Shown piece after piece: positions 1 to 64,000 of a DNA stretch of 64,000 nucleotides. Numbering within the stretch: the stretch's first letter is position 1; every line of letters starts with the position of its first letter. Origin of the DNA: an uncultured Gemmatimonadaceae bacterium (GTDB taxonomy: Bacteria > Gemmatimonadota > Gemmatimonadetes > Longimicrobiales > RSA9); assembly GCA_964416095.1 (NCBI GenBank), contig CAYQCY010000004.1, positions 8,561 through 72,560 of the forward strand. Reading direction: 5' to 3'. The notes beneath the pieces were generated by a model that saw nothing but the letters and a program-made list of their open reading frames with translations, made no database searches and was not told where the DNA came from. The position numbers and the translations under genes were made by a program.

Positions 1-178
1 ATTCATGAAGCTCGATGGATCCTGCAGCGGAGGGTCTCCCCGCCCAACCGTCGCAACCGATTGAAATTTGGCCCCGTTGTCCAGTGAATGCAACGCCCGC
101 TCGCCGGATGCGTTTCACCGGGCCGGGACGCCATGGTGTCGGATACAGGCGCGCTGCACGTCTCGCGGCGGGAGCACG

Positions 179-1474
179 TCAGGTCATGGGCGGCGGCACG
201 GCGTCCGGGGCCTCTTCCTGGAGCCACGGATAGACGGGGAACGCCTCGACCATCTCGGCGATGGCCTTCCGGACACGGTCCCGAACGGTTTCGTCTTCCG
301 GCCTGTCCAGCACATCGGCCATCCAGCCGCCGATGCGCCTGAGCTCGTCCGGCCCCATGCCGCGGGTGGTGAGAGCCGCGGTGCCGATGCGGATCCCCGA
401 CGTGACGAACGGCGACCGGGTCTCCCCCGGCACCGTGTTCTTGTTCACCGTGATCCCCGCCGCTTCCAGCGCTGCCTCGGCGTCCTTGCCGGTGATGCCG
501 TCGGGGCCCAGGTCCACCAGGATCAGATGATTGTCCGTTCCGCCGCTCACCAGGTCGTAGCCTCGCTCCTGGAGCGCTTCGGCGAGGGCTACCGCGTTGG
601 CCACCACGTTCCCGGCGTACCGGCGGAACTCCGGGGTCATGGCCTCGGCGAACGCCACGGCCTTCGCGGCGATGACGTGCATGAGGGGGCCACCCTGCAT
701 GCCCGGAAAGACCTGCTTGTCCACCGCCTTGGCGTGCTCCGCCGTGGACAGGATGAACCCGCCCCGGGGCCCGCGCAGCGTCTTGTGCGTGGTGGATGTC
801 ACGACGTCGGCATGGGGCACCGGGCTCGGGTGTGCGCCGCCGGCCACCAGCCCGGCGATGTGCGCCATGTCCACGATGAGGCGCGCGTCCACCTCCCGGG
901 CGATGGAGGCGAACGCCTCGAAGTCGATGAGCCGGGGGTAGGCGCTGGCGCCCGCCACGATGACCGCCGGCCGGTGCTCCAGCGCCAGCTCATGGACATC
1001 GTCGTAGTCGAGGCGGCCCGTGTCCTCCCGCACGCCGTACGACACGACGTCGTACAGCCTGCCCGAGAAGTTGACCGGCGAGCCGTGGGTCAGGTGGCCG
1101 CCGTGGCTCAGGCTCATGCCCAGCAGGCCGTCACCGGGCTCGAGGAACGCCATATAGACGGCCATGTTCGCCGGCGCCCCGGCGTGGGGCTGGACGTTGG
1201 CATGGTCCGCGCCGAAGAGCTCCTTGCAGCGATCGATGGCCAGACGCTCCACCGCGTCGGCGTTCTCACACCCCCCGTAGTACCGCTTCCCGGGGTAGCC
1301 TTCGGCGTACTTGTTCGTCAGCACGGTCGCCGTCGCCTCCAGCACGGCCCGCGAGGTGAAGTTCTCGCTGGCGATGAGCTCGAGGGTACCGTGCTGCCGC
1401 CGCGCTTCCGCGACGGCGGCACCGTGCACGTCCGGGTCCTGCCGTCTGAGTGTGTCCAGCTCGCTCATACCCAT
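179..1474 (-). CDS. glyA: serine hydroxymethyltransferase
   Basis: Translation from MGMSELDTL... contains [11 protein letters not shown] and the [10 protein letters not shown] pyridoxal-lysine region. The start was moved in from the 547-aa ORF to ATG 1474 because the upstream part is Arg/Gly junk overlapping the neighbouring gene. Confidence 0.9.
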
Positions 1475-2520
1475 GTCCGCTGTATGGCGGCGACCCGGTC
1501 GATCCGTCGCTCCGCGAGTCGGTCGGCCGCCTCGCTGGTTGGGATCCCCTGCTCCTTCGTCAGCTCGAAGAGCTGGCCCAGGGTCTCGTAGATCTCTCCC
1601 GCCTTCCGCCTGGCCCGCTCCGGCGACCACGCGTTCAGCTCGCCGTACACGTTGATCAGGCCGCCGGCGTTGATCACGTAGTCCGGCGCGTACAGGATGT
1701 CCGCCTTCTGCAGATCCTCGCCGTGGCGCCCCTCCGCGAGCTGGTTGTTCGCCGCACCGGCGATGATGTCGAACTTGAAGCGGGGGAGCGTCTCGTCGTT
1801 CACGATGGAGCCCAGGGCGCACGGCGCGAAGACCTCGGCTTGGACGTCGTAGATGGCCTCGGCGTCCACCGCCTCGGCGCCGAACTCGTCCACGACGCGC
1901 TGGACCCGCTCCTCGTCGATGTCCGTCACCACGAGCTTGGTACCCTCGCCTGCCAGGTCCTTGCAGAGGTAGTAGCCCACGTGGCCCACGCCCTGGACCG
2001 CCACCGTCAGCCCGTCGAGCGCGTCGCTGCCGTACCTCTCCCGGGCGCAGGCCTTGATGCCGCGGTACGTGCCGTACGCCGTCACCGGCGACGGGTCGCC
2101 GGACCGGCCCGCCAGGCCTGTCACGTACTCCGTCTCCATGTGCACGTAGTCCATGTCCTCCACGCTCGTGCCCACGTCCTCCGCCGTGATGTAGCGGCCC
2201 TTCAGGCTCTCCACGAACCGGCCGTGGGCCCGCATGATCATCTCGCGACGCTGCATCTTCGGGTCCCCGATGATCACCGACTTGCCACCGCCCAGGTTGA
2301 GCCCGGCCACCGCCGCCTTGTAGGTCATGCCCCGGGCCAGTCGGAGGGCATCCCGATACGCCGCCATGTCGTTGTCGTAGTTCCAGAACCGGGTGCCGCC
2401 GAGGGCGGGACCGAGTCGGGTGTTGTGTATCGCAATGATGCCGCGGTAGTTCGCCGCCGGCTCGTAGCAGAAAGCGACCTGCTCGTGCTCGTGCTCGGCC
2501 ATCAGCTCGAAGATCTCCAT
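1465..2520 (-). CDS. Leu/Val/Phe (Glu/Leu/Phe/Val family) amino-acid dehydrogenase, leucine dehydrogenase-like
   Basis: 351-aa product [15 protein letters not shown]... with [13 protein letters not shown] and a GVGHVG Rossmann motif. The start is ATG 2520, and the stop overlaps the glyA start by 10 nt. Confidence 0.85.
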
Positions 2521-2558
2521 CGCTCCCTCCGTTCGACGGCGCTTTATCCCCTCCGCGC

Positions 2559-3692
2559 CTAATCCCGTTCCAGCTCCCGCGCGATCACCACGCGCTGGAT
2601 CTCGTTGGTCCCCTCGTAAATCTCCGTGGCCTTGGCGTCCCGCATCAGCTTCTCCACCGGGTAGTCCCGCATGTACCCGTAGCCACCGAAGATCTGGACG
2701 GCTTCCGTGGCGGCCGCCATGGCCGCCTCGCTGGCGAACAGCTTCGCCATGGCGGAAGCCCGCGTGCTCATCTCCGACGCCGCGTCCCGCAGCAGCGCAC
2801 GCGCCGCGGCGACCCGCGTCGCCATGTCCGCGAGCTTGAATTGCACGGCCTCGAACTCGCGGATCGGGCGACCGAACTGCTCCCGGTCGCCCGCGTACCG
2901 CAGGGCATGGTCCAGTGCCGCCTGGCCGATGCCCACGGCCTGCGCCGCGATCCCCAACCGGCCCACGTCCAGCCCTTCCATGGCGAGACGGAACCCGGCG
3001 CCCTCGTCGCCCAGCAGGGCGTCCGACCCGACCCGCACGCCGGCCAGGCGCACGGTCACGACCTCGATGGGGCGGAGCCCCATCGTCTCCTCCCTGCGGA
3101 CGACATCGTACCCGTCCGCGTCGGTGGGCACCAGGAACGCGCTGAGCCCCGGCGCACCCTCCGCCTCCGGGTCCGTCCGGGCGATGACCAGGGCCAGGCC
3201 GGCGACACGGCCGTTGGTCACCCACTTCTTCTCGCCGGTCAGCACCCAGCCATCCCCGTCCCGCTCCGCCCGCGTGGCCACGGCCCCCGCGTCCGAGCCG
3301 GCGTCCGCTTCGGACAGGGCGAAGCACGCCACGGTGTCGCCCGCCGCCAGCGGTTCCAGCCACCGCTCCTTCTGGGCATCGGTCCCGTACCGCCCCAGGA
3401 GCGAGCACGCGAACGCGCTGTGGATGGACAGCGTCAGGGTCACCGCCGGCTCGCCCCACGCCAGCTCCTCCAGCGCCGCCACGTAGACGGGCAGGTCGAA
3501 GCCCATCCCGCCGTGCGCCTCCGGCACCAGCATGCCGAAGAAGCCCAGCTCCGCCAGTTGCTCCAGCACCCCGTCGCCCAGGGCCCGCTCCCGGTCCCAC
3601 GCCTCCACGTGGGGCCGCAGCTCGGCCTCGGCGAACTGGCGGGCGAGCTCGCGAATGCTCCGTAACTCGACGGCTTCTGTCATATCCGCCAC
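2559..3692 (-). CDS. acyl-CoA dehydrogenase
   Basis: Full 377-aa ORF. Typical ACAD features are present ([19 protein letters not shown]-terminal [10 protein letters not shown]). Confidence 0.9.
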
Positions 3693-3760
3693 ATCATCCC
3701 GTTCGATCCTTTCGAGGTCGAGCTCGAAAAGCCTCTGCTACATCCCGTCCCGAAACACGG

Positions 3761-4612
3761 TCACTCCGAATAGTCGTAGAACCCGCGCCCGCTCTTCCGG
3801 CCCAGCCAGCCCGCGTCCACGTGCTTGCGCAGCAGCGGACAGGGCCGGTACCGGTCGTCGCCCAGGTCCCGGTGCAGCACCTCCAGGATGAAGAGGCAGG
3901 TGTCCAGCCCGATGAGGTCGGCCAGGGCCAGCGGGCCCATGGGGTGGTTCATGCCCAGCTTCATGACCTGGTCGATGGCCTCCGCCTCGGCGACGCCCTC
4001 CATGAGGGCGTACACGGCCTCGTTGATCATGGGCATGAGGACCCGGTTCGACACGAAGCCCGGGAAGTCGTTCACCTCCACGGGCGTCTTCTCCACGCGC
4101 TTCACCAGCTCGACGGTCCGGGTCGTGGTGTCGTCGTCGGTCTGGAGCCCGCGGATCACCTCCACGAGCTGCATGACGGGCACCGGGTTCATGAAGTGCA
4201 TCCCGATGACCCGCTCAGGCCGGTCCGTGCCGCCGGCGAGCTTCGTGATGGAGATGGAAGAGGTGTTGGACGCCAGGATGGCGTCCTCCGGCGCCACCGC
4301 CTGCATCTCGGCGAAGACCTTGGTCTTGAGCTCCAGGTTCTCGGGCACCGCCTCCACGACGAGGGCCGCTCCGGCCGCGTCGCCCATGGACGACGTCGTC
4401 GTGATGCGCCCGAGGGTGGCTTCCTTCACCTCCTCGGTGATGACCTCCTTCTTGACCTGCCGGGCAAGGTTCTTGTCGATGGTCTTCAGGGCACGCTCGA
4501 GCTGGTCCGCATCCACGTCGACGAGCGTGACCTCGTGATCATGCTGGGCGAAGACGTGGGCGATCCCGTTGCCCATGGTCCCCGCACCCACGACCGCAAT
4601 TCGATCTGCCAT
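3761..4612 (-). CDS. hbd: 3-hydroxybutyryl-CoA dehydrogenase
   Basis: 283-aa product [20 protein letters not shown]... (NAD Rossmann) with NTSSISIT and [13 protein letters not shown] motifs. The start was trimmed to ATG 4612. Confidence 0.85.
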
Positions 4613-4623
4613 TCCGACCTCCG

Positions 4624-5562
4624 TTACGTAGTCCGGATTCGCGCCGCGCTCTCGCGACGCGTCCACCACCAGACCAGGCCGGCCGCCACCACGAAACCCA
4701 GCGTCCCCAGCGCGCCGCCCTCGGGGCCGAACGCGCCGCCCGTGAGCCATTCCGGTCCGCTCGCCACCGTGTCGTAAAGCGGTGCGTCGAACGCCCTGAG
4801 CCCGCTCACGGGCAGGTCCAATGGCAACGCCACCGTCCAGTTCCAGCCCAGGTGCACGCCGCTGACGAACCAGAGACTGCCCGTGCGCAGGTACGCCATG
4901 CACAGCATCACGCCCGCCAGGAAGATGTTGACCACCGCCAGCAACCGCATCTCCGGGTTTGCGACATGCGCCGCCGCGAAGGCGGCGCTGAACACCACCG
5001 TCCCCGCGACGGGCCCCACGGACTCCACCAGCGCCTGGAACGGGTAGCCCCGGAAGAGCGCCTCTTCCGCGGCGGCCGGCAGCGCCAGCACGGCGGCGCC
5101 CGCCAGCAGCGTTCCCAGGTAGCCCGCCATGGAGCCGTCGGCGGCGGCGAGCCGGTACCCGCCCAGGACGAGCCCGACGCCCAGCACCGTGACCATGGCC
5201 AGCGTACCGATGGCCAGGCCTGCGAGCACCTGGCGCACGGCGCCTGCCCCCAGGCCGAACCCCAGCGACGCCACCGCCCGCTGATCCACCCAGCGCAGGA
5301 GCGCCGCCCCGGCGGCCACCGCCGCCGTGAGCATGATGGCGCCCTGCCAGGCGAGCTGTCCCGCCAGGCCGCCGGGCATGGGCACGACCCAGCCCAGCAG
5401 CCAGGTCAGCGGCAGGAACAGCGCCCCGAACAGCAGGATCCGCCAGAAACCCCTGAGCCGTCCATCCCGAACGAGGAGCGACGGCCGACCCGAACCCGAG
5501 TTCACAAAAAGCCCCCGGACTACGCCAGTCCGGGGGAGATGGACCTGATTGGCCCGGTCCAT
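4624..5562 (-). CDS. CPBP (CAAX/Abi) family intramembrane metalloprotease
   Basis: Polytopic membrane protein with EEALFRGY (EExxxR) and FAAAH (FxxxH) motifs. The start at ATG 5562 is tentative; the rest of the 598-aa ORF overlaps the thiolase gene and is junk. Confidence 0.7.
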
Positions 5563-5663
5563 ACGGCGACGAGGAGGAGCACGGGAAGCGACCACGCCGA
5601 CCGCGCGGCCCGTACCGTGCCTCCGGCGGCGGGGTCCTGCCCCGCCCACGCCGCAGCGCTCAT

Positions 5664-6875
5664 TCAGTCCTTCTCCACCGAGAGGGCGACGGCATCGCCA
5701 CCGCCCAGGCAGAGCGTGGCGAGGCCCGTCGAGGCCTGCCGGTCCTCCATGGCGTGGAGCAGCGTCACCAGGACCCGGGCCCCGGACGCGCCGATGGGGT
5801 GGCCGAGCGCCACCGCGCCACCATGCACGTTGACCCGGTCCCAGTCCCAACCCAGCTCCCTGCCATCCGCCAGCGCCTGGACGGCGAAGGCCTCGTTGGC
5901 CTCGATGAGATCGTAGTCGTCGATGCTCCGGCCTTCCTTCTCCATGACGTTCCGCACGGCCTGCACCGGCGCGAAGAACAGCTCCTTCGGCGCCACCGCG
6001 CCGTTGGCGTAGGCCGAGACCCGGGCCATGACCTCCAGGCCGTGAGCCTCCGCGTAGGCCTGGCTCGTCACGATCAGGGCCGCCGCACCGTCGTTCAGAC
6101 CCGGCGCGTTCCCCGCCGTGACCACCGGGTCCGTGACCTCTTCCGGCATGTCCCGGGTGAAGGCCGGCCGCAGCTTGCCCAGCGCCTCCAACGACGTGTC
6201 CGCCCGCGGCGGCTCGTCCGTGTCCACCACCGTCGTGCCCTTCCGGCCTTCGATCTCCACCGGCACGATCTCGTCCGCGAACTTGCCACCCTCGATAGCC
6301 GCCACCGCCTTCTGGTGCGACCGCAGGGCGAACTCGTCCGCATCCTCCCGGCTGATCTCCGCCTTCATGGCCGTGTACTCCGCGTGGCCGCCCATGTGAC
6401 ACTGGCCGAACGCGCACCACAGCCCGTCGTGGATCAGGCCGTCCACCAGCTCCCGGGTCCCGAACTTGACGCCCTCACGGTAGCCGAACAGGTAGTACGG
6501 CGCGGCGGACATGGACTCCATGCCTCCGGTCACGAACACCTGACCGTCACCGGCCTTGATGGCCTGCGCCGCGAGCATGACCGCCATGAGGCCCGAGCCG
6601 CAGACCCGGTTCACCGCCATGGCGCCCACGTTGTCCGGCACACCCCCGTTCAGGGCCGCCTGACGCGCCGGCGCCTGCCCCAACCCGCCCGACACGACGT
6701 TCCCCAGGATCACGTCGTCGATGTCGGCGGGGTCGATACCGGAGCGCTCCAGCGCCGCCCGGATCACGATGGCGCCGAGCTGCGGCGCCGACAGCGGGCT
6801 GAGCCCGCCCAGGAACCGACCCATCGGGGTCCGGGCCGTCCCCACGATAACCGGAACTCGTTGCGTATCCGTCAT
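5664..6875 (-). CDS. acetyl-CoA C-acetyltransferase (thiolase)
   Basis: Full 403-aa ORF with the NRVCGSG active-site Cys region, NVHGGAVALGHPIGASG and [17 protein letters not shown] lies upstream of the ATG. Confidence 0.9.
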   Translation of the reverse strand: MTDTQRVPVIVGTARTPMGRFLGGLSPLSAPQLGAIVIRAALERSGIDPADIDDVILGNVVSGGLGQAPARQAALNGGVPDNVGAMAVNRVCGSGLMAVMLAAQAIKAGDGQVFVTGGMESMSAAPYYLFGYREGVKFGTRELVDGLIHDGLWCAFGQCHMGGHAEYTAMKAEISREDADEFALRSHQKAVAAIEGGKFADEIVPVEIEGRKGTTVVDTDEPPRADTSLEALGKLRPAFTRDMPEEVTDPVVTAGNAPGLNDGAAALIVTSQAYAEAHGLEVMARVSAYANGAVAPKELFFAPVQAVRNVMEKEGRSIDDYDLIEANEAFAVQALADGRELGWDWDRVNVHGGAVALGHPIGASGARVLVTLLHAMEDRQASTGLATLCLGGGDAVALSVEKD

Positions 6876-6950
6876 ATGTTCCTCCCTGACCGGCCGTCCC
6901 GTTGCAGGGCGTTCAAGATACCCGGCGCACGGGGGAGGGGCCAGTCCAGA

Positions 6951-7832
6951 TCAGGTGTTTTCGTCCAGGGTGAATCGCTCTTGGTCCCTGACAAGACGTC
7001 CCCAGGGCGTGAGGGGATCGTGCTCGAAGATCAGTAGCCATTCCTCCTCTCGCGCGGTTCCGAGTAGCTCCCGCTTGGATTCCAGGGTGACGAGGGGCTC
7101 CACGTCGTACCCCATGATCCACGGCAGGGGCAGGTGGGCGGTGGTGGGAACGAGGTCGGCCAGGAAGCAGGCCGTCTCGCCCGCGCTCTCCACGACCACG
7201 GACTGGTGATGCGGCGTGTGTCCCGGCGTGGGGACCACGCGGATGCCCGGCAGGACCTCCGTCGGGCCGTCCGCGAGCGTCCACAGTCCGGCCTCCTGGA
7301 CCGGATCGATGTTGCGGAGCTGGTAGCTGGCCCGGATCCGCTCGTTCCGGAGGTGCGCGAACTCGAACTCGCCGTGCTGCACGTGGTAGCGCGCCCGTGG
7401 GAACGACGGTCGGACCTCGTCCCCGACCCGGACCGTGTTCCCGCCGGCGTGGTCGAAATGGAGGTGCGTCGAGATCACGACGTCCACGTCCGCCGGCTCG
7501 TGGCCCGCGTCCCGGATGGCGTCCTCCAGGCGGGTGGGCGAGCCTTCGTTGTCGATGCCGTAGATCTCACGGAATTTCTCGTCTTCCTTGTTCCCGACGC
7601 CGGTATCGACGAGGATCAGGGCGTCGGGGTGCTCCACGAGGAGACAGCGCAGGGCCAGGGGGATCCGGTTCCGGTCGTCGGGCTCGATACGGCGCTGCCA
7701 GAGCGGCTTCGGCACGACCCCGAACATGGCGCCACCGTCCAGCCACTGGAGGCCCGCCTCGAGGGTGTGGATGCGCAGATCGCCCAGCGTGCGGCTTCGG
7801 CTCAAGGGCAGATCTTCGGCTCTCAGTCTCAT
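6951..7832 (-). CDS. MBL-fold metallo-hydrolase
   Basis: 293-aa product from MRLRAEDL... with the STHLHFDHAGG (HxHxDH) motif. A purine-rich GGAGAGGGAAGGGG lies directly upstream of ATG 7832. Confidence 0.8.
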   Translation of the reverse strand: MRLRAEDLPLSRSRTLGDLRIHTLEAGLQWLDGGAMFGVVPKPLWQRRIEPDDRNRIPLALRCLLVEHPDALILVDTGVGNKEDEKFREIYGIDNEGSPTRLEDAIRDAGHEPADVDVVISTHLHFDHAGGNTVRVGDEVRPSFPRARYHVQHGEFEFAHLRNERIRASYQLRNIDPVQEAGLWTLADGPTEVLPGIRVVPTPGHTPHHQSVVVESAGETACFLADLVPTTAHLPLPWIMGYDVEPLVTLESKRELLGTAREEEWLLIFEHDPLTPWGRLVRDQERFTLDENT

Positions 7833-7860
7833 CCCCTTCCCTCTCCGGTCTACGACCCCA

Positions 7861-8111
7861 TCAGGCCCACTCCGGCCAGTCCATGGACCGGGGCAGCGCG
7901 CTGCGCCGGGGCCGCTCCTTCCGCCGTGCAAGGAAGGTCTCCAGCTCGCTCCAGGTCCAGAGGTCGCTGGACTCGGGCGGTACGCCGCCACCTCCGTCAC
8001 CCGGTGGCCGCGGCCCGCCGACCCGCCGGTCGTCTCCACATCGACCACCGCGTACCGGAGCTCGTCCAGGGCGACGTCCTCGCCGCGCTCCGACACCGGC
8101 GCCGGGTTCAC
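7861..8111 (-). pseudogene. decayed DnaQ-like 3'-5' exonuclease remnant
   Basis: GTG 8111 overlaps the rex stop (GTGA). It opens a frame reading ...LRYAVVDVETTGGSAGRGHRVTEVAA, an ExoI-type D-x-E-T-T-G motif. Homology is lost after ~45 aa. A second frame reads VPPESS...WSELETFLARR and stops at 7861. No intact exonuclease domain remains. Confidence 0.4.
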
Positions 8112-8779
8112 CCGCCTCCTCCCGGCGACCCGCCTTCTCCGCCACCGTTGCCCGAGCCACCGCGCTGGCTCAACGCGTACGACAGCCCCTCCATCTCCAC
8201 CGTCATGTCCACGTGCTTCACCGCCACGCCCGGCGGCACATCGAGCTGCGTCGGCGCGAAGTTCAGGATGCCCTGCACCCCCGCGCCCACCACCCGGTCC
8301 ACCACCGCCTGCGCCGACGACGCCGGCACCGCCACCACCGCGATCTCGATCTCCCGCTCCCGCAGCACCCCTTCCATCACCGCATCCGGCTCCACCACCA
8401 CGTTCTCCCACCGCTGACCCACCTTGCGCGGGTCGCTGTCGAAGACCGCCTCGATGTGGAAGCCCTGCTCCCGGAACTCCTCGTAACCGAACAGCGCCGC
8501 CCCGATCCGCCCCGCACCCACCACCGCCACACGCCACGCACGCTCCAGCCCCAGGATCCCGCGCAGCCGCGACTCCAGGTCCGCGACCCCGTAGCCCAGA
8601 CCCCGCTTCCCGAACGTGCCGAACAGCGACAGGTCCTTCCGGACCTGCGCCGCCGTCGTGCCGGCTCGCGCCGCGAGCTGGTCGCTCGACACCGTCTCCA
8701 CGCCCTCGCGCGCCAGCTCGCCGAGCAGCCTCAGATACACGGACAAGCGCCCGATCGTAGGCTCGGACACCTTCTTCAT
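8108..8779 (-). CDS. rex: redox-sensing transcriptional repressor Rex
   Basis: 223-aa product MKKVSEPTIGRLSVYLRLL... with a winged-helix N-terminus and VAVVGAGRIGAAL Rossmann fold. It also has an unusual Gly-rich C-terminal tail (GGSGNGGGEGGSPGGGG). Confidence 0.9.
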   Translation of the reverse strand: MKKVSEPTIGRLSVYLRLLGELAREGVETVSSDQLAARAGTTAAQVRKDLSLFGTFGKRGLGYGVADLESRLRGILGLERAWRVAVVGAGRIGAALFGYEEFREQGFHIEAVFDSDPRKVGQRWENVVVEPDAVMEGVLREREIEIAVVAVPASSAQAVVDRVVGAGVQGILNFAPTQLDVPPGVAVKHVDMTVEMEGLSYALSQRGGSGNGGGEGGSPGGGG

Positions 8780-8805
8780 CAGCCTGGTTCCAGCCGGGTG
8801 GGACT

Positions 8806-8823
8806 TTGTGAAACTCTTCACAA
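8806..8823 (-). promoter_or_regulatory. Rex operator (ROP box)
   Basis: The sequence TTGTGAAACTCTTCACAA matches the Rex consensus TTGTGAA-N4-TTCACAA exactly. It lies 27-44 nt upstream of the rex ATG. Confidence 0.75.
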
Positions 8824-8826
8824 ACG

Positions 8827-8855
8827 AACCTACGTGGCAGGTTCGGGTCGGGCAA
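8827..8855 (-). promoter_or_regulatory. candidate sigma70-type promoter of rex
   Basis: On the minus strand: TTGCCC (8855..8850), 17 nt, TAGGTT (8832..8827). The Rex box starts 3 nt downstream of the -10. Confidence 0.35.
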
Positions 8856-8889
8856 GATCGGGGCGCGCCGGAGCCGGTTGCCCGCATGC

Positions 8890-9699
8890 TCAGGCCGGTT
8901 CCGGGCGTTCCAGCGCCCGGGCCAGGTCGATGAACTCGTCGGGGCCGAGGGTCTCGGGCCGGGCGGTGAGGTCCAGGCCGGTGGTGCGCTCCAGGGACGC
9001 GATGTCTGCCGCGTCCAGGTCGTACTCCGGGGCGGTGCGAAGGATCTTCTGGAGCTGCTTCCGGCGCTGGCCGAAGGCGACGCGGGTCAGGGCACGGACA
9101 TCGTCGTGCTGCGCGGCGGTGAGGCGGGGCGGCCGGAAGGGCTCGAGGCAGATCACGGAGGACGCCACGTCGGGGACGGGTCGGAAGGCGCTCCTGGAAA
9201 CGTTGAAGAGCCGTTCGACCCGGGCGCTGGTGCGGACCCCGACACTGAGGGCGCCGTAGGTCTTGTTCCCGGGCGGCGCCACGATGCGGTCGGCGACCTC
9301 CTTCTGGACCATGAGGACGATGCGCGCCGGCAAGGGGCTCTGGTCCAGCAGGTGAAAGAGGAGGGGGGTCGTGATGTTGTACGGGATGTTGCCGACGACG
9401 CGGAGCCGTTCCGGCTCGGTGTCGAGGGTGGCGAAGTCGAGGGCGAGGGCATCGGCGTGGCGGATCTCCACGTCGTTCCGCTGGGCGTAGCGGTCCTGGA
9501 GAGCCCGGGCCAGGTCGTCGTCCAGCTCTACGGCGATGAGCCGGCGGACGGAGCCGGCGAGGTGGTGGGTGAGGGCGCCCCGGCCCGGGCCGATCTCCAC
9601 GACGACGTCGTCGGGCCCGGCTCCGACGGCGTCCACGATCTTGCGCTGGGTGTTGGGATCGACGAGGAAGTTCTGTCCGAGGGAGCGTTTGGGGCGCAC
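8890..9699 (-). CDS. rsmA: 16S rRNA (adenine1518/1519-N6)-dimethyltransferase
   Basis: Full 269-aa ORF with SLGQNFLVD and VVEIGPGRGALT motifs. Confidence 0.9.
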   Translation of the reverse strand: MRPKRSLGQNFLVDPNTQRKIVDAVGAGPDDVVVEIGPGRGALTHHLAGSVRRLIAVELDDDLARALQDRYAQRNDVEIRHADALALDFATLDTEPERLRVVGNIPYNITTPLLFHLLDQSPLPARIVLMVQKEVADRIVAPPGNKTYGALSVGVRTSARVERLFNVSRSAFRPVPDVASSVICLEPFRPPRLTAAQHDDVRALTRVAFGQRRKQLQKILRTAPEYDLDAADIASLERTTGLDLTARPETLGPDEFIDLARALERPEPA

Positions 9700-9702
9700 G
9701 GC

Positions 9703-11271
9703 TCAGGCACGCAAGACGATGGCGGTCCGGTCGTCGGGCGGGATGTCCAGCTCGGTGCCCTCGGCGCCGCGGAAGATCTGGTCGATGATGGCTCCGGGGC
9801 CGCGGGCCCTGAGCTCCACGACCCTGTCCAGGAGCTGCTGCTCGCCGTCGATGCCCGCCACGCCGGCGAACGCGTCGGAGAGCCCGTCGGTGAAGAGGAC
9901 GAGCAGGTCCTCCTCCGCCTCCCATTCGGTGACGGCCTCGTCGTGGACGGGGAGGGGGAAGGTGCCCAGCGGCGGGCTGGTGGCGGCCAGGCGCTCCACG
10001 GTACCGTCGCCGTGGACGCGGAAGGCGTGGGGGTGTCCCGCGTTGGCGTAGGCCAGGGTGCCTTCCGCCGGGTCCACGATGGCGTAGACGAGGGTCAGGT
10101 ACATCTCGGTGGACTCGAGCTCATCGATGAGAGCTCGGTGCACGTGACGCAGCACCTCGCCGGGGTTCCCCACCTCCTGGGCGTAGATGGCGATGGCGCT
10201 CATGGTGAGGGCCATGATGAGGGCTGCGGAGAAGCCGTGGCTCGAGACGTCGCCGATGACGACGCCGAGGCGCCCGCCCGTGAGGTGGAAGAGGTTGTAG
10301 AGGTCGCCGCCCACCGACTCGGCGGGCACGCAGCGTGCCGCCACCGTGCCCTGGCCGGTGAACTGGGTGGCGTCCGGCAGCAGCTTGAGCTGGAGGTCGT
10401 GGGCCAGCTCCATCTCGTGCTCGACCCGCTCGCGGCGCATGCTCTCCTGGACCAGACGGTGGGTCTCCAGGGCGGCGCCCACCTGGCTGGCCACGGCGGT
10501 CAGGAGGCGGGTATCGCCGGCGGTGAACCGTACGCCGGAGCGCTGTCCCACGAGGGTGATGACGCCCACGGTGCGCGGCGCGCCCTCGGGCGGCGTGAAG
10601 TTCAGCGGCGCCGACAGGTACGCTTCCTTCTCGGCGGGCCGCAGCTCGCCCTCGGCGGTGTCCAGGCCGGCACCGCGCTCCAGGTTGAGAGGCTGGCGCT
10701 CGCGGAAGACCCTCGCGGTGACGGAGCGGGGGTCGTCGTCCCGGATGTAGGTCGTGCGGCCCGGCTCGCCCACGGCGGCGGCACGGGTCAGGATGCGACT
10801 GGCCGGGTCGTGGATCCACAGGGCGCCCCGGCGCGCGCCGAGCACGTCCGTGACCTCTTCGAGGATGCGCCGGGCCGCGTCGTCCAGCGAGATGACCGAG
10901 GCGAGGATCTCGCTGATCGTGTAGAGCAGGTTGATCTCCTCGTAGCGCTCGCTCAGCTCCTGGGCCGCCGAGCGTGCTTCCTGCTCGTAGCGGAGGATGC
11001 GGTTCAACGTGTCGACGAGGAAGCTCACGGTCCGGCGGGGCGCGTCCTCCGACTCGACCTCCAGCAGCAGCTCCAGGAGCCGCGTGCCCTGGAGCTCGAT
11101 GGTCTCCGGCCCCGGTGACGGCGCGCCGTCCGCGTGCGGGTAGAGGCATCGCCAGGACTCGCCCGGCTCCCTGCCCCACAGGCGGACGGCTGCGTCGTGG
11201 GACGCCCGGAAGGCATCCAGCACATCGAACACGGACCCCGGCGGGGTGAGGTCGGCCATCGCCGTCGTCAT
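9703..11271 (-). CDS. GAF-domain PP2C/SpoIIE-family serine phosphatase (RsbU-like)
   Basis: 522-aa ORF with a central GAF-like region and a C-terminal PP2C region (GGDLYNLF, VIGDVSSHG, FTDGLSDA). The start overlaps the upstream kinase stop (ATGA). Confidence 0.85.
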   Translation of the reverse strand: MTTAMADLTPPGSVFDVLDAFRASHDAAVRLWGREPGESWRCLYPHADGAPSPGPETIELQGTRLLELLLEVESEDAPRRTVSFLVDTLNRILRYEQEARSAAQELSERYEEINLLYTISEILASVISLDDAARRILEEVTDVLGARRGALWIHDPASRILTRAAAVGEPGRTTYIRDDDPRSVTARVFRERQPLNLERGAGLDTAEGELRPAEKEAYLSAPLNFTPPEGAPRTVGVITLVGQRSGVRFTAGDTRLLTAVASQVGAALETHRLVQESMRRERVEHEMELAHDLQLKLLPDATQFTGQGTVAARCVPAESVGGDLYNLFHLTGGRLGVVIGDVSSHGFSAALIMALTMSAIAIYAQEVGNPGEVLRHVHRALIDELESTEMYLTLVYAIVDPAEGTLAYANAGHPHAFRVHGDGTVERLAATSPPLGTFPLPVHDEAVTEWEAEEDLLVLFTDGLSDAFAGVAGIDGEQQLLDRVVELRARGPGAIIDQIFRGAEGTELDIPPDDRTAIVLRA

Positions 11272-11708
11272 GTCCCGTACCCCGTCCCGTCGCAGGGCCG
11301 GTCCCGGTGAAGCTCCATGGCGATGGAGTTGCCTCGCTCGTTGAACTCGACCCGGTCCATGAGCTTGCGGATCAGGAAGACGCCCCGGCCGCTCGTGAGC
11401 AGCCGGTTGGCGGGCAGGGTCGGATCCGGCAGCGCGTCGGGGTCGAACCCGCCGCCCTCGTCGGTGACCCGGATCCGGATCATCTCGGACGTGCAGCGAG
11501 CGTCCACCCGCACCTGCTTCGCCGGGTCCGTCCGATTGCCGTACAGCATGGCGTTGGCGATAGCTTCCGCCACGCCGACACGGAAGTCGAGCCGGAGCCG
11601 GTCCTCGTCGAACCCGGCGTCGCGGCAGCGCTCGACGAGGAATTCCACGGCACGCTCGATGGCGTCCAGCTCGCTGGACAGCTCGAGCGTGTACGTCGCC
11701 TCGTCCAT
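11268..11708 (-). CDS. anti-sigma regulatory factor / serine protein kinase (RsbW/SpoIIAB-like HATPase)
   Basis: 146 aa with N-box-like AEAIANAMLYGN and G-boxes DEGGGFD and GRGVFLIRKLMD. Confidence 0.8.
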   Translation of the reverse strand: MDEATYTLELSSELDAIERAVEFLVERCRDAGFDEDRLRLDFRVGVAEAIANAMLYGNRTDPAKQVRVDARCTSEMIRIRVTDEGGGFDPDALPDPTLPANRLLTSGRGVFLIRKLMDRVEFNERGNSIAMELHRDRPCDGTGYGT

Positions 11709-11712
11709 AGGC

Positions 11713-12045
11713 TCAGAAGGCGTTCAGCGCCTCGTCCCGTCCGTCGGCGATCTGGAAGAGGGTGTCCAGCTTCGTGAGCTCGAAGAGCGTCCGCAGGTCC
11801 TCGTTCAGGTTGGCCAGCCGCAGCTCGCCGCCCTGCTCGCGGATCTTCTTGGACAGGCTCACCAGGACGCCCAGTCCCGAGGAGTCGATGTATCCGGTCT
11901 TGTCGAAATCGATCAGGAACTTCCGGTTCCCATCCTCGAGCTCGTCCAGCACCTTCTGCTTGAGCTCCTGGCGGTTCCCCACGATGAGCTGGCCCTCGAC
12001 GTCGATCACGGTGACGTCGCCCTGTTTCGTGACCACGAAGCTCAT
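11713..12045 (-). CDS. STAS-domain anti-sigma factor antagonist (RsbV/SpoIIAA-like)
   Basis: 110 aa, with the phosphorylatable-Ser context YIDSSGLGVLV. GGGAGGAAGC lies upstream of the ATG. Confidence 0.85.
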   Translation of the reverse strand: MSFVVTKQGDVTVIDVEGQLIVGNRQELKQKVLDELEDGNRKFLIDFDKTGYIDSSGLGVLVSLSKKIREQGGELRLANLNEDLRTLFELTKLDTLFQIADGRDEALNAF

Positions 12046-12100
12046 GCTTCCTCCCGGGTAGCGTGGCCGGCGCCGCCGGTGCGGCCCGGCCCTGGTATCA

Positions 12101-13096
12101 TTATGCGAGCAGGGCGGTGATGCACGCCACGTTCACGATGTCGTCGAAGGTGGCGCCACGGGACAGGTCGTTGCACGGCCGGTCCAGGCCCTGCAGGATC
12201 GGCCCGATGGCCTCGGCGCCCGCCAGGCGCTGCGTCAACTTGTAGCTGATGTTCCCCGCGTCCAGCCCCGGGAAGACCAGCACGTTGGCCCGGCCCTCCA
12301 CCGGCGAATCCGGCGCCTTGCTGCGGGCAATGTCCTGGATGAGCGCCGCGTCGACCTGCAGCTCGCCGTCCGCCACGACCTCCGGCATCGCCTCCCGGAA
12401 CAGGGCGAGCGCCTCCCGCACCAGGTCCACGGTGCGGCCCTCCGCACTGCCTCGCGTGGAGTAGGAGAGGAACGCGACCCGTGGCTCGTCGCCCACGATC
12501 TTGCGGCGCGCGGTGGCCGCGGCCTTGGCGATGTCGGCCAGTTGCGCGGCATCGGGCTCCGGCACCACGGCCCCGTCGGTGTAGGTCAGCACCTCGGCCT
12601 CATCACCGCCGCGGAACGGCGGCACCACCATGTAGAACGACGACGACACCGTCTCGATGCCTGGCGTCGTGCCCACCGACCGGATCGCCGCACGCAGCAC
12701 CGACGCCGTGGTGTGCACCGCGCCGGCCACCGACCCGTCCACCACACCCTGCCGGACCAGCATGGCGCCGAAGGTCAGCGGCTCGCAGACCTCGGCCCGC
12801 GCCGTGTCCAGGTCGATGCCCTTGTGCTTGCGGCGCTCGAAGTACGCATCGCACAGCTCGTCCACCAGCGGGTCCGTCGACGGGTCCATGATCCGCACGG
12901 CGTCCCCGGCTACACCCGCCCGCTCCAGCGCGCGACGCGTCGCGTCCGCGGGACCGAGCACCACCGGCTCGACGAGCTCCTGCTCCACCAGCACCGCCAC
13001 CGCCTGGATGGTCCGCTCGTCCGTCCCCTCCGGCAGCACGATGGTCCGTCCCAGCGTCGCCGCCCGGCGACGCAGATCCTCGATGTACGCGCTCAT
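12101..13096 (-). CDS. pta: phosphate acetyl/butyryltransferase
   Basis: 331-aa short-form Pta with [11 protein letters not shown], a STRGSAEG-type region and CNDLSRGAT near the C-terminus. Confidence 0.8.
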
Positions 13097-13099
13097 GAA

Positions 13100-13612
13100 T
13101 CACTCCACGGCGCTGCCGAACCGTTCCTCGAGCCGCGTCAGGACGCCCGGCGGCACGAACTCCTGGACATCTCCGCCCAGCGACGCGATCTCCCGCACCA
13201 GCGACGAGGACAGGTAGGAATACCTGGGGTCCGGTGCCAGGAACAGCGTCTCGATCTCCGGCCAGAGCTGCCGGTTCATCAGCGCCATCTGAAATTCATA
13301 TTCGAAATCGGATACAGCGCGGAGCCCCCGCAAGATGAGCCGTGCGTCCTGGCGCCGCGCGAACTCCACCAGCAGTCCCTCGAACGGCGTGGCGTCGACC
13401 CGGGGCTCGTCCCGAAACACGTCCCGGATCATGTCCACCCGCTCCTCGATGGTGAACAGCCCCTGCTTCGCGTGCGTGGCGCGCTGGGCCACACCCACCA
13501 CCACCCGCTCGCAGAACCGGAGCGCGCGCCTCACGATGTCCTCGTGACCCCGGGTTACGGGATCGAACGACCCCGGATAGACCGCGGTCCGCGTCACCGA
13601 TTCGTCGCTCAT
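13100..13612 (-). CDS. coaD: phosphopantetheine adenylyltransferase
   Basis: 170 aa with AVYPGSFDPVTRGHEDI. ATGA overlap with the rsmD stop. Confidence 0.9.
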   Translation of the reverse strand: MSDESVTRTAVYPGSFDPVTRGHEDIVRRALRFCERVVVGVAQRATHAKQGLFTIEERVDMIRDVFRDEPRVDATPFEGLLVEFARRQDARLILRGLRAVSDFEYEFQMALMNRQLWPEIETLFLAPDPRYSYLSSSLVREIASLGGDVQEFVPPGVLTRLEERFGSAVE

Positions 13613-14136
13613 TCCGGTCTCGGGATGGAGGTCAATGCCGTGTCGCCGTACCGCCGGGTCCGGGCACCAGCCAGCTCCGGCAGCGCCTCGTCGCTGCGAT
13701 GCTCGACCCAGAGCCAGGCGGCGAACGGCCCGCGCTCGAACAGACGGACCAGCGTACCGGCGTGTCCGCGCCCGTACGGCGGGTCGGCCAGGGCCACATC
13801 GAAGGCGCCCGCCTCCAGTCGCTCAACGTAGCGCGTGGCGTCCGCCCGAACCACCGTGGCCTCGACCTCGGCGCCCAGGCGCTCGATGTTCGCCTTCAAC
13901 GCACGGATCGCGCTGCCCGACTGCTCCACGAAGGTGGCATGTCCGGCGCCTCGGGACAACGCCTCCAGCCCCAGGGAGCCGGAGCCGGCGAAGAGGTCGA
14001 GGATGCGGGCGCCCGGGAGGAGTGGCTGCAGCGCGCTCATCCACGCTTCCCGGACCCGGTCCGTGGTGGGGCGGGTGTCCCGTCCCGGCGGCGCCTGGAT
14101 GGTGTGGCCCTTCCAGCGCCCGGCGATGATGCGCAT
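13609..14136 (-). CDS. rsmD: 16S rRNA (guanine966-N2)-methyltransferase
   Basis: 175 aa, MRIIAGRWKG...RPTTDRVREA...DLFAGSGSLGLEALSRGA...DPPY. Confidence 0.85.
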   Translation of the reverse strand: MRIIAGRWKGHTIQAPPGRDTRPTTDRVREAWMSALQPLLPGARILDLFAGSGSLGLEALSRGAGHATFVEQSGSAIRALKANIERLGAEVEATVVRADATRYVERLEAGAFDVALADPPYGRGHAGTLVRLFERGPFAAWLWVEHRSDEALPELAGARTRRYGDTALTSIPRPE

Positions 14137-15866
14137 CAGACGCGCAGGTCGACGAGGCGGGCCTGGAGCCGCGCACGGCCCCTCCAGCGGTCCTCGTGGA
14201 GCTGGTACGCCACGTCCAACGGCCGCTCCCGCCGTAGCGCCTCCTGGACCCGCTCCGCCATGTGGAACCCGATGGCTTCGAGGCGCGCCCCGTCCCGGGC
14301 CAGGCTCATCTTGACGTGGCCGTCGCCCACCACACGAGGGCGCTCCACCGTCACGCCGCGGGTGAAGAAGACCGGCGTGGGGTTGCCGATACCGAACGGT
14401 CCCATGTGGCGGAGCATGCGGTACAGCTCTTGACTCGCCTCGGCCAGGTCCAGCTCCAGGTCCACGCCGATCCGGGACACGAGCAGGTCTTCCGTGAGGG
14501 CCCGGCCGGCCCGGACGTTGAACGCCTCCCGGAATGCATCGATGCGGTCCGGCCTGATGTCGAAGCCTGCCGCCGCCTTGTGGCCGCCGAACCGCTCCAG
14601 GTGCGCTCCGCAGTCGTGGATCGCGGCGAAGAGGTCGAACCCCGCGATGGACCGGGCGCTGCCCCGGGCCACGCCGCCGTCCCCGGAGAGCGCGATGAGG
14701 GCCGTCGGCCGGTGGACCCGCTCGGCGACCCGGGACGCCACGATCCCGATCACGCCCGGATGCCAGCCCTCCCCGGCCAGCACCACCCCCCGGTCCCGGT
14801 CGGGATCGTACTCCTCCGCGAGGCGCGCCAGCGCTTCGTCCAGGATCGACCGGTCCGTCGCCTGGCGCTCCCGGTTGAGCTCGTCCGCGCGCCGGGCGAG
14901 GCGGTCCGCCTCGCCGTCGTCCTCGGTCAGGAGCAGACGCACGCCCAGCTTCGCGTCCGCCAGCCGCCCGATGGCGTTGATGCGTGGCGCCAGGACATGG
15001 CTCAGGTGGCCGCCCGCCAGGCGCTCCACGTCGGCGAGGCCGGCGACGCGGATCAGGGCGACGAGCCCCGGCTTCCGGGTCTGCCGCAGCACACGCAGCC
15101 CGAAGTGCGTGAAGACCCGGTTCTCACCCACCAGGGGCATGAGGTCGGCGACCGTGGCCAGGGCCACCAGGTCGAGGTGGTAGAGGATCGACTCCTCAGC
15201 CAGACCGTATCGCCGGCCAAGGGCCTGGCAGAGCTTGAAGGCGACACCGGCACCGCACAGAGCGGGGTTCGGGTAGTCGCAGTCGGCCCGGTTCGGGTTC
15301 AGGACGGCCAGGGCCGGCGGCAGGGCGTCCCCCGGGGTGTGGTGGTCCGTCACGATGACGTCGCGACCATCGGCCCGGGCGGTGGCCACGGCCTCGTGGG
15401 CCACGATGCCGCAGTCGGCGGTGAGGATGACCGCGGCACCCGCCTCCCCCGCGGCCCCGAGGCCCGCGGGCCCGAGGTCGTACCCGTCGGCCATACGATC
15501 GGGGACGAACGGCTGCACCGAGGCGCCCACCGCCTGCAGCACGCGGGTCAGGAGGGCGGTCGCCGAGATCCCGTCCACGTCGTAGTCGCCGTGGACCAGG
15601 ATCGTCTCGCCGCGGCGAATCGCGCGTTCCAGGCGCTCCACCGCCACGTCCATGTCCTTCAGGGCAAAGGGGTCGTGCAGTTGCTCGATGCCGGGCCGGA
15701 GGAAGGTCCGGGCAGCGTCCGGCGTGTCCCGGCCCCGGGCGACCAGGAGACGGCAGAGAGGCTCGGGGAGGGTGAGGGCTTGTCGGAGCGCCCGCACGGC
15801 GTCGTCGTCGATCCGGTCGGCCCGGGGGGACCAGCGGCGGGGCACCTCGGGGAGCGCCGCCATCAT
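14136..15866 (-). CDS. recJ: single-stranded-DNA-specific exonuclease RecJ
   Basis: 576 aa with DHH (HGDYDVDGISA, DCGI, VTDHH) and DHHA1 (GGHKAAAGF) motifs. Confidence 0.9.
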   Translation of the reverse strand: MMAALPEVPRRWSPRADRIDDDAVRALRQALTLPEPLCRLLVARGRDTPDAARTFLRPGIEQLHDPFALKDMDVAVERLERAIRRGETILVHGDYDVDGISATALLTRVLQAVGASVQPFVPDRMADGYDLGPAGLGAAGEAGAAVILTADCGIVAHEAVATARADGRDVIVTDHHTPGDALPPALAVLNPNRADCDYPNPALCGAGVAFKLCQALGRRYGLAEESILYHLDLVALATVADLMPLVGENRVFTHFGLRVLRQTRKPGLVALIRVAGLADVERLAGGHLSHVLAPRINAIGRLADAKLGVRLLLTEDDGEADRLARRADELNRERQATDRSILDEALARLAEEYDPDRDRGVVLAGEGWHPGVIGIVASRVAERVHRPTALIALSGDGGVARGSARSIAGFDLFAAIHDCGAHLERFGGHKAAAGFDIRPDRIDAFREAFNVRAGRALTEDLLVSRIGVDLELDLAEASQELYRMLRHMGPFGIGNPTPVFFTRGVTVERPRVVGDGHVKMSLARDGARLEAIGFHMAERVQEALRRERPLDVAYQLHEDRWRGRARLQARLVDLRV

Positions 15867-15891
15867 GCCTCCCGGGCCTCGGCCGGTCCCC

Positions 15892-16599
15892 TCACTCGCC
15901 CGCGTACAGAATCACGCCGCACGCCTCGCACCGGTACAGGCCCCTGCCTTCGCGGATCTCGTTCTGTTGCTGGATGGGAATCATGCTGAAGCAGTGGCCG
16001 CATGCCCCGTCCGGCGTGAGCTTGGCCAGCACCACCTTGGTCCGACCGGACCGGACCTTGTCGTAGAGCTTGGCGGCCCGGTCGTCCAGCCGGATCCAGT
16101 TGTTCTCTCGCCTGTCCTTCAGCAGGTCCAGGCGCTCCTGCGCCTCGCGACGCTCGTTCAGGATCTCCCTGCGCCTGGGCTCGAGCTCCTCCCGGGCCTC
16201 CGTCAGCTTCTTCTCCATCTCGTCCAGCTTCAGCTCGACCCGCGTGGCCTGCTCCATGGCCCGGATGGCATCGGTCTCGTCGGCTTCCGTGGCCCGGCGG
16301 ACCAGGTCGATCTCCGTGCGGGCCGCAGCCTCCTCCCGGGCCGTCCTGACCCGCTGGATCCGTTCCTCGTACTTCTTCAGCGTCGCACGCTTCTCGTCGG
16401 CGCCGCTCTCGAGACGACGGATCTCCTCCCGCAGCTCCTTGAGCCGGGTCCGCACCGTCTCGACTTCCTTCGCCATGGCCTCCACCGGCTCGTCGAGCTC
16501 CTGCAACCGCGGCTCGAACTCGGCCAGCTTCTCTCTCGCTCGCTCGATGTCCTCATCCAGCTCCTGGATCGCCAGGAGCGCCTCGAATGTCTCGTTCAT
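15892..16599 (-). CDS. coiled-coil C4 zinc-ribbon protein (COG1579/DUF164-like)
   Basis: 235 aa: a long heptad-rich Glu/Arg/Lys coiled coil followed by CGHC...CEAC. Confidence 0.75.
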   Translation of the reverse strand: MNETFEALLAIQELDEDIERAREKLAEFEPRLQELDEPVEAMAKEVETVRTRLKELREEIRRLESGADEKRATLKKYEERIQRVRTAREEAAARTEIDLVRRATEADETDAIRAMEQATRVELKLDEMEKKLTEAREELEPRRREILNERREAQERLDLLKDRRENNWIRLDDRAAKLYDKVRSGRTKVVLAKLTPDGACGHCFSMIPIQQQNEIREGRGLYRCEACGVILYAGE

Positions 16600-16646
16600 G
16601 CTCTGCGTTCAGCGTGGGTCATTGGGAATGGCCGGTCCGACTCCGA

Positions 16647-18422
16647 CTAACGGTTCCTGAGCCTGCGGCCCCAGGCGCGCCAGCGCGTGGACAACCCGTC
16701 GAGCTCACGACGCAACTCGTTGATCTCTTTGAACAGGGTCGCCCGCTCGTCCAGCGCCGATTCCGCCAACCGCCGCTCGATCTCGCCGATCCGGTCCTGC
16801 AGCACCCGGATCCTGAACCCGTCCACCGTCTCCGCGAAGACCCGGTCCGTCTCGCCCAGGTCCCCGCCCGACGCGTGCAGCTCGTCGAGCAGCGTCCGGG
16901 CTTCCGGCTCCAGCTCCTCCAGCACCGCCGGATCCGCGGTTCCGTGCTCGACCAGGGCCTGGAACAGCTCCCGGTGCGCCGGACGGCGGAACTCCTCCGG
17001 CTTCACCACCTCCGCCGCCTGGTCGATCCGTTCTGCGTCCTGGACCATCAGCAGCAGGAGCACGCGTTCCACCGACTCCAGTGGCTGCGCGGGCCGCCCG
17101 GACTCCGCCGGCCGCCTCGGCGAGGGCGCCGACACCCGTTCCGCCGGACGAGCCTCCCGCTCCAGCGTCTCGCGCCGGACCCCGGTCCGCTTCGCCACCC
17201 GGTCGATGTAGATGTCCCGGAGCGCCGGGTCCGACGCCGACCGCAGCGTGGGCAGCAGCCCATCGATCGCTTTGCGGGTGCCATCCACGTCCTCGAAGTA
17301 CGCCCGCTCGTCCAGGATCTGGATCTTCCGATCCAGCACGTCGACGGCGTCGTCGAGGTACGGCTTCAGCGCCGCCGCCCCTCCCGTCCGCACGATGGAA
17401 TCGGGATCTTCCCCCGCGGGCAGCGTGACGGCCAGCGGATGGACACCAGCCCGCAGCAGCGCATCCCCGGTGCGGAAGGTGGCACGCAGACCGGCGCTGT
17501 CGCTGTCGTAGAGGAGCAGCGCCTGCCGGGTGTAGCGTGCCAGCAGCGCCGCCTGCTCTTCCGTCATGGCCGTGCCCAGCGGTGCCACGACGTTCCCCAC
17601 ATCCGCCGCAGCCAGAGAAACGTAGTCCATGTACCCTTCCACGACCAGGGCCGCCCCCTCCTTGCGGATGGCGCTCCGCGCCCAGTGGAGCCCGTACAGG
17701 ATCGTGCCCTTGTGGTACAGCGGGGTCTCGGGCGAGTTCAGGTACTTGGGCGCGTTGGGCGACGCTCCGGACAGGACGCGACCGCCGAAGGCCACCACGG
17801 AGCCACCGGGCGTGGTGATGGGGAAGATCAGGCGGTCCCGGAACCGGTCGTAGGGTTCATCGACCTTCTCGGACCGCTTGATCAGCCCGGCCTGCTCCAG
17901 GACGTCTTCGTCGATGTCGTGGGTCGCGGCGGTCTCCTTGAGGGCGCGCCACTCGTCGGGCGCGTAGCCCAGCAGGAACCGTTCTGCCGCATCGCGTCCG
18001 ACCCCCCGTGATTCGAGGTAGGCGCGGGCGCGCTCGCCCGAGGCTTCCTCCCAGAGCTGGCGCTGGTAATAGTCTGCCGCGAAGGCGACGGCCTCGCGGA
18101 GCGGGGCCAGGGCGTCGTCCCGCGGTGAGTCCTGCCGCGGGATCTCCACGCCGTACCCGGCCGCCAGCTTCTCCACGGCTTCCTGGAATCCGAGTCCCAG
18201 GTGCTTCATGAGGAAGGAAAAGACGTCGCCGGACTCGCCGCAGCCGAAGCACTTGAAGAAGCCCTTCGAGGGCACCACGTAGAAGGACGGGGTCTTCTCC
18301 TGGTGGAACGGGCAGAGCCCCTTGAAGTCCTTGCCGGACCGCTTGAGCTGGACGTGCTGGCCGATGATCTCGACGATGTCCGCGCGGTCCCGGACTTCCT
18401 CGACGACGTGGTCCGGGATCAC
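16647..18422 (-). CDS. dnaG: DNA primase
   Basis: 591 aa with the zinc-finger CPFHQEKTPSFYV...CFGCG and a Toprim region (VVEGYMDY, YDSDSAG). Confidence 0.9.
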   Translation of the reverse strand: MIPDHVVEEVRDRADIVEIIGQHVQLKRSGKDFKGLCPFHQEKTPSFYVVPSKGFFKCFGCGESGDVFSFLMKHLGLGFQEAVEKLAAGYGVEIPRQDSPRDDALAPLREAVAFAADYYQRQLWEEASGERARAYLESRGVGRDAAERFLLGYAPDEWRALKETAATHDIDEDVLEQAGLIKRSEKVDEPYDRFRDRLIFPITTPGGSVVAFGGRVLSGASPNAPKYLNSPETPLYHKGTILYGLHWARSAIRKEGAALVVEGYMDYVSLAAADVGNVVAPLGTAMTEEQAALLARYTRQALLLYDSDSAGLRATFRTGDALLRAGVHPLAVTLPAGEDPDSIVRTGGAAALKPYLDDAVDVLDRKIQILDERAYFEDVDGTRKAIDGLLPTLRSASDPALRDIYIDRVAKRTGVRRETLEREARPAERVSAPSPRRPAESGRPAQPLESVERVLLLLMVQDAERIDQAAEVVKPEEFRRPAHRELFQALVEHGTADPAVLEELEPEARTLLDELHASGGDLGETDRVFAETVDGFRIRVLQDRIGEIERRLAESALDERATLFKEINELRRELDGLSTRWRAWGRRLRNR

Positions 18423-20779
18423 GGCAGCTCCACCACGGTGACGCCGGCACCGCCCTCGCCGGGTCCACCCGCCCGGTAGCCGGCAACCCGGGCGTCCCGG
18501 TCCAGCAGCTCGGCCACGACCTCCCTCAGCACGCCCGTCCCCTTCCCGTGGATGACCGTCAGGTGCCGGAGGTTCGCCTGGATCGCCGCATCCAGCGCCG
18601 GGACGAGCCGGGCCTGCACCTCCTCGGCCCGGAGGCCCCTGAGGTCCACCTCCGGTGACGCCTCCGGAGCGGGTCCGGTCCAGCCGCCGCCCGCGTGCCT
18701 GTCCTCCCGTCCCGGCTCGTCGAGGACCTCCAGGGACTCGGCGGGCAGGTCCATCTTCAGACCGCCCGTCTCCACGCTGGCCCGTCCGTCCCGAAGCTCG
18801 ACGACGCGACCGGTGGCGCCCGTCGTTGGGACGCGGACCCGGGCGCCCTCCTGCACGTCCGCCGGGGGCCGGTCCTGCGTCGGCGCGGACGGAGCCTTCT
18901 CCGCCTGCCTGCGTGCCGCCTCCTCGACCCGGCGCCGGGCCCTGGTCGCCTCGCGTTCCAGCGCGGCCTCGTCGCCGCCGGCCATTGCCTCCCGGAGCTC
19001 CCGAATGGCGGCCTCCACCTCCTTACGGGAGTGGAGGAGCAGGTCCCGGGCCTGCTGCCGGGCCCGGCGCTCCGCCTCCCGCTCCCGCCGTGCCACCTCG
19101 TCGCGACGATCCTCGAGCTCGCCGCGAAGGCGTTCCGCTTCCCGCCGCGCCGCTTCCGCCTCACGAAGCGCGGCCTCCGTCTCCCGCTCCGTCTCCTCCA
19201 GATCCAGCAGGAGCTGGCTCACGTCCCGCTCGCCCTGGGGCAGGAGCTCTTCCGCGCGCTCCAGGATCCCGTCCGGGAAGCCCAGGCGCCGGGCGATGGC
19301 GAGGCCGTAGCTCCGGCCCGGCACCCCCTTGACGAGACGGTAGGTCGGGCGGAGCTCGCGGGAGTCGAACTGGAGCGAGGCGTTCACCACCCCTTCCACC
19401 TCCCCGGCCAGCAGCTTGAGCTGGCCGAGGTGGGACGTGGCCACCGTCATGGCGCTTCGCCGGTTCAGCTCCATGAGGACGGCCCGGGCCAGGGCACCAC
19501 CTTCCTGGGGATCGGTGCCGCTGCCGATCTCGTCGATGAGCACGAGGGAATCGCGGCCCGCCTCGTCGATGATCTCCCGCAGGTTGCGCAGGTGGGCGGA
19601 AAACGTGGACAGGCTGGCCTCGATGGACTGCTCGTCCCCGATGTCCGCGAAGATGTCCCGGAACACGGGGATCCTGGTCCCGTCGCCCACCGGCGGGACG
19701 ATCCCGGCCTGGGTCATGGCGCTGAGGAGGCCGATGGCCTTGAGCAGCACCGTCTTGCCGCCGGTGTTCGGGCCCGACACGACCAGGGTCCGCTCCCCCG
19801 GCTCCAGCTCCAGGCTGAAGGGCACGGTGGCCTCCGTCCCCGCCAGCAGCAACGGGTGCCGGCCCTGGACCACCAGGTAGTCGCCGTCGGTGGCGCCCAG
19901 GGCCGGCCGGGCGGCGTTGTGCCGCAACGCGTACCGTGCACGGGCGAAGAGGCTGTCCAGGTCGACCAGCGCCTCCAGCGTCTCCACCAGTCCGACCCGG
20001 TCCTGTCGTGCCCGGGCCGTGAGCTCCCGCAGGATGCGCCGCACCTCCCGTCCCTCGGCGATCTCCATGCTGCGGAGCCGGTTCATCATGTCGATGGCCA
20101 CGGGCGGCTCCACGAACAACGTGCCGCCGCTGGCCGATTCGTCGTGTACGATCCCGCCCACCTCCCGGCGCTCGCCACGTCGGACCGGGATGACGAAACG
20201 TCCGTCCCGGACCGAGACGGACGCGTCGGGTACCCGTGCGGCCTCGGGCAGCGAGGCCATGTAGCGTTCGAGCGCCTGCACGATCTTCGCGCGGGCGCCC
20301 CGGATCTCGTGGCGCAGGCGACCCAGCTCACGGGTCGCGTCGTCCCGGACCTCGCCGGCGTCGTCGATGGCACGGTCGATGGCCTCGACCAGGTCGGCCA
20401 GCGCCGCCGTCTTCCCGGCCGCCGTCGCGATGGCCGGGAACTCCTCGGCGTGACGCCGCACCACCTTCCGCGTCTCGGCGGCGGACGTCAGCAGGCGACA
20501 GGCGTCGGCCAGCGTGCCCGGCTCCCACACGGAGCCTTCCACCTCGAGCCGTCGCAACGCCTCGCGCAGGTCGGGAATCACGGGCACGCCCCAGTCCTCC
20601 ACCCGGACCAGGAAGCGCTGCGCCTGGTCCACCCGGTCCAGCTCGTCCTCGATCCAGCTCAGGGCGTGCACCGGCTCCAGCGCGCGCACCGCCTCGGCGC
20701 CGAGATCGTTCGCCGCCAGGCCCGCCACGATGTCCACGGCGGCCGGGAACTGGAGCACGTCCAGCGCGTGCCGGTTCAC
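18419..20779 (-). CDS. mutS2: endonuclease MutS2 (Smr domain)
   Basis: 786 aa with Walker A GPNTGGKT, DEIGSGTDP and a C-terminal Smr domain (DLRGLRAEE...IHGKGTGVLR). Confidence 0.9.
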   Translation of the reverse strand: MNRHALDVLQFPAAVDIVAGLAANDLGAEAVRALEPVHALSWIEDELDRVDQAQRFLVRVEDWGVPVIPDLREALRRLEVEGSVWEPGTLADACRLLTSAAETRKVVRRHAEEFPAIATAAGKTAALADLVEAIDRAIDDAGEVRDDATRELGRLRHEIRGARAKIVQALERYMASLPEAARVPDASVSVRDGRFVIPVRRGERREVGGIVHDESASGGTLFVEPPVAIDMMNRLRSMEIAEGREVRRILRELTARARQDRVGLVETLEALVDLDSLFARARYALRHNAARPALGATDGDYLVVQGRHPLLLAGTEATVPFSLELEPGERTLVVSGPNTGGKTVLLKAIGLLSAMTQAGIVPPVGDGTRIPVFRDIFADIGDEQSIEASLSTFSAHLRNLREIIDEAGRDSLVLIDEIGSGTDPQEGGALARAVLMELNRRSAMTVATSHLGQLKLLAGEVEGVVNASLQFDSRELRPTYRLVKGVPGRSYGLAIARRLGFPDGILERAEELLPQGERDVSQLLLDLEETERETEAALREAEAARREAERLRGELEDRRDEVARREREAERRARQQARDLLLHSRKEVEAAIRELREAMAGGDEAALEREATRARRRVEEAARRQAEKAPSAPTQDRPPADVQEGARVRVPTTGATGRVVELRDGRASVETGGLKMDLPAESLEVLDEPGREDRHAGGGWTGPAPEASPEVDLRGLRAEEVQARLVPALDAAIQANLRHLTVIHGKGTGVLREVVAELLDRDARVAGYRAGGPGEGGAGVTVVELP

Positions 20780-20830
20780 CGGCGACCTCCCGAAGCTGCA
20801 GCAGACCTCAGCGCCGACATCTCCGCGTCC

Positions 20831-21280
20831 TCACTCTCCTGCCGCGTCCAGCTCCTCGCGCACGATGCGGTTCGCCTCCTTGCCGTCGAACCGGCCCTTG
20901 ATCCCGGGCATGAGCCGGCCCATGACGGGTCCGATGGCGTCGGCGCCCCCGGCGATGATCTCCCGGGCCCGCTCCCGAACCTCGTCCTCGGAAAGCCGCT
21001 CCGGCATGTACGCCTCCAGGAGCCGGGCCTCCTCATCCTCCTTCTCCGCCAGTTCCGCCCGGCCACCCTCCCGCATCTGGTCCGCCGCGTCTTTGCGCTG
21101 CTTGATGGCCCGGCCCACCACCTCGATGACGTCCTGGTCCGTGGCGTCCCGGCCCTTCTCGATCTCGTGGTTGCGGATCTCCGACAGGGTCATGGTGAGA
21201 AGCGTCGTCCGGCGCCTGTCCTTCGCCTTGCGCGCCTCCACCGCGTCCGCCTTGATCCGGTCCTTCAGAGATTGCGCCAT
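20831..21280 (-). CDS. GatB/YqeY domain protein
   Basis: 149 aa with family-typical LKDRIKADAVEARKAKD...IKQRKDAADQ...GKEANRIV. Confidence 0.85.
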   Translation of the reverse strand: MAQSLKDRIKADAVEARKAKDRRRTTLLTMTLSEIRNHEIEKGRDATDQDVIEVVGRAIKQRKDAADQMREGGRAELAEKEDEEARLLEAYMPERLSEDEVRERAREIIAGGADAIGPVMGRLMPGIKGRFDGKEANRIVREELDAAGE

Positions 21281-21287
21281 GGGTTCC

Positions 21288-21635
21288 TCACCCCGGTGGC
21301 CAGGCCAGCGCCCGGCCTCCGAGCAGATGCAGATGGATGTGGTGGACCGCCTGGCCGCCGTCGTCCCCGACGTTCATGACCAGGCGGTAGCCGCTGTCCG
21401 CGACGCCTTCCTCCGCCGCGACCCGCTGAGCCGCCATGTACAAGGCGCCCACGAGATCCGCATCGTCGGCGCCCAGGTCGTTCACCGAGGCGATGTGCCG
21501 TCGGGGAATGACCAGGACGTGGACCGGCGCCTTCGGATCGATGTCCCGGAACGCCACCACGTCGTCGGTCCGGTGCACGACGTCGGCGTCCAGCTCGCCC
21601 CGCCCGATCTTGCAGAAAATGCACTCGTCCGTCAT
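21288..21635 (-). CDS. HIT-family hydrolase
   Basis: MTDECIFCKI... with the histidine triad HHIHLHLLGG. The start is ATG 21635, preceded by GAGGAGGA. Confidence 0.85.
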   Translation of the reverse strand: MTDECIFCKIGRGELDADVVHRTDDVVAFRDIDPKAPVHVLVIPRRHIASVNDLGADDADLVGALYMAAQRVAAEEGVADSGYRLVMNVGDDGGQAVHHIHLHLLGGRALAWPPG

Positions 21636-21733
21636 ACGCTCATCCTCCTCGTCTGCCGATCCGTCCCTTCGAGCCATTCCTTCGCTCCATTCGGGAAGGC
21701 ATGCTGGAGCCCCGACTCAGACGGAGCGGATCC

Positions 21734-22348
21734 ATGTACGACACAGCCGCCCTTGCCAGCGCCCTGACATCCTGTCCGGAGCTCGCCGTTCCCCTGGACC
21801 GACTGGCCCGCCGCATGCGCCAGATGACCGGTGAGACGCCGACCGTCGCCCGCCTCGCCGGGCAACTTCGCGCCATGCCCGATGTGGTCCTGCTGGAGCC
21901 ACGACCGCCCTGGATGTCGCTTCGCACCTGGTCGTACCGCGACCTGGACGCGTACCGTCCCGTCCTGCGGGACCTCGGCCTCGATTACGGGCCCTTGGCC
22001 GTGCGCCGTCCCGGCACCGCGGACCATCTGAGTGTCGATCCCCCTCGCGTCATCGAGGACTCTCTTCGCCGCACCATCGTCGCGGTCTCCAGCGCGCCCT
22101 CGGCCAGTCCCCACCAGACGCTCACGATGATCCGGGCGGCCGAATCCACGCGCCGGGCCATCAGCCGGATCCCGTGGCGAAGCACCCGGACCACCAGCCC
22201 CCTTCCCGATCCTCCGCCGTCAGCCGAAGACCGGTCGCAGCCGCGGCCCGGACCAGTTCCGGCGCCTCCTGCTCCAGGACCCCACCGAGGACCAGCGCGC
22301 CCCCGGGCGCCATGGCCCCGGCGAGCCGGGGCAGGAGCGGTTCGATGA
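21734..22348 (+). CDS. hypothetical protein (orphan plus-strand ORF)
   Basis: This is the only plus-strand ORF with protein-like composition and high GC3 in the 21.7-22.2 kb gap (MYDTAALASALTSCPELAVPLDRLARRM...). GGAG lies ~9 nt upstream of ATG 21734, and an alternative ATG is at 21701. The last ~60 codons overlap the prmA 3' end and look like antisense junk. I recognise no family. Confidence 0.4.
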   Translation: MYDTAALASALTSCPELAVPLDRLARRMRQMTGETPTVARLAGQLRAMPDVVLLEPRPPWMSLRTWSYRDLDAYRPVLRDLGLDYGPLAVRRPGTADHLSVDPPRVIEDSLRRTIVAVSSAPSASPHQTLTMIRAAESTRRAISRIPWRSTRTTSPLPDPPPSAEDRSQPRPGPVPAPPAPGPHRGPARPRAPWPRRAGAGAVR

Positions 22349-23036
22349 CCCGGCTCAGCACGTTGGCCAGGACCAGGTCGAAGGTGCCGCCGCCCAGTCC
22401 TTCGAGGTACGCATCGTCCACGGACGCGCAGACCAGGTCGATCCTCGCCTCGAGATCGTTCCGGGCAAGGTTCTCCCGGCAACTGGCCACGGCGTCCTCG
22501 TCCCGCTCGACGGCGTGCACCCGCCCGGCCCCGAGCCGGATCGCGGCCATGGCCAGGATCCCACTCCCCGTGCCCACATCGAGGACGTGCGCACCCCGAA
22601 CGACCAGATCCTCCATGAGCCGGAGCACGCCGCGGGTCGTCTCGTGCTCGCCGGTGCCGAAGGCCATGGACGGCTCCACGGCGAGCACGATGTCCTCGGC
22701 GCCGTGCTCCGGCTCCACCCACGGCGGGGTCACGATGATCCGGCGTCCGACGCGCCGGGGCGCCAGCCCCTCCTTCCAGCGCACGGACCAGTCCTCGTCG
22801 TCCTGCCAGCGCCAGAGCACCTCGAGAGCGTGACCCGGCGCCAGCGCCTCCAGCCGGTCCGCCGTGGCCCGCAGGAAGGCCTCCGGCTCGTCCGGCTCGG
22901 GCAGGAAGGTGGTCAGGAGATCGTCGTCCTCCTCCACCGCGGGACCCCCCAACGCGATGAGCCCCTCGGTGAGATCATCGTGGAACTCCGCCGAGGGGAC
23001 CTTCACGCTCAGGACCAACCAGCGCTTGCCGGCCAC
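22161..23036 (-). CDS. prmA: ribosomal protein L11 methyltransferase
   Basis: Motifs PSMAFGTGEHETT and VLDVGTGSGILAMAA. No in-frame ATG lies downstream of dnaJ, so GTG 23036 (VAGKRWLVLSVKV) was chosen. Confidence 0.8.
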   Translation of the reverse strand: MAGKRWLVLSVKVPSAEFHDDLTEGLIALGGPAVEEDDDLLTTFLPEPDEPEAFLRATADRLEALAPGHALEVLWRWQDDEDWSVRWKEGLAPRRVGRRIIVTPPWVEPEHGAEDIVLAVEPSMAFGTGEHETTRGVLRLMEDLVVRGAHVLDVGTGSGILAMAAIRLGAGRVHAVERDEDAVASCRENLARNDLEARIDLVCASVDDAYLEGLGGGTFDLVLANVLSRVIEPLLPRLAGAMAPGGALVLGGVLEQEAPELVRAAAATGLRLTAEDREGGWWSGCFATGSG

Positions 23037-23088
23037 GGAATGGTCCCGTCTCCGGGGCTCGCCGCGTTCTCCCGCGTCGCGCCCCGGC

Positions 23089-24240
23089 TCACGTCGTGAA
23101 CGCCTCCTTGACCCTGCTCCAGAATCCGCGTCCCTGCTCCACCCCCTCCACGCTTTCGGGCGCGGGCGACTCGAGCTCCGCCAACTCCCGGTACAGCCGC
23201 TCCTCCTCCTTGCCGAGCTCCGTGGGCGTCCACACCACGACCTGCACGAGAAGGTCGCCTCGGCCCCCACCCTTCAGGTGAGGCAGGCCCTCGTTCCGCA
23301 GGCGGAGCACCTGACCCGACTGTGCGCCCGCCGGCACGCTCAGCCTCGCCGCTCCGCCCACGGTCGGCACCTCGAGCTCCGCTCCGAGCGCCGCCTGGCT
23401 GAAGGTGATCGGCAGACGGTGGATCAGGTCGGCCCCGTCCCGGACGAACCGCGGATCCTCCAGGATGTCCAGCACCACGATGACGTCGCCCCGGGGCCCG
23501 CCCCTGGGGCCGGCGTTGCCCCGGCCACGCATGGCCAGGTAGTCGCCCGACGACACGCCCGCCGGCACGTCCACCTCGAGCACCGCCTCGCCCGGCTCCG
23601 TGCCGCTGCCGTTGCAGGCCCGGCACACGTCCACGATCCGCTGACCTTGGCCGTCACAGGCGGGGCACGGGGCGACGCTGACGAACTGGCCCAGGATCGA
23701 GCGCTGGACATGCCGCACCTCGCCGGCTCCGCCGCACTCCTCGCAGCGCACCGGGTCGGCCCCGCCCTCCGCGCCGGTGCCACCACACGCGGAGCAGGGG
23801 TCCTGCACCCCGACCTTGAGAGTCCGCACGACGCCTTCGGCCACCTCCTCCAGAGTCAGGGGCAGCCGCACACGGATGTCGGCGCCGCGCTGGGCGCCTC
23901 CGCGCCGGCGCCGGCCCCGGCCGCCGCCGAACAGGTCGTCCAGGCCGAAGCCTCCGAAGTCCCGCATGAAGACCTCGAGGGCGTCCCCGAAGTCGAAGCC
24001 GGTGAACCCGCCGCGGGCGCCCTTGAGACCGGCATCCCCGAAACGGTCGTAGGCCGAGCGCTTCTCCGGGTCCTTCAGGACCTCGTACGCCTCGGTCGCT
24101 TCCTTGAATTTCTCCTCCGACTCGGGCGACCCGGTGTTCCGATCCGGATGGTGTTTCAGGGCGAGCTTCCGGTACGCCTTCTTGATGGTGTCCACGTCGG
24201 CGTCCCGGGACACGCCCAGGATCTCGTAGTAGTCCCGCAT
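23089..24240 (-). CDS. dnaJ: molecular chaperone DnaJ
   Basis: 383 aa with J-domain YRKLALKHHPDRN, a G/F region and four CxxCxGxG zinc motifs. Confidence 0.95.
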   Translation of the reverse strand: MRDYYEILGVSRDADVDTIKKAYRKLALKHHPDRNTGSPESEEKFKEATEAYEVLKDPEKRSAYDRFGDAGLKGARGGFTGFDFGDALEVFMRDFGGFGLDDLFGGGRGRRRRGGAQRGADIRVRLPLTLEEVAEGVVRTLKVGVQDPCSACGGTGAEGGADPVRCEECGGAGEVRHVQRSILGQFVSVAPCPACDGQGQRIVDVCRACNGSGTEPGEAVLEVDVPAGVSSGDYLAMRGRGNAGPRGGPRGDVIVVLDILEDPRFVRDGADLIHRLPITFSQAALGAELEVPTVGGAARLSVPAGAQSGQVLRLRNEGLPHLKGGGRGDLLVQVVVWTPTELGKEEERLYRELAELESPAPESVEGVEQGRGFWSRVKEAFTT

Positions 24241-24271
24241 CTCTTTCCCGTTCGCGAAAATGCCCGCGTCT

Positions 24272-25363
24272 CTAGTCGCGCGTGTCCCGGCCCGTCCCTG
24301 CGGGCCGGCCCGTGAGAAGCTCGGACACGATCTTGCTCGTGCTCTCCACGATGGCCGCCACCTTCTCGTACGGCATGCGCGTAGGCCCGATCACCCCGAT
24401 GACCCCGGACAGCTCGCCGATCTCGTATTCGGAGGTGACCAGCGTGAACGGCGCCAGCTCGGGCGCATCGTGCTCCGTGCCGATGGTGATGCGCAGCGCG
24501 CGATCGTGCTCCCGCCGCGCCAGCACGCCCGCCAGGAGGTCCCGCTGCTCCGTCAGCTCGATGAGGCTGCGGAGCTGGCTCCCCGAGGCGAACTCGGGCT
24601 GGCTGGCCAGCACGCTCGTCCGCCCCAGGTGCAGCTCCTCGCCCGACGCCTCCCGCAGGTTGAAGAACTCCTCCCCGGACTGGAGGAAGATGTTCAGCAG
24701 CTCCCTCGCCGAGCCGTCGCCGGGAGGAACGGCATCGCGCAGGCGTTCCGGCAACGTCTTCCGGATCTCCAGCAGCGTCTGGCCTCCGAGCCGCTCGTTC
24801 AGGATCATGGTCAGCGCGACCAGCGTCTCCTGCGGCACCGACAGCGTCAGGTCCACGTACACGGTACGGATCAGCCCGTTCTGGAGCGTCAGGATCAGGA
24901 GCACCTTGTCGCTGGACACGGACACGAGCTCGAGCCGCTCCAGCACCACCTCGTCGATCCGCGGCGACACCGCGAGCCCCAACTCGCCCGTGAGCAGGCC
25001 CATGGCCTGGGCCGACCTCCAGATCAACCGCTCCAGGGCGTGGGCCACCACGTCCGCCTCCGTCAGCTCCTGGCGCAGCTTGTGTCGCTCCGACTCGTTG
25101 AGCCGGATGGGCTGCATCAGGGTGTCCACGAAGTACCGGTAGGCCAGGTCCGTGGGCATGCGACCCGCCGAGGTGTGCGGGTGGCTCAGGTACCCCTTCT
25201 CCTCCAGGTCCGCCATGGTGTTGCGGATCGTCGCCGGCGACACGCCCATGTCGTAGCGCTTCGCGAGCGTACGACTGCCCGCCGGCTCCGCCGTCTCGAC
25301 GAAGAGCCGGATCACGGCCTCCAGGACCTCTTCTTCCCGCCTGGTCAGTGGCTGTGTCGACAT
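24272..25363 (-). CDS. hrcA: heat-inducible transcription repressor HrcA
   Basis: 363 aa, LTRREEEVLEAVI...PAGSRTLAK...SPATIRNTMADLEEKGYL. Confidence 0.9.
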   Translation of the reverse strand: MSTQPLTRREEEVLEAVIRLFVETAEPAGSRTLAKRYDMGVSPATIRNTMADLEEKGYLSHPHTSAGRMPTDLAYRYFVDTLMQPIRLNESERHKLRQELTEADVVAHALERLIWRSAQAMGLLTGELGLAVSPRIDEVVLERLELVSVSSDKVLLILTLQNGLIRTVYVDLTLSVPQETLVALTMILNERLGGQTLLEIRKTLPERLRDAVPPGDGSARELLNIFLQSGEEFFNLREASGEELHLGRTSVLASQPEFASGSQLRSLIELTEQRDLLAGVLARREHDRALRITIGTEHDAPELAPFTLVTSEYEIGELSGVIGVIGPTRMPYEKVAAIVESTSKIVSELLTGRPAGTGRDTRD

Positions 25364-25420
25364 CTGCGATCGTGTGTCCGTCCCCGCGACCGGGAATGTG
25401 CCGCCCGCCGGAGAGCGCCG

Positions 25421-26563
25421 TCAAGCGATGCCGGGTCCGCTCCCGGCACCGTCCAGCTCCACCGCGAGCCGGTCCAGCAGGAGCCAGCCCGGCCCTGTGA
25501 GCCGCACCGTACCCCCTTCCATCGCCGCCCAACCCCGATCGGACCAGCTCGTCACCAGCTCGCGCTGGCACGGCTCGAGGCCGTCCATGACCAGACCGGC
25601 GCGCGTCCGGAGCCCGAGCCAGATACGTTCCAGGCGGCGCGTGGCTGCGTCCACCCGCTCCCGACCGGCTTCGGGCAGCCGGGCTTCACCCACCGCCGTG
25701 CGGTACGCCGTCCAGTCCCCGTCGTTCCACCAGCGCACCCCGCCTGCAAAGGAGTGGGCGCCCACGCCCAACCCGAGATAGTCGACCCCATCCCAGTACG
25801 CGCTGTTGTGCCGCGAAGCCTTTCCGAACCGCGCGAAATTCGACACTTCGTAGTGCTCCAGGCCAGCGCCGGTCAGGCGATCCACGGCTTCCAGGTACTG
25901 CGCGCCGTACGCATCCTCGTCCGGAAGCCTCGCCCTGCCCTGCCGGACCCAGCGGCCCAGGGGCGCATCCGCCTCCGCCGTCAAACCGTACAACGACACA
26001 TGCTCCGGCTCCAGCGCCAGGGCCCGATCCAGGTCATCGGTCCAGTCACGCCCCGACTCCTCCGGCAGACCGAAGACCAGGTCCACGCTCACGTTGTCGA
26101 TCCGGGCGCTCCGGGCCGCCGCCACGGCACGGGCCGGGCCGTCCGGGCCATGGAGCCGGCCCATCCAGCGCAGCGCGGGACCATGGAAGCTCTGGGCGCC
26201 CAGACTCACCCGGTTCACACCGACTCGAGCCCAGTCCACGGCGAGGTCCCGGTCGAAGCTCTCGGGATTCGCCTCCACCGTCCACTCCGCGTCCGCACGC
26301 AGCGCCATCCGGTCCTCCAGCCCCGACCGGAGCCGGCCCAGCACGCCGGTGCCCAGCGTGGACGGCGTGCCACCGCCGACATACAACGTGGCGAGCGAGC
26401 CGCCGGACCAGCCCTCGCGCTCCATGCGCAGGTCCAACTCCCTCAGCGTGACCGCCAGCCAGGCATCCACCGGTGGCGTCTCCGCGGCCTGCACCGCGAA
26501 GTTACAGTAGCTGCACCGCCGCGTGCAGAACGGGACGTGGATGTACAGATGTCGGGGCGTCAC
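25421..26563 (-). CDS. hemW: radical SAM heme chaperone HemW (HemN-like)
   Basis: 380 aa, LYIHVPFCTRRCSYCNF (CxxxCxxC) followed by the HemN C-terminal region. Confidence 0.85.
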   Translation of the reverse strand: MTPRHLYIHVPFCTRRCSYCNFAVQAAETPPVDAWLAVTLRELDLRMEREGWSGGSLATLYVGGGTPSTLGTGVLGRLRSGLEDRMALRADAEWTVEANPESFDRDLAVDWARVGVNRVSLGAQSFHGPALRWMGRLHGPDGPARAVAAARSARIDNVSVDLVFGLPEESGRDWTDDLDRALALEPEHVSLYGLTAEADAPLGRWVRQGRARLPDEDAYGAQYLEAVDRLTGAGLEHYEVSNFARFGKASRHNSAYWDGVDYLGLGVGAHSFAGGVRWWNDGDWTAYRTAVGEARLPEAGRERVDAATRRLERIWLGLRTRAGLVMDGLEPCQRELVTSWSDRGWAAMEGGTVRLTGPGWLLLDRLAVELDGAGSGPGIA

Positions 26564-26602
26564 GTTGCTGTACTACCCGAAGAGGCCGGATGGGGTTCGA
26601 CA

Positions 26603-27658
26603 TCACCCGGGTCGACGGAACCGGCCACCGGGGAGCTGGCGGACACGACCACCCAGCTCGAGCCGGGTGAGGATCGTGAGCACGCGAGCGGGCGTCAGGC
26701 GCGTCGCCGCCGCGATGGCGTCCACGGAGCGGGGCTCGTCCGCGAGGGCCGCCCAGATGGAGCGTCCCGCGCCGTCCAGGTCCGGCGGATCGTGCGGCCT
26801 CTCCTCGGGCGCCGTCATGTGGAGCTCCTGCAGGATGTCGGCCGCCGACATCACCAGCCGTGCGCCGTCCCGGATGAGGGCGTTCGTGCCCTCGCTCGCC
26901 CGCCGGTTCACCGGGCCCGGCACGGCCATCACCTCCCGGCCCAGGTCCGTGGCGTGGCGCACCGTGCTCAGCGCCCCGCTCCTGTGCGGCGCCTCCACCA
27001 CCACGACGCCCACACTCAGGGCCGCGATGATCCGGTTCCGCTGAGTGAAGTGGCCGCCCAGCGGCGGCTCGCCGGGCAGGAACTCGGACACCAGGAGCCC
27101 CCGGGCGGCGATGGCCGCCTGCAACCGTCGGTTCTCCTTCGGGTAGACCACGTCGATCCCGTTGCCCAGCACGGCGATGGTGCCGGTCTCCAGGGCCGCG
27201 GCGTGGGCCACGGCGTCGATGCCCCGGGCCAGCCCGCTCACCACGACGACGCCGGGACCGAGCCCGCCTGCGACCGTCCGCGCCGTCTCCGCGCCGTACT
27301 CCGTGTGCCCGCGCGTGCCCACGACGGCCACCGCCGGACGCCCCAGCAGGCCGAGGTCGCCTTGGGCGAAGAGCAGCAGGGGCGGGTCGTGGAGGTGCCG
27401 CACGCCCTCCGGATAGGTCTCCGAGGTGATGGGCAGCAGGCGGACGCCGTCCCGGTCCATGGTCCGGAGCGACCGGTCCAGGCGATCCTCCACCCAGGGC
27501 GTCCGGGCCAGGCGCGCAAGGCCCTTCTTCACCAGCGGCTCGTCCGAGCCCAGGATCGCGTCGGGCGTTCCGTACCGTTCCAGGAGCGCGCGGCCGCGGA
27601 TCGGCCCGATCCCGGGCAGGGCCAGCAGCCGGAGCCACGCCCGCGTCTCGTCCTTCAC
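26603..27658 (-). CDS. dprA: DNA-processing protein DprA
   Basis: Motifs VVGTRGHTEYG, SGLARGIDAVAH and FTQRNRIIAALS. No ATG is available, so GTG 27658 was chosen; it forms a GTGA overlap with the obg stop (alternative GTG at 27667). Confidence 0.85.
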   Translation of the reverse strand: MKDETRAWLRLLALPGIGPIRGRALLERYGTPDAILGSDEPLVKKGLARLARTPWVEDRLDRSLRTMDRDGVRLLPITSETYPEGVRHLHDPPLLLFAQGDLGLLGRPAVAVVGTRGHTEYGAETARTVAGGLGPGVVVVSGLARGIDAVAHAAALETGTIAVLGNGIDVVYPKENRRLQAAIAARGLLVSEFLPGEPPLGGHFTQRNRIIAALSVGVVVVEAPHRSGALSTVRHATDLGREVMAVPGPVNRRASEGTNALIRDGARLVMSAADILQELHMTAPEERPHDPPDLDGAGRSIWAALADEPRSVDAIAAATRLTPARVLTILTRLELGGRVRQLPGGRFRRPG

Positions 27659-28671
27659 GGCCGCCACGGCTCCTCGTCTTTCTGGGCCGGCTTCTTCGCC
27701 TCCTGCACCCGTGCCCAGAGCGCTTCCACCAGCTCGTCGATCCCCTGCCGGGTCACCGCGGAGGCCACGAACACGTTCCACGCGTCCGGCGCCTCCACGG
27801 TCGGCGCCTCGTCGGGCGGCAGCGTATCGGCCTTGCTCAGCAACACGCAGTGGGGCCGGGCCGCCAGATCCCCCGAGTAGGCATCCACCTCCCCCCGTAG
27901 CGCGCGGTATTCCGCGGCCGGGTCCTCCGCGTCGACGGGCACCATGTAGACCAGCGTACGGGTACGCTCGATGTGACGCAGGAACTGGAGACCCAGGCCC
28001 TTCCCCTCGTGGGCGCCCTCGATGATGCCCGGGATGTCCGCCACCACGAAGGTTCGGGCTTCCGAGAGCTGGACCACGCCCAGGTGCGGCTCCGTCGTCG
28101 TGAAGGGGTACGCCGCGATCTTGGGCCGGGCGGCCGAGATGACCGAGAGAAGCGTCGACTTGCCCGCGTTCGGCTTCCCCACGAGCCCGACGTCCGCGAT
28201 GAGCTTGAGCTCCAGCCGCAGCCTGCGCTCCTCGCCGGGCTCGCCGGGCTCCCATTCCGTGGGCGCCCGGTTCGTGGCGGTGGCGAAGGCCGCATTGCCC
28301 CGACCCCCACGTCCACCCTCCGCCACGACCAGCCGGTCCCCGTCCTCGAGCAGCTCCCCCAGCTCTTCGCCCGTCTCGTCGTCGTACACCACCGTCCCCG
28401 GCGGAACCCGCAGGTGCAGGTCGGCACCGTCCCTCCCCGTCCGGTTCTTGCCCTGGCCGTGCTCGCCCCGCTCGGCCCGGTAATGCTGCTGGTAGCGGTA
28501 GTCCAGGAGCGTGCCGAGCTGGTCGTCGGCCACCAGGATCACGTCGCCCCCCCGACCGCCGTCGCCACCGGACGGGCCGCCGCGGGGCACGGACCTCTCC
28601 CGCCGGAAGGCCTCGGCCCCGGAGCCGCCGGTCCCGGCGCATACGTGCACGGTCACCTGGTCGATGAACAC
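27655..28671 (-). CDS. obg: GTPase Obg
   Basis: 338 aa: MFIDQVTVHVCAGTGGSG, an Obg fold with Gly-rich repeats, G1 GKPNAGKST and DIPGIIEGA. Confidence 0.95.
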   Translation of the reverse strand: MFIDQVTVHVCAGTGGSGAEAFRRERSVPRGGPSGGDGGRGGDVILVADDQLGTLLDYRYQQHYRAERGEHGQGKNRTGRDGADLHLRVPPGTVVYDDETGEELGELLEDGDRLVVAEGGRGGRGNAAFATATNRAPTEWEPGEPGEERRLRLELKLIADVGLVGKPNAGKSTLLSVISAARPKIAAYPFTTTEPHLGVVQLSEARTFVVADIPGIIEGAHEGKGLGLQFLRHIERTRTLVYMVPVDAEDPAAEYRALRGEVDAYSGDLAARPHCVLLSKADTLPPDEAPTVEAPDAWNVFVASAVTRQGIDELVEALWARVQEAKKPAQKDEEPWRP

Positions 28672-28681
28672 CCGTTCCTCC

Positions 28682-29311
28682 TCAATCCGTCGCGACGCCG
28701 TGCCGCTCCTTCACCTTCTCCCACACCCTGCGCGCGTCCTGGATCCGCTCGGGCCCGATGACCTCCTCGATCCAGTCCAGCGTCCGCTCCACCTCTGCCG
28801 GCGTGGCCCCCACGTTCAGGGCGCCCCGCAGGTGCGCGAAGAGCTGACGCGGCGTGTAGAGACCCGCCAGGAAGCCGACAGTGCACAGCTCCCGTCTGAC
28901 CAGGTCCAGCGCGCCCCGACCCAGCACCTTCCCGTACCCTTCCGTGACGGCCCACCGGTCCAGGTCGGGGTGGAGCTGTCGCACCGCTTCCCGCAACCGC
29001 TCGTACTGGCCGTCGTAGACGGCGCCGCAGACCGCCTCGCCGCGCCGCGTCCAGCCGTCCCAGTCGGAATCCGCGGGGTCCGGGGCCGGACGGCCGGACC
29101 GCTTGCGCCAGAGGCTGAATCCGTTCAGCGCCGCCGGGAAGCCCAGGAACAGATAGCTCTGGAGCAGCACCTCCTCCACGTGCTCGGGGTCGGCGTGCTC
29201 GATGGCGTCGTCCATGGCGTCCAGCAGCACCGGCTTCTTCCTCTCCCCCTCCACCATCCCCCGGGACAGCGCGGCCGCCAGGCGCACCAGCATGCGTGTG
29301 TCCTCACCCAT
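28682..29311 (-). CDS. carboxymuconolactone decarboxylase (AhpD-like) family protein
   Basis: Two CMD-like helical regions (VLLQSYLFLGFPAALN; RELCTVGFLAGL...HLRGALNVGATPAEV). The start is ATG 29311 (alternative 29293) and overlaps the upstream stop. Confidence 0.7.
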   Translation of the reverse strand: MGEDTRMLVRLAAALSRGMVEGERKKPVLLDAMDDAIEHADPEHVEEVLLQSYLFLGFPAALNGFSLWRKRSGRPAPDPADSDWDGWTRRGEAVCGAVYDGQYERLREAVRQLHPDLDRWAVTEGYGKVLGRGALDLVRRELCTVGFLAGLYTPRQLFAHLRGALNVGATPAEVERTLDWIEEVIGPERIQDARRVWEKVKERHGVATD

Positions 29312-30365
29312 CCCGCTCCTCCGGCGCCAGCCGGACGCGGATCGCACCGACCACGTCGCCCAGCGTGTTCGTCACTGCCGGCTCCGCGTAGGACGCCAAT
29401 CGGTCCAGCTCCTCCGCCGTCAGGGCCTCCAGCTCCCGGAGCATGGCAAGGAGCACCGGCTCCGAGGCGCGCTTCGCCCCGTCCTCCACCTTGACGGCGA
29501 TCCCCAGGCCCGACCCGGGAACGCCGGCGCCGTAGACCCCTTCCGCGCCCGTCTTGGCGAAGACCCGTCCCCCGGTGATCGCCATGAGCTCGGTGCAGAG
29601 CCGATCCGTGCCACCCGCGAAGAAGGGGTGCAGCGTCATGGCGCCCACCACGCGCCCGGCGGGACCGTCCGGCTCTCGGGAGGCCCGGGCCAGGCGCCCG
29701 AACGCCGTCGCCAGCGCCTCGAGGGGCAACGCGAAGGTGACGACGCCGCAGCCGTCGGTGGCCTGCGGGATGGCATCCTCCGGCACGCCGCTCCACGACG
29801 CGAGGGTCGACGCCACCCGCCGCTGCGCCGGGTGGTCCGGCCGGTGGTACCCGTCCGTCGGCCAACCGTTGTGACGGGCCAGGGCCAGCATCCCGGCGTG
29901 CTTGCCCGAGCAGTTGTTGTGGATCCGGGTCGGCGTCTCGCCGCTCACGGCCAGGCTCCACGCCGTCGGCTCGTGGTACGGGGCGTGGGGACCGCAGACC
30001 AGCGCCTCTTCATCCACACCCGCCTTCTCCAGGATCGACCGGGCCGCCGCCACGTGGGCCGGCTCCCCGTTGTGGGAGGAGCAGCACAGCGCCAGCTCCT
30101 CACCGGTGAGGCCCAGCGCGTCCACGACCCCGTCTTCCACCAGTGGCAGGGCCTGGAACGGCTTGATGGCCGACCGGGTGAAGACCGGAGCCGCCACGTT
30201 CCCGCTTCGGCGCACGAGAACGCCGTCCGCCGCCACCGCCAACCGGACCCGATGCACCGACTCGATGCGACCCCCACGCGACACCTCCACCCACGAATCC
30301 GCCAAGGTTCCCTCCCCTCTATGATGAGCGGCCCTCCAGCCGCGATCCATGGAAGCTCGGGTCAT
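29304..30365 (-). CDS. asparaginase II-like (PF06089-type) protein
   Basis: 353 aa with RGGRIESVHR, RSAIKPFQALP, CCSSHNGE, NNCSGKHAGML and TDGCGV. ATGA overlap with the EamA stop. Confidence 0.75.
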   Translation of the reverse strand: MTRASMDRGWRAAHHRGEGTLADSWVEVSRGGRIESVHRVRLAVAADGVLVRRSGNVAAPVFTRSAIKPFQALPLVEDGVVDALGLTGEELALCCSSHNGEPAHVAAARSILEKAGVDEEALVCGPHAPYHEPTAWSLAVSGETPTRIHNNCSGKHAGMLALARHNGWPTDGYHRPDHPAQRRVASTLASWSGVPEDAIPQATDGCGVVTFALPLEALATAFGRLARASREPDGPAGRVVGAMTLHPFFAGGTDRLCTELMAITGGRVFAKTGAEGVYGAGVPGSGLGIAVKVEDGAKRASEPVLLAMLRELEALTAEELDRLASYAEPAVTNTLGDVVGAIRVRLAPEERDG

Positions 30366-31312
30366 CCGCCTGTCTCCACGACCCGACGTCGTCGTACCAC
30401 GCCCAGGGCGATCCCGGAGATGATCAGGGCGCCCCCGACCACGACCTGGACCGACGGCACCTCGGCGATCCCGGGCAGCACCCATGCCAGCAGCGTCGCG
30501 CCCACCGGCTCGCCCAGCAGCGCCAGGTTGGCCACGTAGGCCGGGATGTAGCGAAGCGCGTAGTTCACGCCGGTGTGCCCCAGCATCATGGGCCCGGCGG
30601 CCAGCGCCAGGAAGATGAGCCAGTCGCCGCCCGGGTACCCGACCAGCTCCACCGACGGGTGCGCCAGCACGGCCAGGAACAGGACTGCCGCGGCGATCCC
30701 GTACACGACGCCGATGTAGCTCCACAGGTCCATGCGCTGCCGCAGACGGCGTCCGATCACGTAGTACAGCGCCACGAACACCGCCCCGGCCAGCGCGAGC
30801 CCGTCGCCCAGCAGCGGCGCCGGGCCCCGGGTGAAATCGCCCCAGCCGATGATCACCGCCCCCGCCACGGCCACCAGGATCCCCACCACCTGGATCGGCG
30901 TCGGCCGTTCCGCCAGGAACACCGCCGAGAGGATCGCCACCATGATGGGCTGCGTGTTCACCAGCACCACCGAGCTGGCCACGGAGGTGAGGGACAGGGA
31001 CGCGATCCAGCTCCAGAAGTGGGCCGCCAGCATGACACCGGAGATGCCGGCCAGGGCCCACTCGCGACGACTCAGCCCGATGGGCGGCCGCCGCCCGCGG
31101 GCCATGAGAACGACGCCGATGAACGCCACCGAGAAGATCAGCCGCCACAACGCCACGGCCAGCGCCGGCGCCGTGGCGAACCGGATCAGGGGGCCCGCCC
31201 AGCTCACGGCCAGGACGGCCACCAACAGCATGAGCCGGGGCGGAGGCATGGGCCCGGTCCCGGCCGGTTGCCCCGACGGGCCCGGACCGCCGGTCGCGTC
31301 GTCGTCCCTCAT
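30362..31312 (-). CDS. EamA/DMT-family transporter
   Basis: 316 aa, ~10 predicted TM helices in two EamA-like halves. The start could alternatively be the internal MPPPRLML. Confidence 0.8.
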   Translation of the reverse strand: MRDDDATGGPGPSGQPAGTGPMPPPRLMLLVAVLAVSWAGPLIRFATAPALAVALWRLIFSVAFIGVVLMARGRRPPIGLSRREWALAGISGVMLAAHFWSWIASLSLTSVASSVVLVNTQPIMVAILSAVFLAERPTPIQVVGILVAVAGAVIIGWGDFTRGPAPLLGDGLALAGAVFVALYYVIGRRLRQRMDLWSYIGVVYGIAAAVLFLAVLAHPSVELVGYPGGDWLIFLALAAGPMMLGHTGVNYALRYIPAYVANLALLGEPVGATLLAWVLPGIAEVPSVQVVVGGALIISGIALGVVRRRRVVETGG

Positions 31313-31320
31313 CGCCGTGC

Positions 31321-32154
31321 TCAGAGGAGGGCGGCCGCGTTCTGGAGCACCAGCCGCAGCCCCAGCAGCAGGAAGACCACCGCGAACATGATGCGCAGCC
31401 CGCGGGTGTTCATGCGCTGGTTCACACGGGCGCCCAGCTGCGCGGTGAAGATCGACGTCATCAGGATCGGCACCCCCGCCGCCACATGGACGTAGCCCGC
31501 GCTCCCGGGCGGCAGGCCCGCCACGTCACGCCCCGTGACCCAGTAGGCCAGCACGCCCGCCGCGGCCGTGAAGATGATGATCCCGATGGAGGTGGCGGCC
31601 ACCTTCTTCAGGTCGAGCCCCACCAGGTGGATCAGGATGGGGATGGCCACGATGCCGCCCCCCACCCCGAGCAGCGCCGAGAAGAAGCCGACGGCACAGC
31701 CGGACAGGAGGAGCAGCGCCAGGGGTGCCCGCCGGCCCGGCGCCGCCGCCTGCCTCTTCTTCCTGAGCAGGCGCACGGCGGAGACGAGCAGGACGGTTCC
31801 GAAGGCCACCTTGAGGAGTGCCGCGGGCAGCAGCGGCGCCACCCACGCCCCCACGACGGCCGCCAGCATGGCCGTGGCCGCCAGCGGCATCACGGCCCGC
31901 CAATCCACGAGCCGCGCCCGGTGGTAGCTCCACGCGCCCACCATGGCCGTCGGCACGATGACCAGTAGGCTCGTGGCGTGGGAGACCACCGTCTGCAACG
32001 AGGGTGACAGCTCCACCCCGCTCCAGGCCGGATAGCCGTAGAACAGGTAGAGGAGGGGCACGATGAGCACCCCTCCTCCTATGCCGACCAGGCCGGCCAC
32101 GAACCCCACCAGGGTCCCGGCCGCCAGCAGCGAGACGAACACGTCGGGCGCCAT
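31321..32154 (-). CDS. TauE/SafE-family anion exporter
   Basis: 277-aa polytopic membrane protein with repeated GIGGGVLIVP / GVGGGIVAIP motifs. Confidence 0.8.
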   Translation of the reverse strand: MAPDVFVSLLAAGTLVGFVAGLVGIGGGVLIVPLLYLFYGYPAWSGVELSPSLQTVVSHATSLLVIVPTAMVGAWSYHRARLVDWRAVMPLAATAMLAAVVGAWVAPLLPAALLKVAFGTVLLVSAVRLLRKKRQAAAPGRRAPLALLLLSGCAVGFFSALLGVGGGIVAIPILIHLVGLDLKKVAATSIGIIIFTAAAGVLAYWVTGRDVAGLPPGSAGYVHVAAGVPILMTSIFTAQLGARVNQRMNTRGLRIMFAVVFLLLGLRLVLQNAAALL

Positions 32155-32178
32155 GCCCCCGAGTGTACGGCCTCCGGT

Positions 32179-33852
32179 CTACGGACGCGAGTTGCCGGCG
32201 GCCTCCATGGCCTCCGTGAAGCCGAGCATCAGTCCCCGCTCCCGGGCCACCCGGTTCGCCAGCGGGAACAGGTCCGCCTGGCCCGAGGCACGGCGCAGCA
32301 GCTCCACCGCGAGCTGGACCTCCGCGTCCTCCGCCGTCAACCGCTTCCAGCCCTCGACCTTGTCGAAGGCCGCCGTGCTGATCTCCTGGGCGAGCCGGCG
32401 CCGCAGGAACGGTGAGGCCTCGGCGAGCACCGTGCGCGGCACGTCCACGCCGGACTCCGCGAGGACATCGTAGAACCCGTCCAGGACGGACGCCGTCACG
32501 GGGAAGCCCGGCTCCAGGCGCGGGTGCTCGTGCGTGTACGCGACCGCGTAGTCGTACAGCACGTTGTTGAACGTGGACCAGTCCGCCTGCACCGCACGGA
32601 TGAACCGCTGCTCCGCCGTGGTCAGCGTGTCCATGATGATGACGTCCGGCGTGATCCCGCCGCCGCCCAGCACCTTGCGGCCACCGTCCGTCGTGTAGAT
32701 CTCGACGCCCTGCTCCTGCTTCTCCGCCGCGCTCGGCGCATCCAGCGTCTCGGTGTCCACGGCCTCGGGCATCTCCAGGCCGATCCCGTACGGCTTCTGG
32801 ATGCTCCGGCCCGACGGCGTGTACCACCGGGCCGTCGTCAGTTTCAACACGTAGCCGCCCGGCAACCTGTACAGCGTCTGGACCGACCCCTTGCCGAAGC
32901 TCGTTTCGCCCAGCAGGAGCGCACGGTCGTGGTCCTGGAGGGCGCCGGCCACGATCTCGGCCGCCGACGCGCTGCGCCGGCCCACCAGCACCACCAGCGG
33001 TATGTCGGCGAAAACCTCCTCCCGCACCGCCAGGAACTCCTGGGTCTGGCCCGGCGTCCGGCTCCTGGTCTCCAGGACCCCGGCCTGGCGCGGCAGGAAG
33101 AGGTCCGCCACCTCCAGCCCCATGTCCAGGAGGCCGCCCGGGTTCCTGCGCATGTCCAGGATCAGCCGGTCCATCCCTTCCGCCTGCAGCTTCCGGATGG
33201 CCGCCGCCAGGTCCTCCGCCGCCGTCTCGTTGAACGCGGTCAGCTCCACGTAGCCGATCCCGCCGTCCAGCATGTACGATACCGGCACCGACGGCACATG
33301 GATCTCCGCCCGCTCGATGGTGAACGGGATCAGTTCATCGACGCCCACCCGGGAGACCCGGATGGAGACGGTGCTGCCCTGGGGCCCCCGGAGCTCGGCC
33401 ACGGCCCGGTCGTCGCTCCAGCCGCGTGTCGACTCGTCCTCCACCTCCACGATCCGGTCGCCCGCCTGAAGCCCCGCCCGCTCCGCCGGCGTGCCCGGCA
33501 TCGGCGAGAGCACCGTGATCCAGCCGTCCCGGACCGCGATCTCGATGCCCAGACCACCGTAGTCGCCTTCCGTCTGGACCCGCAGCTCCTCGTACTCCTC
33601 CGGCGTCATGAACGTCGAGTGCGGATCGCCCAGCTCCCGCAACAGCCCGTCCACCGCCATGCGGTACAGGTCCGACGGCTGGCGCTCCTCGACGAACCGA
33701 TCCGAGATGTGGTGCAGGACCTCTTCGAAGAGGCGGGCCTGGAAGTAGACGTTCCGGTCCGGGCTGGCGCCTTTCTGCAACAGCCAGCCACCGCTCACCA
33801 GGCCGATGAAGGCCACCGCCACGGGCGCGTAAAGGGAACGCTTCAGCTTCAT
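32179..33852 (-). CDS. S41-family C-terminal processing peptidase
   Basis: Signal anchor MKLKRSLYAPVAVAFIG, a PDZ region (GDRIVEVEDEST) and the catalytic region RRSASAAEIVAGALQD...GKGSVQ. ATG 33852 is preceded by GGAGG. Confidence 0.85.
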   Translation of the reverse strand: MKLKRSLYAPVAVAFIGLVSGGWLLQKGASPDRNVYFQARLFEEVLHHISDRFVEERQPSDLYRMAVDGLLRELGDPHSTFMTPEEYEELRVQTEGDYGGLGIEIAVRDGWITVLSPMPGTPAERAGLQAGDRIVEVEDESTRGWSDDRAVAELRGPQGSTVSIRVSRVGVDELIPFTIERAEIHVPSVPVSYMLDGGIGYVELTAFNETAAEDLAAAIRKLQAEGMDRLILDMRRNPGGLLDMGLEVADLFLPRQAGVLETRSRTPGQTQEFLAVREEVFADIPLVVLVGRRSASAAEIVAGALQDHDRALLLGETSFGKGSVQTLYRLPGGYVLKLTTARWYTPSGRSIQKPYGIGLEMPEAVDTETLDAPSAAEKQEQGVEIYTTDGGRKVLGGGGITPDVIIMDTLTTAEQRFIRAVQADWSTFNNVLYDYAVAYTHEHPRLEPGFPVTASVLDGFYDVLAESGVDVPRTVLAEASPFLRRRLAQEISTAAFDKVEGWKRLTAEDAEVQLAVELLRRASGQADLFPLANRVARERGLMLGFTEAMEAAGNSRP

Positions 33853-33898
33853 CCCGCCTCCGGTCGTTCGGAACAACACCGCCGTACGACGCCTGAAT

Positions 33899-34552
33899 CT
33901 AACCCACGCGCCGCACGAATGTTTCCGGGAACCGCTCGGTCAGCACCGCACGGATCCGCTCGTGCACCTCCTCCGGGGAGCCCGTGCCATCCACCGCCGC
34001 GACCCGCTCCTCCGTCGCCAGATCGTCGTACGCCGCCGCGACCCGCTCGTGGAACCCCCGGCCGGCCCGCTCGAACCGGTCGGCCACCCGGCCCCGTTCC
34101 GCCAGCCGCGCCACGCCCAGTTGCAGCGGCACCTGCAGCAGGATGGTCAACGAGGGCTCCAGCCCGGCCGTGGCGAAGGCGTTGATGCGCCGCACCTCGT
34201 CCAGTGGCAGTGCCCGGGCGTGGCCCTGGTAGGCCAGCGTCGACAGCGCCCAGCGGTCCGTCACCACCACCGCGCCTCGCTCCAGCGCGGGCCGCACCAG
34301 CTCGTCCGTCAGGGCGGCCCGGGCCGCCACGATCAGGAGCAGCTCGGTTCGTGCCGGCACGTGCTCCGTCTCCAGCAGGACCTCCCGGACCCGCTCCCCC
34401 ACGTCGGTGCCTCCCGGCTCCCGCGTCACGACGTGGTCCAGTCCCAGCTCCGCCAGCCAGCCGGCCAGCAACTCCGTCTGCGTGGACTTCCCGGACCCCT
34501 CGATGCCTTCGAGCGCGAGGAAGATGCCTGGCTCCGGCGCGGCGTCGGGCAC
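33899..34552 (-). CDS. tmk: thymidylate kinase
   Basis: IFLALEGIEGSGKSTQ P-loop and TREPGGT. GTG 34552, 2 nt after the ino1 stop, was chosen because there is no in-frame ATG. Confidence 0.85.
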   Translation of the reverse strand: MPDAAPEPGIFLALEGIEGSGKSTQTELLAGWLAELGLDHVVTREPGGTDVGERVREVLLETEHVPARTELLLIVAARAALTDELVRPALERGAVVVTDRWALSTLAYQGHARALPLDEVRRINAFATAGLEPSLTILLQVPLQLGVARLAERGRVADRFERAGRGFHERVAAAYDDLATEERVAAVDGTGSPEEVHERIRAVLTERFPETFVRRVG

Positions 34553-34554
34553 GG

Positions 34555-35871
34555 CTACTCGTAGTAGTCCAGGCCGAGGTGGGTCAGCGACTCCTCGCCC
34601 ATGACGTGACGCAACGTGTTCTTCAGCTTCCAGTGCTGAATGAAGAGGTCGTGTTCCGGGTACAGCTCCGGCGCCGTCATGGGGCTCTTGAAATAGAACG
34701 AGAGCCACTCCTGGATCCCGCCCATCCCGGCCCGCGCCGCCAGGTCCAGGAAGAGCACCAGGTCCAGCACGATGGGCGCCGCCAGGATCGAGTCCCGGCA
34801 CAGGAAGTCGATCTTGATCTGCATCGGGTAGCCCATCCACCCGAAGATGTCCAGGTTGTCCCACCCCTCCTTGTTGTCCCCCCGCGGCGGATAGTAGTTG
34901 ATCCGGACCTTGTGGTAGATGTCGCCGTAGAGCTCCGGGTAGTTGTCCGGCTGGAGGATGTGCTGGAGCACGCCGAGCTTCGATTCCTCCTTGGTCTTGA
35001 ACGATTCGGGGTCGTCCAGCACCTCGCCGTCCCGGTTGCCGAGGATGTTCGTGCTGAACCACCCGTCCAGCCCGATCATGCGTGCTTTCAAGCCGGGCGC
35101 GATGATCGTCTTCATGAGCGTCTGACCGGTCTTGAAGTCCTTGCCGGCGATGGGGACGCCCCGGTCCCGGGCCAGCTCCTCCAGCGCCGGGAAGTCCACG
35201 CTCAGGTTCGGCGCACCGTTGGCGTACGGCACACCTTCCATGAGGGCGGCGTAGGCGTAGAGCATGGATGGTGCGATGGCATCGTCGTTCTCGTCCATCG
35301 CTCTCTCGAACGCCGCCAGGCTCTCGTGGGCGGGCCCCCGTTCCATGAAGACCTCGGTGGAGCCGCACCAGACCATGACCATGCGGTTGCAACCGTGCTC
35401 CGCCCTGAACGACCGGATGTCCTCCCGGAGCTGTTCCGCCAGCTCCCGCTTGTCGGCGCCCGTCTTCACGTTCGTGCCTTCCAGACGGTGCACGTAGCGC
35501 TGGTCGAACGCCGCGGGCATGGGCTCGATGCTTCGCAGGAACCCGGCGATGGGCTCCACGTCCGGGGCCTGCAGCACCGAGGAGCTCGTGGCGCTCTCGT
35601 ACGCGTTCTCCGGGATGGGGTCCCAGGCGCCGAACACGAGCTGGTCCAGGCCCGCCAGCGGCACGAAGTCCCGGATCAGCGGCTCACGGCCCTCCGTCCG
35701 CTTGCCGAGCCGGATCGTCTGCATCTGGGTCAGGGACCCGTACGGCCGGGCCAGCCCACGCCGCGCCAGCTCGACCCCGGCGATGAACGTGGTGGCCACG
35801 GCTCCCAGGCCGGGCAGCAGGACGCCGAGCGTGCCTTCCGAAGAACCGATCGATTCAGCGGACACCTTCAT
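34555..35871 (-). CDS. ino1: myo-inositol-1-phosphate synthase
   Basis: 438 aa with N-terminal GVLLPGLGAVATT (NAD binding), NILGNRDG, and length and organisation typical of bacterial/archaeal MIPS. Confidence 0.85.
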   Translation of the reverse strand: MKVSAESIGSSEGTLGVLLPGLGAVATTFIAGVELARRGLARPYGSLTQMQTIRLGKRTEGREPLIRDFVPLAGLDQLVFGAWDPIPENAYESATSSSVLQAPDVEPIAGFLRSIEPMPAAFDQRYVHRLEGTNVKTGADKRELAEQLREDIRSFRAEHGCNRMVMVWCGSTEVFMERGPAHESLAAFERAMDENDDAIAPSMLYAYAALMEGVPYANGAPNLSVDFPALEELARDRGVPIAGKDFKTGQTLMKTIIAPGLKARMIGLDGWFSTNILGNRDGEVLDDPESFKTKEESKLGVLQHILQPDNYPELYGDIYHKVRINYYPPRGDNKEGWDNLDIFGWMGYPMQIKIDFLCRDSILAAPIVLDLVLFLDLAARAGMGGIQEWLSFYFKSPMTAPELYPEHDLFIQHWKLKNTLRHVMGEESLTHLGLDYYE

Positions 35872-36517
35872 CCTCCCCCATTCGTTGGTGCGGCTCGTCC
35901 AGGGGCACGCCGCCGGCGTGTCGGTAGACCCACACGATCCGGTGGATCGCGGTGACCATCGTGAGGATCGCCATGAGCGCGATGACCCCCTTCAACACGA
36001 TGCCTTCCCACGCCTCGCCGAAGAAGAGGGCGGCGGCGCCCAGCAGCGCCACCCGCTCGGCACGTTGCATGAGCCCGACGCGGCAGTCCAGCCCCAGCGC
36101 CTCCGCCCGGGCGCGGGTGTAGCTGATCATGAGGGACCCCGCCATGGCGATCATGATGAGATAGATCATCCCCACGTCGCCCAGCTCCAGCCGGTAGTCG
36201 TTGTACAGGGAAAGCAGGCCCAGGAAGACCGCGATCTCCCCGATCCGGTCCAGCGTGGAATCGAAGAAGGCGCCGAACTTGCTGCCCAGGTCCGTCAGCC
36301 GGGCGACCCGGCCGTCCAGGATGTCGAAGAAGCCGCCCAGCAGGATGAGGAACCCGGCCACGCGAACCAGGTGCTGGTCGAAGGCCACGGCGGACGCCAC
36401 GCTGGCCAGGAACCCGATGACGGTCAGCGCGTTGGGGTGTACCCTGCGGACGGCCAGCCAGTTCGTGAGCGGATCCAGCGTCCGGTAGACGGGCCCCCGC
36501 AGCAGCTCCAGCGCCAT
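35855..36517 (-). CDS. CDP-alcohol phosphatidyltransferase (candidate phosphatidylinositol-phosphate synthase)
   Basis: 220 aa with the signature DILDGRVARLTDLGSKFGAFFDSTLDRIGE (D-G-x2-A-R-x8-G-x3-D-x3-D) and multiple TM helices. It overlaps the ino1 start by 17 nt. Confidence 0.8.
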   Translation of the reverse strand: MALELLRGPVYRTLDPLTNWLAVRRVHPNALTVIGFLASVASAVAFDQHLVRVAGFLILLGGFFDILDGRVARLTDLGSKFGAFFDSTLDRIGEIAVFLGLLSLYNDYRLELGDVGMIYLIMIAMAGSLMISYTRARAEALGLDCRVGLMQRAERVALLGAAALFFGEAWEGIVLKGVIALMAILTMVTAIHRIVWVYRHAGGVPLDEPHQRMGEDEGVR

Positions 36518-36524
36518 ACGCGCC

Positions 36525-36887
36525 TCAGGGAAGGATGATGTTCGACTGGGCCGCGGCCTCCATCCCCTTCCCCATCTCGTCGTTCACCTTGCCCATGAGC
36601 TTGTCGAAGTTCGACTGGGCCGCCACCACGGCCTGGTAGACCGAGCTCGACTGGAGCTCCGATGCCGCCTCTTCATACTCCGACCGCCTGTCCTCGTCGA
36701 TCTGCTCGCCCGACTGCAGCTTCTGCGCGAACTCCCGCTCGAGCTGGACCAGCCTGTTCAGCTTCTCGACCGTCTCCCGGTCCTCGTTCAGCCGCTGCTG
36801 CGCCCGCCGCAACGCCTTGTATTCATCCGTCTGGCCAATCAGCCGCCCGACCTCTTTCGCCTTCTCCAGCATCGTCTCGTGCATCAA
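36525..36887 (-). CDS. YlbF/YmcA-like (UPF0342) protein
   Basis: 120-aa all-helical acidic protein whose pattern (KAKEVGRLIGQTDEYKALRRAQQRL...) resembles the YlbF family. The assignment rests on pattern only. Confidence 0.6.
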   Translation of the reverse strand: MMHETMLEKAKEVGRLIGQTDEYKALRRAQQRLNEDRETVEKLNRLVQLEREFAQKLQSGEQIDEDRRSEYEEAASELQSSSVYQAVVAAQSNFDKLMGKVNDEMGKGMEAAAQSNIILP

Positions 36888-36904
36888 TCGTCCCTTCGCT
36901 GTCG

Positions 36905-37801
36905 CTACGCTCCCGTTTCCGCCAACACCACCCGGTCGTGGCCAGCCAGGTCCGACACGACGCGCGGCGCGCCGTATGCCCTCCTCGCGTCCACCAGACC
37001 GGCCACCGCGTCCGCCTGGCCCATACCCACCTCCAGCGCCAGCAGGCCGCCGGGCCGCAGCCTATCCGCCGCGCCCTCCACGATGGCCCGGATCACGGCC
37101 AGCCCGTCCTCGCCGGCGAACAGGGCTTCCTCCGGCTCCCAGTCCCGGACCTCGGGCATCAAGCCCGACCGCTCCGCCTCCGCCACGTACGGCGGGTTCG
37201 ACACCACCACGTCGAACGTCTCGCCTTCCGCCACCGGCGCCCACAGCGGCCCCGCACGAAAGTGGATCCTGTCCAGCAGCCCGAGCCGTTCCGCATTGGA
37301 CGCTGCCAGCTCCAGGGCGTCCCGGGATGCGTCCGTCGCCACCACCGTGAACGGGCCCTCGTGGGCCAGGCTGAGCGCGATGGCACCCGACCCCGTCCCC
37401 ACATCGAGGGCAGAAAACGTGCCGGTGGCAGCCCCGGTAGAGTCGCCCTCCAGCCGGGCCGCGTCAACAGACGCCGCCCATGCCAGCACCTCCCCCACCA
37501 GCACCTCCGTCTCCGGACGGGGGATCAGCACGCGACGGTCCACACGGACCGTGATCTCGCGGAAACCCGCTTCGCCGGTGATGTACTGGAGCGGCTCACG
37601 GTGCAGGCGGCGGCGCAGCGCGTCCCGGTAGCCATCCACCTCGGCGGGCGTGAGCGATCGCTCGAACTGGAGGTAGACGTCGAGACGCCGAATGCCCAGG
37701 ACGTGGGCCATGAGAAGCTCCGCCTCGAGGCGCGCGTTCCCGATCCCCTCGCGCTCCAGGCGCTCCGCTGCGAGCTTCACCAGCTCCAGGGGCCGATGCA
37801 C
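36905..37801 (-). CDS. prmC: release-factor glutamine N5-methyltransferase
   Basis: 298 aa with DVGTGSGAIALSLA and the VVSNPPYV motif, located immediately downstream of prfA. Confidence 0.9.
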   Translation of the reverse strand: MHRPLELVKLAAERLEREGIGNARLEAELLMAHVLGIRRLDVYLQFERSLTPAEVDGYRDALRRRLHREPLQYITGEAGFREITVRVDRRVLIPRPETEVLVGEVLAWAASVDAARLEGDSTGAATGTFSALDVGTGSGAIALSLAHEGPFTVVATDASRDALELAASNAERLGLLDRIHFRAGPLWAPVAEGETFDVVVSNPPYVAEAERSGLMPEVRDWEPEEALFAGEDGLAVIRAIVEGAADRLRPGGLLALEVGMGQADAVAGLVDARRAYGAPRVVSDLAGHDRVVLAETGA

Positions 37802-37804
37802 GCC

Positions 37805-38887
<1,083 letters not shown>

Positions 38888-38897
38888 GACAACCCTG

Positions 38898-38926
38898 TGA
38901 AAAGAGCCGGGATCGTGTCCCGGCTC
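38898..38926 (-). terminator. intrinsic terminator between rpmE and prfA
   Basis: On the minus strand, a 9-bp GC-rich stem (GAGCCGGGA cacga UCCCGGCUC, 38926..38904) is followed by UUUUCA. It starts 6 nt after the rpmE stop. Confidence 0.65.
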
Positions 38927-38932
38927 TCGAGG

Positions 38933-39337
38933 TCAGCTCTCCTCTTCCTCGTCGGCGCTGCCGCCGTCCGGCTCCGCTTCCGCCTCTTCGGCCGCCTCCC
39001 CGGCGGACGCTTCCGCCTCCGCCGCGGCTGCCTGCTCCGCGTCCGTCGACTCCTCGCCGGCGTCCGCGGCCTCGGCCTTCGCCTTCCGGGCCTCCGCCTT
39101 CTTCTCTTCCCGGTCCGCCGCTTCCTTCCGCTTCGCCTGCGTCTTCTTCCACTTGCGCTCGAACCGCTCCACGCGGCCCGCCGTGTCCACGATCCGCTGC
39201 TGACCCGTGAAGAACGGGTGGCAGACCGAGCAGATCTCCACGTGGATGTCGTCCACCGTGCTCCGCGTCTGGAACGTGTTGCCGCACGCGCAGTGCACGG
39301 TCGCGAGCTTGTACTCCGGGTGTATCCCCTGCCTCAT
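38933..39337 (-). CDS. rpmE: 50S ribosomal protein L31 (Zn-ribbon type) with long C-terminal extension
   Basis: The N-terminal ~70 aa is [10 protein letters not shown]...HCACGN...[12 protein letters not shown]...[10 protein letters not shown]. About 65 extra residues follow, rich in Lys/Glu/Ala and then strongly acidic. Confidence 0.9.
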
Positions 39338-39379
39338 CGTCGTCCGATCCGCGTCATCAGGTACGTTCCAAGCCCGTCA

Positions 39380-39408
39380 AACATAATGACGGCACCTGCC
39401 GTGATCAA
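39380..39408 (-). promoter_or_regulatory. candidate sigma70-type promoter of rpmE
   Basis: On the minus strand: TTGATC (39408..39403), 17 nt, TATGTT (39385..39380), about 40 nt upstream of the rpmE ATG. Confidence 0.4.
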
Positions 39409-39411
39409 GAC

Positions 39412-39819
39412 GGGTCACGGCGTGGACCTTCCCCATTGTTGCGCGTCCCCGCTGATGCAGCCGGGCAACATCGGGCCGCCGTCGAGCTCCTGCTCGCAGC
39501 GCGGCGAGGATCCGGTCGATCGCCAGGCCCCGTGGCAGGGCCACCTTCGCCGTCGGGAAAACGCGGAAAAGCGGAAGGAGGCGGCTGCGCGGAAGCCGCG
39601 GTCGCGAAGGGTTGCGCGCCACGCCGCCGTCCGACAAGAGGTTTTGAAGGTCCGGCTGCGACGCGTACGCAAGGGCAGGCCGAGGGCGTCCCGCGTCTTT
39701 GCGCGACGATTCCGCGCGTCCGCGTTGAATTCCCACTTTCCGATCGACGCTATCTCTCGCACCATAACGGGTTACGGAGAAACCCGGCCATTTTTTGGGG
39801 AAGGTCCTGGGGTCACGGC
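39412..39819 (+). mobile_element. MITE-like non-coding repeat element, copy A (with flanking direct repeats)
   Basis: The ~388-nt body (39422..39809) is ~93% identical (hand alignment) to 54728..55116. The 12-bp terminal inverted repeats are perfect: GGACCTTCCCCA (39424..39435) and TGGGGAAGGTCC (39796..39807). A perfect 10-bp direct repeat GGGTCACGGC flanks it at 39412..39421 and 39810..39819. Substitutions between copies show no 3-nt periodicity. Confidence 0.65.
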
Positions 39820-41366
39820 CTCACCCGCGCCCCAACGAGCATGGCCAGGGCGGCGAGCGTCGCGGCCGTGGCGAGCCAGTCGCCCCAGCGGGTGTACAGG
39901 GTCCGCTCGTCGGTGGTGTAGACGGTGGCCGAGCGAACCGCGGCCCCGAACAGCTCGGTCTCCTCGTAGGTGCGCCCCCGGGGGTCGACGTACATGGAGA
40001 TCCCGGTGTTGGCCGGGCGAGCCACGCCCATGCGGTTCTCGATGGCCCGGAGCACGAGGTGGGACGGGTGCTGCCAGAGCGCGCTGGTCCGGGCGTACCA
40101 ATCCTCGCGGCCGTACCAGGCGTCGTTGGTCATGTTGACGAGGAAGTCGGCGCCCCGGTTGCGGAACCGGCGGCTCTGCTGCTGGAAGATGGACTCGTAG
40201 CAGATGAGCACGCCGAACTCGGCGCCCTCGCGGCCCATGGGCTCGAGGGAGCGGCCGCGTCCGAGCCCACCGAACCAGCGCAGGTCGCCGGTGACGGACT
40301 CGAGCCAGTCGGGGTCCACGAAGGGCACGCGCTCCACGAAGGGCACGAGAAAGCGCTTGCTGTATACGTTGGTGGTGATGGAGTCGGGCGTGACGTAGAA
40401 GGCCGAGTTGAAGTACGTGGCGTCGCCGTCGCGCAGCTCCCGGTCGTAGGCGCCCACCAGGATCGGCGCTCCGGCCCGCAGGCTGAGCCCTCTCACGGCC
40501 AGCTCGACCCTCCCCTCGCTTCCCGGCTGGATGACGGTCGGCAACGCCACCTCGGGCCAGGCCACCAGGTCCACGCTCCCCCGCCGGATCTGGCCGGTGA
40601 GGTTGGCCAGGGCGCTGAACGAGGTGTCCAGGGCGATCCTGCTGTCCATCTTCAGGTCTTCCGGGATGTTGGGCTGGACGACGGCCACCCGCGCGGTGGG
40701 CCGCATCTCCAGCGTCGCGTCCCGCCAGACGCCGTACACGATCGGTACGGCCACGAGGGCCGCCAGCACGCCCACCGTTCCCCGAATCCGCCGTCCGGCG
40801 CGCCGGTGCACGATGGCCAGGGCGCCGACGCCGTTCACGGCGGCCAGCCACACCGTGAGCCCCCGGGCGCCCACCAGGTCCGCGGCCCCGGCCAGGCTCG
40901 GGAAGCCGGCCAGGGATGTGCCCAGCCCGAGCCAGGGGAAGGACAGGTCCGCCAGGTTGCCCTGGACCCATTCCAGGGCCGTCCAGAACGCGGCAGCGAT
41001 GACGGGCAGCGGCACGCGCGTCCTCTGTAGCGTGTAGTGGACCGCCCAGCCGAAGGCCCCGCTGAACCCGGTGAGCACCAGGATGGTGCCCAGGTACGCC
41101 GGGACGGCCAGGGCGGAGTAGTAGATCAGCGCGATGACCAGCCAGTACAGGGTCAGCCCGAAGTAGATCAGGCCGGCGAGCATGGCGCCGCGCGTCGCTT
41201 CCCAGCGTCCCCGGGCGTCCGGTGCGCGCTCGGCGATGAAGACGAGGAGCGGGACGAGCCCCAGGAAGGAGGGCAGAAGCAGCCGGAACGGCGGGAAGGC
41301 GAGGGCCATCACGATCCCCGACAGCGTGGGCAGCAGGCGCTGTCCCCGTGGCGGCACGAGGCTCAC
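39813..41366 (-). CDS. lnt: apolipoprotein N-acyltransferase
   Basis: 517 aa: N-terminal multi-TM region plus a CN-hydrolase domain (VVQPNIP, VAWPEVALP, ICYESIF). Confidence 0.9.
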   Translation of the reverse strand: MSLVPPRGQRLLPTLSGIVMALAFPPFRLLLPSFLGLVPLLVFIAERAPDARGRWEATRGAMLAGLIYFGLTLYWLVIALIYYSALAVPAYLGTILVLTGFSGAFGWAVHYTLQRTRVPLPVIAAAFWTALEWVQGNLADLSFPWLGLGTSLAGFPSLAGAADLVGARGLTVWLAAVNGVGALAIVHRRAGRRIRGTVGVLAALVAVPIVYGVWRDATLEMRPTARVAVVQPNIPEDLKMDSRIALDTSFSALANLTGQIRRGSVDLVAWPEVALPTVIQPGSEGRVELAVRGLSLRAGAPILVGAYDRELRDGDATYFNSAFYVTPDSITTNVYSKRFLVPFVERVPFVDPDWLESVTGDLRWFGGLGRGRSLEPMGREGAEFGVLICYESIFQQQSRRFRNRGADFLVNMTNDAWYGREDWYARTSALWQHPSHLVLRAIENRMGVARPANTGISMYVDPRGRTYEETELFGAAVRSATVYTTDERTLYTRWGDWLATAATLAALAMLVGARVRP

Positions 41367-41385
41367 GTGTCGGCCCCTCCACCCC

Positions 41386-42066
41386 TCACCGGGCCCGTCC
41401 CGTCCGTTGGCCGTCGGCGCTCCCCACCACGGTGGGGTCCCGCCGACCGAACATGACGGCGACGCCGCCCCGGGCCGTGGCGTAGCGGAGGTCGCTCAGC
41501 ACCGTGTAGCGGGCCTCTCCGTACAGGCGCAGCCACCGCGTGAGCTGCAGCTCGAGGCCGCCCATGGCGTTCGCGCCGGCGGTCACCGTGTCCAACAGGT
41601 CGTCCACGAAGGTCCCCGCGAAGGCATCGCTGCTGCCGTTGAGCGTGTGCAGACCCGCGCCGAGCCCCAGGTACGTGAGCAGGTGGAAGGGCGTGCTCCA
41701 CACGAAATGGGCGTCCACGTCCACCGCCACGTCCGTCCAGGTCACAGGACCGAGGTCCGCGTCCGGTTGAATCGTGACAAGGGGAACTTGGCCCAGCTTC
41801 TCCTTGAGGGTCTCGATTTCGTCCGTCGTGAACGACGAGGACCAGTACGTGATCGAGGGCACGAGCCGGATCCCCGGCCCCAGGTAGCCCAGGTCGAAGC
41901 GCACGCCGAACGTTTCGGTGGCGCCCACCTTCGTGGGCCACATGTAGCCCGCGTCGACGCCGATCCCGCGGAGCGACAGGTTCTCGTAGTCGTAGTCGGC
42001 CAGGTCCTGGCCCGCCAGGGGCGCGGCCGCGGCGAGGGCCAGCACCAGCCATCCATGTCGACGCAT
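41386..42066 (-). CDS. putative outer-membrane beta-barrel protein
   Basis: Signal peptide MRRHGWLVLALAAAAPLAGQ, followed by alternating-hydrophobicity strands with aromatic girdle residues. No specific family is recognised. Confidence 0.5.
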   Translation of the reverse strand: MRRHGWLVLALAAAAPLAGQDLADYDYENLSLRGIGVDAGYMWPTKVGATETFGVRFDLGYLGPGIRLVPSITYWSSSFTTDEIETLKEKLGQVPLVTIQPDADLGPVTWTDVAVDVDAHFVWSTPFHLLTYLGLGAGLHTLNGSSDAFAGTFVDDLLDTVTAGANAMGGLELQLTRWLRLYGEARYTVLSDLRYATARGGVAVMFGRRDPTVVGSADGQRTGRAR

Positions 42067-42079
42067 GCGTCCCCCGTGT

Positions 42080-43330
42080 TCAGTACAGACGTACGATGTC
42101 CGTCCCCTGATAGTAGGTCCGGAGGATCTCCCGGTAGCTCTGGCCTGCCCGGGCCCGGCCGATGGCGCCCATCTGGCACATGCCGACGCCGTGACCCCAG
42201 CCGCCGCCCTCGGCCGTCAGCGACACGATCTCGCCGCCCTGGACGCGGCCATCCAGCTCGAAGCGCGAGCTGTTCAGGATGCGGTCCGGCTCCGGCCGCA
42301 ACACCCAGCGGGCGGAGTCGCCCCGGATCGTGAAGCGCCCGTCGTCCGTCTCGACGACCAGGCGGGCGACCCGGCCCGAGCTGGTTCGTTCCTCGATCTC
42401 CAGACGACGCACCCGCCGCGGGCTGCCGACCCGCCAGCCGGCGTGCTCGGCCAGGCCGCGTCCCAGCGCCGCCAGCAGCTCGGACCGTGTCCAGCTCTCC
42501 GACCACCGGTACCGGTTCGAGCTGTCGCAGTACGCGCCGTCCGCCGTCACATCCGAGACGGACCGCAGGTACGGCACGGGGTCCCGGCCCACCCACACCT
42601 CCTCCACGTTGGCCGTGCGGCCACCGCAGGTGGAGTGGTAGTACGCCAGGATCGCCTCGCCCCGGTACGTCACGATCTCGCCCCGGGTCTCCTCCACCGC
42701 CCGCCACGCCACCTCCTCCTCGCCGGCCAGGCCGCGGTAGACCTGGTCGGCGACGGTGGCGAAGAAGTCGAACGGACCGCCCCGGGCGCCCAGGTGCCGG
42801 ATGGCGTACGTCCGGGCCGCCACCGCCTGGGCTTTGACCGCCTCGATCTCCGACTCCGGCCGCTCGCCCAGCTCGTGGGGCACCACGCCCAGCAGGTAGG
42901 CCTCCAGCGCCAGCGTGTTGACCACCGTCACCCGCCCGGCCTCACCGGGTTGGATCAGCGCGGTGCCGCGATACGTCATCCCGTCCACCGTGACCACGTC
43001 GCCGGCCGAGCGGACGACCACCGGCGGCGTCAGCCCCCGGGCCCTCCGTCGGTCGGGCCCGCGGGCGTCCAGGCCATCATCGGAGACGCCGATGCGCCAG
43101 GCCTCGCCGGCCGCCGGTCGCGCAACCACGGACCCGCCGCCGTCCACGATCTCGTACGCCGCTTCGGACGAGACCGTGACACCCTCCACGTTCACCGCGA
43201 CGCCCACCCGGACCATGGGCTCGGCCGTGGGCAGGGGTCCCGCCGGCGGGATGTCGGCCCGGGGCCCGGCCACGGCACAGCCGGCCAGCGCGAGGGCGGC
43301 CAGGACGGGAACCGCGCCCGGCGCCCTCAC
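42080..43330 (-). CDS. SpoIID/LytB-domain protein (lipoprotein)
   Basis: Lipobox LALAGC plus SpoIID hallmarks [26 protein letters not shown] and YHSTCGGRT. Confidence 0.85.
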
Positions 43331-44637
43331 CCCGCCACCTCCGCCATGGCGTCCCGCGCGGCGGCCAGCGTGGTGTCGACGTCGTCATCGGTATGCACCG
43401 TGGACAGGAACGCCGCTTCGAAGGGCGACTGGGGCATGTAGACGCCCCGGTCCAGCAACGCCCAGAAGTAGCGGCGGAAGAAGTCGCCGTCCACCGCTTG
43501 CGCGTCCTCGAAGCCGCGCACCGGACCCTCCACGAAGTGGACGCCCCACATGCCACCGGCCGCCGCGCCCCAGGCGCTCACGCCGTGGGACCGGGCCGCG
43601 TCCACGATCCCGTCCACCAGGGTCCGGGCCCTGGCCTCCAGCGCGTCGAACGGATCGGCCTGCCGGAGGGCCGCCAGCTGGGCCGCGCCCGCCACCATCC
43701 CCAACGGGTTGCCGGACAGCGTGCCGGCCTGGTACACCGGGCCCGTCGGCGCCACCCGCTCCATGATCTCGCGGCGTCCGCCGTACGCCGCCACCGGCAG
43801 CCCACCCCCCACGACCTTGCCCAGCGTGGTCAGGTCCGGCATGACGCCGTAGTACGCCTGGGCACCGCCCATGGCGATCCGAAATCCCGTCATCACCTCG
43901 TCGAAGACCAGCAGGGCCCCGTGCTCCTCCGTCAGCGCCCGGAGCCCGTCCAGGAACCCCTCCACCGGCGGGATGAAGCCGGAGTTGCCCACCACCGGCT
44001 CCACGAAGACGCACGCGATGGCATCGCCGTGGGTCCGGAACGCGTCCCGGGCCGCCTCCAGGTCGTTGTACGGCGCCGTCAGCGTGAGCTCGGCCAGGGC
44101 CGCCGGCACGCCCGGCGAGTCCGGCAGACCCAGAGTGGCCACGCCGCTCCCGGCCTGGACCAGGAAGGAGTCGCCGTGGCCGTGGTAGCAACCGGAAAAC
44201 TTCAGGATCCGGTCCCGTTTCGTGTAGCCCCGGGCCAGCCGCAGCGCCGACATGGTGGCCTCGGTGCCGCTGTTCACGAACCGGACCGACTCCACCGACG
44301 GAACGGCGTCCACGACCAGCTCCGCGAGCGTCACCTCGGCCCCGCACGGCGCCCCGTAGCTCGTGCCGCGCCCGGCGGCGTCGCGTACCGCCCGCACCAC
44401 ATCCGGGTGGGCGTGGCCCAGGATCAGGGCGCCCCAGCTCAGCACGTAGTCCAGGTACTCGTTGCCGTCCACGTCCCGCAGCCGGGACCCGCTGCCCCGG
44501 TCCACGAAGAACGGCTCCCCGCCCACGGCGCCGAAGGCCCGGGCCGGTGAGTTCACCCCACCGGGCGTCAGCGCCCGCGCCCGGGCGAACAGCGCCGCGC
44601 TGCGTTCCCGGTCAGGGCTGCGTACCGTCTCGCTCAT
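43327..44637 (-). CDS. hemL: glutamate-1-semialdehyde 2,1-aminomutase
   Basis: [17 protein letters not shown]...[12 protein letters not shown] with the class-III aminotransferase fold. The start was trimmed to ATG 44637. Confidence 0.9.
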
Positions 44638-46264
44638 CGATCGTCTCCACGTCGCCTTCGAAGTCCCGTTCCACAACGGAGGTGAGCCGCACCTCCACGA
44701 ACCGCCCCGGCTCCACGCCGGGGACCGCCGGCAGCGCCACGACGCCGTCCACCTCCACCGCCTGCCACGGCGCACGACCCGTGGCCATGCCCGCCTCCCG
44801 GTCCACCGCGTCCACCAGGACGGGCACGGTGTGCCCCAGCCGGGCCTCGTTCCGCTCCTGGGCGATGGCCCGCTGCACGTCCAGCACCCGCTCGAGCCGC
44901 TCCCGGCGTACCTCCTCCGGCACCGGGTCCGGCATGCCGGCCGCCGCCGTGCCTTCCTCCTCCGAGTACGCGAAAGCGCCCATGTGGTCGAAGCGCACCG
45001 TCTCGAGCAGGTCGATCAGCGCGTCCACGTCCTCGTCCGTCTCGCCGGGGAACCCCACGATCACGGTGGTGCGCAGCGCCAGCCCGGGCACCCTGTCCCG
45101 GAGCCGTTCGACCCGGTCCAGGATCGTTTCCCTCCGCTCCGGCCTGCGCATGAGCTTGAGCATGCGGTCGGACCCGTGCTGGATCGGCATGTCCAGGTAC
45201 GGGAGGAGCCGGTCCTCCTCCGCCAGCATCCGCACCAGCCTGTCGGTGATCCCCGACGGGTACATGTAGAACAGCCGGATCCACGGGATCCCCGTCTCGT
45301 CCAGCAGCGCGCGCAGCAGTTGCGGCAGCGCCCCCGTCCGGTCGAGCCCCGCGAGGTCGTGCTGCGCCCGCACGGGGCCCGACGGCTCCCGCGCCAGCGC
45401 CGTCAGGCCCGGTCGCGTCACGGCCTGTTCGACGGCCTGGAACAGCTCGAGCCCCGCCATCCCCTCGAAGGTGCGGCCCACGAAGAACGACGACGCCGTC
45501 TCCCTGTCTCGCCGTCCCCCCGACCCCCCGTCGGGGCCGGGGGCGGCAGGGCGGCGCCGCGCCCAGTCCCGGCCGTACCAGGTCGTGTCCTGGCTCACGA
45601 TGTTGAGCTCCACCGTGCCCGCCGCCTCCAGCTCCTGCGCCTCCCGGACCAGCATCTCCACCGGTGTCGAGCGGAACTTCCCCCGCATGAGCGGGATGGC
45701 GCAGAAGGCACAGCCGTGGTCGCACCCCTCGCTGATCTTGAGGTGCGCCGTATGGGGCGTCTCGGAGGTCACCAGGCGCAGAGGCCGCTCCACGAGCGGC
45801 GTTTCCCGGGCCTCCACGAGCCCCCGCGCCTCCAGCTCCGGGACCAGGCGGTCCACCTCCGCCAGGCCCAGGAACAGGTCCACCTCGGGGATCTCCGCCG
45901 CCAGCTCGGCCTTGTAGCGCTGGACCAGGCAGCCCATGGCCACGACCGCCCTCAGCTCGCCTTCCTCCTTGAGGCGTACGGCCTCCAGAATCGTGTCGAT
46001 GGACTCCTGCTTGGCCAGATCGATGAACCCGCAGGTGTTGATCACCAGCACGTCCGCGTCCCGGGCGCGGGCCGCCACGTCCACGCCGGAGCCCTGGAGC
46101 CCCGCCAGCACCCGCTCGCTGTCCACGGTGTTCTTGTCGCAGCCCAGCGTCAGCACGCCGACCCTGAGCCCCGTTTCCGTGGCGGCGAGGAGGTCCGGCA
46201 TCGACGCCGGCGCCGACCCGGACGGGAGCACCGGGAGCGTTCTGCGCCGGGGTCGTCGGGTCAT
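44612..46264 (-). CDS. rimO: ribosomal protein S12 methylthiotransferase RimO (MiaB family)
   Basis: UPF0004 N-domain (LGCDKN, VINTCGF), radical-SAM CDHGCAFC and a C-terminal TRAM domain. An alternative start is ATG 46201. Confidence 0.85.
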
Positions 46265-46351
46265 CGGGTCCTGGATCGGCGGGCCGACGGCGCCGGAAAG
46301 ATACCGGCGGTGTGGAGGCCGATCAACGCGGCACGTGCCCGCGCGACGTGC

Positions 46352-47092
46352 TCAGCCACGGTCGATGATCCGGGCGTCCGGCGGCGGCGTGAAGCGGAAG
46401 AGAGAGTCGGGCAGGGTCGGGTTCACCGCCAGGTCCATCAGCTCGAAGCGACGCACCACATCCTGATGGTCCCGCAGCTCGAAGCGCCGCACCAGGTGGT
46501 CCCGTTCGTCGATCCAGACCTTGAGCGACCGGTATCCCGCATCCCGACGCGGCACCAGCGTCAGCACGTGGGCCTCCCGGCCCCGTACCGTCTCCATGCC
46601 GTGGTATTCCGCATCGAAGCGCTCCACCGGATCGCCGATGAACTGGGCTCGGAGATCGATGCCGCTCCGACCCTTCTCACCCACCGGCGCCCGGATCACC
46701 TGGTCCGCGTTCACGCTGGGGTAGTAGACCCAGAAATGACGCCCATCGCTCAGGATCACATCCCCTTCGGGCTCCGCGAAGCGCATGAGGAACCGGTCCG
46801 GCTGACGCTGGTACAGCATGCCACGGCTCCGGGTCGTCGTGCCCAGGAGCGTGTTCGTCAGCGTCTGTTCGAACACGGCCTGAAACGACTCCACGCCCTC
46901 GTACGTCCGGGCCGCCGCCCGCAGCACATCCGCCGCGACGCCGCCTTCCTGGGGCTCGTCCGCCACGGCCACCAGGATCCCCGCATCACCCGGCACCGTC
47001 GCCGGTACGTGCCGGACCGCCGCGTGGGCCTCGCCGTCGAGGCCGCACGCCAGCAGGAGCAACAGCGTGGTATGGATCGTCAAGCGCGTCAT
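46352..47092 (-). CDS. lolA: LolA-like outer-membrane lipoprotein carrier
   Basis: 246 aa: signal peptide, then a LolA-like pattern (F.Q......G.LY.Q.PDRFLMRF...ILSDGRHFWVYYP). Confidence 0.75.
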   Translation of the reverse strand: MTRLTIHTTLLLLLACGLDGEAHAAVRHVPATVPGDAGILVAVADEPQEGGVAADVLRAAARTYEGVESFQAVFEQTLTNTLLGTTTRSRGMLYQRQPDRFLMRFAEPEGDVILSDGRHFWVYYPSVNADQVIRAPVGEKGRSGIDLRAQFIGDPVERFDAEYHGMETVRGREAHVLTLVPRRDAGYRSLKVWIDERDHLVRRFELRDHQDVVRRFELMDLAVNPTLPDSLFRFTPPPDARIIDRG

Positions 47093-47206
47093 GGTCCTGG
47101 GTCGGTTCAGCCTTCTGCTACACGACGGTTGGCCCGCCGTTCCAAGGACGACGGCGGCGCCCGGCCGGGGCCGGACGCCGCCGCGGAGGTCGCGGGGCGG
47201 GGCTCC

Positions 47207-49492
47207 TCACGCCTCGCCGCCGTCGTCTTCGCCCACGCCGCCCCCATCCCCGGTCAGCAGGGCGTCCAGGGCCGCCAGGCTGCTCACCAGGACCTCCCGG
47301 GGCTTGGACCCCTCCGGCGGTCCCAGCACGCCGGCGTGGTGGAGCTGGTCCACGATGCGCGCCGCCCTGCCGTACCCGACCCGCAGCCGCCTCTGCAGGA
47401 GGGAGGTGGAGCCCTGGTCGTGCTGGACACAGATCTCGGCGGCCTGTTGGAAGAGCTCGTCCCGCTCCTCCAGCACCGCGTCCGCCACGTCGTCCTGTTC
47501 CTCCGCCTCGAGCTCCCGTACCGTTTCGAGGATGTCGGGCTCGTCTTCCGCCGCGGCTTCCTCCGCCTCCGCCATCCGTGCCCGGTACCACTGCACCAGC
47601 CGCTCCGTGTCGTCCGTGGGCACGAAGGCGCCCTGGATCCGCACCGGATCGCTGTGACCCGGCGGCAGGAAGAGCATGTCGCCGTTCCCCAGCAGCGCGT
47701 CCGCCCCGTTCTGGTCGAGGATCGTGCGCGAGTCCACCTTGGACGACACGCGGAAGGCTATGCGGCACGGGAAGTTGGCCTTGATGAGGCCCGTGATGAC
47801 GTTCACGCTCGGCCGCTGGGTCGCCACGATGAGGTGCATCCCGATGGCCCGCGCCTTCTGCGCGAGCTGGGCCAGCGGCCGCTCCACCTCCGACTGGACC
47901 GTCATCATCAGGTCCGCCAGCTCGTCCACGATGAGGATGATCTGGGGAACGGGGCCGTCGGTGTACACCCAGCGGTCCGGATCCCCTTCCGGGCCCTTCG
48001 GCAGCGTCCTACGCAGCGGCTTCCCCTCGGCCAGCCGCTGGTTGAACTCGAGGACGGAGCGGGCGTTGTTCTCCGAGAGCAGCTCGTAGCGCCGCTCCAT
48101 CTCGTATACCGCCCACTTCAGTACCATGGCCGCGTCCTGCGGGTCCGTCACCACTGGATGACGCAGGTGCGGCAGATCCCCGTACATGCTCAGCTCGACC
48201 ATCTTCGGGTCGATCATGAGCATGCGCAGCTCCTCCGGGCTGTGCTGGTAGCAGAGGCTCGTGATGATGGTGTTGATGCACACGGACTTGCCCGAGCCCG
48301 TGGCCCCGGCGATGAGCAGGTGGGGCATCTTGGCCAGGTCCGCCACGTACGGGCGGCCCTGCAGGTCTGCCCCCAGCGCCAGCGGCAGCAGGCCCCTGCT
48401 CCGCTGGAACGCCGGCGACTCCAGGATCTCCCGCAGGTAGACCACCTGGCGGTCCGGGTTCGGGACCTCGATCCCCACCGCACCCTTTCCAGGAATGGGC
48501 GCCACGATGCGCACGCTCGGCGCCTTCAACGCCAGGGCCAGGTCCGAGTCCAGCGCCGCGATCCGGCTGACCTTCACGCCGGGCGCCGGCACGAACTCGT
48601 ACTGGGTCACGACCGGCCCTGTCGTGCGGCCGCCGATCTCGCCCTCGACCCGGAAGGTCCGCAGCGTGTCCGTCAGCACCGAGGCCAGGGCGTCCAGGTG
48701 GCCGTCTCCCGGCCCATCCTCCCCGCGGGGCGCCCTGGTGAGTAGATCCAGCGGAGGCTGGACGTCGCCCGTGGGGATCGCGCGGTCCTCCAGGGTCGGC
48801 GGCGCGGGCGGCTCCGGCGTGTCCTTCGGTTTCTTCGCCTTCTTCGCCTTCTTCGCCTCCTCCGGCTCATCCTCCGGCGGCGCCACGGGCGCGCTTCCCG
48901 GCGGTACCAGCTCCGGCGAAGCCGGCGCCCGGCGCAGCCGGGCCGCGAGCCGGCCGCCGGCGTCGCGGAGCATGCCGGCGGCCCGCGCCGATCCGCGCAC
49001 GGCGAACCGCACCGGGTTCCAGCCCAGCGTTCCGACGAAGAGAGCCACGGCCACGAACAGGACCAGGAGCGTCGCGCCGACCCAGCCGAGCCCGGTCAGC
49101 AGCGGCACGGCCACCACGGTCCCGAGCCAGCCGGCGGCGCCCACCGTCTCGTGGGCGAAGAGCCGTTCGGCCGACAGCACGGCCACCAGGATCGGCAGCA
49201 GCACGCTGAAGGCGGCGATGAGCACGGTCCAGCGCAGCGCGCTCTCCCGGCCCCACCAGTCGAAGGCGGCGGCACCGCCGAGGATCGGGATCACGGGGAC
49301 CAGATACACGCCTGCGCCCAGGAACGCGTAGCCCCAACGCCGGAAGCCGGCGCCCACGACACCCAGGAGGTTCCCGGAGGGGAGCTGTCCCGCTCCCACC
49401 GCATCCGCCGGGACCAGGCTGAGCGCCGTGAACAGGCCCACGGCCAGCAGGGCCAGGCCCAGGAGCTCCCTGCGTTGGGCCTCGGAGAGCAT
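47207..49492 (-). CDS. ftsK: DNA translocase FtsK/SpoIIIE
   Basis: 761 aa: N-terminal TM helices, a Pro/Lys linker, the motor with Walker A GATGSGKS and a C-terminal gamma domain (SLLQRRLRVGYGRAARIVD). Confidence 0.9.
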   Translation of the reverse strand: MLSEAQRRELLGLALLAVGLFTALSLVPADAVGAGQLPSGNLLGVVGAGFRRWGYAFLGAGVYLVPVIPILGGAAAFDWWGRESALRWTVLIAAFSVLLPILVAVLSAERLFAHETVGAAGWLGTVVAVPLLTGLGWVGATLLVLFVAVALFVGTLGWNPVRFAVRGSARAAGMLRDAGGRLAARLRRAPASPELVPPGSAPVAPPEDEPEEAKKAKKAKKPKDTPEPPAPPTLEDRAIPTGDVQPPLDLLTRAPRGEDGPGDGHLDALASVLTDTLRTFRVEGEIGGRTTGPVVTQYEFVPAPGVKVSRIAALDSDLALALKAPSVRIVAPIPGKGAVGIEVPNPDRQVVYLREILESPAFQRSRGLLPLALGADLQGRPYVADLAKMPHLLIAGATGSGKSVCINTIITSLCYQHSPEELRMLMIDPKMVELSMYGDLPHLRHPVVTDPQDAAMVLKWAVYEMERRYELLSENNARSVLEFNQRLAEGKPLRRTLPKGPEGDPDRWVYTDGPVPQIILIVDELADLMMTVQSEVERPLAQLAQKARAIGMHLIVATQRPSVNVITGLIKANFPCRIAFRVSSKVDSRTILDQNGADALLGNGDMLFLPPGHSDPVRIQGAFVPTDDTERLVQWYRARMAEAEEAAAEDEPDILETVRELEAEEQDDVADAVLEERDELFQQAAEICVQHDQGSTSLLQRRLRVGYGRAARIVDQLHHAGVLGPPEGSKPREVLVSSLAALDALLTGDGGGVGEDDGGEA

Positions 49493-50251
49493 TCAGACCT
49501 CCGATACCGTGATCTTGCGGTCGCCGAAGGCGGGGACCGCCTCGTACCAGTCGACCTGCGCGACGAAGTCCAGGTCGTCCTCCAGGCCGATCTCCATGAT
49601 GGCGCGTCCCGCCGCCACCTTGCGGAAAAGCGAGGCGAGCCGGCGCATGTGACGCTTCGACAACACCTCCGCCGCGCGCGCCGCGTCGCTCAGCTCCGGG
49701 TCCGCGCCCGCCTCACCCAGCCGGGCCACCAGCGCGCCCGCGCAGACCGCGTCCTCCATGGCGAACCGGCCCTCCTTCCCCGCGCACACCACGGTGACCT
49801 GCTCCTCCCCGGCCACCGCGTCCGCCACGGCGCCCAGGTTCAGGAAGGCGCCTATGAGCACCCGCCGGCTCCGCTCTCCGTCCGACTCGCCGGACTTGGG
49901 CAGCGGCAGCCCCGCCACCGACAGCAGCGCCGCCGTCCCGTTCGTCGTGGTCATGACCAGGGCCTTGCCGGCGACCCGGTCGTCGGTGAACTCCTGCGGC
50001 GAATTGCCCAGGTCGAACCCCTCGATGGGCAGCCCTTTCCGCTCCCCGCACAGCAGCACGTCCTCCCGGCCGAGGTTCTGGATCAGCCGCGCCGCGTCGT
50101 CCGCCGTCCGCACCGGGAAGACCGAGCGGGCCCCGTTCTCCAGCGCCGTGACCACCGTGCTCGTCGCCCGGATCACGTCCACCACCACGAAGGTGCCGCG
50201 GCCGGAATGACCGACCAGCTCTGCCGGGGTGAAGCAGACGTCCAGAATCAC
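49493..50251 (-). CDS. 2-phosphosulfolactate phosphatase (ComB) family protein
   Basis: Motifs [24 protein letters not shown] and TTTNGT. GTG 50251 forms a GTGA overlap with the accC stop, and the stop abuts the ftsK ATG. Confidence 0.75.
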
Positions 50252-51603
50252 GATCCGTGTCGCTCGGCCATCCAGCGCTCCAGGAACCTGGTGTCGAACT
50301 CGCCCTCGACGAACCGCGGGTCGCTCAACAGCTCCAGGAGGAACGGGATGGTGGTCGGTACTCCCTCTATGATGAAGGATTCCAGCGCGAAGCGCATCCG
50401 GGCCAGGGCGATGGCCCGGGTGTCTCCGTGCACGATGAGCTTGCCGATGAGCGAATCGTAGTGGGGCGGCACCCGGTAGCCCTGGTACATGTGCGTGTCC
50501 ACCCGCACACCGGGTCCCCCCGGCGGGTGGAACACCGTGATCTCGCCGGGGCTCGGCCGGAAGTTGTGGGCCGGGTCCTCGGCGTTGATCCGGCACTCGA
50601 TGGCGTGGCCACGGAACGTGGCCGGGTTCGCCGGTAGCGACAGCTTCTCGCCGGCGGCCACCCGGATCATCTCCGTCATCAGGTCCAGGCCGGTGACCAT
50701 TTCCGTCACCGGATGCTCCACCTGGATCCGGGTGTTCATCTCCATGAAGTAGAAGCTGCCGTCCTCGTCCAGGAGGAACTCCACCGTGCCCGCCGAATGG
50801 TAGTCGATGGCCTTCGCGGCCCGCACCGCCGCCTCGCCCATCGCCCGGCGCAGCTTCGGCGTCACCGCCACCGACGGCGCTTCCTCGATGAGCTTCTGGT
50901 GACGTCGCTGGATCGAGCACTCCCGCTCCCCCAGGTGCTCGATCCGGCCGTGCCGGTCCCCGATCACCTGGATCTCCACGTGGCGCGGCCGCACCAGGAA
51001 CTTCTCCAGGTACACCGTGGAGTCCCCGAACGCCGCCTCCGCCTCCGTCCGTGCCGCCTGGTACGACTTGGCGAAGGCCTCCTCGTCCGGGGCCACCCGC
51101 ATCCCCTTCCCGCCCCCGCCCGCCGCCGCCTTGACCAGGACCGGGAAGCTGATCTCCCGCGCCTGCTCCAACGCCTCCTCCACGGTCGCCACGCCGCCGT
51201 TGCTCCCCGGCACGACGGGGACCTTGTGCTCCATCATCGTGCGCCGGGCCACCGCCTTGTCGCCCATCTTCCGGATCTGGTCCGCCGTCGGACCGATGAA
51301 CACGATCTCCGAACGCTCGCAGATCTCCGCGAACTCGGCGTTCTCCGCCAGGAACCCGTACCCCGGGTGAATCGCGTCCGCCCCCGTCACCTCCGCCGCC
51401 GCGATGAGCCGCGGCACGTTCAGGTAGCTGTCCCGCGCGGGCGGCGGTCCGATGCAGACGGCGTCGTCGGCGAACCGGATGTGGAGCGATTCCGCGTCCA
51501 CCTCGCTGTACACCGCCACCGTGCGGATGCCCAGCTCGCGGCAGGCGCGGATCACGCGAAGGGCGATCTCGCCCCGGTTGGCAACCAGGATCTTGTTGAA
51601 CAT
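50248..51603 (-). CDS. accC: acetyl-CoA carboxylase biotin carboxylase subunit
   Basis: 451 aa, [21 protein letters not shown]... with an ATP-grasp fold ([23 protein letters not shown]). Confidence 0.95.
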
Positions 51604-51637
51604 GAGAACGGAGAAGCGAGGGCCGCCGCGGGCGCGG

Positions 51638-52138
51638 TCAGCCGTTGGGATCGATGCGGAACAGGGGCTGCCCGTACTCCACCGGCTCGGCGTTCTCCAC
51701 CAGGATCTCCTTGATCACGCCGTCCAGCTCCGACTCCAGCTCGTTCATGAGCTTCATCGCTTCCAGGATGCACAGCGTCTGGCCCTTCGAGACCCGGGTG
51801 CCCACCTCCACGTACGGAGGCGCTTCCGGCGCCGGCGCACGGTAGAAGGTGCCCACCATCGGCGACGTCACCTCCGTCAGGCCCGACGACGGCTCCTCCT
51901 GCACCGCCTCCGCCGGCTCCGACGCCGTGACCTCCGTCGCGGGCGCCGGCACCGGGTTCAGGCTCGGGCTCGACGCGTTGCCCGACGCCTGGGCCAACGG
52001 TGCGGCATGGGCCTGCACCGCCTGCAACGGCGTCTTGTTGATGCGGATGCGGGTCCCCGCACGGGTGATCTCCAGCGAGTCGATCCCGCTGTCGTTCACC
52101 GCATCGATCAGGCCCCGCACGAAGTCCAGGTCGATCAT
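51638..52138 (-). CDS. accB: biotin carboxyl carrier protein
   Basis: 166 aa: Pro/Ala linker and the biotinyl-lysine motif [10 protein letters not shown]. Confidence 0.9.
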
Positions 52139-52145
52139 CTAGCTC

Positions 52146-52616
52146 TCACATGCTCGCGTCGCGTCCGCGCAGCCGGCTCACCAGCCCGCGCAACGCGAGA
52201 AGATAACTGTCCGCCCCGAATCCCGTCACCACCCCCACCGCCATGTCCGCCAGCAGCGACGTCGAGCGGAAGGACTCCCGGGCGTGCACGTTCGAGACGT
52301 GCACCTCCACGAACGGCAGGCCCACGCCCACCAGCGCATCGCGCAACGACACGCTCGTGTGGGTGTAGCCTCCCGCGTTGACCACGAAGCCCGACACCGA
52401 GCCCGCCGCCTCCTGGACGTGGTCCACGAGCTCGCCTTCCACGTTCGACTGGAAGAACGACAGCCCGACACCCAGCTCCTCGCCCAGGGCCGCCAGCCGT
52501 CTCTCCACGTCCTCCAGCGTCACCGAGCCGTACACCTCCGGCTCGCGCTGGCCCAGCAGGTTCAGGTTCGGGCCGTGGACGACGCCGACCCTCAGCGTTT
52601 CAGGCTCTCCAGCCAC
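52146..52616 (-). CDS. aroQ: type II 3-dehydroquinate dehydratase
   Basis: 156 aa with VVHGPNLNLLGQREPEVYG, FQSNVEGELVD and GGYTHTSV. Confidence 0.9.
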   Translation of the reverse strand: MAGEPETLRVGVVHGPNLNLLGQREPEVYGSVTLEDVERRLAALGEELGVGLSFFQSNVEGELVDHVQEAAGSVSGFVVNAGGYTHTSVSLRDALVGVGLPFVEVHVSNVHARESFRSTSLLADMAVGVVTGFGADSYLLALRGLVSRLRGRDASM

Positions 52617-54637
52617 GCCCGAAACATGTCCAGGTCATCGTCGTCGGCTGCATCCGTGGACTCGGCCGCCGGCCCTTCCTCTTCGCCCGCCGACGGGGCC
52701 GCCTCCGGCGGAGCCGCCTCCGACGGGGCCGCCTCCGACCGGCTACCGCCGGGTCGCCAACCGGCGAGCGACCGGAGGTACGCGGCAATGGGCTCACCCG
52801 CCTCGGCGTCCGCCTCGTCCGGCTCCGCCCAAGCGTAGGGGGTCTGCTCACCGCCGCTGGCACCGCCGGCCCCGGTCCACACCGATTCCACGTCCTCCGC
52901 TTCCGGCGCCTCCGGCGGTCCAGGCTCCTCCGAGACCGGGAGCTCGTCCAGGAACGGGAGTGCCTCGTCGGCCTCCTCTTCCGGCACCTCTGTCTCCGGC
53001 TGCGGCACGTCCGCTTCCTCGGCTGCTTCGGCCGTCGCTTCCTCGGCCACCACTTCCTCCGCCCATGGCTCCGCCGGCTCCGGGCCCGTAACCTCGGCCT
53101 CGGCCCACGGCTCCGTCGCCTCGGGCTCGTCCCGCTCGACCTCTTCTTCCGGCTCCACGGCGGACGGCTCCGGCGCGCCTGCCGCCCCTGCCGCCGGCTC
53201 GTCCGAGACGCCCTCGGCTTCCCGCAGCGCCTCCACCGCTTCCAGGCGCTCCCGAAGCCGCTCGTCGGCGGGACGCTGCTTCAGCAGCTCCCTGTACACG
53301 GTCACCGCCCGATCGTACAGGCCCTGGCGCTCGAACACCTGGGCCATGGTCTCCGTGTACACACGGCCGGCGTGGTCCTCCGCCGGAGCCGTCTCCTCCG
53401 GCTCCGGCACGCCCATGCTCGTCGTGGCATACGGCTCCAGCGGCATCGCGTCCGGCTCTGCCTCACCGACCGCCTCTTCCGGGCTCGTCTCTTCCGGCCC
53501 CTCCTCCTCCGGCGCCATCCCCTCCGGCGCTACTTCTTCTTCGCGCGCCATCCCCTCCGGGACGACGTCCTCCTCCGGGGCGACGTCCTCCTCCGGGGCG
53601 ACGTCCTCCCCCGGGGCGACGTCCTCCCCCGGGGCGACATCCTCCCCCGGGGCGACATCCTCCTCCGGGGCGCGCTCCGCCTCCTCGTCGGCCTCCATGG
53701 TCCCACCGCCGGGACCTTCGGCCGTCTCGAGACCGTCCATCCCTCCGACCTCCGGGAGCGGTTCCGCGTCCTCCGGGATACCCTCACCTTCCCGGTGGTC
53801 CTCCATGGTCACGTCGAGGTGCTCGATGGCCGCCTCGTCCACCGCGTCGGACCCCACAATGGTGTCTCCGGCCTCGAAGCCGGCCACGACCTCCGGTTCC
53901 ACCTCTTCCTCGGTGGCCTCTTCCGGCACCAGCCCCGGCTCTTCCTCGTGCTCGCCCGCCGGTTCCGGCGCCGGCTCCACCTCCGGCTCCAGCTCTTCCT
54001 CGATGGTCTCGGCGGGCACCGCGTCCTCTTCGCTCGCGCCGCGCTGGAAGTCTCCCTCACCGAGGGTGAACGCCTCGATCTTCGCCTCACCCTCCACCGC
54101 CGCGCCCTCCGGCGTCTCCTCTTCCGCCTCCGGCTCGGGCACCCACGGCTCCTCCGGCTCGGGCTCTCCGGCCGGCGGCTCCGGAATGCTGACCGGCTCC
54201 ACCCGAGCCTCCGCTTCCGCGACCGGCGCTCCCGTCTCCAGGGCGGTGATGATCTCGTCCAGCTCGTCGTCCTTCGGCTCCAGGTCGGCCAGCCGCCGAT
54301 AGTAGCCCAGGGCTTCGTCCGTGCGGCCGGCCTTCCTGGCCAGATCGGCGAGGCCCCGGAGCGCAACGAGATTGTGGGCGTCCAGCTCCAGAACGCGTTC
54401 GAACGACGATTGTGCTTCGTCGTCCCGCCCCAGGTCCTGCAGCACACGACCCAGGACCACGTGCGCGCTGGCGTAGTCCGCGTGCCTCGCGATCCCATCC
54501 TCCAACACGGCGTGCGCCTGCTCCGGCGCGCCGGACTTCCGGTACGCTTCCGCGAGATGGATGAAAACCCGGCCTTCCGGGTTCTCTTCGTAGAGCGCTT
54601 CCAGCTTCGCGATCTCGTCTTGATGAGCCTCGGCCAT
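52592..54637 (-). CDS. TPR-repeat protein with very long acidic Glu/Pro/Ala-rich region
   Basis: 681 aa: N-terminal TPRs (AHVVLGRVLQDLGRDDEAQSSFERVLELD...), about 450 aa of acidic low complexity including hexapeptide repeats, one internal TPR-like unit, and a C-terminal DLDMFRAWLESLKR. Confidence 0.75.
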   Translation of the reverse strand: MAEAHQDEIAKLEALYEENPEGRVFIHLAEAYRKSGAPEQAHAVLEDGIARHADYASAHVVLGRVLQDLGRDDEAQSSFERVLELDAHNLVALRGLADLARKAGRTDEALGYYRRLADLEPKDDELDEIITALETGAPVAEAEARVEPVSIPEPPAGEPEPEEPWVPEPEAEEETPEGAAVEGEAKIEAFTLGEGDFQRGASEEDAVPAETIEEELEPEVEPAPEPAGEHEEEPGLVPEEATEEEVEPEVVAGFEAGDTIVGSDAVDEAAIEHLDVTMEDHREGEGIPEDAEPLPEVGGMDGLETAEGPGGGTMEADEEAERAPEEDVAPGEDVAPGEDVAPGEDVAPEEDVAPEEDVVPEGMAREEEVAPEGMAPEEEGPEETSPEEAVGEAEPDAMPLEPYATTSMGVPEPEETAPAEDHAGRVYTETMAQVFERQGLYDRAVTVYRELLKQRPADERLRERLEAVEALREAEGVSDEPAAGAAGAPEPSAVEPEEEVERDEPEATEPWAEAEVTGPEPAEPWAEEVVAEEATAEAAEEADVPQPETEVPEEEADEALPFLDELPVSEEPGPPEAPEAEDVESVWTGAGGASGGEQTPYAWAEPDEADAEAGEPIAAYLRSLAGWRPGGSRSEAAPSEAAPPEAAPSAGEEEGPAAESTDAADDDDLDMFRAWLESLKR
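53564..53671. repeat. 6 x 18-bp tandem repeat inside the TPR gene
   Basis: The unit GAC(G/A)TCCTC(C/T)(C/T)CCGGGGC is repeated six times head to tail. It encodes the repeating hexapeptide (A)PGEDV / PEEDV on the minus strand. Confidence 0.85.
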
Positions 54638-54686
54638 ACAGCGGCTCCCGGGAGTGCCTCGGCAAAGGGTAGTCGGTGAGAGGACG

Positions 54687-54716
54687 AAGATAGGATACGT
54701 CGCGCGCGACTGTCAA
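54687..54716 (-). promoter_or_regulatory. candidate sigma70-type promoter of the acidic TPR gene
   Basis: On the minus strand: TTGACA (54716..54711), 18 nt, TATCTT (54692..54687), about 50 nt upstream of ATG 54637. Confidence 0.4.
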
Positions 54717-54719
54717 CGT

Positions 54720-55125
54720 GGGCCGGCGTGGATTTTCCCCATTTTTGCGGTTCCCCGCCGATGCAGCCGGGCAAAATCGGGCCGCCGTCGGGCTCCTGCT
54801 GGCAGCGCGGCGAGGATCCGGCCGATCGCCAGGCCCCGTGGCAGGGCTACCTTCGCGGTCGGGGCAACGCGGAAAAGCGGAAGGAGGCGGCTGCGCGGAA
54901 GCCGCCGTCGCGAAGGGTTGCGCGCCACGCCGCCGTCCGACAAGAGGTTTTGAAGGTCCGGCTGCGACGCGTACGCAAGGGCAGGCCGAGGGCGTCCCGC
55001 GTCTCCGTGCGACGATTCCGCGCGTCCGCGTTGAATTCCCACTTCCCGATCGACGCTGTCGCTTGCACCACATCGGGTTACGGAGAAATCCGGCCATTTT
55101 TTTGGGGAAAGTCCTGGGGCCGAGC
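54720..55125 (+). mobile_element. MITE-like non-coding repeat element, copy B (with flanking direct repeats)
   Basis: Same orientation and ~93% identity to copy A. Terminal inverted repeats are GGATTTTCCCCA (54730..54741) and TGGGGAAAGTCC (55103..55114). Flanking imperfect direct repeats are GGGCCGGC (54720..54727) and GGGCCGAGC (55117..55125). It lies in the divergent intergenic region between the TPR gene and the ppiD-like gene. Confidence 0.65.
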
Positions 55126-55257
55126 CCCGGCGTGTCCCGGCAGCGCGCCTTGAGAGCCCCGCCCGCCACGGTTATCTTTTTCCGTTACGACGGCTGGGCG
55201 GCGTCGTTTCCTTCTCTGGCAACGACCTGATGCGCAGCGGGCAGGAGCGGTAGCCCT

Positions 55258-57078
55258 ATGATGCGGCAGATGCGTGAGAACACGAAGTGGATCATGCTGA
55301 TCACGGCACTGGCCTTCGTGGCTCTCATGGTGTTCGAGTGGGGCATGGACCTGAGCGGCCGGAGCGCCGCCCAGTTCACCGGTGGCGAGATCGGCCGGGT
55401 CAACGGCGACCCCATCATGTACGACGAGTATATCGAGGTGTACCGGCAACTGCACGAGCAGGCGCAGGCGCAGCAGAGTCAGCCGGTCAGCTCCGTCCAG
55501 AACGAGCAACTGGAGGATCAGGCCTTCCAGCAGGTCGTGCAGGACCGCCTGATCCGGCAGGAGCTCCAGCGGCGCGGCATCGCGGTGTCGGACGAGGAGA
55601 TCATGCAGGCGGCACGGTACGCACCTCCGCCCGAGTTCATGTCCGCGGAGGTCTTCCAGACGGATGGGCAGTTCGATCTGGACAAGTACCACCAGTACCT
55701 CGCCACCAACGACCCCCAGCTCCTCAGCCAGCTCGAGGCGTACTACCGGTCGGTGCTGCCCCGGAACAAGCTCTTCCAGCAGGTGGCGGCCGGGGCTTTC
55801 GTCACGGATGACGAGCTCTGGCGCATCTACCGGGAGCGCAGCGAGACGGCCATGGTGACGTACCTGTCCCTGGAGCCGTCCACCCTCGTCGCCGACGACC
55901 AGGTCACCGTCACGGACGACGAGGCCAGGACCTACTTCCGGGCGCACCGGAGCGATTTCCAGCGGTCCGCCAGCGCGCGGGTCCGGTTCGTGGCCATCAA
56001 CCGTCAGCCGACGCCGTCCGACACGGCGGCGTCCCGCGCCAGGGCCGAGGAGGTCCGGCAGCGGATCCTCGACGGTGAGCCCTTCGCCGAAGTGGCCGAG
56101 CAGGAGTCGGCCGATCCGGGCTCGGCTGCCCGGGGCGGCAACCTCGGCATCGTCCAGCGCGGCCAGATGGTCGCGCCCTTCGACGAGGCCGTCTGGTCGC
56201 TGCCGGTGGGCCGCCTCAGCGAGCCGGTCCTGACCCGCTTCGGCTTCCACATCATCGAGGTGCAGAGCCGCGAGGGTGACCAGGCGGAGGTCCGCCACAT
56301 CCTCATCCCGGTAGAACTCACCTACGAGAGCGAGGACGCCCTCTTCTTGGTGGTGGACTCCCTGGAGGTCCTCATCGAGGAGCTGCCGCTGGCGGCGGCG
56401 GCCAACGAGCTGGACCTGGAGGTGCGGGAGGCATCGCTGAGCCCCCAGCTCCCGTTCGTCACGGGCCTCGGCAATGCGCAGCAGGGAATGGATTGGGCAT
56501 TCGAGACGGCGATTCCCGGCGACATCAGCCCCGTCTTCGAGGGGCCGACGCACTACTACGTCATGGAACTCGTGGAGAGCACCCCGGCGCGCCCGCTCAC
56601 CTTCGAAGAGGCCCGGCCCACGGTGCGCGAGGTGATCCGGATGGAGAAGAAGAGGGAGCGGGCCCGTGACGTCGGTCGCGACCTGGTGGACCGCATCCGG
56701 AGCGGCGCCGGCCTGGGCTCGGTGGCGGCACTCCAGGACCTCACGGTCCGGGAGGCCGGCCCCTTCACCCGCATGGACTTCGTGCCGGGGCTCGGCTCGG
56801 CCAATGCCGCCATCGGCACCGCTTTCGGTCTTCCCGTCGGCGCCGTGAGCGGCCTGGTGGAAGCACAGAACGCCTTCTTCATCATCCGGGTGGAGGACCA
56901 CCAGCCCGCCGACCGTGAGGCGTTCGAAGCCGCCCTGCCCGGCCTGCGCCAGCAGCTCATCACGGCGCTCCAGCAGGAGCGCATCAACCGGTTCGTGGCG
57001 GCGCTACGGGAGAACGCGGAGATCGTCGATCGGCGGGACGAGGTGCTCCAGCCCACGACGACCCAGGCCGCGATCTGA
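55258..57078 (+). CDS. PpiD/SurA-family periplasmic chaperone with parvulin PPIase domain
   Basis: 606 aa: N-terminal TM anchor (WIMLITALAFVALMVF), SurA-N-like regions and a parvulin core (GGNLGIVQRGQMVAPFDEAV...GFHIIEV). AGGAG lies upstream of the ATG. Confidence 0.85.
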   Translation: MMRQMRENTKWIMLITALAFVALMVFEWGMDLSGRSAAQFTGGEIGRVNGDPIMYDEYIEVYRQLHEQAQAQQSQPVSSVQNEQLEDQAFQQVVQDRLIRQELQRRGIAVSDEEIMQAARYAPPPEFMSAEVFQTDGQFDLDKYHQYLATNDPQLLSQLEAYYRSVLPRNKLFQQVAAGAFVTDDELWRIYRERSETAMVTYLSLEPSTLVADDQVTVTDDEARTYFRAHRSDFQRSASARVRFVAINRQPTPSDTAASRARAEEVRQRILDGEPFAEVAEQESADPGSAARGGNLGIVQRGQMVAPFDEAVWSLPVGRLSEPVLTRFGFHIIEVQSREGDQAEVRHILIPVELTYESEDALFLVVDSLEVLIEELPLAAAANELDLEVREASLSPQLPFVTGLGNAQQGMDWAFETAIPGDISPVFEGPTHYYVMELVESTPARPLTFEEARPTVREVIRMEKKRERARDVGRDLVDRIRSGAGLGSVAALQDLTVREAGPFTRMDFVPGLGSANAAIGTAFGLPVGAVSGLVEAQNAFFIIRVEDHQPADREAFEAALPGLRQQLITALQQERINRFVAALRENAEIVDRRDEVLQPTTTQAAI

Positions 57079-57101
57079 GCGCTGCCACCGTCCCGACGCA
57101 C

Positions 57102-57127
57102 GAAGCGCCCGGCCGGCCGGGCGCTTC
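57102..57127. terminator. perfect 26-nt GC-rich palindrome between convergent genes (possible bidirectional terminator)
   Basis: GAAGCGCCCGGCCGGCCGGGCGCTTC lies between the ppiD-like stop (57078) and the tatA stop (57181). There is no clear U-tract on either side. Confidence 0.45.
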
Positions 57128-57180
57128 CACGTTCAGACGCCTGAGCCCCCCAGACCACACGGCTGTCCGGGACCCCCGGT

Positions 57181-57486
57181 TCAGGCGTCGGGCTTCTCGT
57201 TTTCCCGGTTCGGGGACGAGGTCTCCCGCTCCGTCCCCTCCCGGGGCGGTGGCGGCGGAGCCTGCTCCGCCTGGTCCCGCGGCAGCGTGCCCTGCTGGTC
57301 CTGCTGCGGCCGGCTCACCTCGGACCGGTTGATGTCGTTCTCGATCTCCTTGACGGAGCCCTTGAACTCGCGGATCCCCTTCCCGAGCGCCGACCCGATC
57401 TCCGGCAGCCGCTTGGCACCGAACACGAGGAGCAGTACCACGAGGATCAACAGCATTTCCCACATGCCCAGATTGCCGAACGGCAT
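57181..57486 (-). CDS. tatA: twin-arginine translocase subunit TatA/E
   Basis: 101 aa, GMWEMLLILVVLLLVFGAKRLPEIGSALGKGIREFK, followed by a charged tail. Confidence 0.9.
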   Translation of the reverse strand: MPFGNLGMWEMLLILVVLLLVFGAKRLPEIGSALGKGIREFKGSVKEIENDINRSEVSRPQQDQQGTLPRDQAEQAPPPPPREGTERETSSPNRENEKPDA

Positions 57487-57508
57487 GACTACGACTCCGC
57501 GTTGAGTA

Positions 57509-57805
57509 CTAGAACCACCATGACCGCATGATCAGCGCGACGACCAGGATCCCGACCAGGCTCAGCGCGTTCAGGTTCAGCACCAGCGGGCCCACGACCA
57601 ACGCCACCGCCACCAGGTCGATCCCCAGCGGACCCACCGACGCCGAGACCGTCGTGGTCAAGAATTCCCGCGCCGCGCTATCCGGAAGATAACGAACCAG
57701 CAGCTTCGTGAAGAGGGCACCCAGGAACAGACCGATCACCACCGCCCAGAAGAAGCGCGGTACCGTGCGCCGCTGGGGTCCGAGCATCATGGCGTTCCCT
57801 TGCAT
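57509..57805 (-). CDS. small integral membrane protein (DUF4321-like pattern)
   Basis: 98 aa with two hydrophobic segments (FFWAVVIGLFLGALF; LNALSLVGILVVALIM). The family call is by pattern only, and the start is uncertain (M1 or M6/M7). Confidence 0.55.
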   Translation of the reverse strand: MQGNAMMLGPQRRTVPRFFWAVVIGLFLGALFTKLLVRYLPDSAAREFLTTTVSASVGPLGIDLVAVALVVGPLVLNLNALSLVGILVVALIMRSWWF

Positions 57806-57814
57806 CCGGTTCCG

Positions 57815-58816
57815 TTACCTGCGCCGATCCACGACGTAGTCCACGGCCTGCCTCAACCCGGCCAACGCCTCGCCGTCCGGTGCGTCTTCCAGCGCCGCCC
57901 GCGCCCGTTCCCCGTACGCCTCGGCCCGGGACCGGGCGTAGTCGAGCCCGCCGTGGGACCGGACCAGCTCCATGACCCTGCCGATGCCGTCGTCCGTCGG
58001 CTCCGGTTCCGCGAAGAACGCTTTCACCTCCCGCCGGGCGCCGCCATCCATCTCCCGCAGCGCCGCGATGAGCGGCAGCGTCATCTTGTGCTCCCTCAGG
58101 TCCTGTCCCGCCGGCTTCCCCGTCACCGCCTCGGTCTGGGTGTAGTCCAGCACGTCGTCCACGATCTGGAACGCCATCCCGAGGTGGTGCCCGTAGCGCG
58201 CCGTGGGCGCCCGCAGATCCCCGTCCCCGAGCATGGCGCCCATCTCGCACGCCGCCGACATGAGCGACGCCGTCTTGCACGCGATGAGGCGGTCGTATTC
58301 CGCCTCGGTGTAGCCCAGGGCATCCGCCGAGACCAGTTGCCGCATCTCGCCGACGCTCATCTCGTTCGCCGCCCGGGACAGCACCGAGATCAGCTCCACA
58401 CGGCCGACCGCCGCCAGCTCGCTGACGGAGCGGCTGTACAGGTAGTCGCCCATGATCACGGCGGCCTGGTGGCTCCACAGGGCGTTCACCGTCGGCATGC
58501 CGCGCCGCAGTACCGAGTGGTCCACCGCGTCGTCGTGTACCAGCGTCGCCAGGTGCACCAGCTCCACCACCGCGCCCACCGTCTCGGCCTGGGGGTGACG
58601 CCGTCCCGAGAGCTCGTTGCACAGGAGCAGGAGCGTGGGCCGGAACAGCTTGCCCCGCGCCACCAGCAGGTGCTCGTTCACGTGCTCGATGGGCGGGAAG
58701 TCCGTCAGCACGATCCGCCGCAGCTCCTCGATGACCCGGTCCAGGCCCTTCCTCACCGGCCGCTGGATCTGGGCGAGCTTCCGCGGCGCCGCCCGGAGCA
58801 GCACGTCGTCCGTCAC
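57815..58816 (-). CDS. polyprenyl diphosphate synthase (long-chain trans-IPPS)
   Basis: 333 aa with the first and second Asp-rich motifs LVHDDAVD and FQIVDDVLD. Confidence 0.9.
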   Translation of the reverse strand: MTDDVLLRAAPRKLAQIQRPVRKGLDRVIEELRRIVLTDFPPIEHVNEHLLVARGKLFRPTLLLLCNELSGRRHPQAETVGAVVELVHLATLVHDDAVDHSVLRRGMPTVNALWSHQAAVIMGDYLYSRSVSELAAVGRVELISVLSRAANEMSVGEMRQLVSADALGYTEAEYDRLIACKTASLMSAACEMGAMLGDGDLRAPTARYGHHLGMAFQIVDDVLDYTQTEAVTGKPAGQDLREHKMTLPLIAALREMDGGARREVKAFFAEPEPTDDGIGRVMELVRSHGGLDYARSRAEAYGERARAALEDAPDGEALAGLRQAVDYVVDRRR

Positions 58817-60978
58817 AGGCGGGACAGGCGCTCGGGAACGTCCCGGAAGGAGGCGTCGATCTGCATGATCTTGTCGTAAGAGGCCCGCGCCTCGTCCCGA
58901 TCGCCCAGCTCCTCGTGGCAGAGGCCCAGATGATAGAAGACCCCCAGCAGCTCGGTCTCATCCTCCCGCGGCAGCTCCAGCGCACGATTGAGCACTTTCA
59001 CGGCCACGTTGTACTGGCCCTTCATGATGAAGCACTGGCCCAGCTCCTCGTACACCTTCAGACGCTCCTCCCCGCCCTTGAGCGCCGTCTGGAACTCGCT
59101 GATGGCCTCGTCGATCAGCCCCATCTCCTTGAAGGCCAGGCCCAGGTCGTAATGGCTGCCGGCGTCCTCCACGGCCACGTCCTCCGTGACCTTCGCCTTG
59201 AACCGGGAGAACAGGTCCGAGAACTGATCCGCCTCCAGCGCCGGCCCGCCGGCGGCCTGCATGGCCGCGTCCTCGTCCAGGAACGCCGCCAGGTCCACGT
59301 AGTCGTCTGCCGCCTCGGCCTCCTCGCCGGCTTCGGGCAGGTCCAGCGCCTCCCGGGCCTCCTCGTTGGACGGGTCCAGATCCAGCGCCCGCTGGTAGAC
59401 CGTCGCCGCCTTCGTCTCGACCCCCTGCCGGACCAGGCACCGAGCCAGGTCCAGGTAGTTCCGTGCCAGCACATCGCTGTCGTCCATGCGCGAGGCGAGC
59501 TCCACCCGACGCTGCAGGGCGGCCAGGTCGTCCGGATCCTGCCGGATCAGCTCGTCCACCACACCCAGCGCCTGCCGGTAGACATCGGGCTCCGCCCGGG
59601 CGACGAGCAGCAGCCGCAGCTCGGTCAACGCCTGCGTGCCGAGTCCCCGACCCACCAGCTCCCGAGCCCGGTCCAGCACGGACGCCGTGTCCACGCCCGC
59701 GTCCTCGGCTGAAGGGGCCTCCTCCCCGGTCTCGGCCTCCGCCACCGCGCCCGCCTCCTCGCCGGTGAAGGAGAGGTCCAGGGAGCCGACGTCGAAGGCT
59801 TCCGCCTCCACGGCACCCTCCTCCTCCGCCCCGAGCTCCCCCATGTCCTCGAGGTCCAGCGTACCGACGGGCTCCGCTTCTTCCTCCGCGCCCAGCATGG
59901 GAAGCGGCTCGGCTTCCTCCTCCTCCGCTTCCTCCAGCTCCTCGGCTTCCTCGACGTCCACCGCCGCCTCGGCCTCCTCCGGCTCTTCACCCAGCATCGG
60001 GAGCGGCTCCGCTTCCTCGGGCTCCTCCTCCACCTCGTCCGCCGCCTCCTCCCCGAAGGTCTCGAGCCCGCCCAGCGCCACGTCATCCGCCGGTTCCGCC
60101 TCGTGCTCCCGCTCGCCGAAGCCGACTTCCAGGCCGGAAACCTCCTCCTCCGCCGCCACGCCCGTGTCCAGCTCGCCGACGGTGCGCTCGATCTCGATCT
60201 CGTCCGGCGCCGGTTCCGGTTCCTCCTCCGTCACCGGCTCCGCTTCCGCCTCGGCCTCCGCCGGCAAACCCACGGCGCCGGCCGCCGATTCCACCGCGAG
60301 CTCCGCTTCGGGCTCCTCCTCTTCGGCCTCCGCCGCCGGCGCCGGCGCCACCTCGATGGCGGCCAGGTCGATGCTCGGATCCAGCTCGCGAAGCTTCTCG
60401 CCGACCGCTCCGGCGGCTTCGCCGTTGCCGCGCTGGAGCCACTCGCCGTACGCCTTCTCGAGCTGGCGCACGGCATCGTCCGTCTGCTCGGCCGACACCA
60501 ACTGCTCGGCGAGGATCTCGCGGACCTCGGGGTCGTTGGACAGGTCGGCGAATTCCTCCAGCGCGTTCAGCGCCCCCTCCACCTCGCCGGCCTTGACCTT
60601 CCGCTCGGCGTACTCCAGGTACCAGCGCCGGGCGTCCACCAGGAAGCCCTGCTCCGCCGAGTAGTCACCCAACTGGCGGTACAGGGACGGCTCTTCCGGA
60701 CGGTAGCGGAGCGCCTTGTTGCACAGGGCGATGGCGTTGTTGTAGAGTCCCGACGCGGCATACTTTTCGGCGGCCTCCGAGTAGTAGCCGACCGCTTCGT
60801 CGGACTGGCCCATCCGCAGGTAGAGATCACCGATGCGGTTGTAGAGGGGCAGGTCGTCCTCCGTATCCTGCTCCTCGCCCGCACGAAGGACTTTCTGGTA
60901 CGCCTCGACCGCAGCGTTCCAGTTCTCCTTCAGCTCGTACTGACGAGCTTCGTTCTTGAGCTTGGTGATCGACTTCAT
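58813..60978 (-). CDS. TPR-repeat protein with central acidic region
   Basis: 721 aa from MKSITKLKNEARQYEL...: N-terminal TPRs, ~230 aa of Glu/Ala-rich acidic low complexity with an internal duplication (EEAEPLPMLG x2), and C-terminal TPRs. The start was trimmed to ATG 60978. Confidence 0.75.
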   Translation of the reverse strand: MKSITKLKNEARQYELKENWNAAVEAYQKVLRAGEEQDTEDDLPLYNRIGDLYLRMGQSDEAVGYYSEAAEKYAASGLYNNAIALCNKALRYRPEEPSLYRQLGDYSAEQGFLVDARRWYLEYAERKVKAGEVEGALNALEEFADLSNDPEVREILAEQLVSAEQTDDAVRQLEKAYGEWLQRGNGEAAGAVGEKLRELDPSIDLAAIEVAPAPAAEAEEEEPEAELAVESAAGAVGLPAEAEAEAEPVTEEEPEPAPDEIEIERTVGELDTGVAAEEEVSGLEVGFGEREHEAEPADDVALGGLETFGEEAADEVEEEPEEAEPLPMLGEEPEEAEAAVDVEEAEELEEAEEEEAEPLPMLGAEEEAEPVGTLDLEDMGELGAEEEGAVEAEAFDVGSLDLSFTGEEAGAVAEAETGEEAPSAEDAGVDTASVLDRARELVGRGLGTQALTELRLLLVARAEPDVYRQALGVVDELIRQDPDDLAALQRRVELASRMDDSDVLARNYLDLARCLVRQGVETKAATVYQRALDLDPSNEEAREALDLPEAGEEAEAADDYVDLAAFLDEDAAMQAAGGPALEADQFSDLFSRFKAKVTEDVAVEDAGSHYDLGLAFKEMGLIDEAISEFQTALKGGEERLKVYEELGQCFIMKGQYNVAVKVLNRALELPREDETELLGVFYHLGLCHEELGDRDEARASYDKIMQIDASFRDVPERLSRL

Positions 60979-61087
60979 GCCCACGTCGTGTCCACAGGGT
61001 CCGGTTGCCGTGTCGGGTAGCCGGCCGCACGCCGTGCGGACCGTCCCGACACCGCCCGTGGTGAAACCCCGCCCGGGCCCTCGAGGT

Positions 61088-61414
61088 TCATCGAGGCCCG
61101 CACAGGCTCGTTCGGACGACTCCGCCACGGCCCGTCGTGGCGGTCCCCGTTACCCCGACAGGTGTCCGCTTCTGCTGCGCTCCGGAGTGTGCGCAGGGCG
61201 ACAGACAGAGGCAGCCCCACCCCACGGAAAACCGAGCGCTCCACCGCCTCGGCACTCCGAGCACGGTGATGACCGCCCGGTCGTGGTCCGGGTCGGCGGA
61301 CCAGTCCAGCACGTCCACATCCTGGGCCGCCGTGGCGGCCACGATGCTCTGTACGAGACCCGGGTCACGGTTCTCCCGGTCAGGGTGAACCGTTTCCAGG
61401 ACCCGGGCGTTCAT
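61088..61414 (-). pseudogene. truncated glutamate formimidoyltransferase (FtcD N-domain) remnant
   Basis: The first ~57 codons (MNARVLETVHPDRENRDPGLVQSIVAATAAQDVDVLDWSADPDHDRAVITVLG) align with the FTCD N-terminus (LVECVPNFSEG-[KR]..vi..i......v.lLD...d.d.NRtV.T.vG). The PNFSEG motif is degraded, and similarity is lost after ~61244. Only ~430 bp lie between hutI and the next gene, whereas an intact domain needs ~900 bp. Confidence 0.45.
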
Positions 61415-61421
61415 GCCACGC

Positions 61422-61450
61422 AAGATACAGGGCGTGAATACGTTGAACAA
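61422..61450 (-). promoter_or_regulatory. candidate sigma70-type promoter downstream of hutI
   Basis: A locally AT-rich patch. On the minus strand: TTGTTC (61450..61445), 17 nt, TATCTT (61427..61422). The -10 ends 7 nt before ATG 61414. Confidence 0.3.
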
Positions 61451-61454
61451 GCAT

Positions 61455-62666
61455 TCACGGCGCGCGTGCGCCACCCTTCCACACCCCCGCTGCGAGGCTC
61501 ACACCGAACCGGTACGGCAGCTCGTCGTGGCTCTCTGCTTCCCACAGCACGAGATCGGCCGGGGCGCCCGGAGCCAGCGTCCCCGATCCATCGTCGAGCC
61601 TGAGAGCCCGTGCGCCCCCCACCGTCGCGGCGTGGAGCGCCTCCGTGGGGTCCATCCCCATCTGGGAACAGGCGATCGTCATGGTGAGGGGCATGCTCGG
61701 TGATGCTGCCGAGCCGGGGTTGAAATCGGTGGCCAGCGCGACGGTGGCGCCCGCCTCCAGCAGGGCCCGGGCCGGCGCGTAGCGGCTGCTGCCCAGGAAG
61801 AAGAGGGTCGCGGGCAGGAGCGTTGCGACGGTACGGGAGGAGGCCAGGGCGGCGATGCCGGCCTCGCTCACCGCGCCCAGGTGGTCCGCCGAGGCGGCGC
61901 CGAGCTCCACGGCGAGCTCCGCGCCGCCGGAGCTCTCCAGCTCGTCGGCATGGAGCTTCGACACCAGTCCGTGGCGGCGGGCGGCGTCCAGGACGCGGCG
62001 CGTCTGGGCGCCATCGAAGACGCCCGGCTCCATGAACACGTCGCAGAACACGGCCAGCCCTTCCCCGGCCACGGCCGGGATCATCTCCTCGACCACGAGG
62101 TCCACGTACGCGTCCCTGCGGTCCCTGTACTCGGCGGGGAACTCGTGGGCACCCAGGAAGGTGGGGATCAGGCGCCACGGGCCTTCCGCGTCCAGCCTGC
62201 GCACGACCCGGAGCATCTTGAGCTCGTCCTCCGTCCGCAGCCCGTACCCGCTCTTCACCTCCACCGTGGTGGTGCCCTGCTCCAGCATGGAGCGCAAGCG
62301 CGGCCGGGACAGGGCCACGAGCTCGTCCTCCGAGCGTTGCCTCAGGTCCGAGACGGAGGCGTTGATCCCGCCGCCGCGCCGGGCGATCTCCATGTAGGGA
62401 ACGCCGCGGCAGCGCAGGGCGTACTCGTCGGGGCGCCAGCGGCCGAAGACGGCGTGGGTGTGGGAGTCCACGAAGCCGGGCGTCACGACGCCGCCCGCGC
62501 AGTCCACCACGTCCGCAGCCCGGTACGATGCGGCCAGCGCGGCCTCCCCTCCCACGGCCGCGATGCGGCCGTCCTCCACGGCCACGGCGGCGCCCGTCCG
62601 GATGTCGTGCGGGCCTTCGGCGAAGACGACGAGCTCGCCGATGTTCCTGAAGAGCGTGGTCGGCAT
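61455..62666 (-). CDS. hutI: imidazolonepropionase
   Basis: 403 aa from [10 protein letters not shown]..., with the amidohydrolase motifs GFVDSHTHAVF, KLHADE and ATDFNPGS. ATGA overlap with the hutH stop. Confidence 0.9.
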   Translation of the reverse strand: MPTTLFRNIGELVVFAEGPHDIRTGAAVAVEDGRIAAVGGEAALAASYRAADVVDCAGGVVTPGFVDSHTHAVFGRWRPDEYALRCRGVPYMEIARRGGGINASVSDLRQRSEDELVALSRPRLRSMLEQGTTTVEVKSGYGLRTEDELKMLRVVRRLDAEGPWRLIPTFLGAHEFPAEYRDRRDAYVDLVVEEMIPAVAGEGLAVFCDVFMEPGVFDGAQTRRVLDAARRHGLVSKLHADELESSGGAELAVELGAASADHLGAVSEAGIAALASSRTVATLLPATLFFLGSSRYAPARALLEAGATVALATDFNPGSAASPSMPLTMTIACSQMGMDPTEALHAATVGGARALRLDDGSGTLAPGAPADLVLWEAESHDELPYRFGVSLAAGVWKGGARAP

Positions 62667-64000
62667 CACGGCTCCTGCGCCAGGCGGGCGAAGGCTCCAT
62701 CCCGGACCAGACGTTCCACCGCCTCGATGTCCGGGCTCAGCGCCCGATCCCGGTCCAGCGGCGCCACCACGTCCCGGACCCGGTCCCGGGCGGCCGCCAC
62801 GCCGATGCCCGGTCGGAGGGGGGCCAGGAACTCCAGCGCCTGGGCGCCCGCCAGCAGCTCCAGCGCCAGGACGGTTTCCAGCAGACGTACCGCCTCCCGT
62901 GCCTTCACCGCGGCGGTCATCCCCATGGACACGTGGTCCTCCTTGTTCGCGTCGGTGGAGATGGAGTCGGTGCTGGCCGGCACGGCCTGCAGCTTGGTGT
63001 CGGCCACCAGGCTCGCGGCCACGATCTGGGCCATCATGTAGCCGCAGTTGGTGCCGGGCTCCGGGCTGAGGAAGGGAGGCAGGTCCGACAGCGACGCGTC
63101 GACGAGCCGGGCGAGGCGCCGCTCGCTGATGCTGGCCAGGTCGGCGCTCGCAATGGCGAGGAGGTCCAGGGCCTGGGCCACCGGCTGGCCGTGGAAGTTG
63201 CCGCCGCTCAGGATGCGGCCGTCGTCCGGGAAGATGAGGGGGTTGTCCGTGGCGCTGTTGATCTCCACCTCCAGGACCTGCCGCACGAAGCGCAGCGCCT
63301 GGCGCGCCGCACCGTGGACCTGGGGCATGCACCGGACCGAGTAGGCGTCCTGGACCCGGGGATCACCGAACCGGTGCGACTCCCGGATCTCCGAGTCCCG
63401 GAGCAGGGCCCGGAGCCGCGCCGCGCTCTCCGCCTGGCCCGGGTGCGGCCTGGCCTGCTGGATCGCCTCATCGAAGGCGTCCGGCGTGCCCCGGAGCCCT
63501 TCCAGGCTCATGGCCCCGGCGACCTCCGCCGTCTCCACCGCCCGTTCGGCGGCCAGGAGCGCCAGGACCCCGACGCCCGCCTGGGCCTGGGTCCCGTTGT
63601 TCAGCGCGAGCCCCTCCTTCGCGTCCAGGCGAACCGGCTCCAGGCCGGCCCGGGCCAGCGCCCCGGCGCCGTCCAGCCGCTCTCCGTCCACCACCGCCAC
63701 ACCCTCGCCCATGAGCACCAGCGCGAGATGGGAAAGGGGCGCCAGGTCGCCCGACGCCCCCACGCTGCCCCGTTCGGGGATGACCGGGTGCACGCCCCGG
63801 TCGAGCATCTCGGCGAGGCGCTCGATGATCACCGGCCTCACCCCGGAGTGGCCCAGGGCCAGGACGTTCGCCCGGAGCAGCATGACCGCTCGCGTCTCGG
63901 CCTCCGAGAGGGGCGGCCCCACGCCGCCGGCATGGCTCCGGATCAGGTTCTCCTGCAGCTCCCGGATCCGTTCCCGGGGGATGACCACGTCGGAGAGGGC
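62666..64000 (-). CDS. hutH: histidine ammonia-lyase (5' end outside window)
   Basis: Contains [14 protein letters not shown] and the MIO-forming [14 protein letters not shown]. The frame stays open to the window edge, and roughly 60 N-terminal residues are missing. Confidence 0.9.

Follow-up and report, generated by a model that had tools for sequence, protein, structure and literature searches.

What is the repeat of about 390 nt that lies between lnt and rpmE in this Longimicrobiales genome, and how did it come to be there? The question is considered here in a window of 64,000 nt, the whole stretch of DNA analysed (contig CAYQCY010000004.1, positions 8,561–72,560, assembly GCA_964416095.1; G+C content about 70%), and positions below are those of the window. 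Two copies of the repeat occur in it. They are very probably copies of a non-autonomous DNA transposon (MITE) that belongs to a previously undescribed family and resides in a Longimicrobiales (Gemmatimonadota) host. The element itself is of an ordinary, well-known kind and comes from an under-sampled phylum.

Two copies of the repeat and their termini

Copy A (39422..39809, plus strand, 388 bp) lies between the lnt stop codon and the rpmE promoter. Copy B (54728..55116, plus strand, 389 bp) is located between the divergent promoters of a TPR/acidic protein gene and a ppiD-like gene. The two copies are 93.2% identical, have the same orientation and are 15.3 kb apart. Alignment of 39418-39812 with 54724-55119 by blastn gives 93.18% identity over 396 columns, and comparison of the copies by nhmmer gives E=7e-101. 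Between 39422-39809 and 54728-55116, a column count yields 26 substitutions (16 transitions and 10 transversions) and one indel of 1 nt, the same figures as those obtained by hand alignment in the initial annotation (about 93% identity). Distributed by codon phase, the differences number 6/9/12, i.e., they have no codon phase. A third copy or fragment of the repeat was absent from the window in searches down to word size 7. Logan contigs break inside both copies, which fits a repeat.

Homology between the copies ends sharply within a few nucleotides of terminal inverted repeats (TIRs). In copy A, the left TIR core (39424..39435, plus strand) is GGACCTTCCCCA, and the right core (39796..39807, minus strand; TGGGGAAGGTCC on the plus strand) is its perfect complement, with 12 of 12 positions matching. 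The earlier description of perfect 12-bp TIRs is thus correct for this copy, although the core starts 2 nt inside the element boundaries then given. The outermost 2 nt, GT on the left and TG on the right, stand between the duplication and the 12-bp core and are not complementary. In copy B, the left TIR (54730..54741, plus strand) is GGATTTTCCCCA and the right TIR (55103..55114, minus strand) is TGGGGAAAGTCC, the reverse complement of which, GGACTTTCCCCA, is the same as both TIRs of the element L005 described below. The arms of copy B match at 11 of 12 positions, with one mismatch. Position 5 of the TIR is changed on both arms together (C:G in copy A, T:A in copy B). The 12-bp TIR of the two copies can be written as GGAC(C/T)TTCCCCA, with a short A/T-rich stretch next to it on the inside, and the termini of the family as GGACYTTCCCCA at one end and TGGGGAARGTCC at the other.

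Copy A is bracketed by a perfect 10-bp target-site duplication, GGGTCACGGC, at 39412..39421 on the left and 39810..39819 on the right. The right duplication holds the stop codon of lnt (TCA at 39813-39815, i.e., TGA on the minus strand; lnt is the minus-strand ORF 39813-41366). Both the duplication and its overlap with the stop codon had been noted initially and are borne out by the sequence. The strict empty site predicted at this target is GCCGTGACCC once, followed by GTCTTGATC. The flanks of copy B, GGGCCGGC on the left (54720..54727) and GGGCCGAGCC, i.e., GGGCCGAGC(C), on the right (55117..55126), represent a decayed target-site duplication; they agree at 8 of 9 positions with one indel, or at 6 of 8 without gaps. 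The duplications known for the family are accordingly a perfect one of 10 bp in copy A, a perfect one of 10 bp but of other sequence in L005, and a decayed one of 8–9 bp in copy B. Every check proposed in the initial annotation favoured a MITE; the TIRs and the flanking repeat of copy B are imperfect. Judged by its perfect ends and duplication, copy A seems to be younger than copy B, or better preserved.

The background frequency of such features was estimated in the window. Perfect 12-nt inverted pairs with a spacing of 300–500 nt are present in 4 places, at a rate of about 6e-7 per position and spacing; for perfect 10-nt direct pairs spaced by 350–450 nt, the corresponding rate is about 1.6e-5. 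Since the TIRs and the duplication of copy A lie exactly at the edges of a 93% repeat that was defined independently of them, their coincidence is far beyond chance.

These rates bear on another possible origin of the repeat, namely a non-mobile segmental duplication or a gene-conversion tract of intergenic DNA. The repeats at its edges, inverted as well as direct, would then be accidental or would mark junctions left by recombination. Such an origin would suit the number of copies seen (two in a 64-kb window), their distance and common orientation, and also the likeness of the flanks of copies A and B (GGGyC..CGGC), which is unexpected for a random target. It does not suit the abrupt stop of homology within a few nucleotides of the TIRs or the combination of TIRs with a duplication so far above background. 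The comparisons with other genomes given in the next section speak against it as well, and it is regarded here as barely credible.

Transposition of a MITE would account for these features as follows. According to general transposon biology, a DDE-type transposase encoded elsewhere would bind the 12-bp TIR together with the adjacent A/T-rich stretch. The enzyme would then excise or copy the element and join it to a target cut with a stagger of 9–10 bp. Repair of the stagger would produce the flanking duplication, still perfect in copy A and by now decayed in copy B. Transposase type, current mobility and effect on the neighbouring genes are points that we infer only. Within the window, neither a further copy of the TIR (0–1 mismatch) nor an autonomous IS with matching termini was found.

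Orthologous loci and a related element in another lineage

The neighbourhoods of both copies could be compared with those of relatives. Locus A comprises, on the minus strand, lnt (39813-41366), copy A, rpmE (38933-39337), prfA (37805-38887) and prmC. Homologues of lnt carry the Pfam domains LNT_N and CN_hydrolase, and the best matches come from Gemmatimonadota/Longimicrobiales MAGs. Apart from identical sequences, no homologue is closer than 72% identity, which indicates that the host belongs to an uncultured lineage without close sequenced relatives. At locus B, copy B is situated between the TPR/acidic protein gene (52592-54637, minus strand) and the ppiD-like gene (55258-57078, plus strand). 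Three relatives (L002, L003 and L004) were available for locus A and two (L009 and L010) for locus B. They are distant (lnt 64–72% and PpiD about 58% identical), so that their loci are not strict same-species empty sites.

The order lnt-rpmE-prfA-prmC is kept in the relatives, and their lnt-rpmE spacer is without the element. This spacer is 475 nt long in the window versus 80 nt in L002, 58 nt in L003 and 263 nt in L004. Subtraction of 398 nt (the element and one copy of the duplication) from 475 nt leaves 77 nt, and the spacer reconstructed in this way aligns with those of the relatives over a promoter-like stretch, CTTGAT(C/T)...ATTA(T/G)..TTT. The divergent arrangement of the TPR and ppiD genes is likewise kept in L009 and L010, with a spacer of 620 nt in the window versus 233 nt and 214 nt, respectively. 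Here subtraction of 398 nt leaves 222 nt, near the 214–233 nt of the relatives, and the sequences on either side of copy B align with an uninterrupted stretch of L009.

None of the five relatives examined thus carries the element at the orthologous loci, and the neighbouring promoter-like motifs are conserved. Its absence, together with the restoration of spacer length upon its removal, argues for insertion. To judge from these alignments, the element counts as an insertion with respect to all orthologous loci available, which come from distant relatives. The initial proposal that it was inserted and not vertically inherited agrees with the retention of both neighbourhoods without it in the five distant relatives. 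That both loci look like simple insertions in comparison with their orthologues is a further point against segmental duplication. For annotation, the element accounts for two oversized intergenic regions, and probably for assembly breaks, in a Longimicrobiales MAG.

TIR-like strings are present by the site orthologous to that of copy B (GGACCGCCCCCA in L009 and ACGGCGTGGACC in L010). They were considered as footprints of the element; however, they are probably due to chance, since matches of 11–13 nt are common across loci.

Relatives of the element were sought beyond the window with a TIR-gap-TIR pattern (TGGAYYTTCCCCA, a gap of 345–375 nt, TGGGGAARRTCC) in 185,579 species represented by one genome each, where about 0.5 chance matches are expected. 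Two loci were returned, L005 and L006. The latter lies within a DNA methyltransferase gene, has no flanking repeat and is due to chance. L005 is an intergenic element of 392 bp at 929-1320 of JAUWIB010000089.1 (MAG CSMAG_2283), with GGACTTTCCCCA at both ends. It is flanked by a perfect 10-bp duplication (GGGTATTCGC on the plus strand, GCGAATACCC on the minus strand) at 919-928 and 1321-1330. The stop codon of the upstream ORF is at 913-915, and an aminodeoxychorismate/anthranilate-synthase-like gene with its ATG at 1373 is the other neighbour.

L005 shares with the element of the window the TIR core GGACTTTCCCCA, the A/T-rich stretch just inside the TIR, the size class and a perfect 10-bp duplication; its end matches the right end of copy B exactly over 16 nt. 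In contrast, its interior is unrelated to that of the window element. The host is also different, being an unrelated MAG of another phylum-level lineage with a G+C content of about 55% versus about 70% in the window. If related transposases mobilise distinct MITE families, these should have just their ends and their duplication length in common, as is the case here. By its sequence, L005 would be a sister MITE family that has only the transposase-recognition ends in common with the element described here. Because an element with the same TIR has a duplication of its own, the termini define a real transposon family with a target duplication of 9–10 bp. This independent occurrence of the same ends is not explained by segmental duplication either. 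The termini GGACYTTCCCCA, combined with the 9–10 bp duplication, could be used to look for an unclassified IS family across phyla.

Other searches were performed with parts of the element. A 20-mer from the conserved core has no match among the GTDB species genomes, and in JGI metagenomes it has one chance match (L007), inside a methyltransferase gene. Among viral contigs, the TIR-gap-TIR pattern gave no match, and an 18-nt end pattern gave five chance matches without partner TIRs. Comparison with plasmids and phages by blastn produced nothing meaningful. Full-text literature searches returned nothing relevant for the TIR sequence and no described MITE for Gemmatimonadota.

Coding potential, RNA signals and internal features

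The initial annotation held that the element is non-coding, non-autonomous and not assignable to a known family. All three statements are in accord with the searches made here. A concatenated six-frame translation has no homologue for any frame among 5.8 billion proteins, and the open frames of the element contain no Pfam domain. These results, the lack of codon phase and the 1-nt indel are those of non-coding DNA. The same protein and Pfam searches found no transposase remnant in any frame, and a parent IS was likewise missing from the window. With respect to known families, there is no protein, Pfam, plasmid or phage match. Nor does any part of the window reach an Rfam gathering threshold; in a relaxed scan (E up to 10) of the locus, all matches had E of 5 or more and are ascribed to chance.

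The two copies could also be internally deleted remnants of a full-length IS that is now dead or lost from the lineage, that is, fossils and not a mobilisable MITE. A divergence of 7% between the copies, the degraded TIRs and duplication of copy B, and the failure to find a parent IS in the window or in databases are consistent with such an origin. On the other hand, the TIRs and the duplication of copy A are still perfect, and a transposase remnant is missing from every frame. This explanation overlaps heavily with the MITE explanation, from which it differs only on present-day mobility, and as a separate account it is considered highly unlikely.

Three points were absent from the initial annotation: a terminator-like hairpin, an unusually conserved core, and the adjacency of the insertions to −35 boxes. 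The core (39601..39698) comprises 98 nt without any difference between copies A and B. In the 140 nt around it (alignment columns 139-278), there are 2 differences versus 25 elsewhere. Under uniform placement of the differences, a gap of the length of the core has a probability of about 0.007–0.01. The core could be the result of gene conversion or of functional constraint.

Inside the identical core lies a motif, TTTTGAAGGTCC (39642..39653, plus strand), which is the same in copy B and resembles the right terminus. The resemblance consists of the single 8-mer GAAGGTCC that the motif and the right terminus have in common; one shared 8-mer in 360 nt is estimated to be unlikely only at about the 1% level. 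On the basis of this one 8-mer, TTTTGAAGGTCC, which was initially likened to subterminal transposase-binding repeats, may be an internal binding site or a former end.

The terminator-like hairpin of copy A (39768..39796, plus strand) is CGGGTTACGGAGAAACCCG; after it comes a T6 run that continues into the right TIR. Its equivalent in copy B (55073..55102, plus strand) is followed by a T7 run. Both copies retain the hairpin, a G-C pair having changed to G-U. Folding of single sequences on both strands gives z-scores of −0.01 and −0.78, no better than shuffled controls. A two-sequence alifold has, on each strand, no more than 2 compensatory pairs, and the TIR itself accounts for one of them. A relaxed scan revealed no sigma-70-like promoter inside the element that is conserved in both copies.

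The conserved parts lead to an explanation of a different sort, in which a functional non-coding locus has been duplicated. The repeat would encode a small RNA or act in cis as a leader or insulator, it would be kept upstream of the minus-strand genes rpmE and TPR, and its inverted ends would be an incidental closing helix. In favour of this, the copies share one orientation, and each stops 81–87 nt upstream of the start codon of a minus-strand gene. The plus-strand hairpin and T run are conserved with a change that turns G-C into G-U, and the 98-nt core is identical. The lack of an Rfam match, the folding energy no better than shuffled on either strand and the lack of a conserved sigma-70-like internal promoter do not agree with it. 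Moreover, the element is missing from both loci in five of five relatives, with the adjacent promoters conserved. A functional locus would also leave unexplained the perfect 10-bp flanking duplication, as well as L005, which in another phylum-level lineage combines the common termini and duplication length with an unrelated interior. The chance that this explanation is right is taken to be slim. With a MITE as the preferred explanation, the identical core and the conserved hairpin are a hint of some constraint, or of gene conversion, outside the plain MITE model.

Relation to known families and position next to −35 boxes

MITEs are known from several groups of bacteria, e.g., Correia elements in Neisseria, RUP in Streptococcus pneumoniae, ERIC/IRU in enterobacteria and Nezha in cyanobacteria. 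Like bacterial MITEs in general, the element is shorter than about 600 bp and non-coding, has TIRs and a target-site duplication, lies between genes near promoters and is presumably mobilised in trans. Its length of 388 bp is at the large end of the MITE size range. No sequence similarity to Correia, RUP, ERIC or Nezha is demonstrable. Tn3-derived MITEs (TIMEs) have a 5-bp duplication and inverted repeats of about 38 bp, and MITEs derived from IS630/Tc1 have a TA duplication. Both were ruled out as sources, since the duplication of the element is 9–10 bp long, in contrast to TA in Tc1/IS630-derived families, and G+C-rich; the TIR is 12 bp.

Members of the ISAs1 family have 8–10 bp duplications and CAGGG ends; one example is the E. 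coli H-repeat, which carries yhhI. The right end of the element resembles them in starting with CAGGAC followed by an A run. The ends of the E. coli H-repeat read CAGGGAAAGATCATCAAAAG and CAGGGCAAGATTACGAAAG (CAGGGAAAGAT...). Derivation from ISAs1 is not convincing on the basis of the ends: the element and the H-repeat have in common only CAGG at one end and the A run, i.e., about 9 of 20 positions, and the left end is without CAGG.

The IS4 family is characterised by target duplications that span about one turn of the helix (roughly 10 bp), and in the IS4Sa subgroup the duplication is 8–10 bp and the ends are CA------T (De Palmenaer et al. 2008, PMC2266710). The element resembles this subgroup in its 9–10 bp duplication and in its right end, which read inward is CAGGACCTT, with CA and a T at position 9. 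It differs in the left end, GTGGACCTT, which is without 5'-CA; the same asymmetry is present in L005. The resemblance to IS4Sa is limited to the duplication length and three terminal positions. A DDE transposase with the YREK motif would be a further mark of the IS4 family. By its ends and duplication, the element may have had an IS4-like or ISAs1-like parent transposase, which is only a lead. Here the element is classed as a MITE only, without assignment to a parent family.

The insertions have in common their position relative to promoters. The rpmE promoter-like site (39380..39408, minus strand) consists of TTGATC, 17 nt and TATGTT; its −35 hexamer starts 3 nt past the duplication of copy A. 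It is host sequence, and the CTTGAT...ATTA motif on the rpmE side is conserved in L003 and L004. The promoter-like site of the TPR gene (54687..54716, minus strand; TTGACA, 18 nt, TATCTT), also host sequence, has its −35 hexamer starting 3 nt past the left flank of copy B, and is conserved in L009 and L010. On the other side of copy B, the promoter-like site of ppiD (55150..55178, plus strand; TTGAGA, 17 nt, TATCTT) is likewise host sequence with equivalents in L009 and L010. The TPR-side and ppiD-side sites were called by a promoter scan. In the case of L005, a TTGACA hexamer follows 2 nt downstream.

For A, B and L005 alike, the duplicated target stops 2–3 bp short of a −35 hexamer, on its upstream side. 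These hexamers (TTGATC, TTGACA and TTGACA, respectively) face outward from the element, and the element junction is at about −48. Under a model of uniform placement over the positions that spare both genes and their promoters (17, about 46 and 26), the joint probability of three such positions is about 1e-3, a post hoc value that should be discounted accordingly.

The conservative explanation of this adjacency is survivorship in very short spacers. Both insertions of the window occupy a narrow, presumably harmless slot just upstream of a −35 box. At locus A, the duplication would have regenerated the stop codon of lnt and left the rpmE promoter intact, and copy B would have landed between two back-to-back promoters. 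The adjacency to −35 boxes is the sole aspect of the element that is worth following up.

It is also conceivable, though we consider it rather unlikely, that the transposase of the GGACYTTCCCCA TIR family chooses its targets relative to promoter architecture. Targeting of this kind could be realised via recognition of a TTGAC motif in the target arm, or of DNA that RNA polymerase occupies or has shaped. If targeting rather than survivorship were responsible, the element would provide a new example of promoter-directed safe-site transposition and would belong to a promoter-proximal 'safe-haven' MITE/IS family. The terminator-like hairpin would in that case insulate the promoter from upstream transcription. 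A target preference would also account for the likeness of the flanks of copies A and B.

Insertion sites and TIR-like strings

A -35-like hexamer, predicted to drive the adjacent gene, lies 2–3 nt downstream of the edge of the target duplication in all three insertions of the TIR family. These hexamers are TTGATC beside copy A (window 39403–39408), TTGACA beside copy B (window 54711–54716) and TTGACA beside the intergenic element of MAG CSMAG_2283 (L005 1333–1338). At both window loci the hexamer is kept in relatives that lack the MITE. The hexamer-adjacent placement could reflect either a target preference or survivorship. Near the L005 element, a NotI-like restriction endonuclease gene adjoins a D12-class adenine methyltransferase gene (L005 4825–6580).

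At the position homologous to the copy B insertion, two relatives without the MITE carry TIR-like strings beside the conserved -35 box of the TPR gene. In L009 (about 3848–3860) this string is GGACCGCCCCCA, which matches the TIR at 10 of 12 positions; in L010 (3419–3430) it is ACGGCGTGGACC, the same as the left junction of copy A. Since similar matches of 11–13 nt are common throughout the compared loci, both strings are probably due to chance, though their location is suspicious. Across the whole window, 22 TIR-like 12-mers (two mismatches at most) were counted versus 8.8 ± 2.9 in shuffles, an excess to which codon usage may contribute; 18 are left without the four true TIRs.

A different segment in the lnt-rpmE slot

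In the relative L004, the slot that copy A occupies in the window contains roughly 200 nt of extra sequence (2837–3036) that differs from the MITE. The edges of this segment, CCGGGTGCGGGTGCC... and ...GGCACCCGCACTCG, form inverted repeats that are long but imperfect (35 nt at 77% and 23 nt at 83%). The segment may thus represent a further small element of the inverted-repeat kind in the same safe slot.

Contig ends within the MITE

Logan contigs of run SRR7048218 cover both MITE loci, and each of them ends within the element. The contig over the copy B locus (L008) ends at about window position 55031, inside copy B, because of k-mers common to copies A and B. Position 1 of the contig over the copy A locus (L001) corresponds to about window position 39451, i.e., 30 nt inside the left end of copy A. 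Shared k-mers do not explain this break, since no long identical run of the two copies is found there, and it may hint at further MITE copies in the sample.

Neighbouring genes and proteins

The minus-strand gene at 52592–54637 encodes a 681-aa TPR protein, whose low-complexity regions are very acidic and rich in Glu, Pro and Ala. An 18-nt tandem array of about 9–10 units (53518–53714) within this gene is translated to repeats of the EDVAPG/EDVAPE type. A second protein of this TPR/acidic type (721 aa) is encoded at 58813–60978. Ribosomal protein L31 (38933–39337, minus strand) possesses a long acidic, Ala/Glu-rich C-terminal tail and comprises 134 aa in the window versus 102 and 123 aa in the relatives L003 and L004, respectively.
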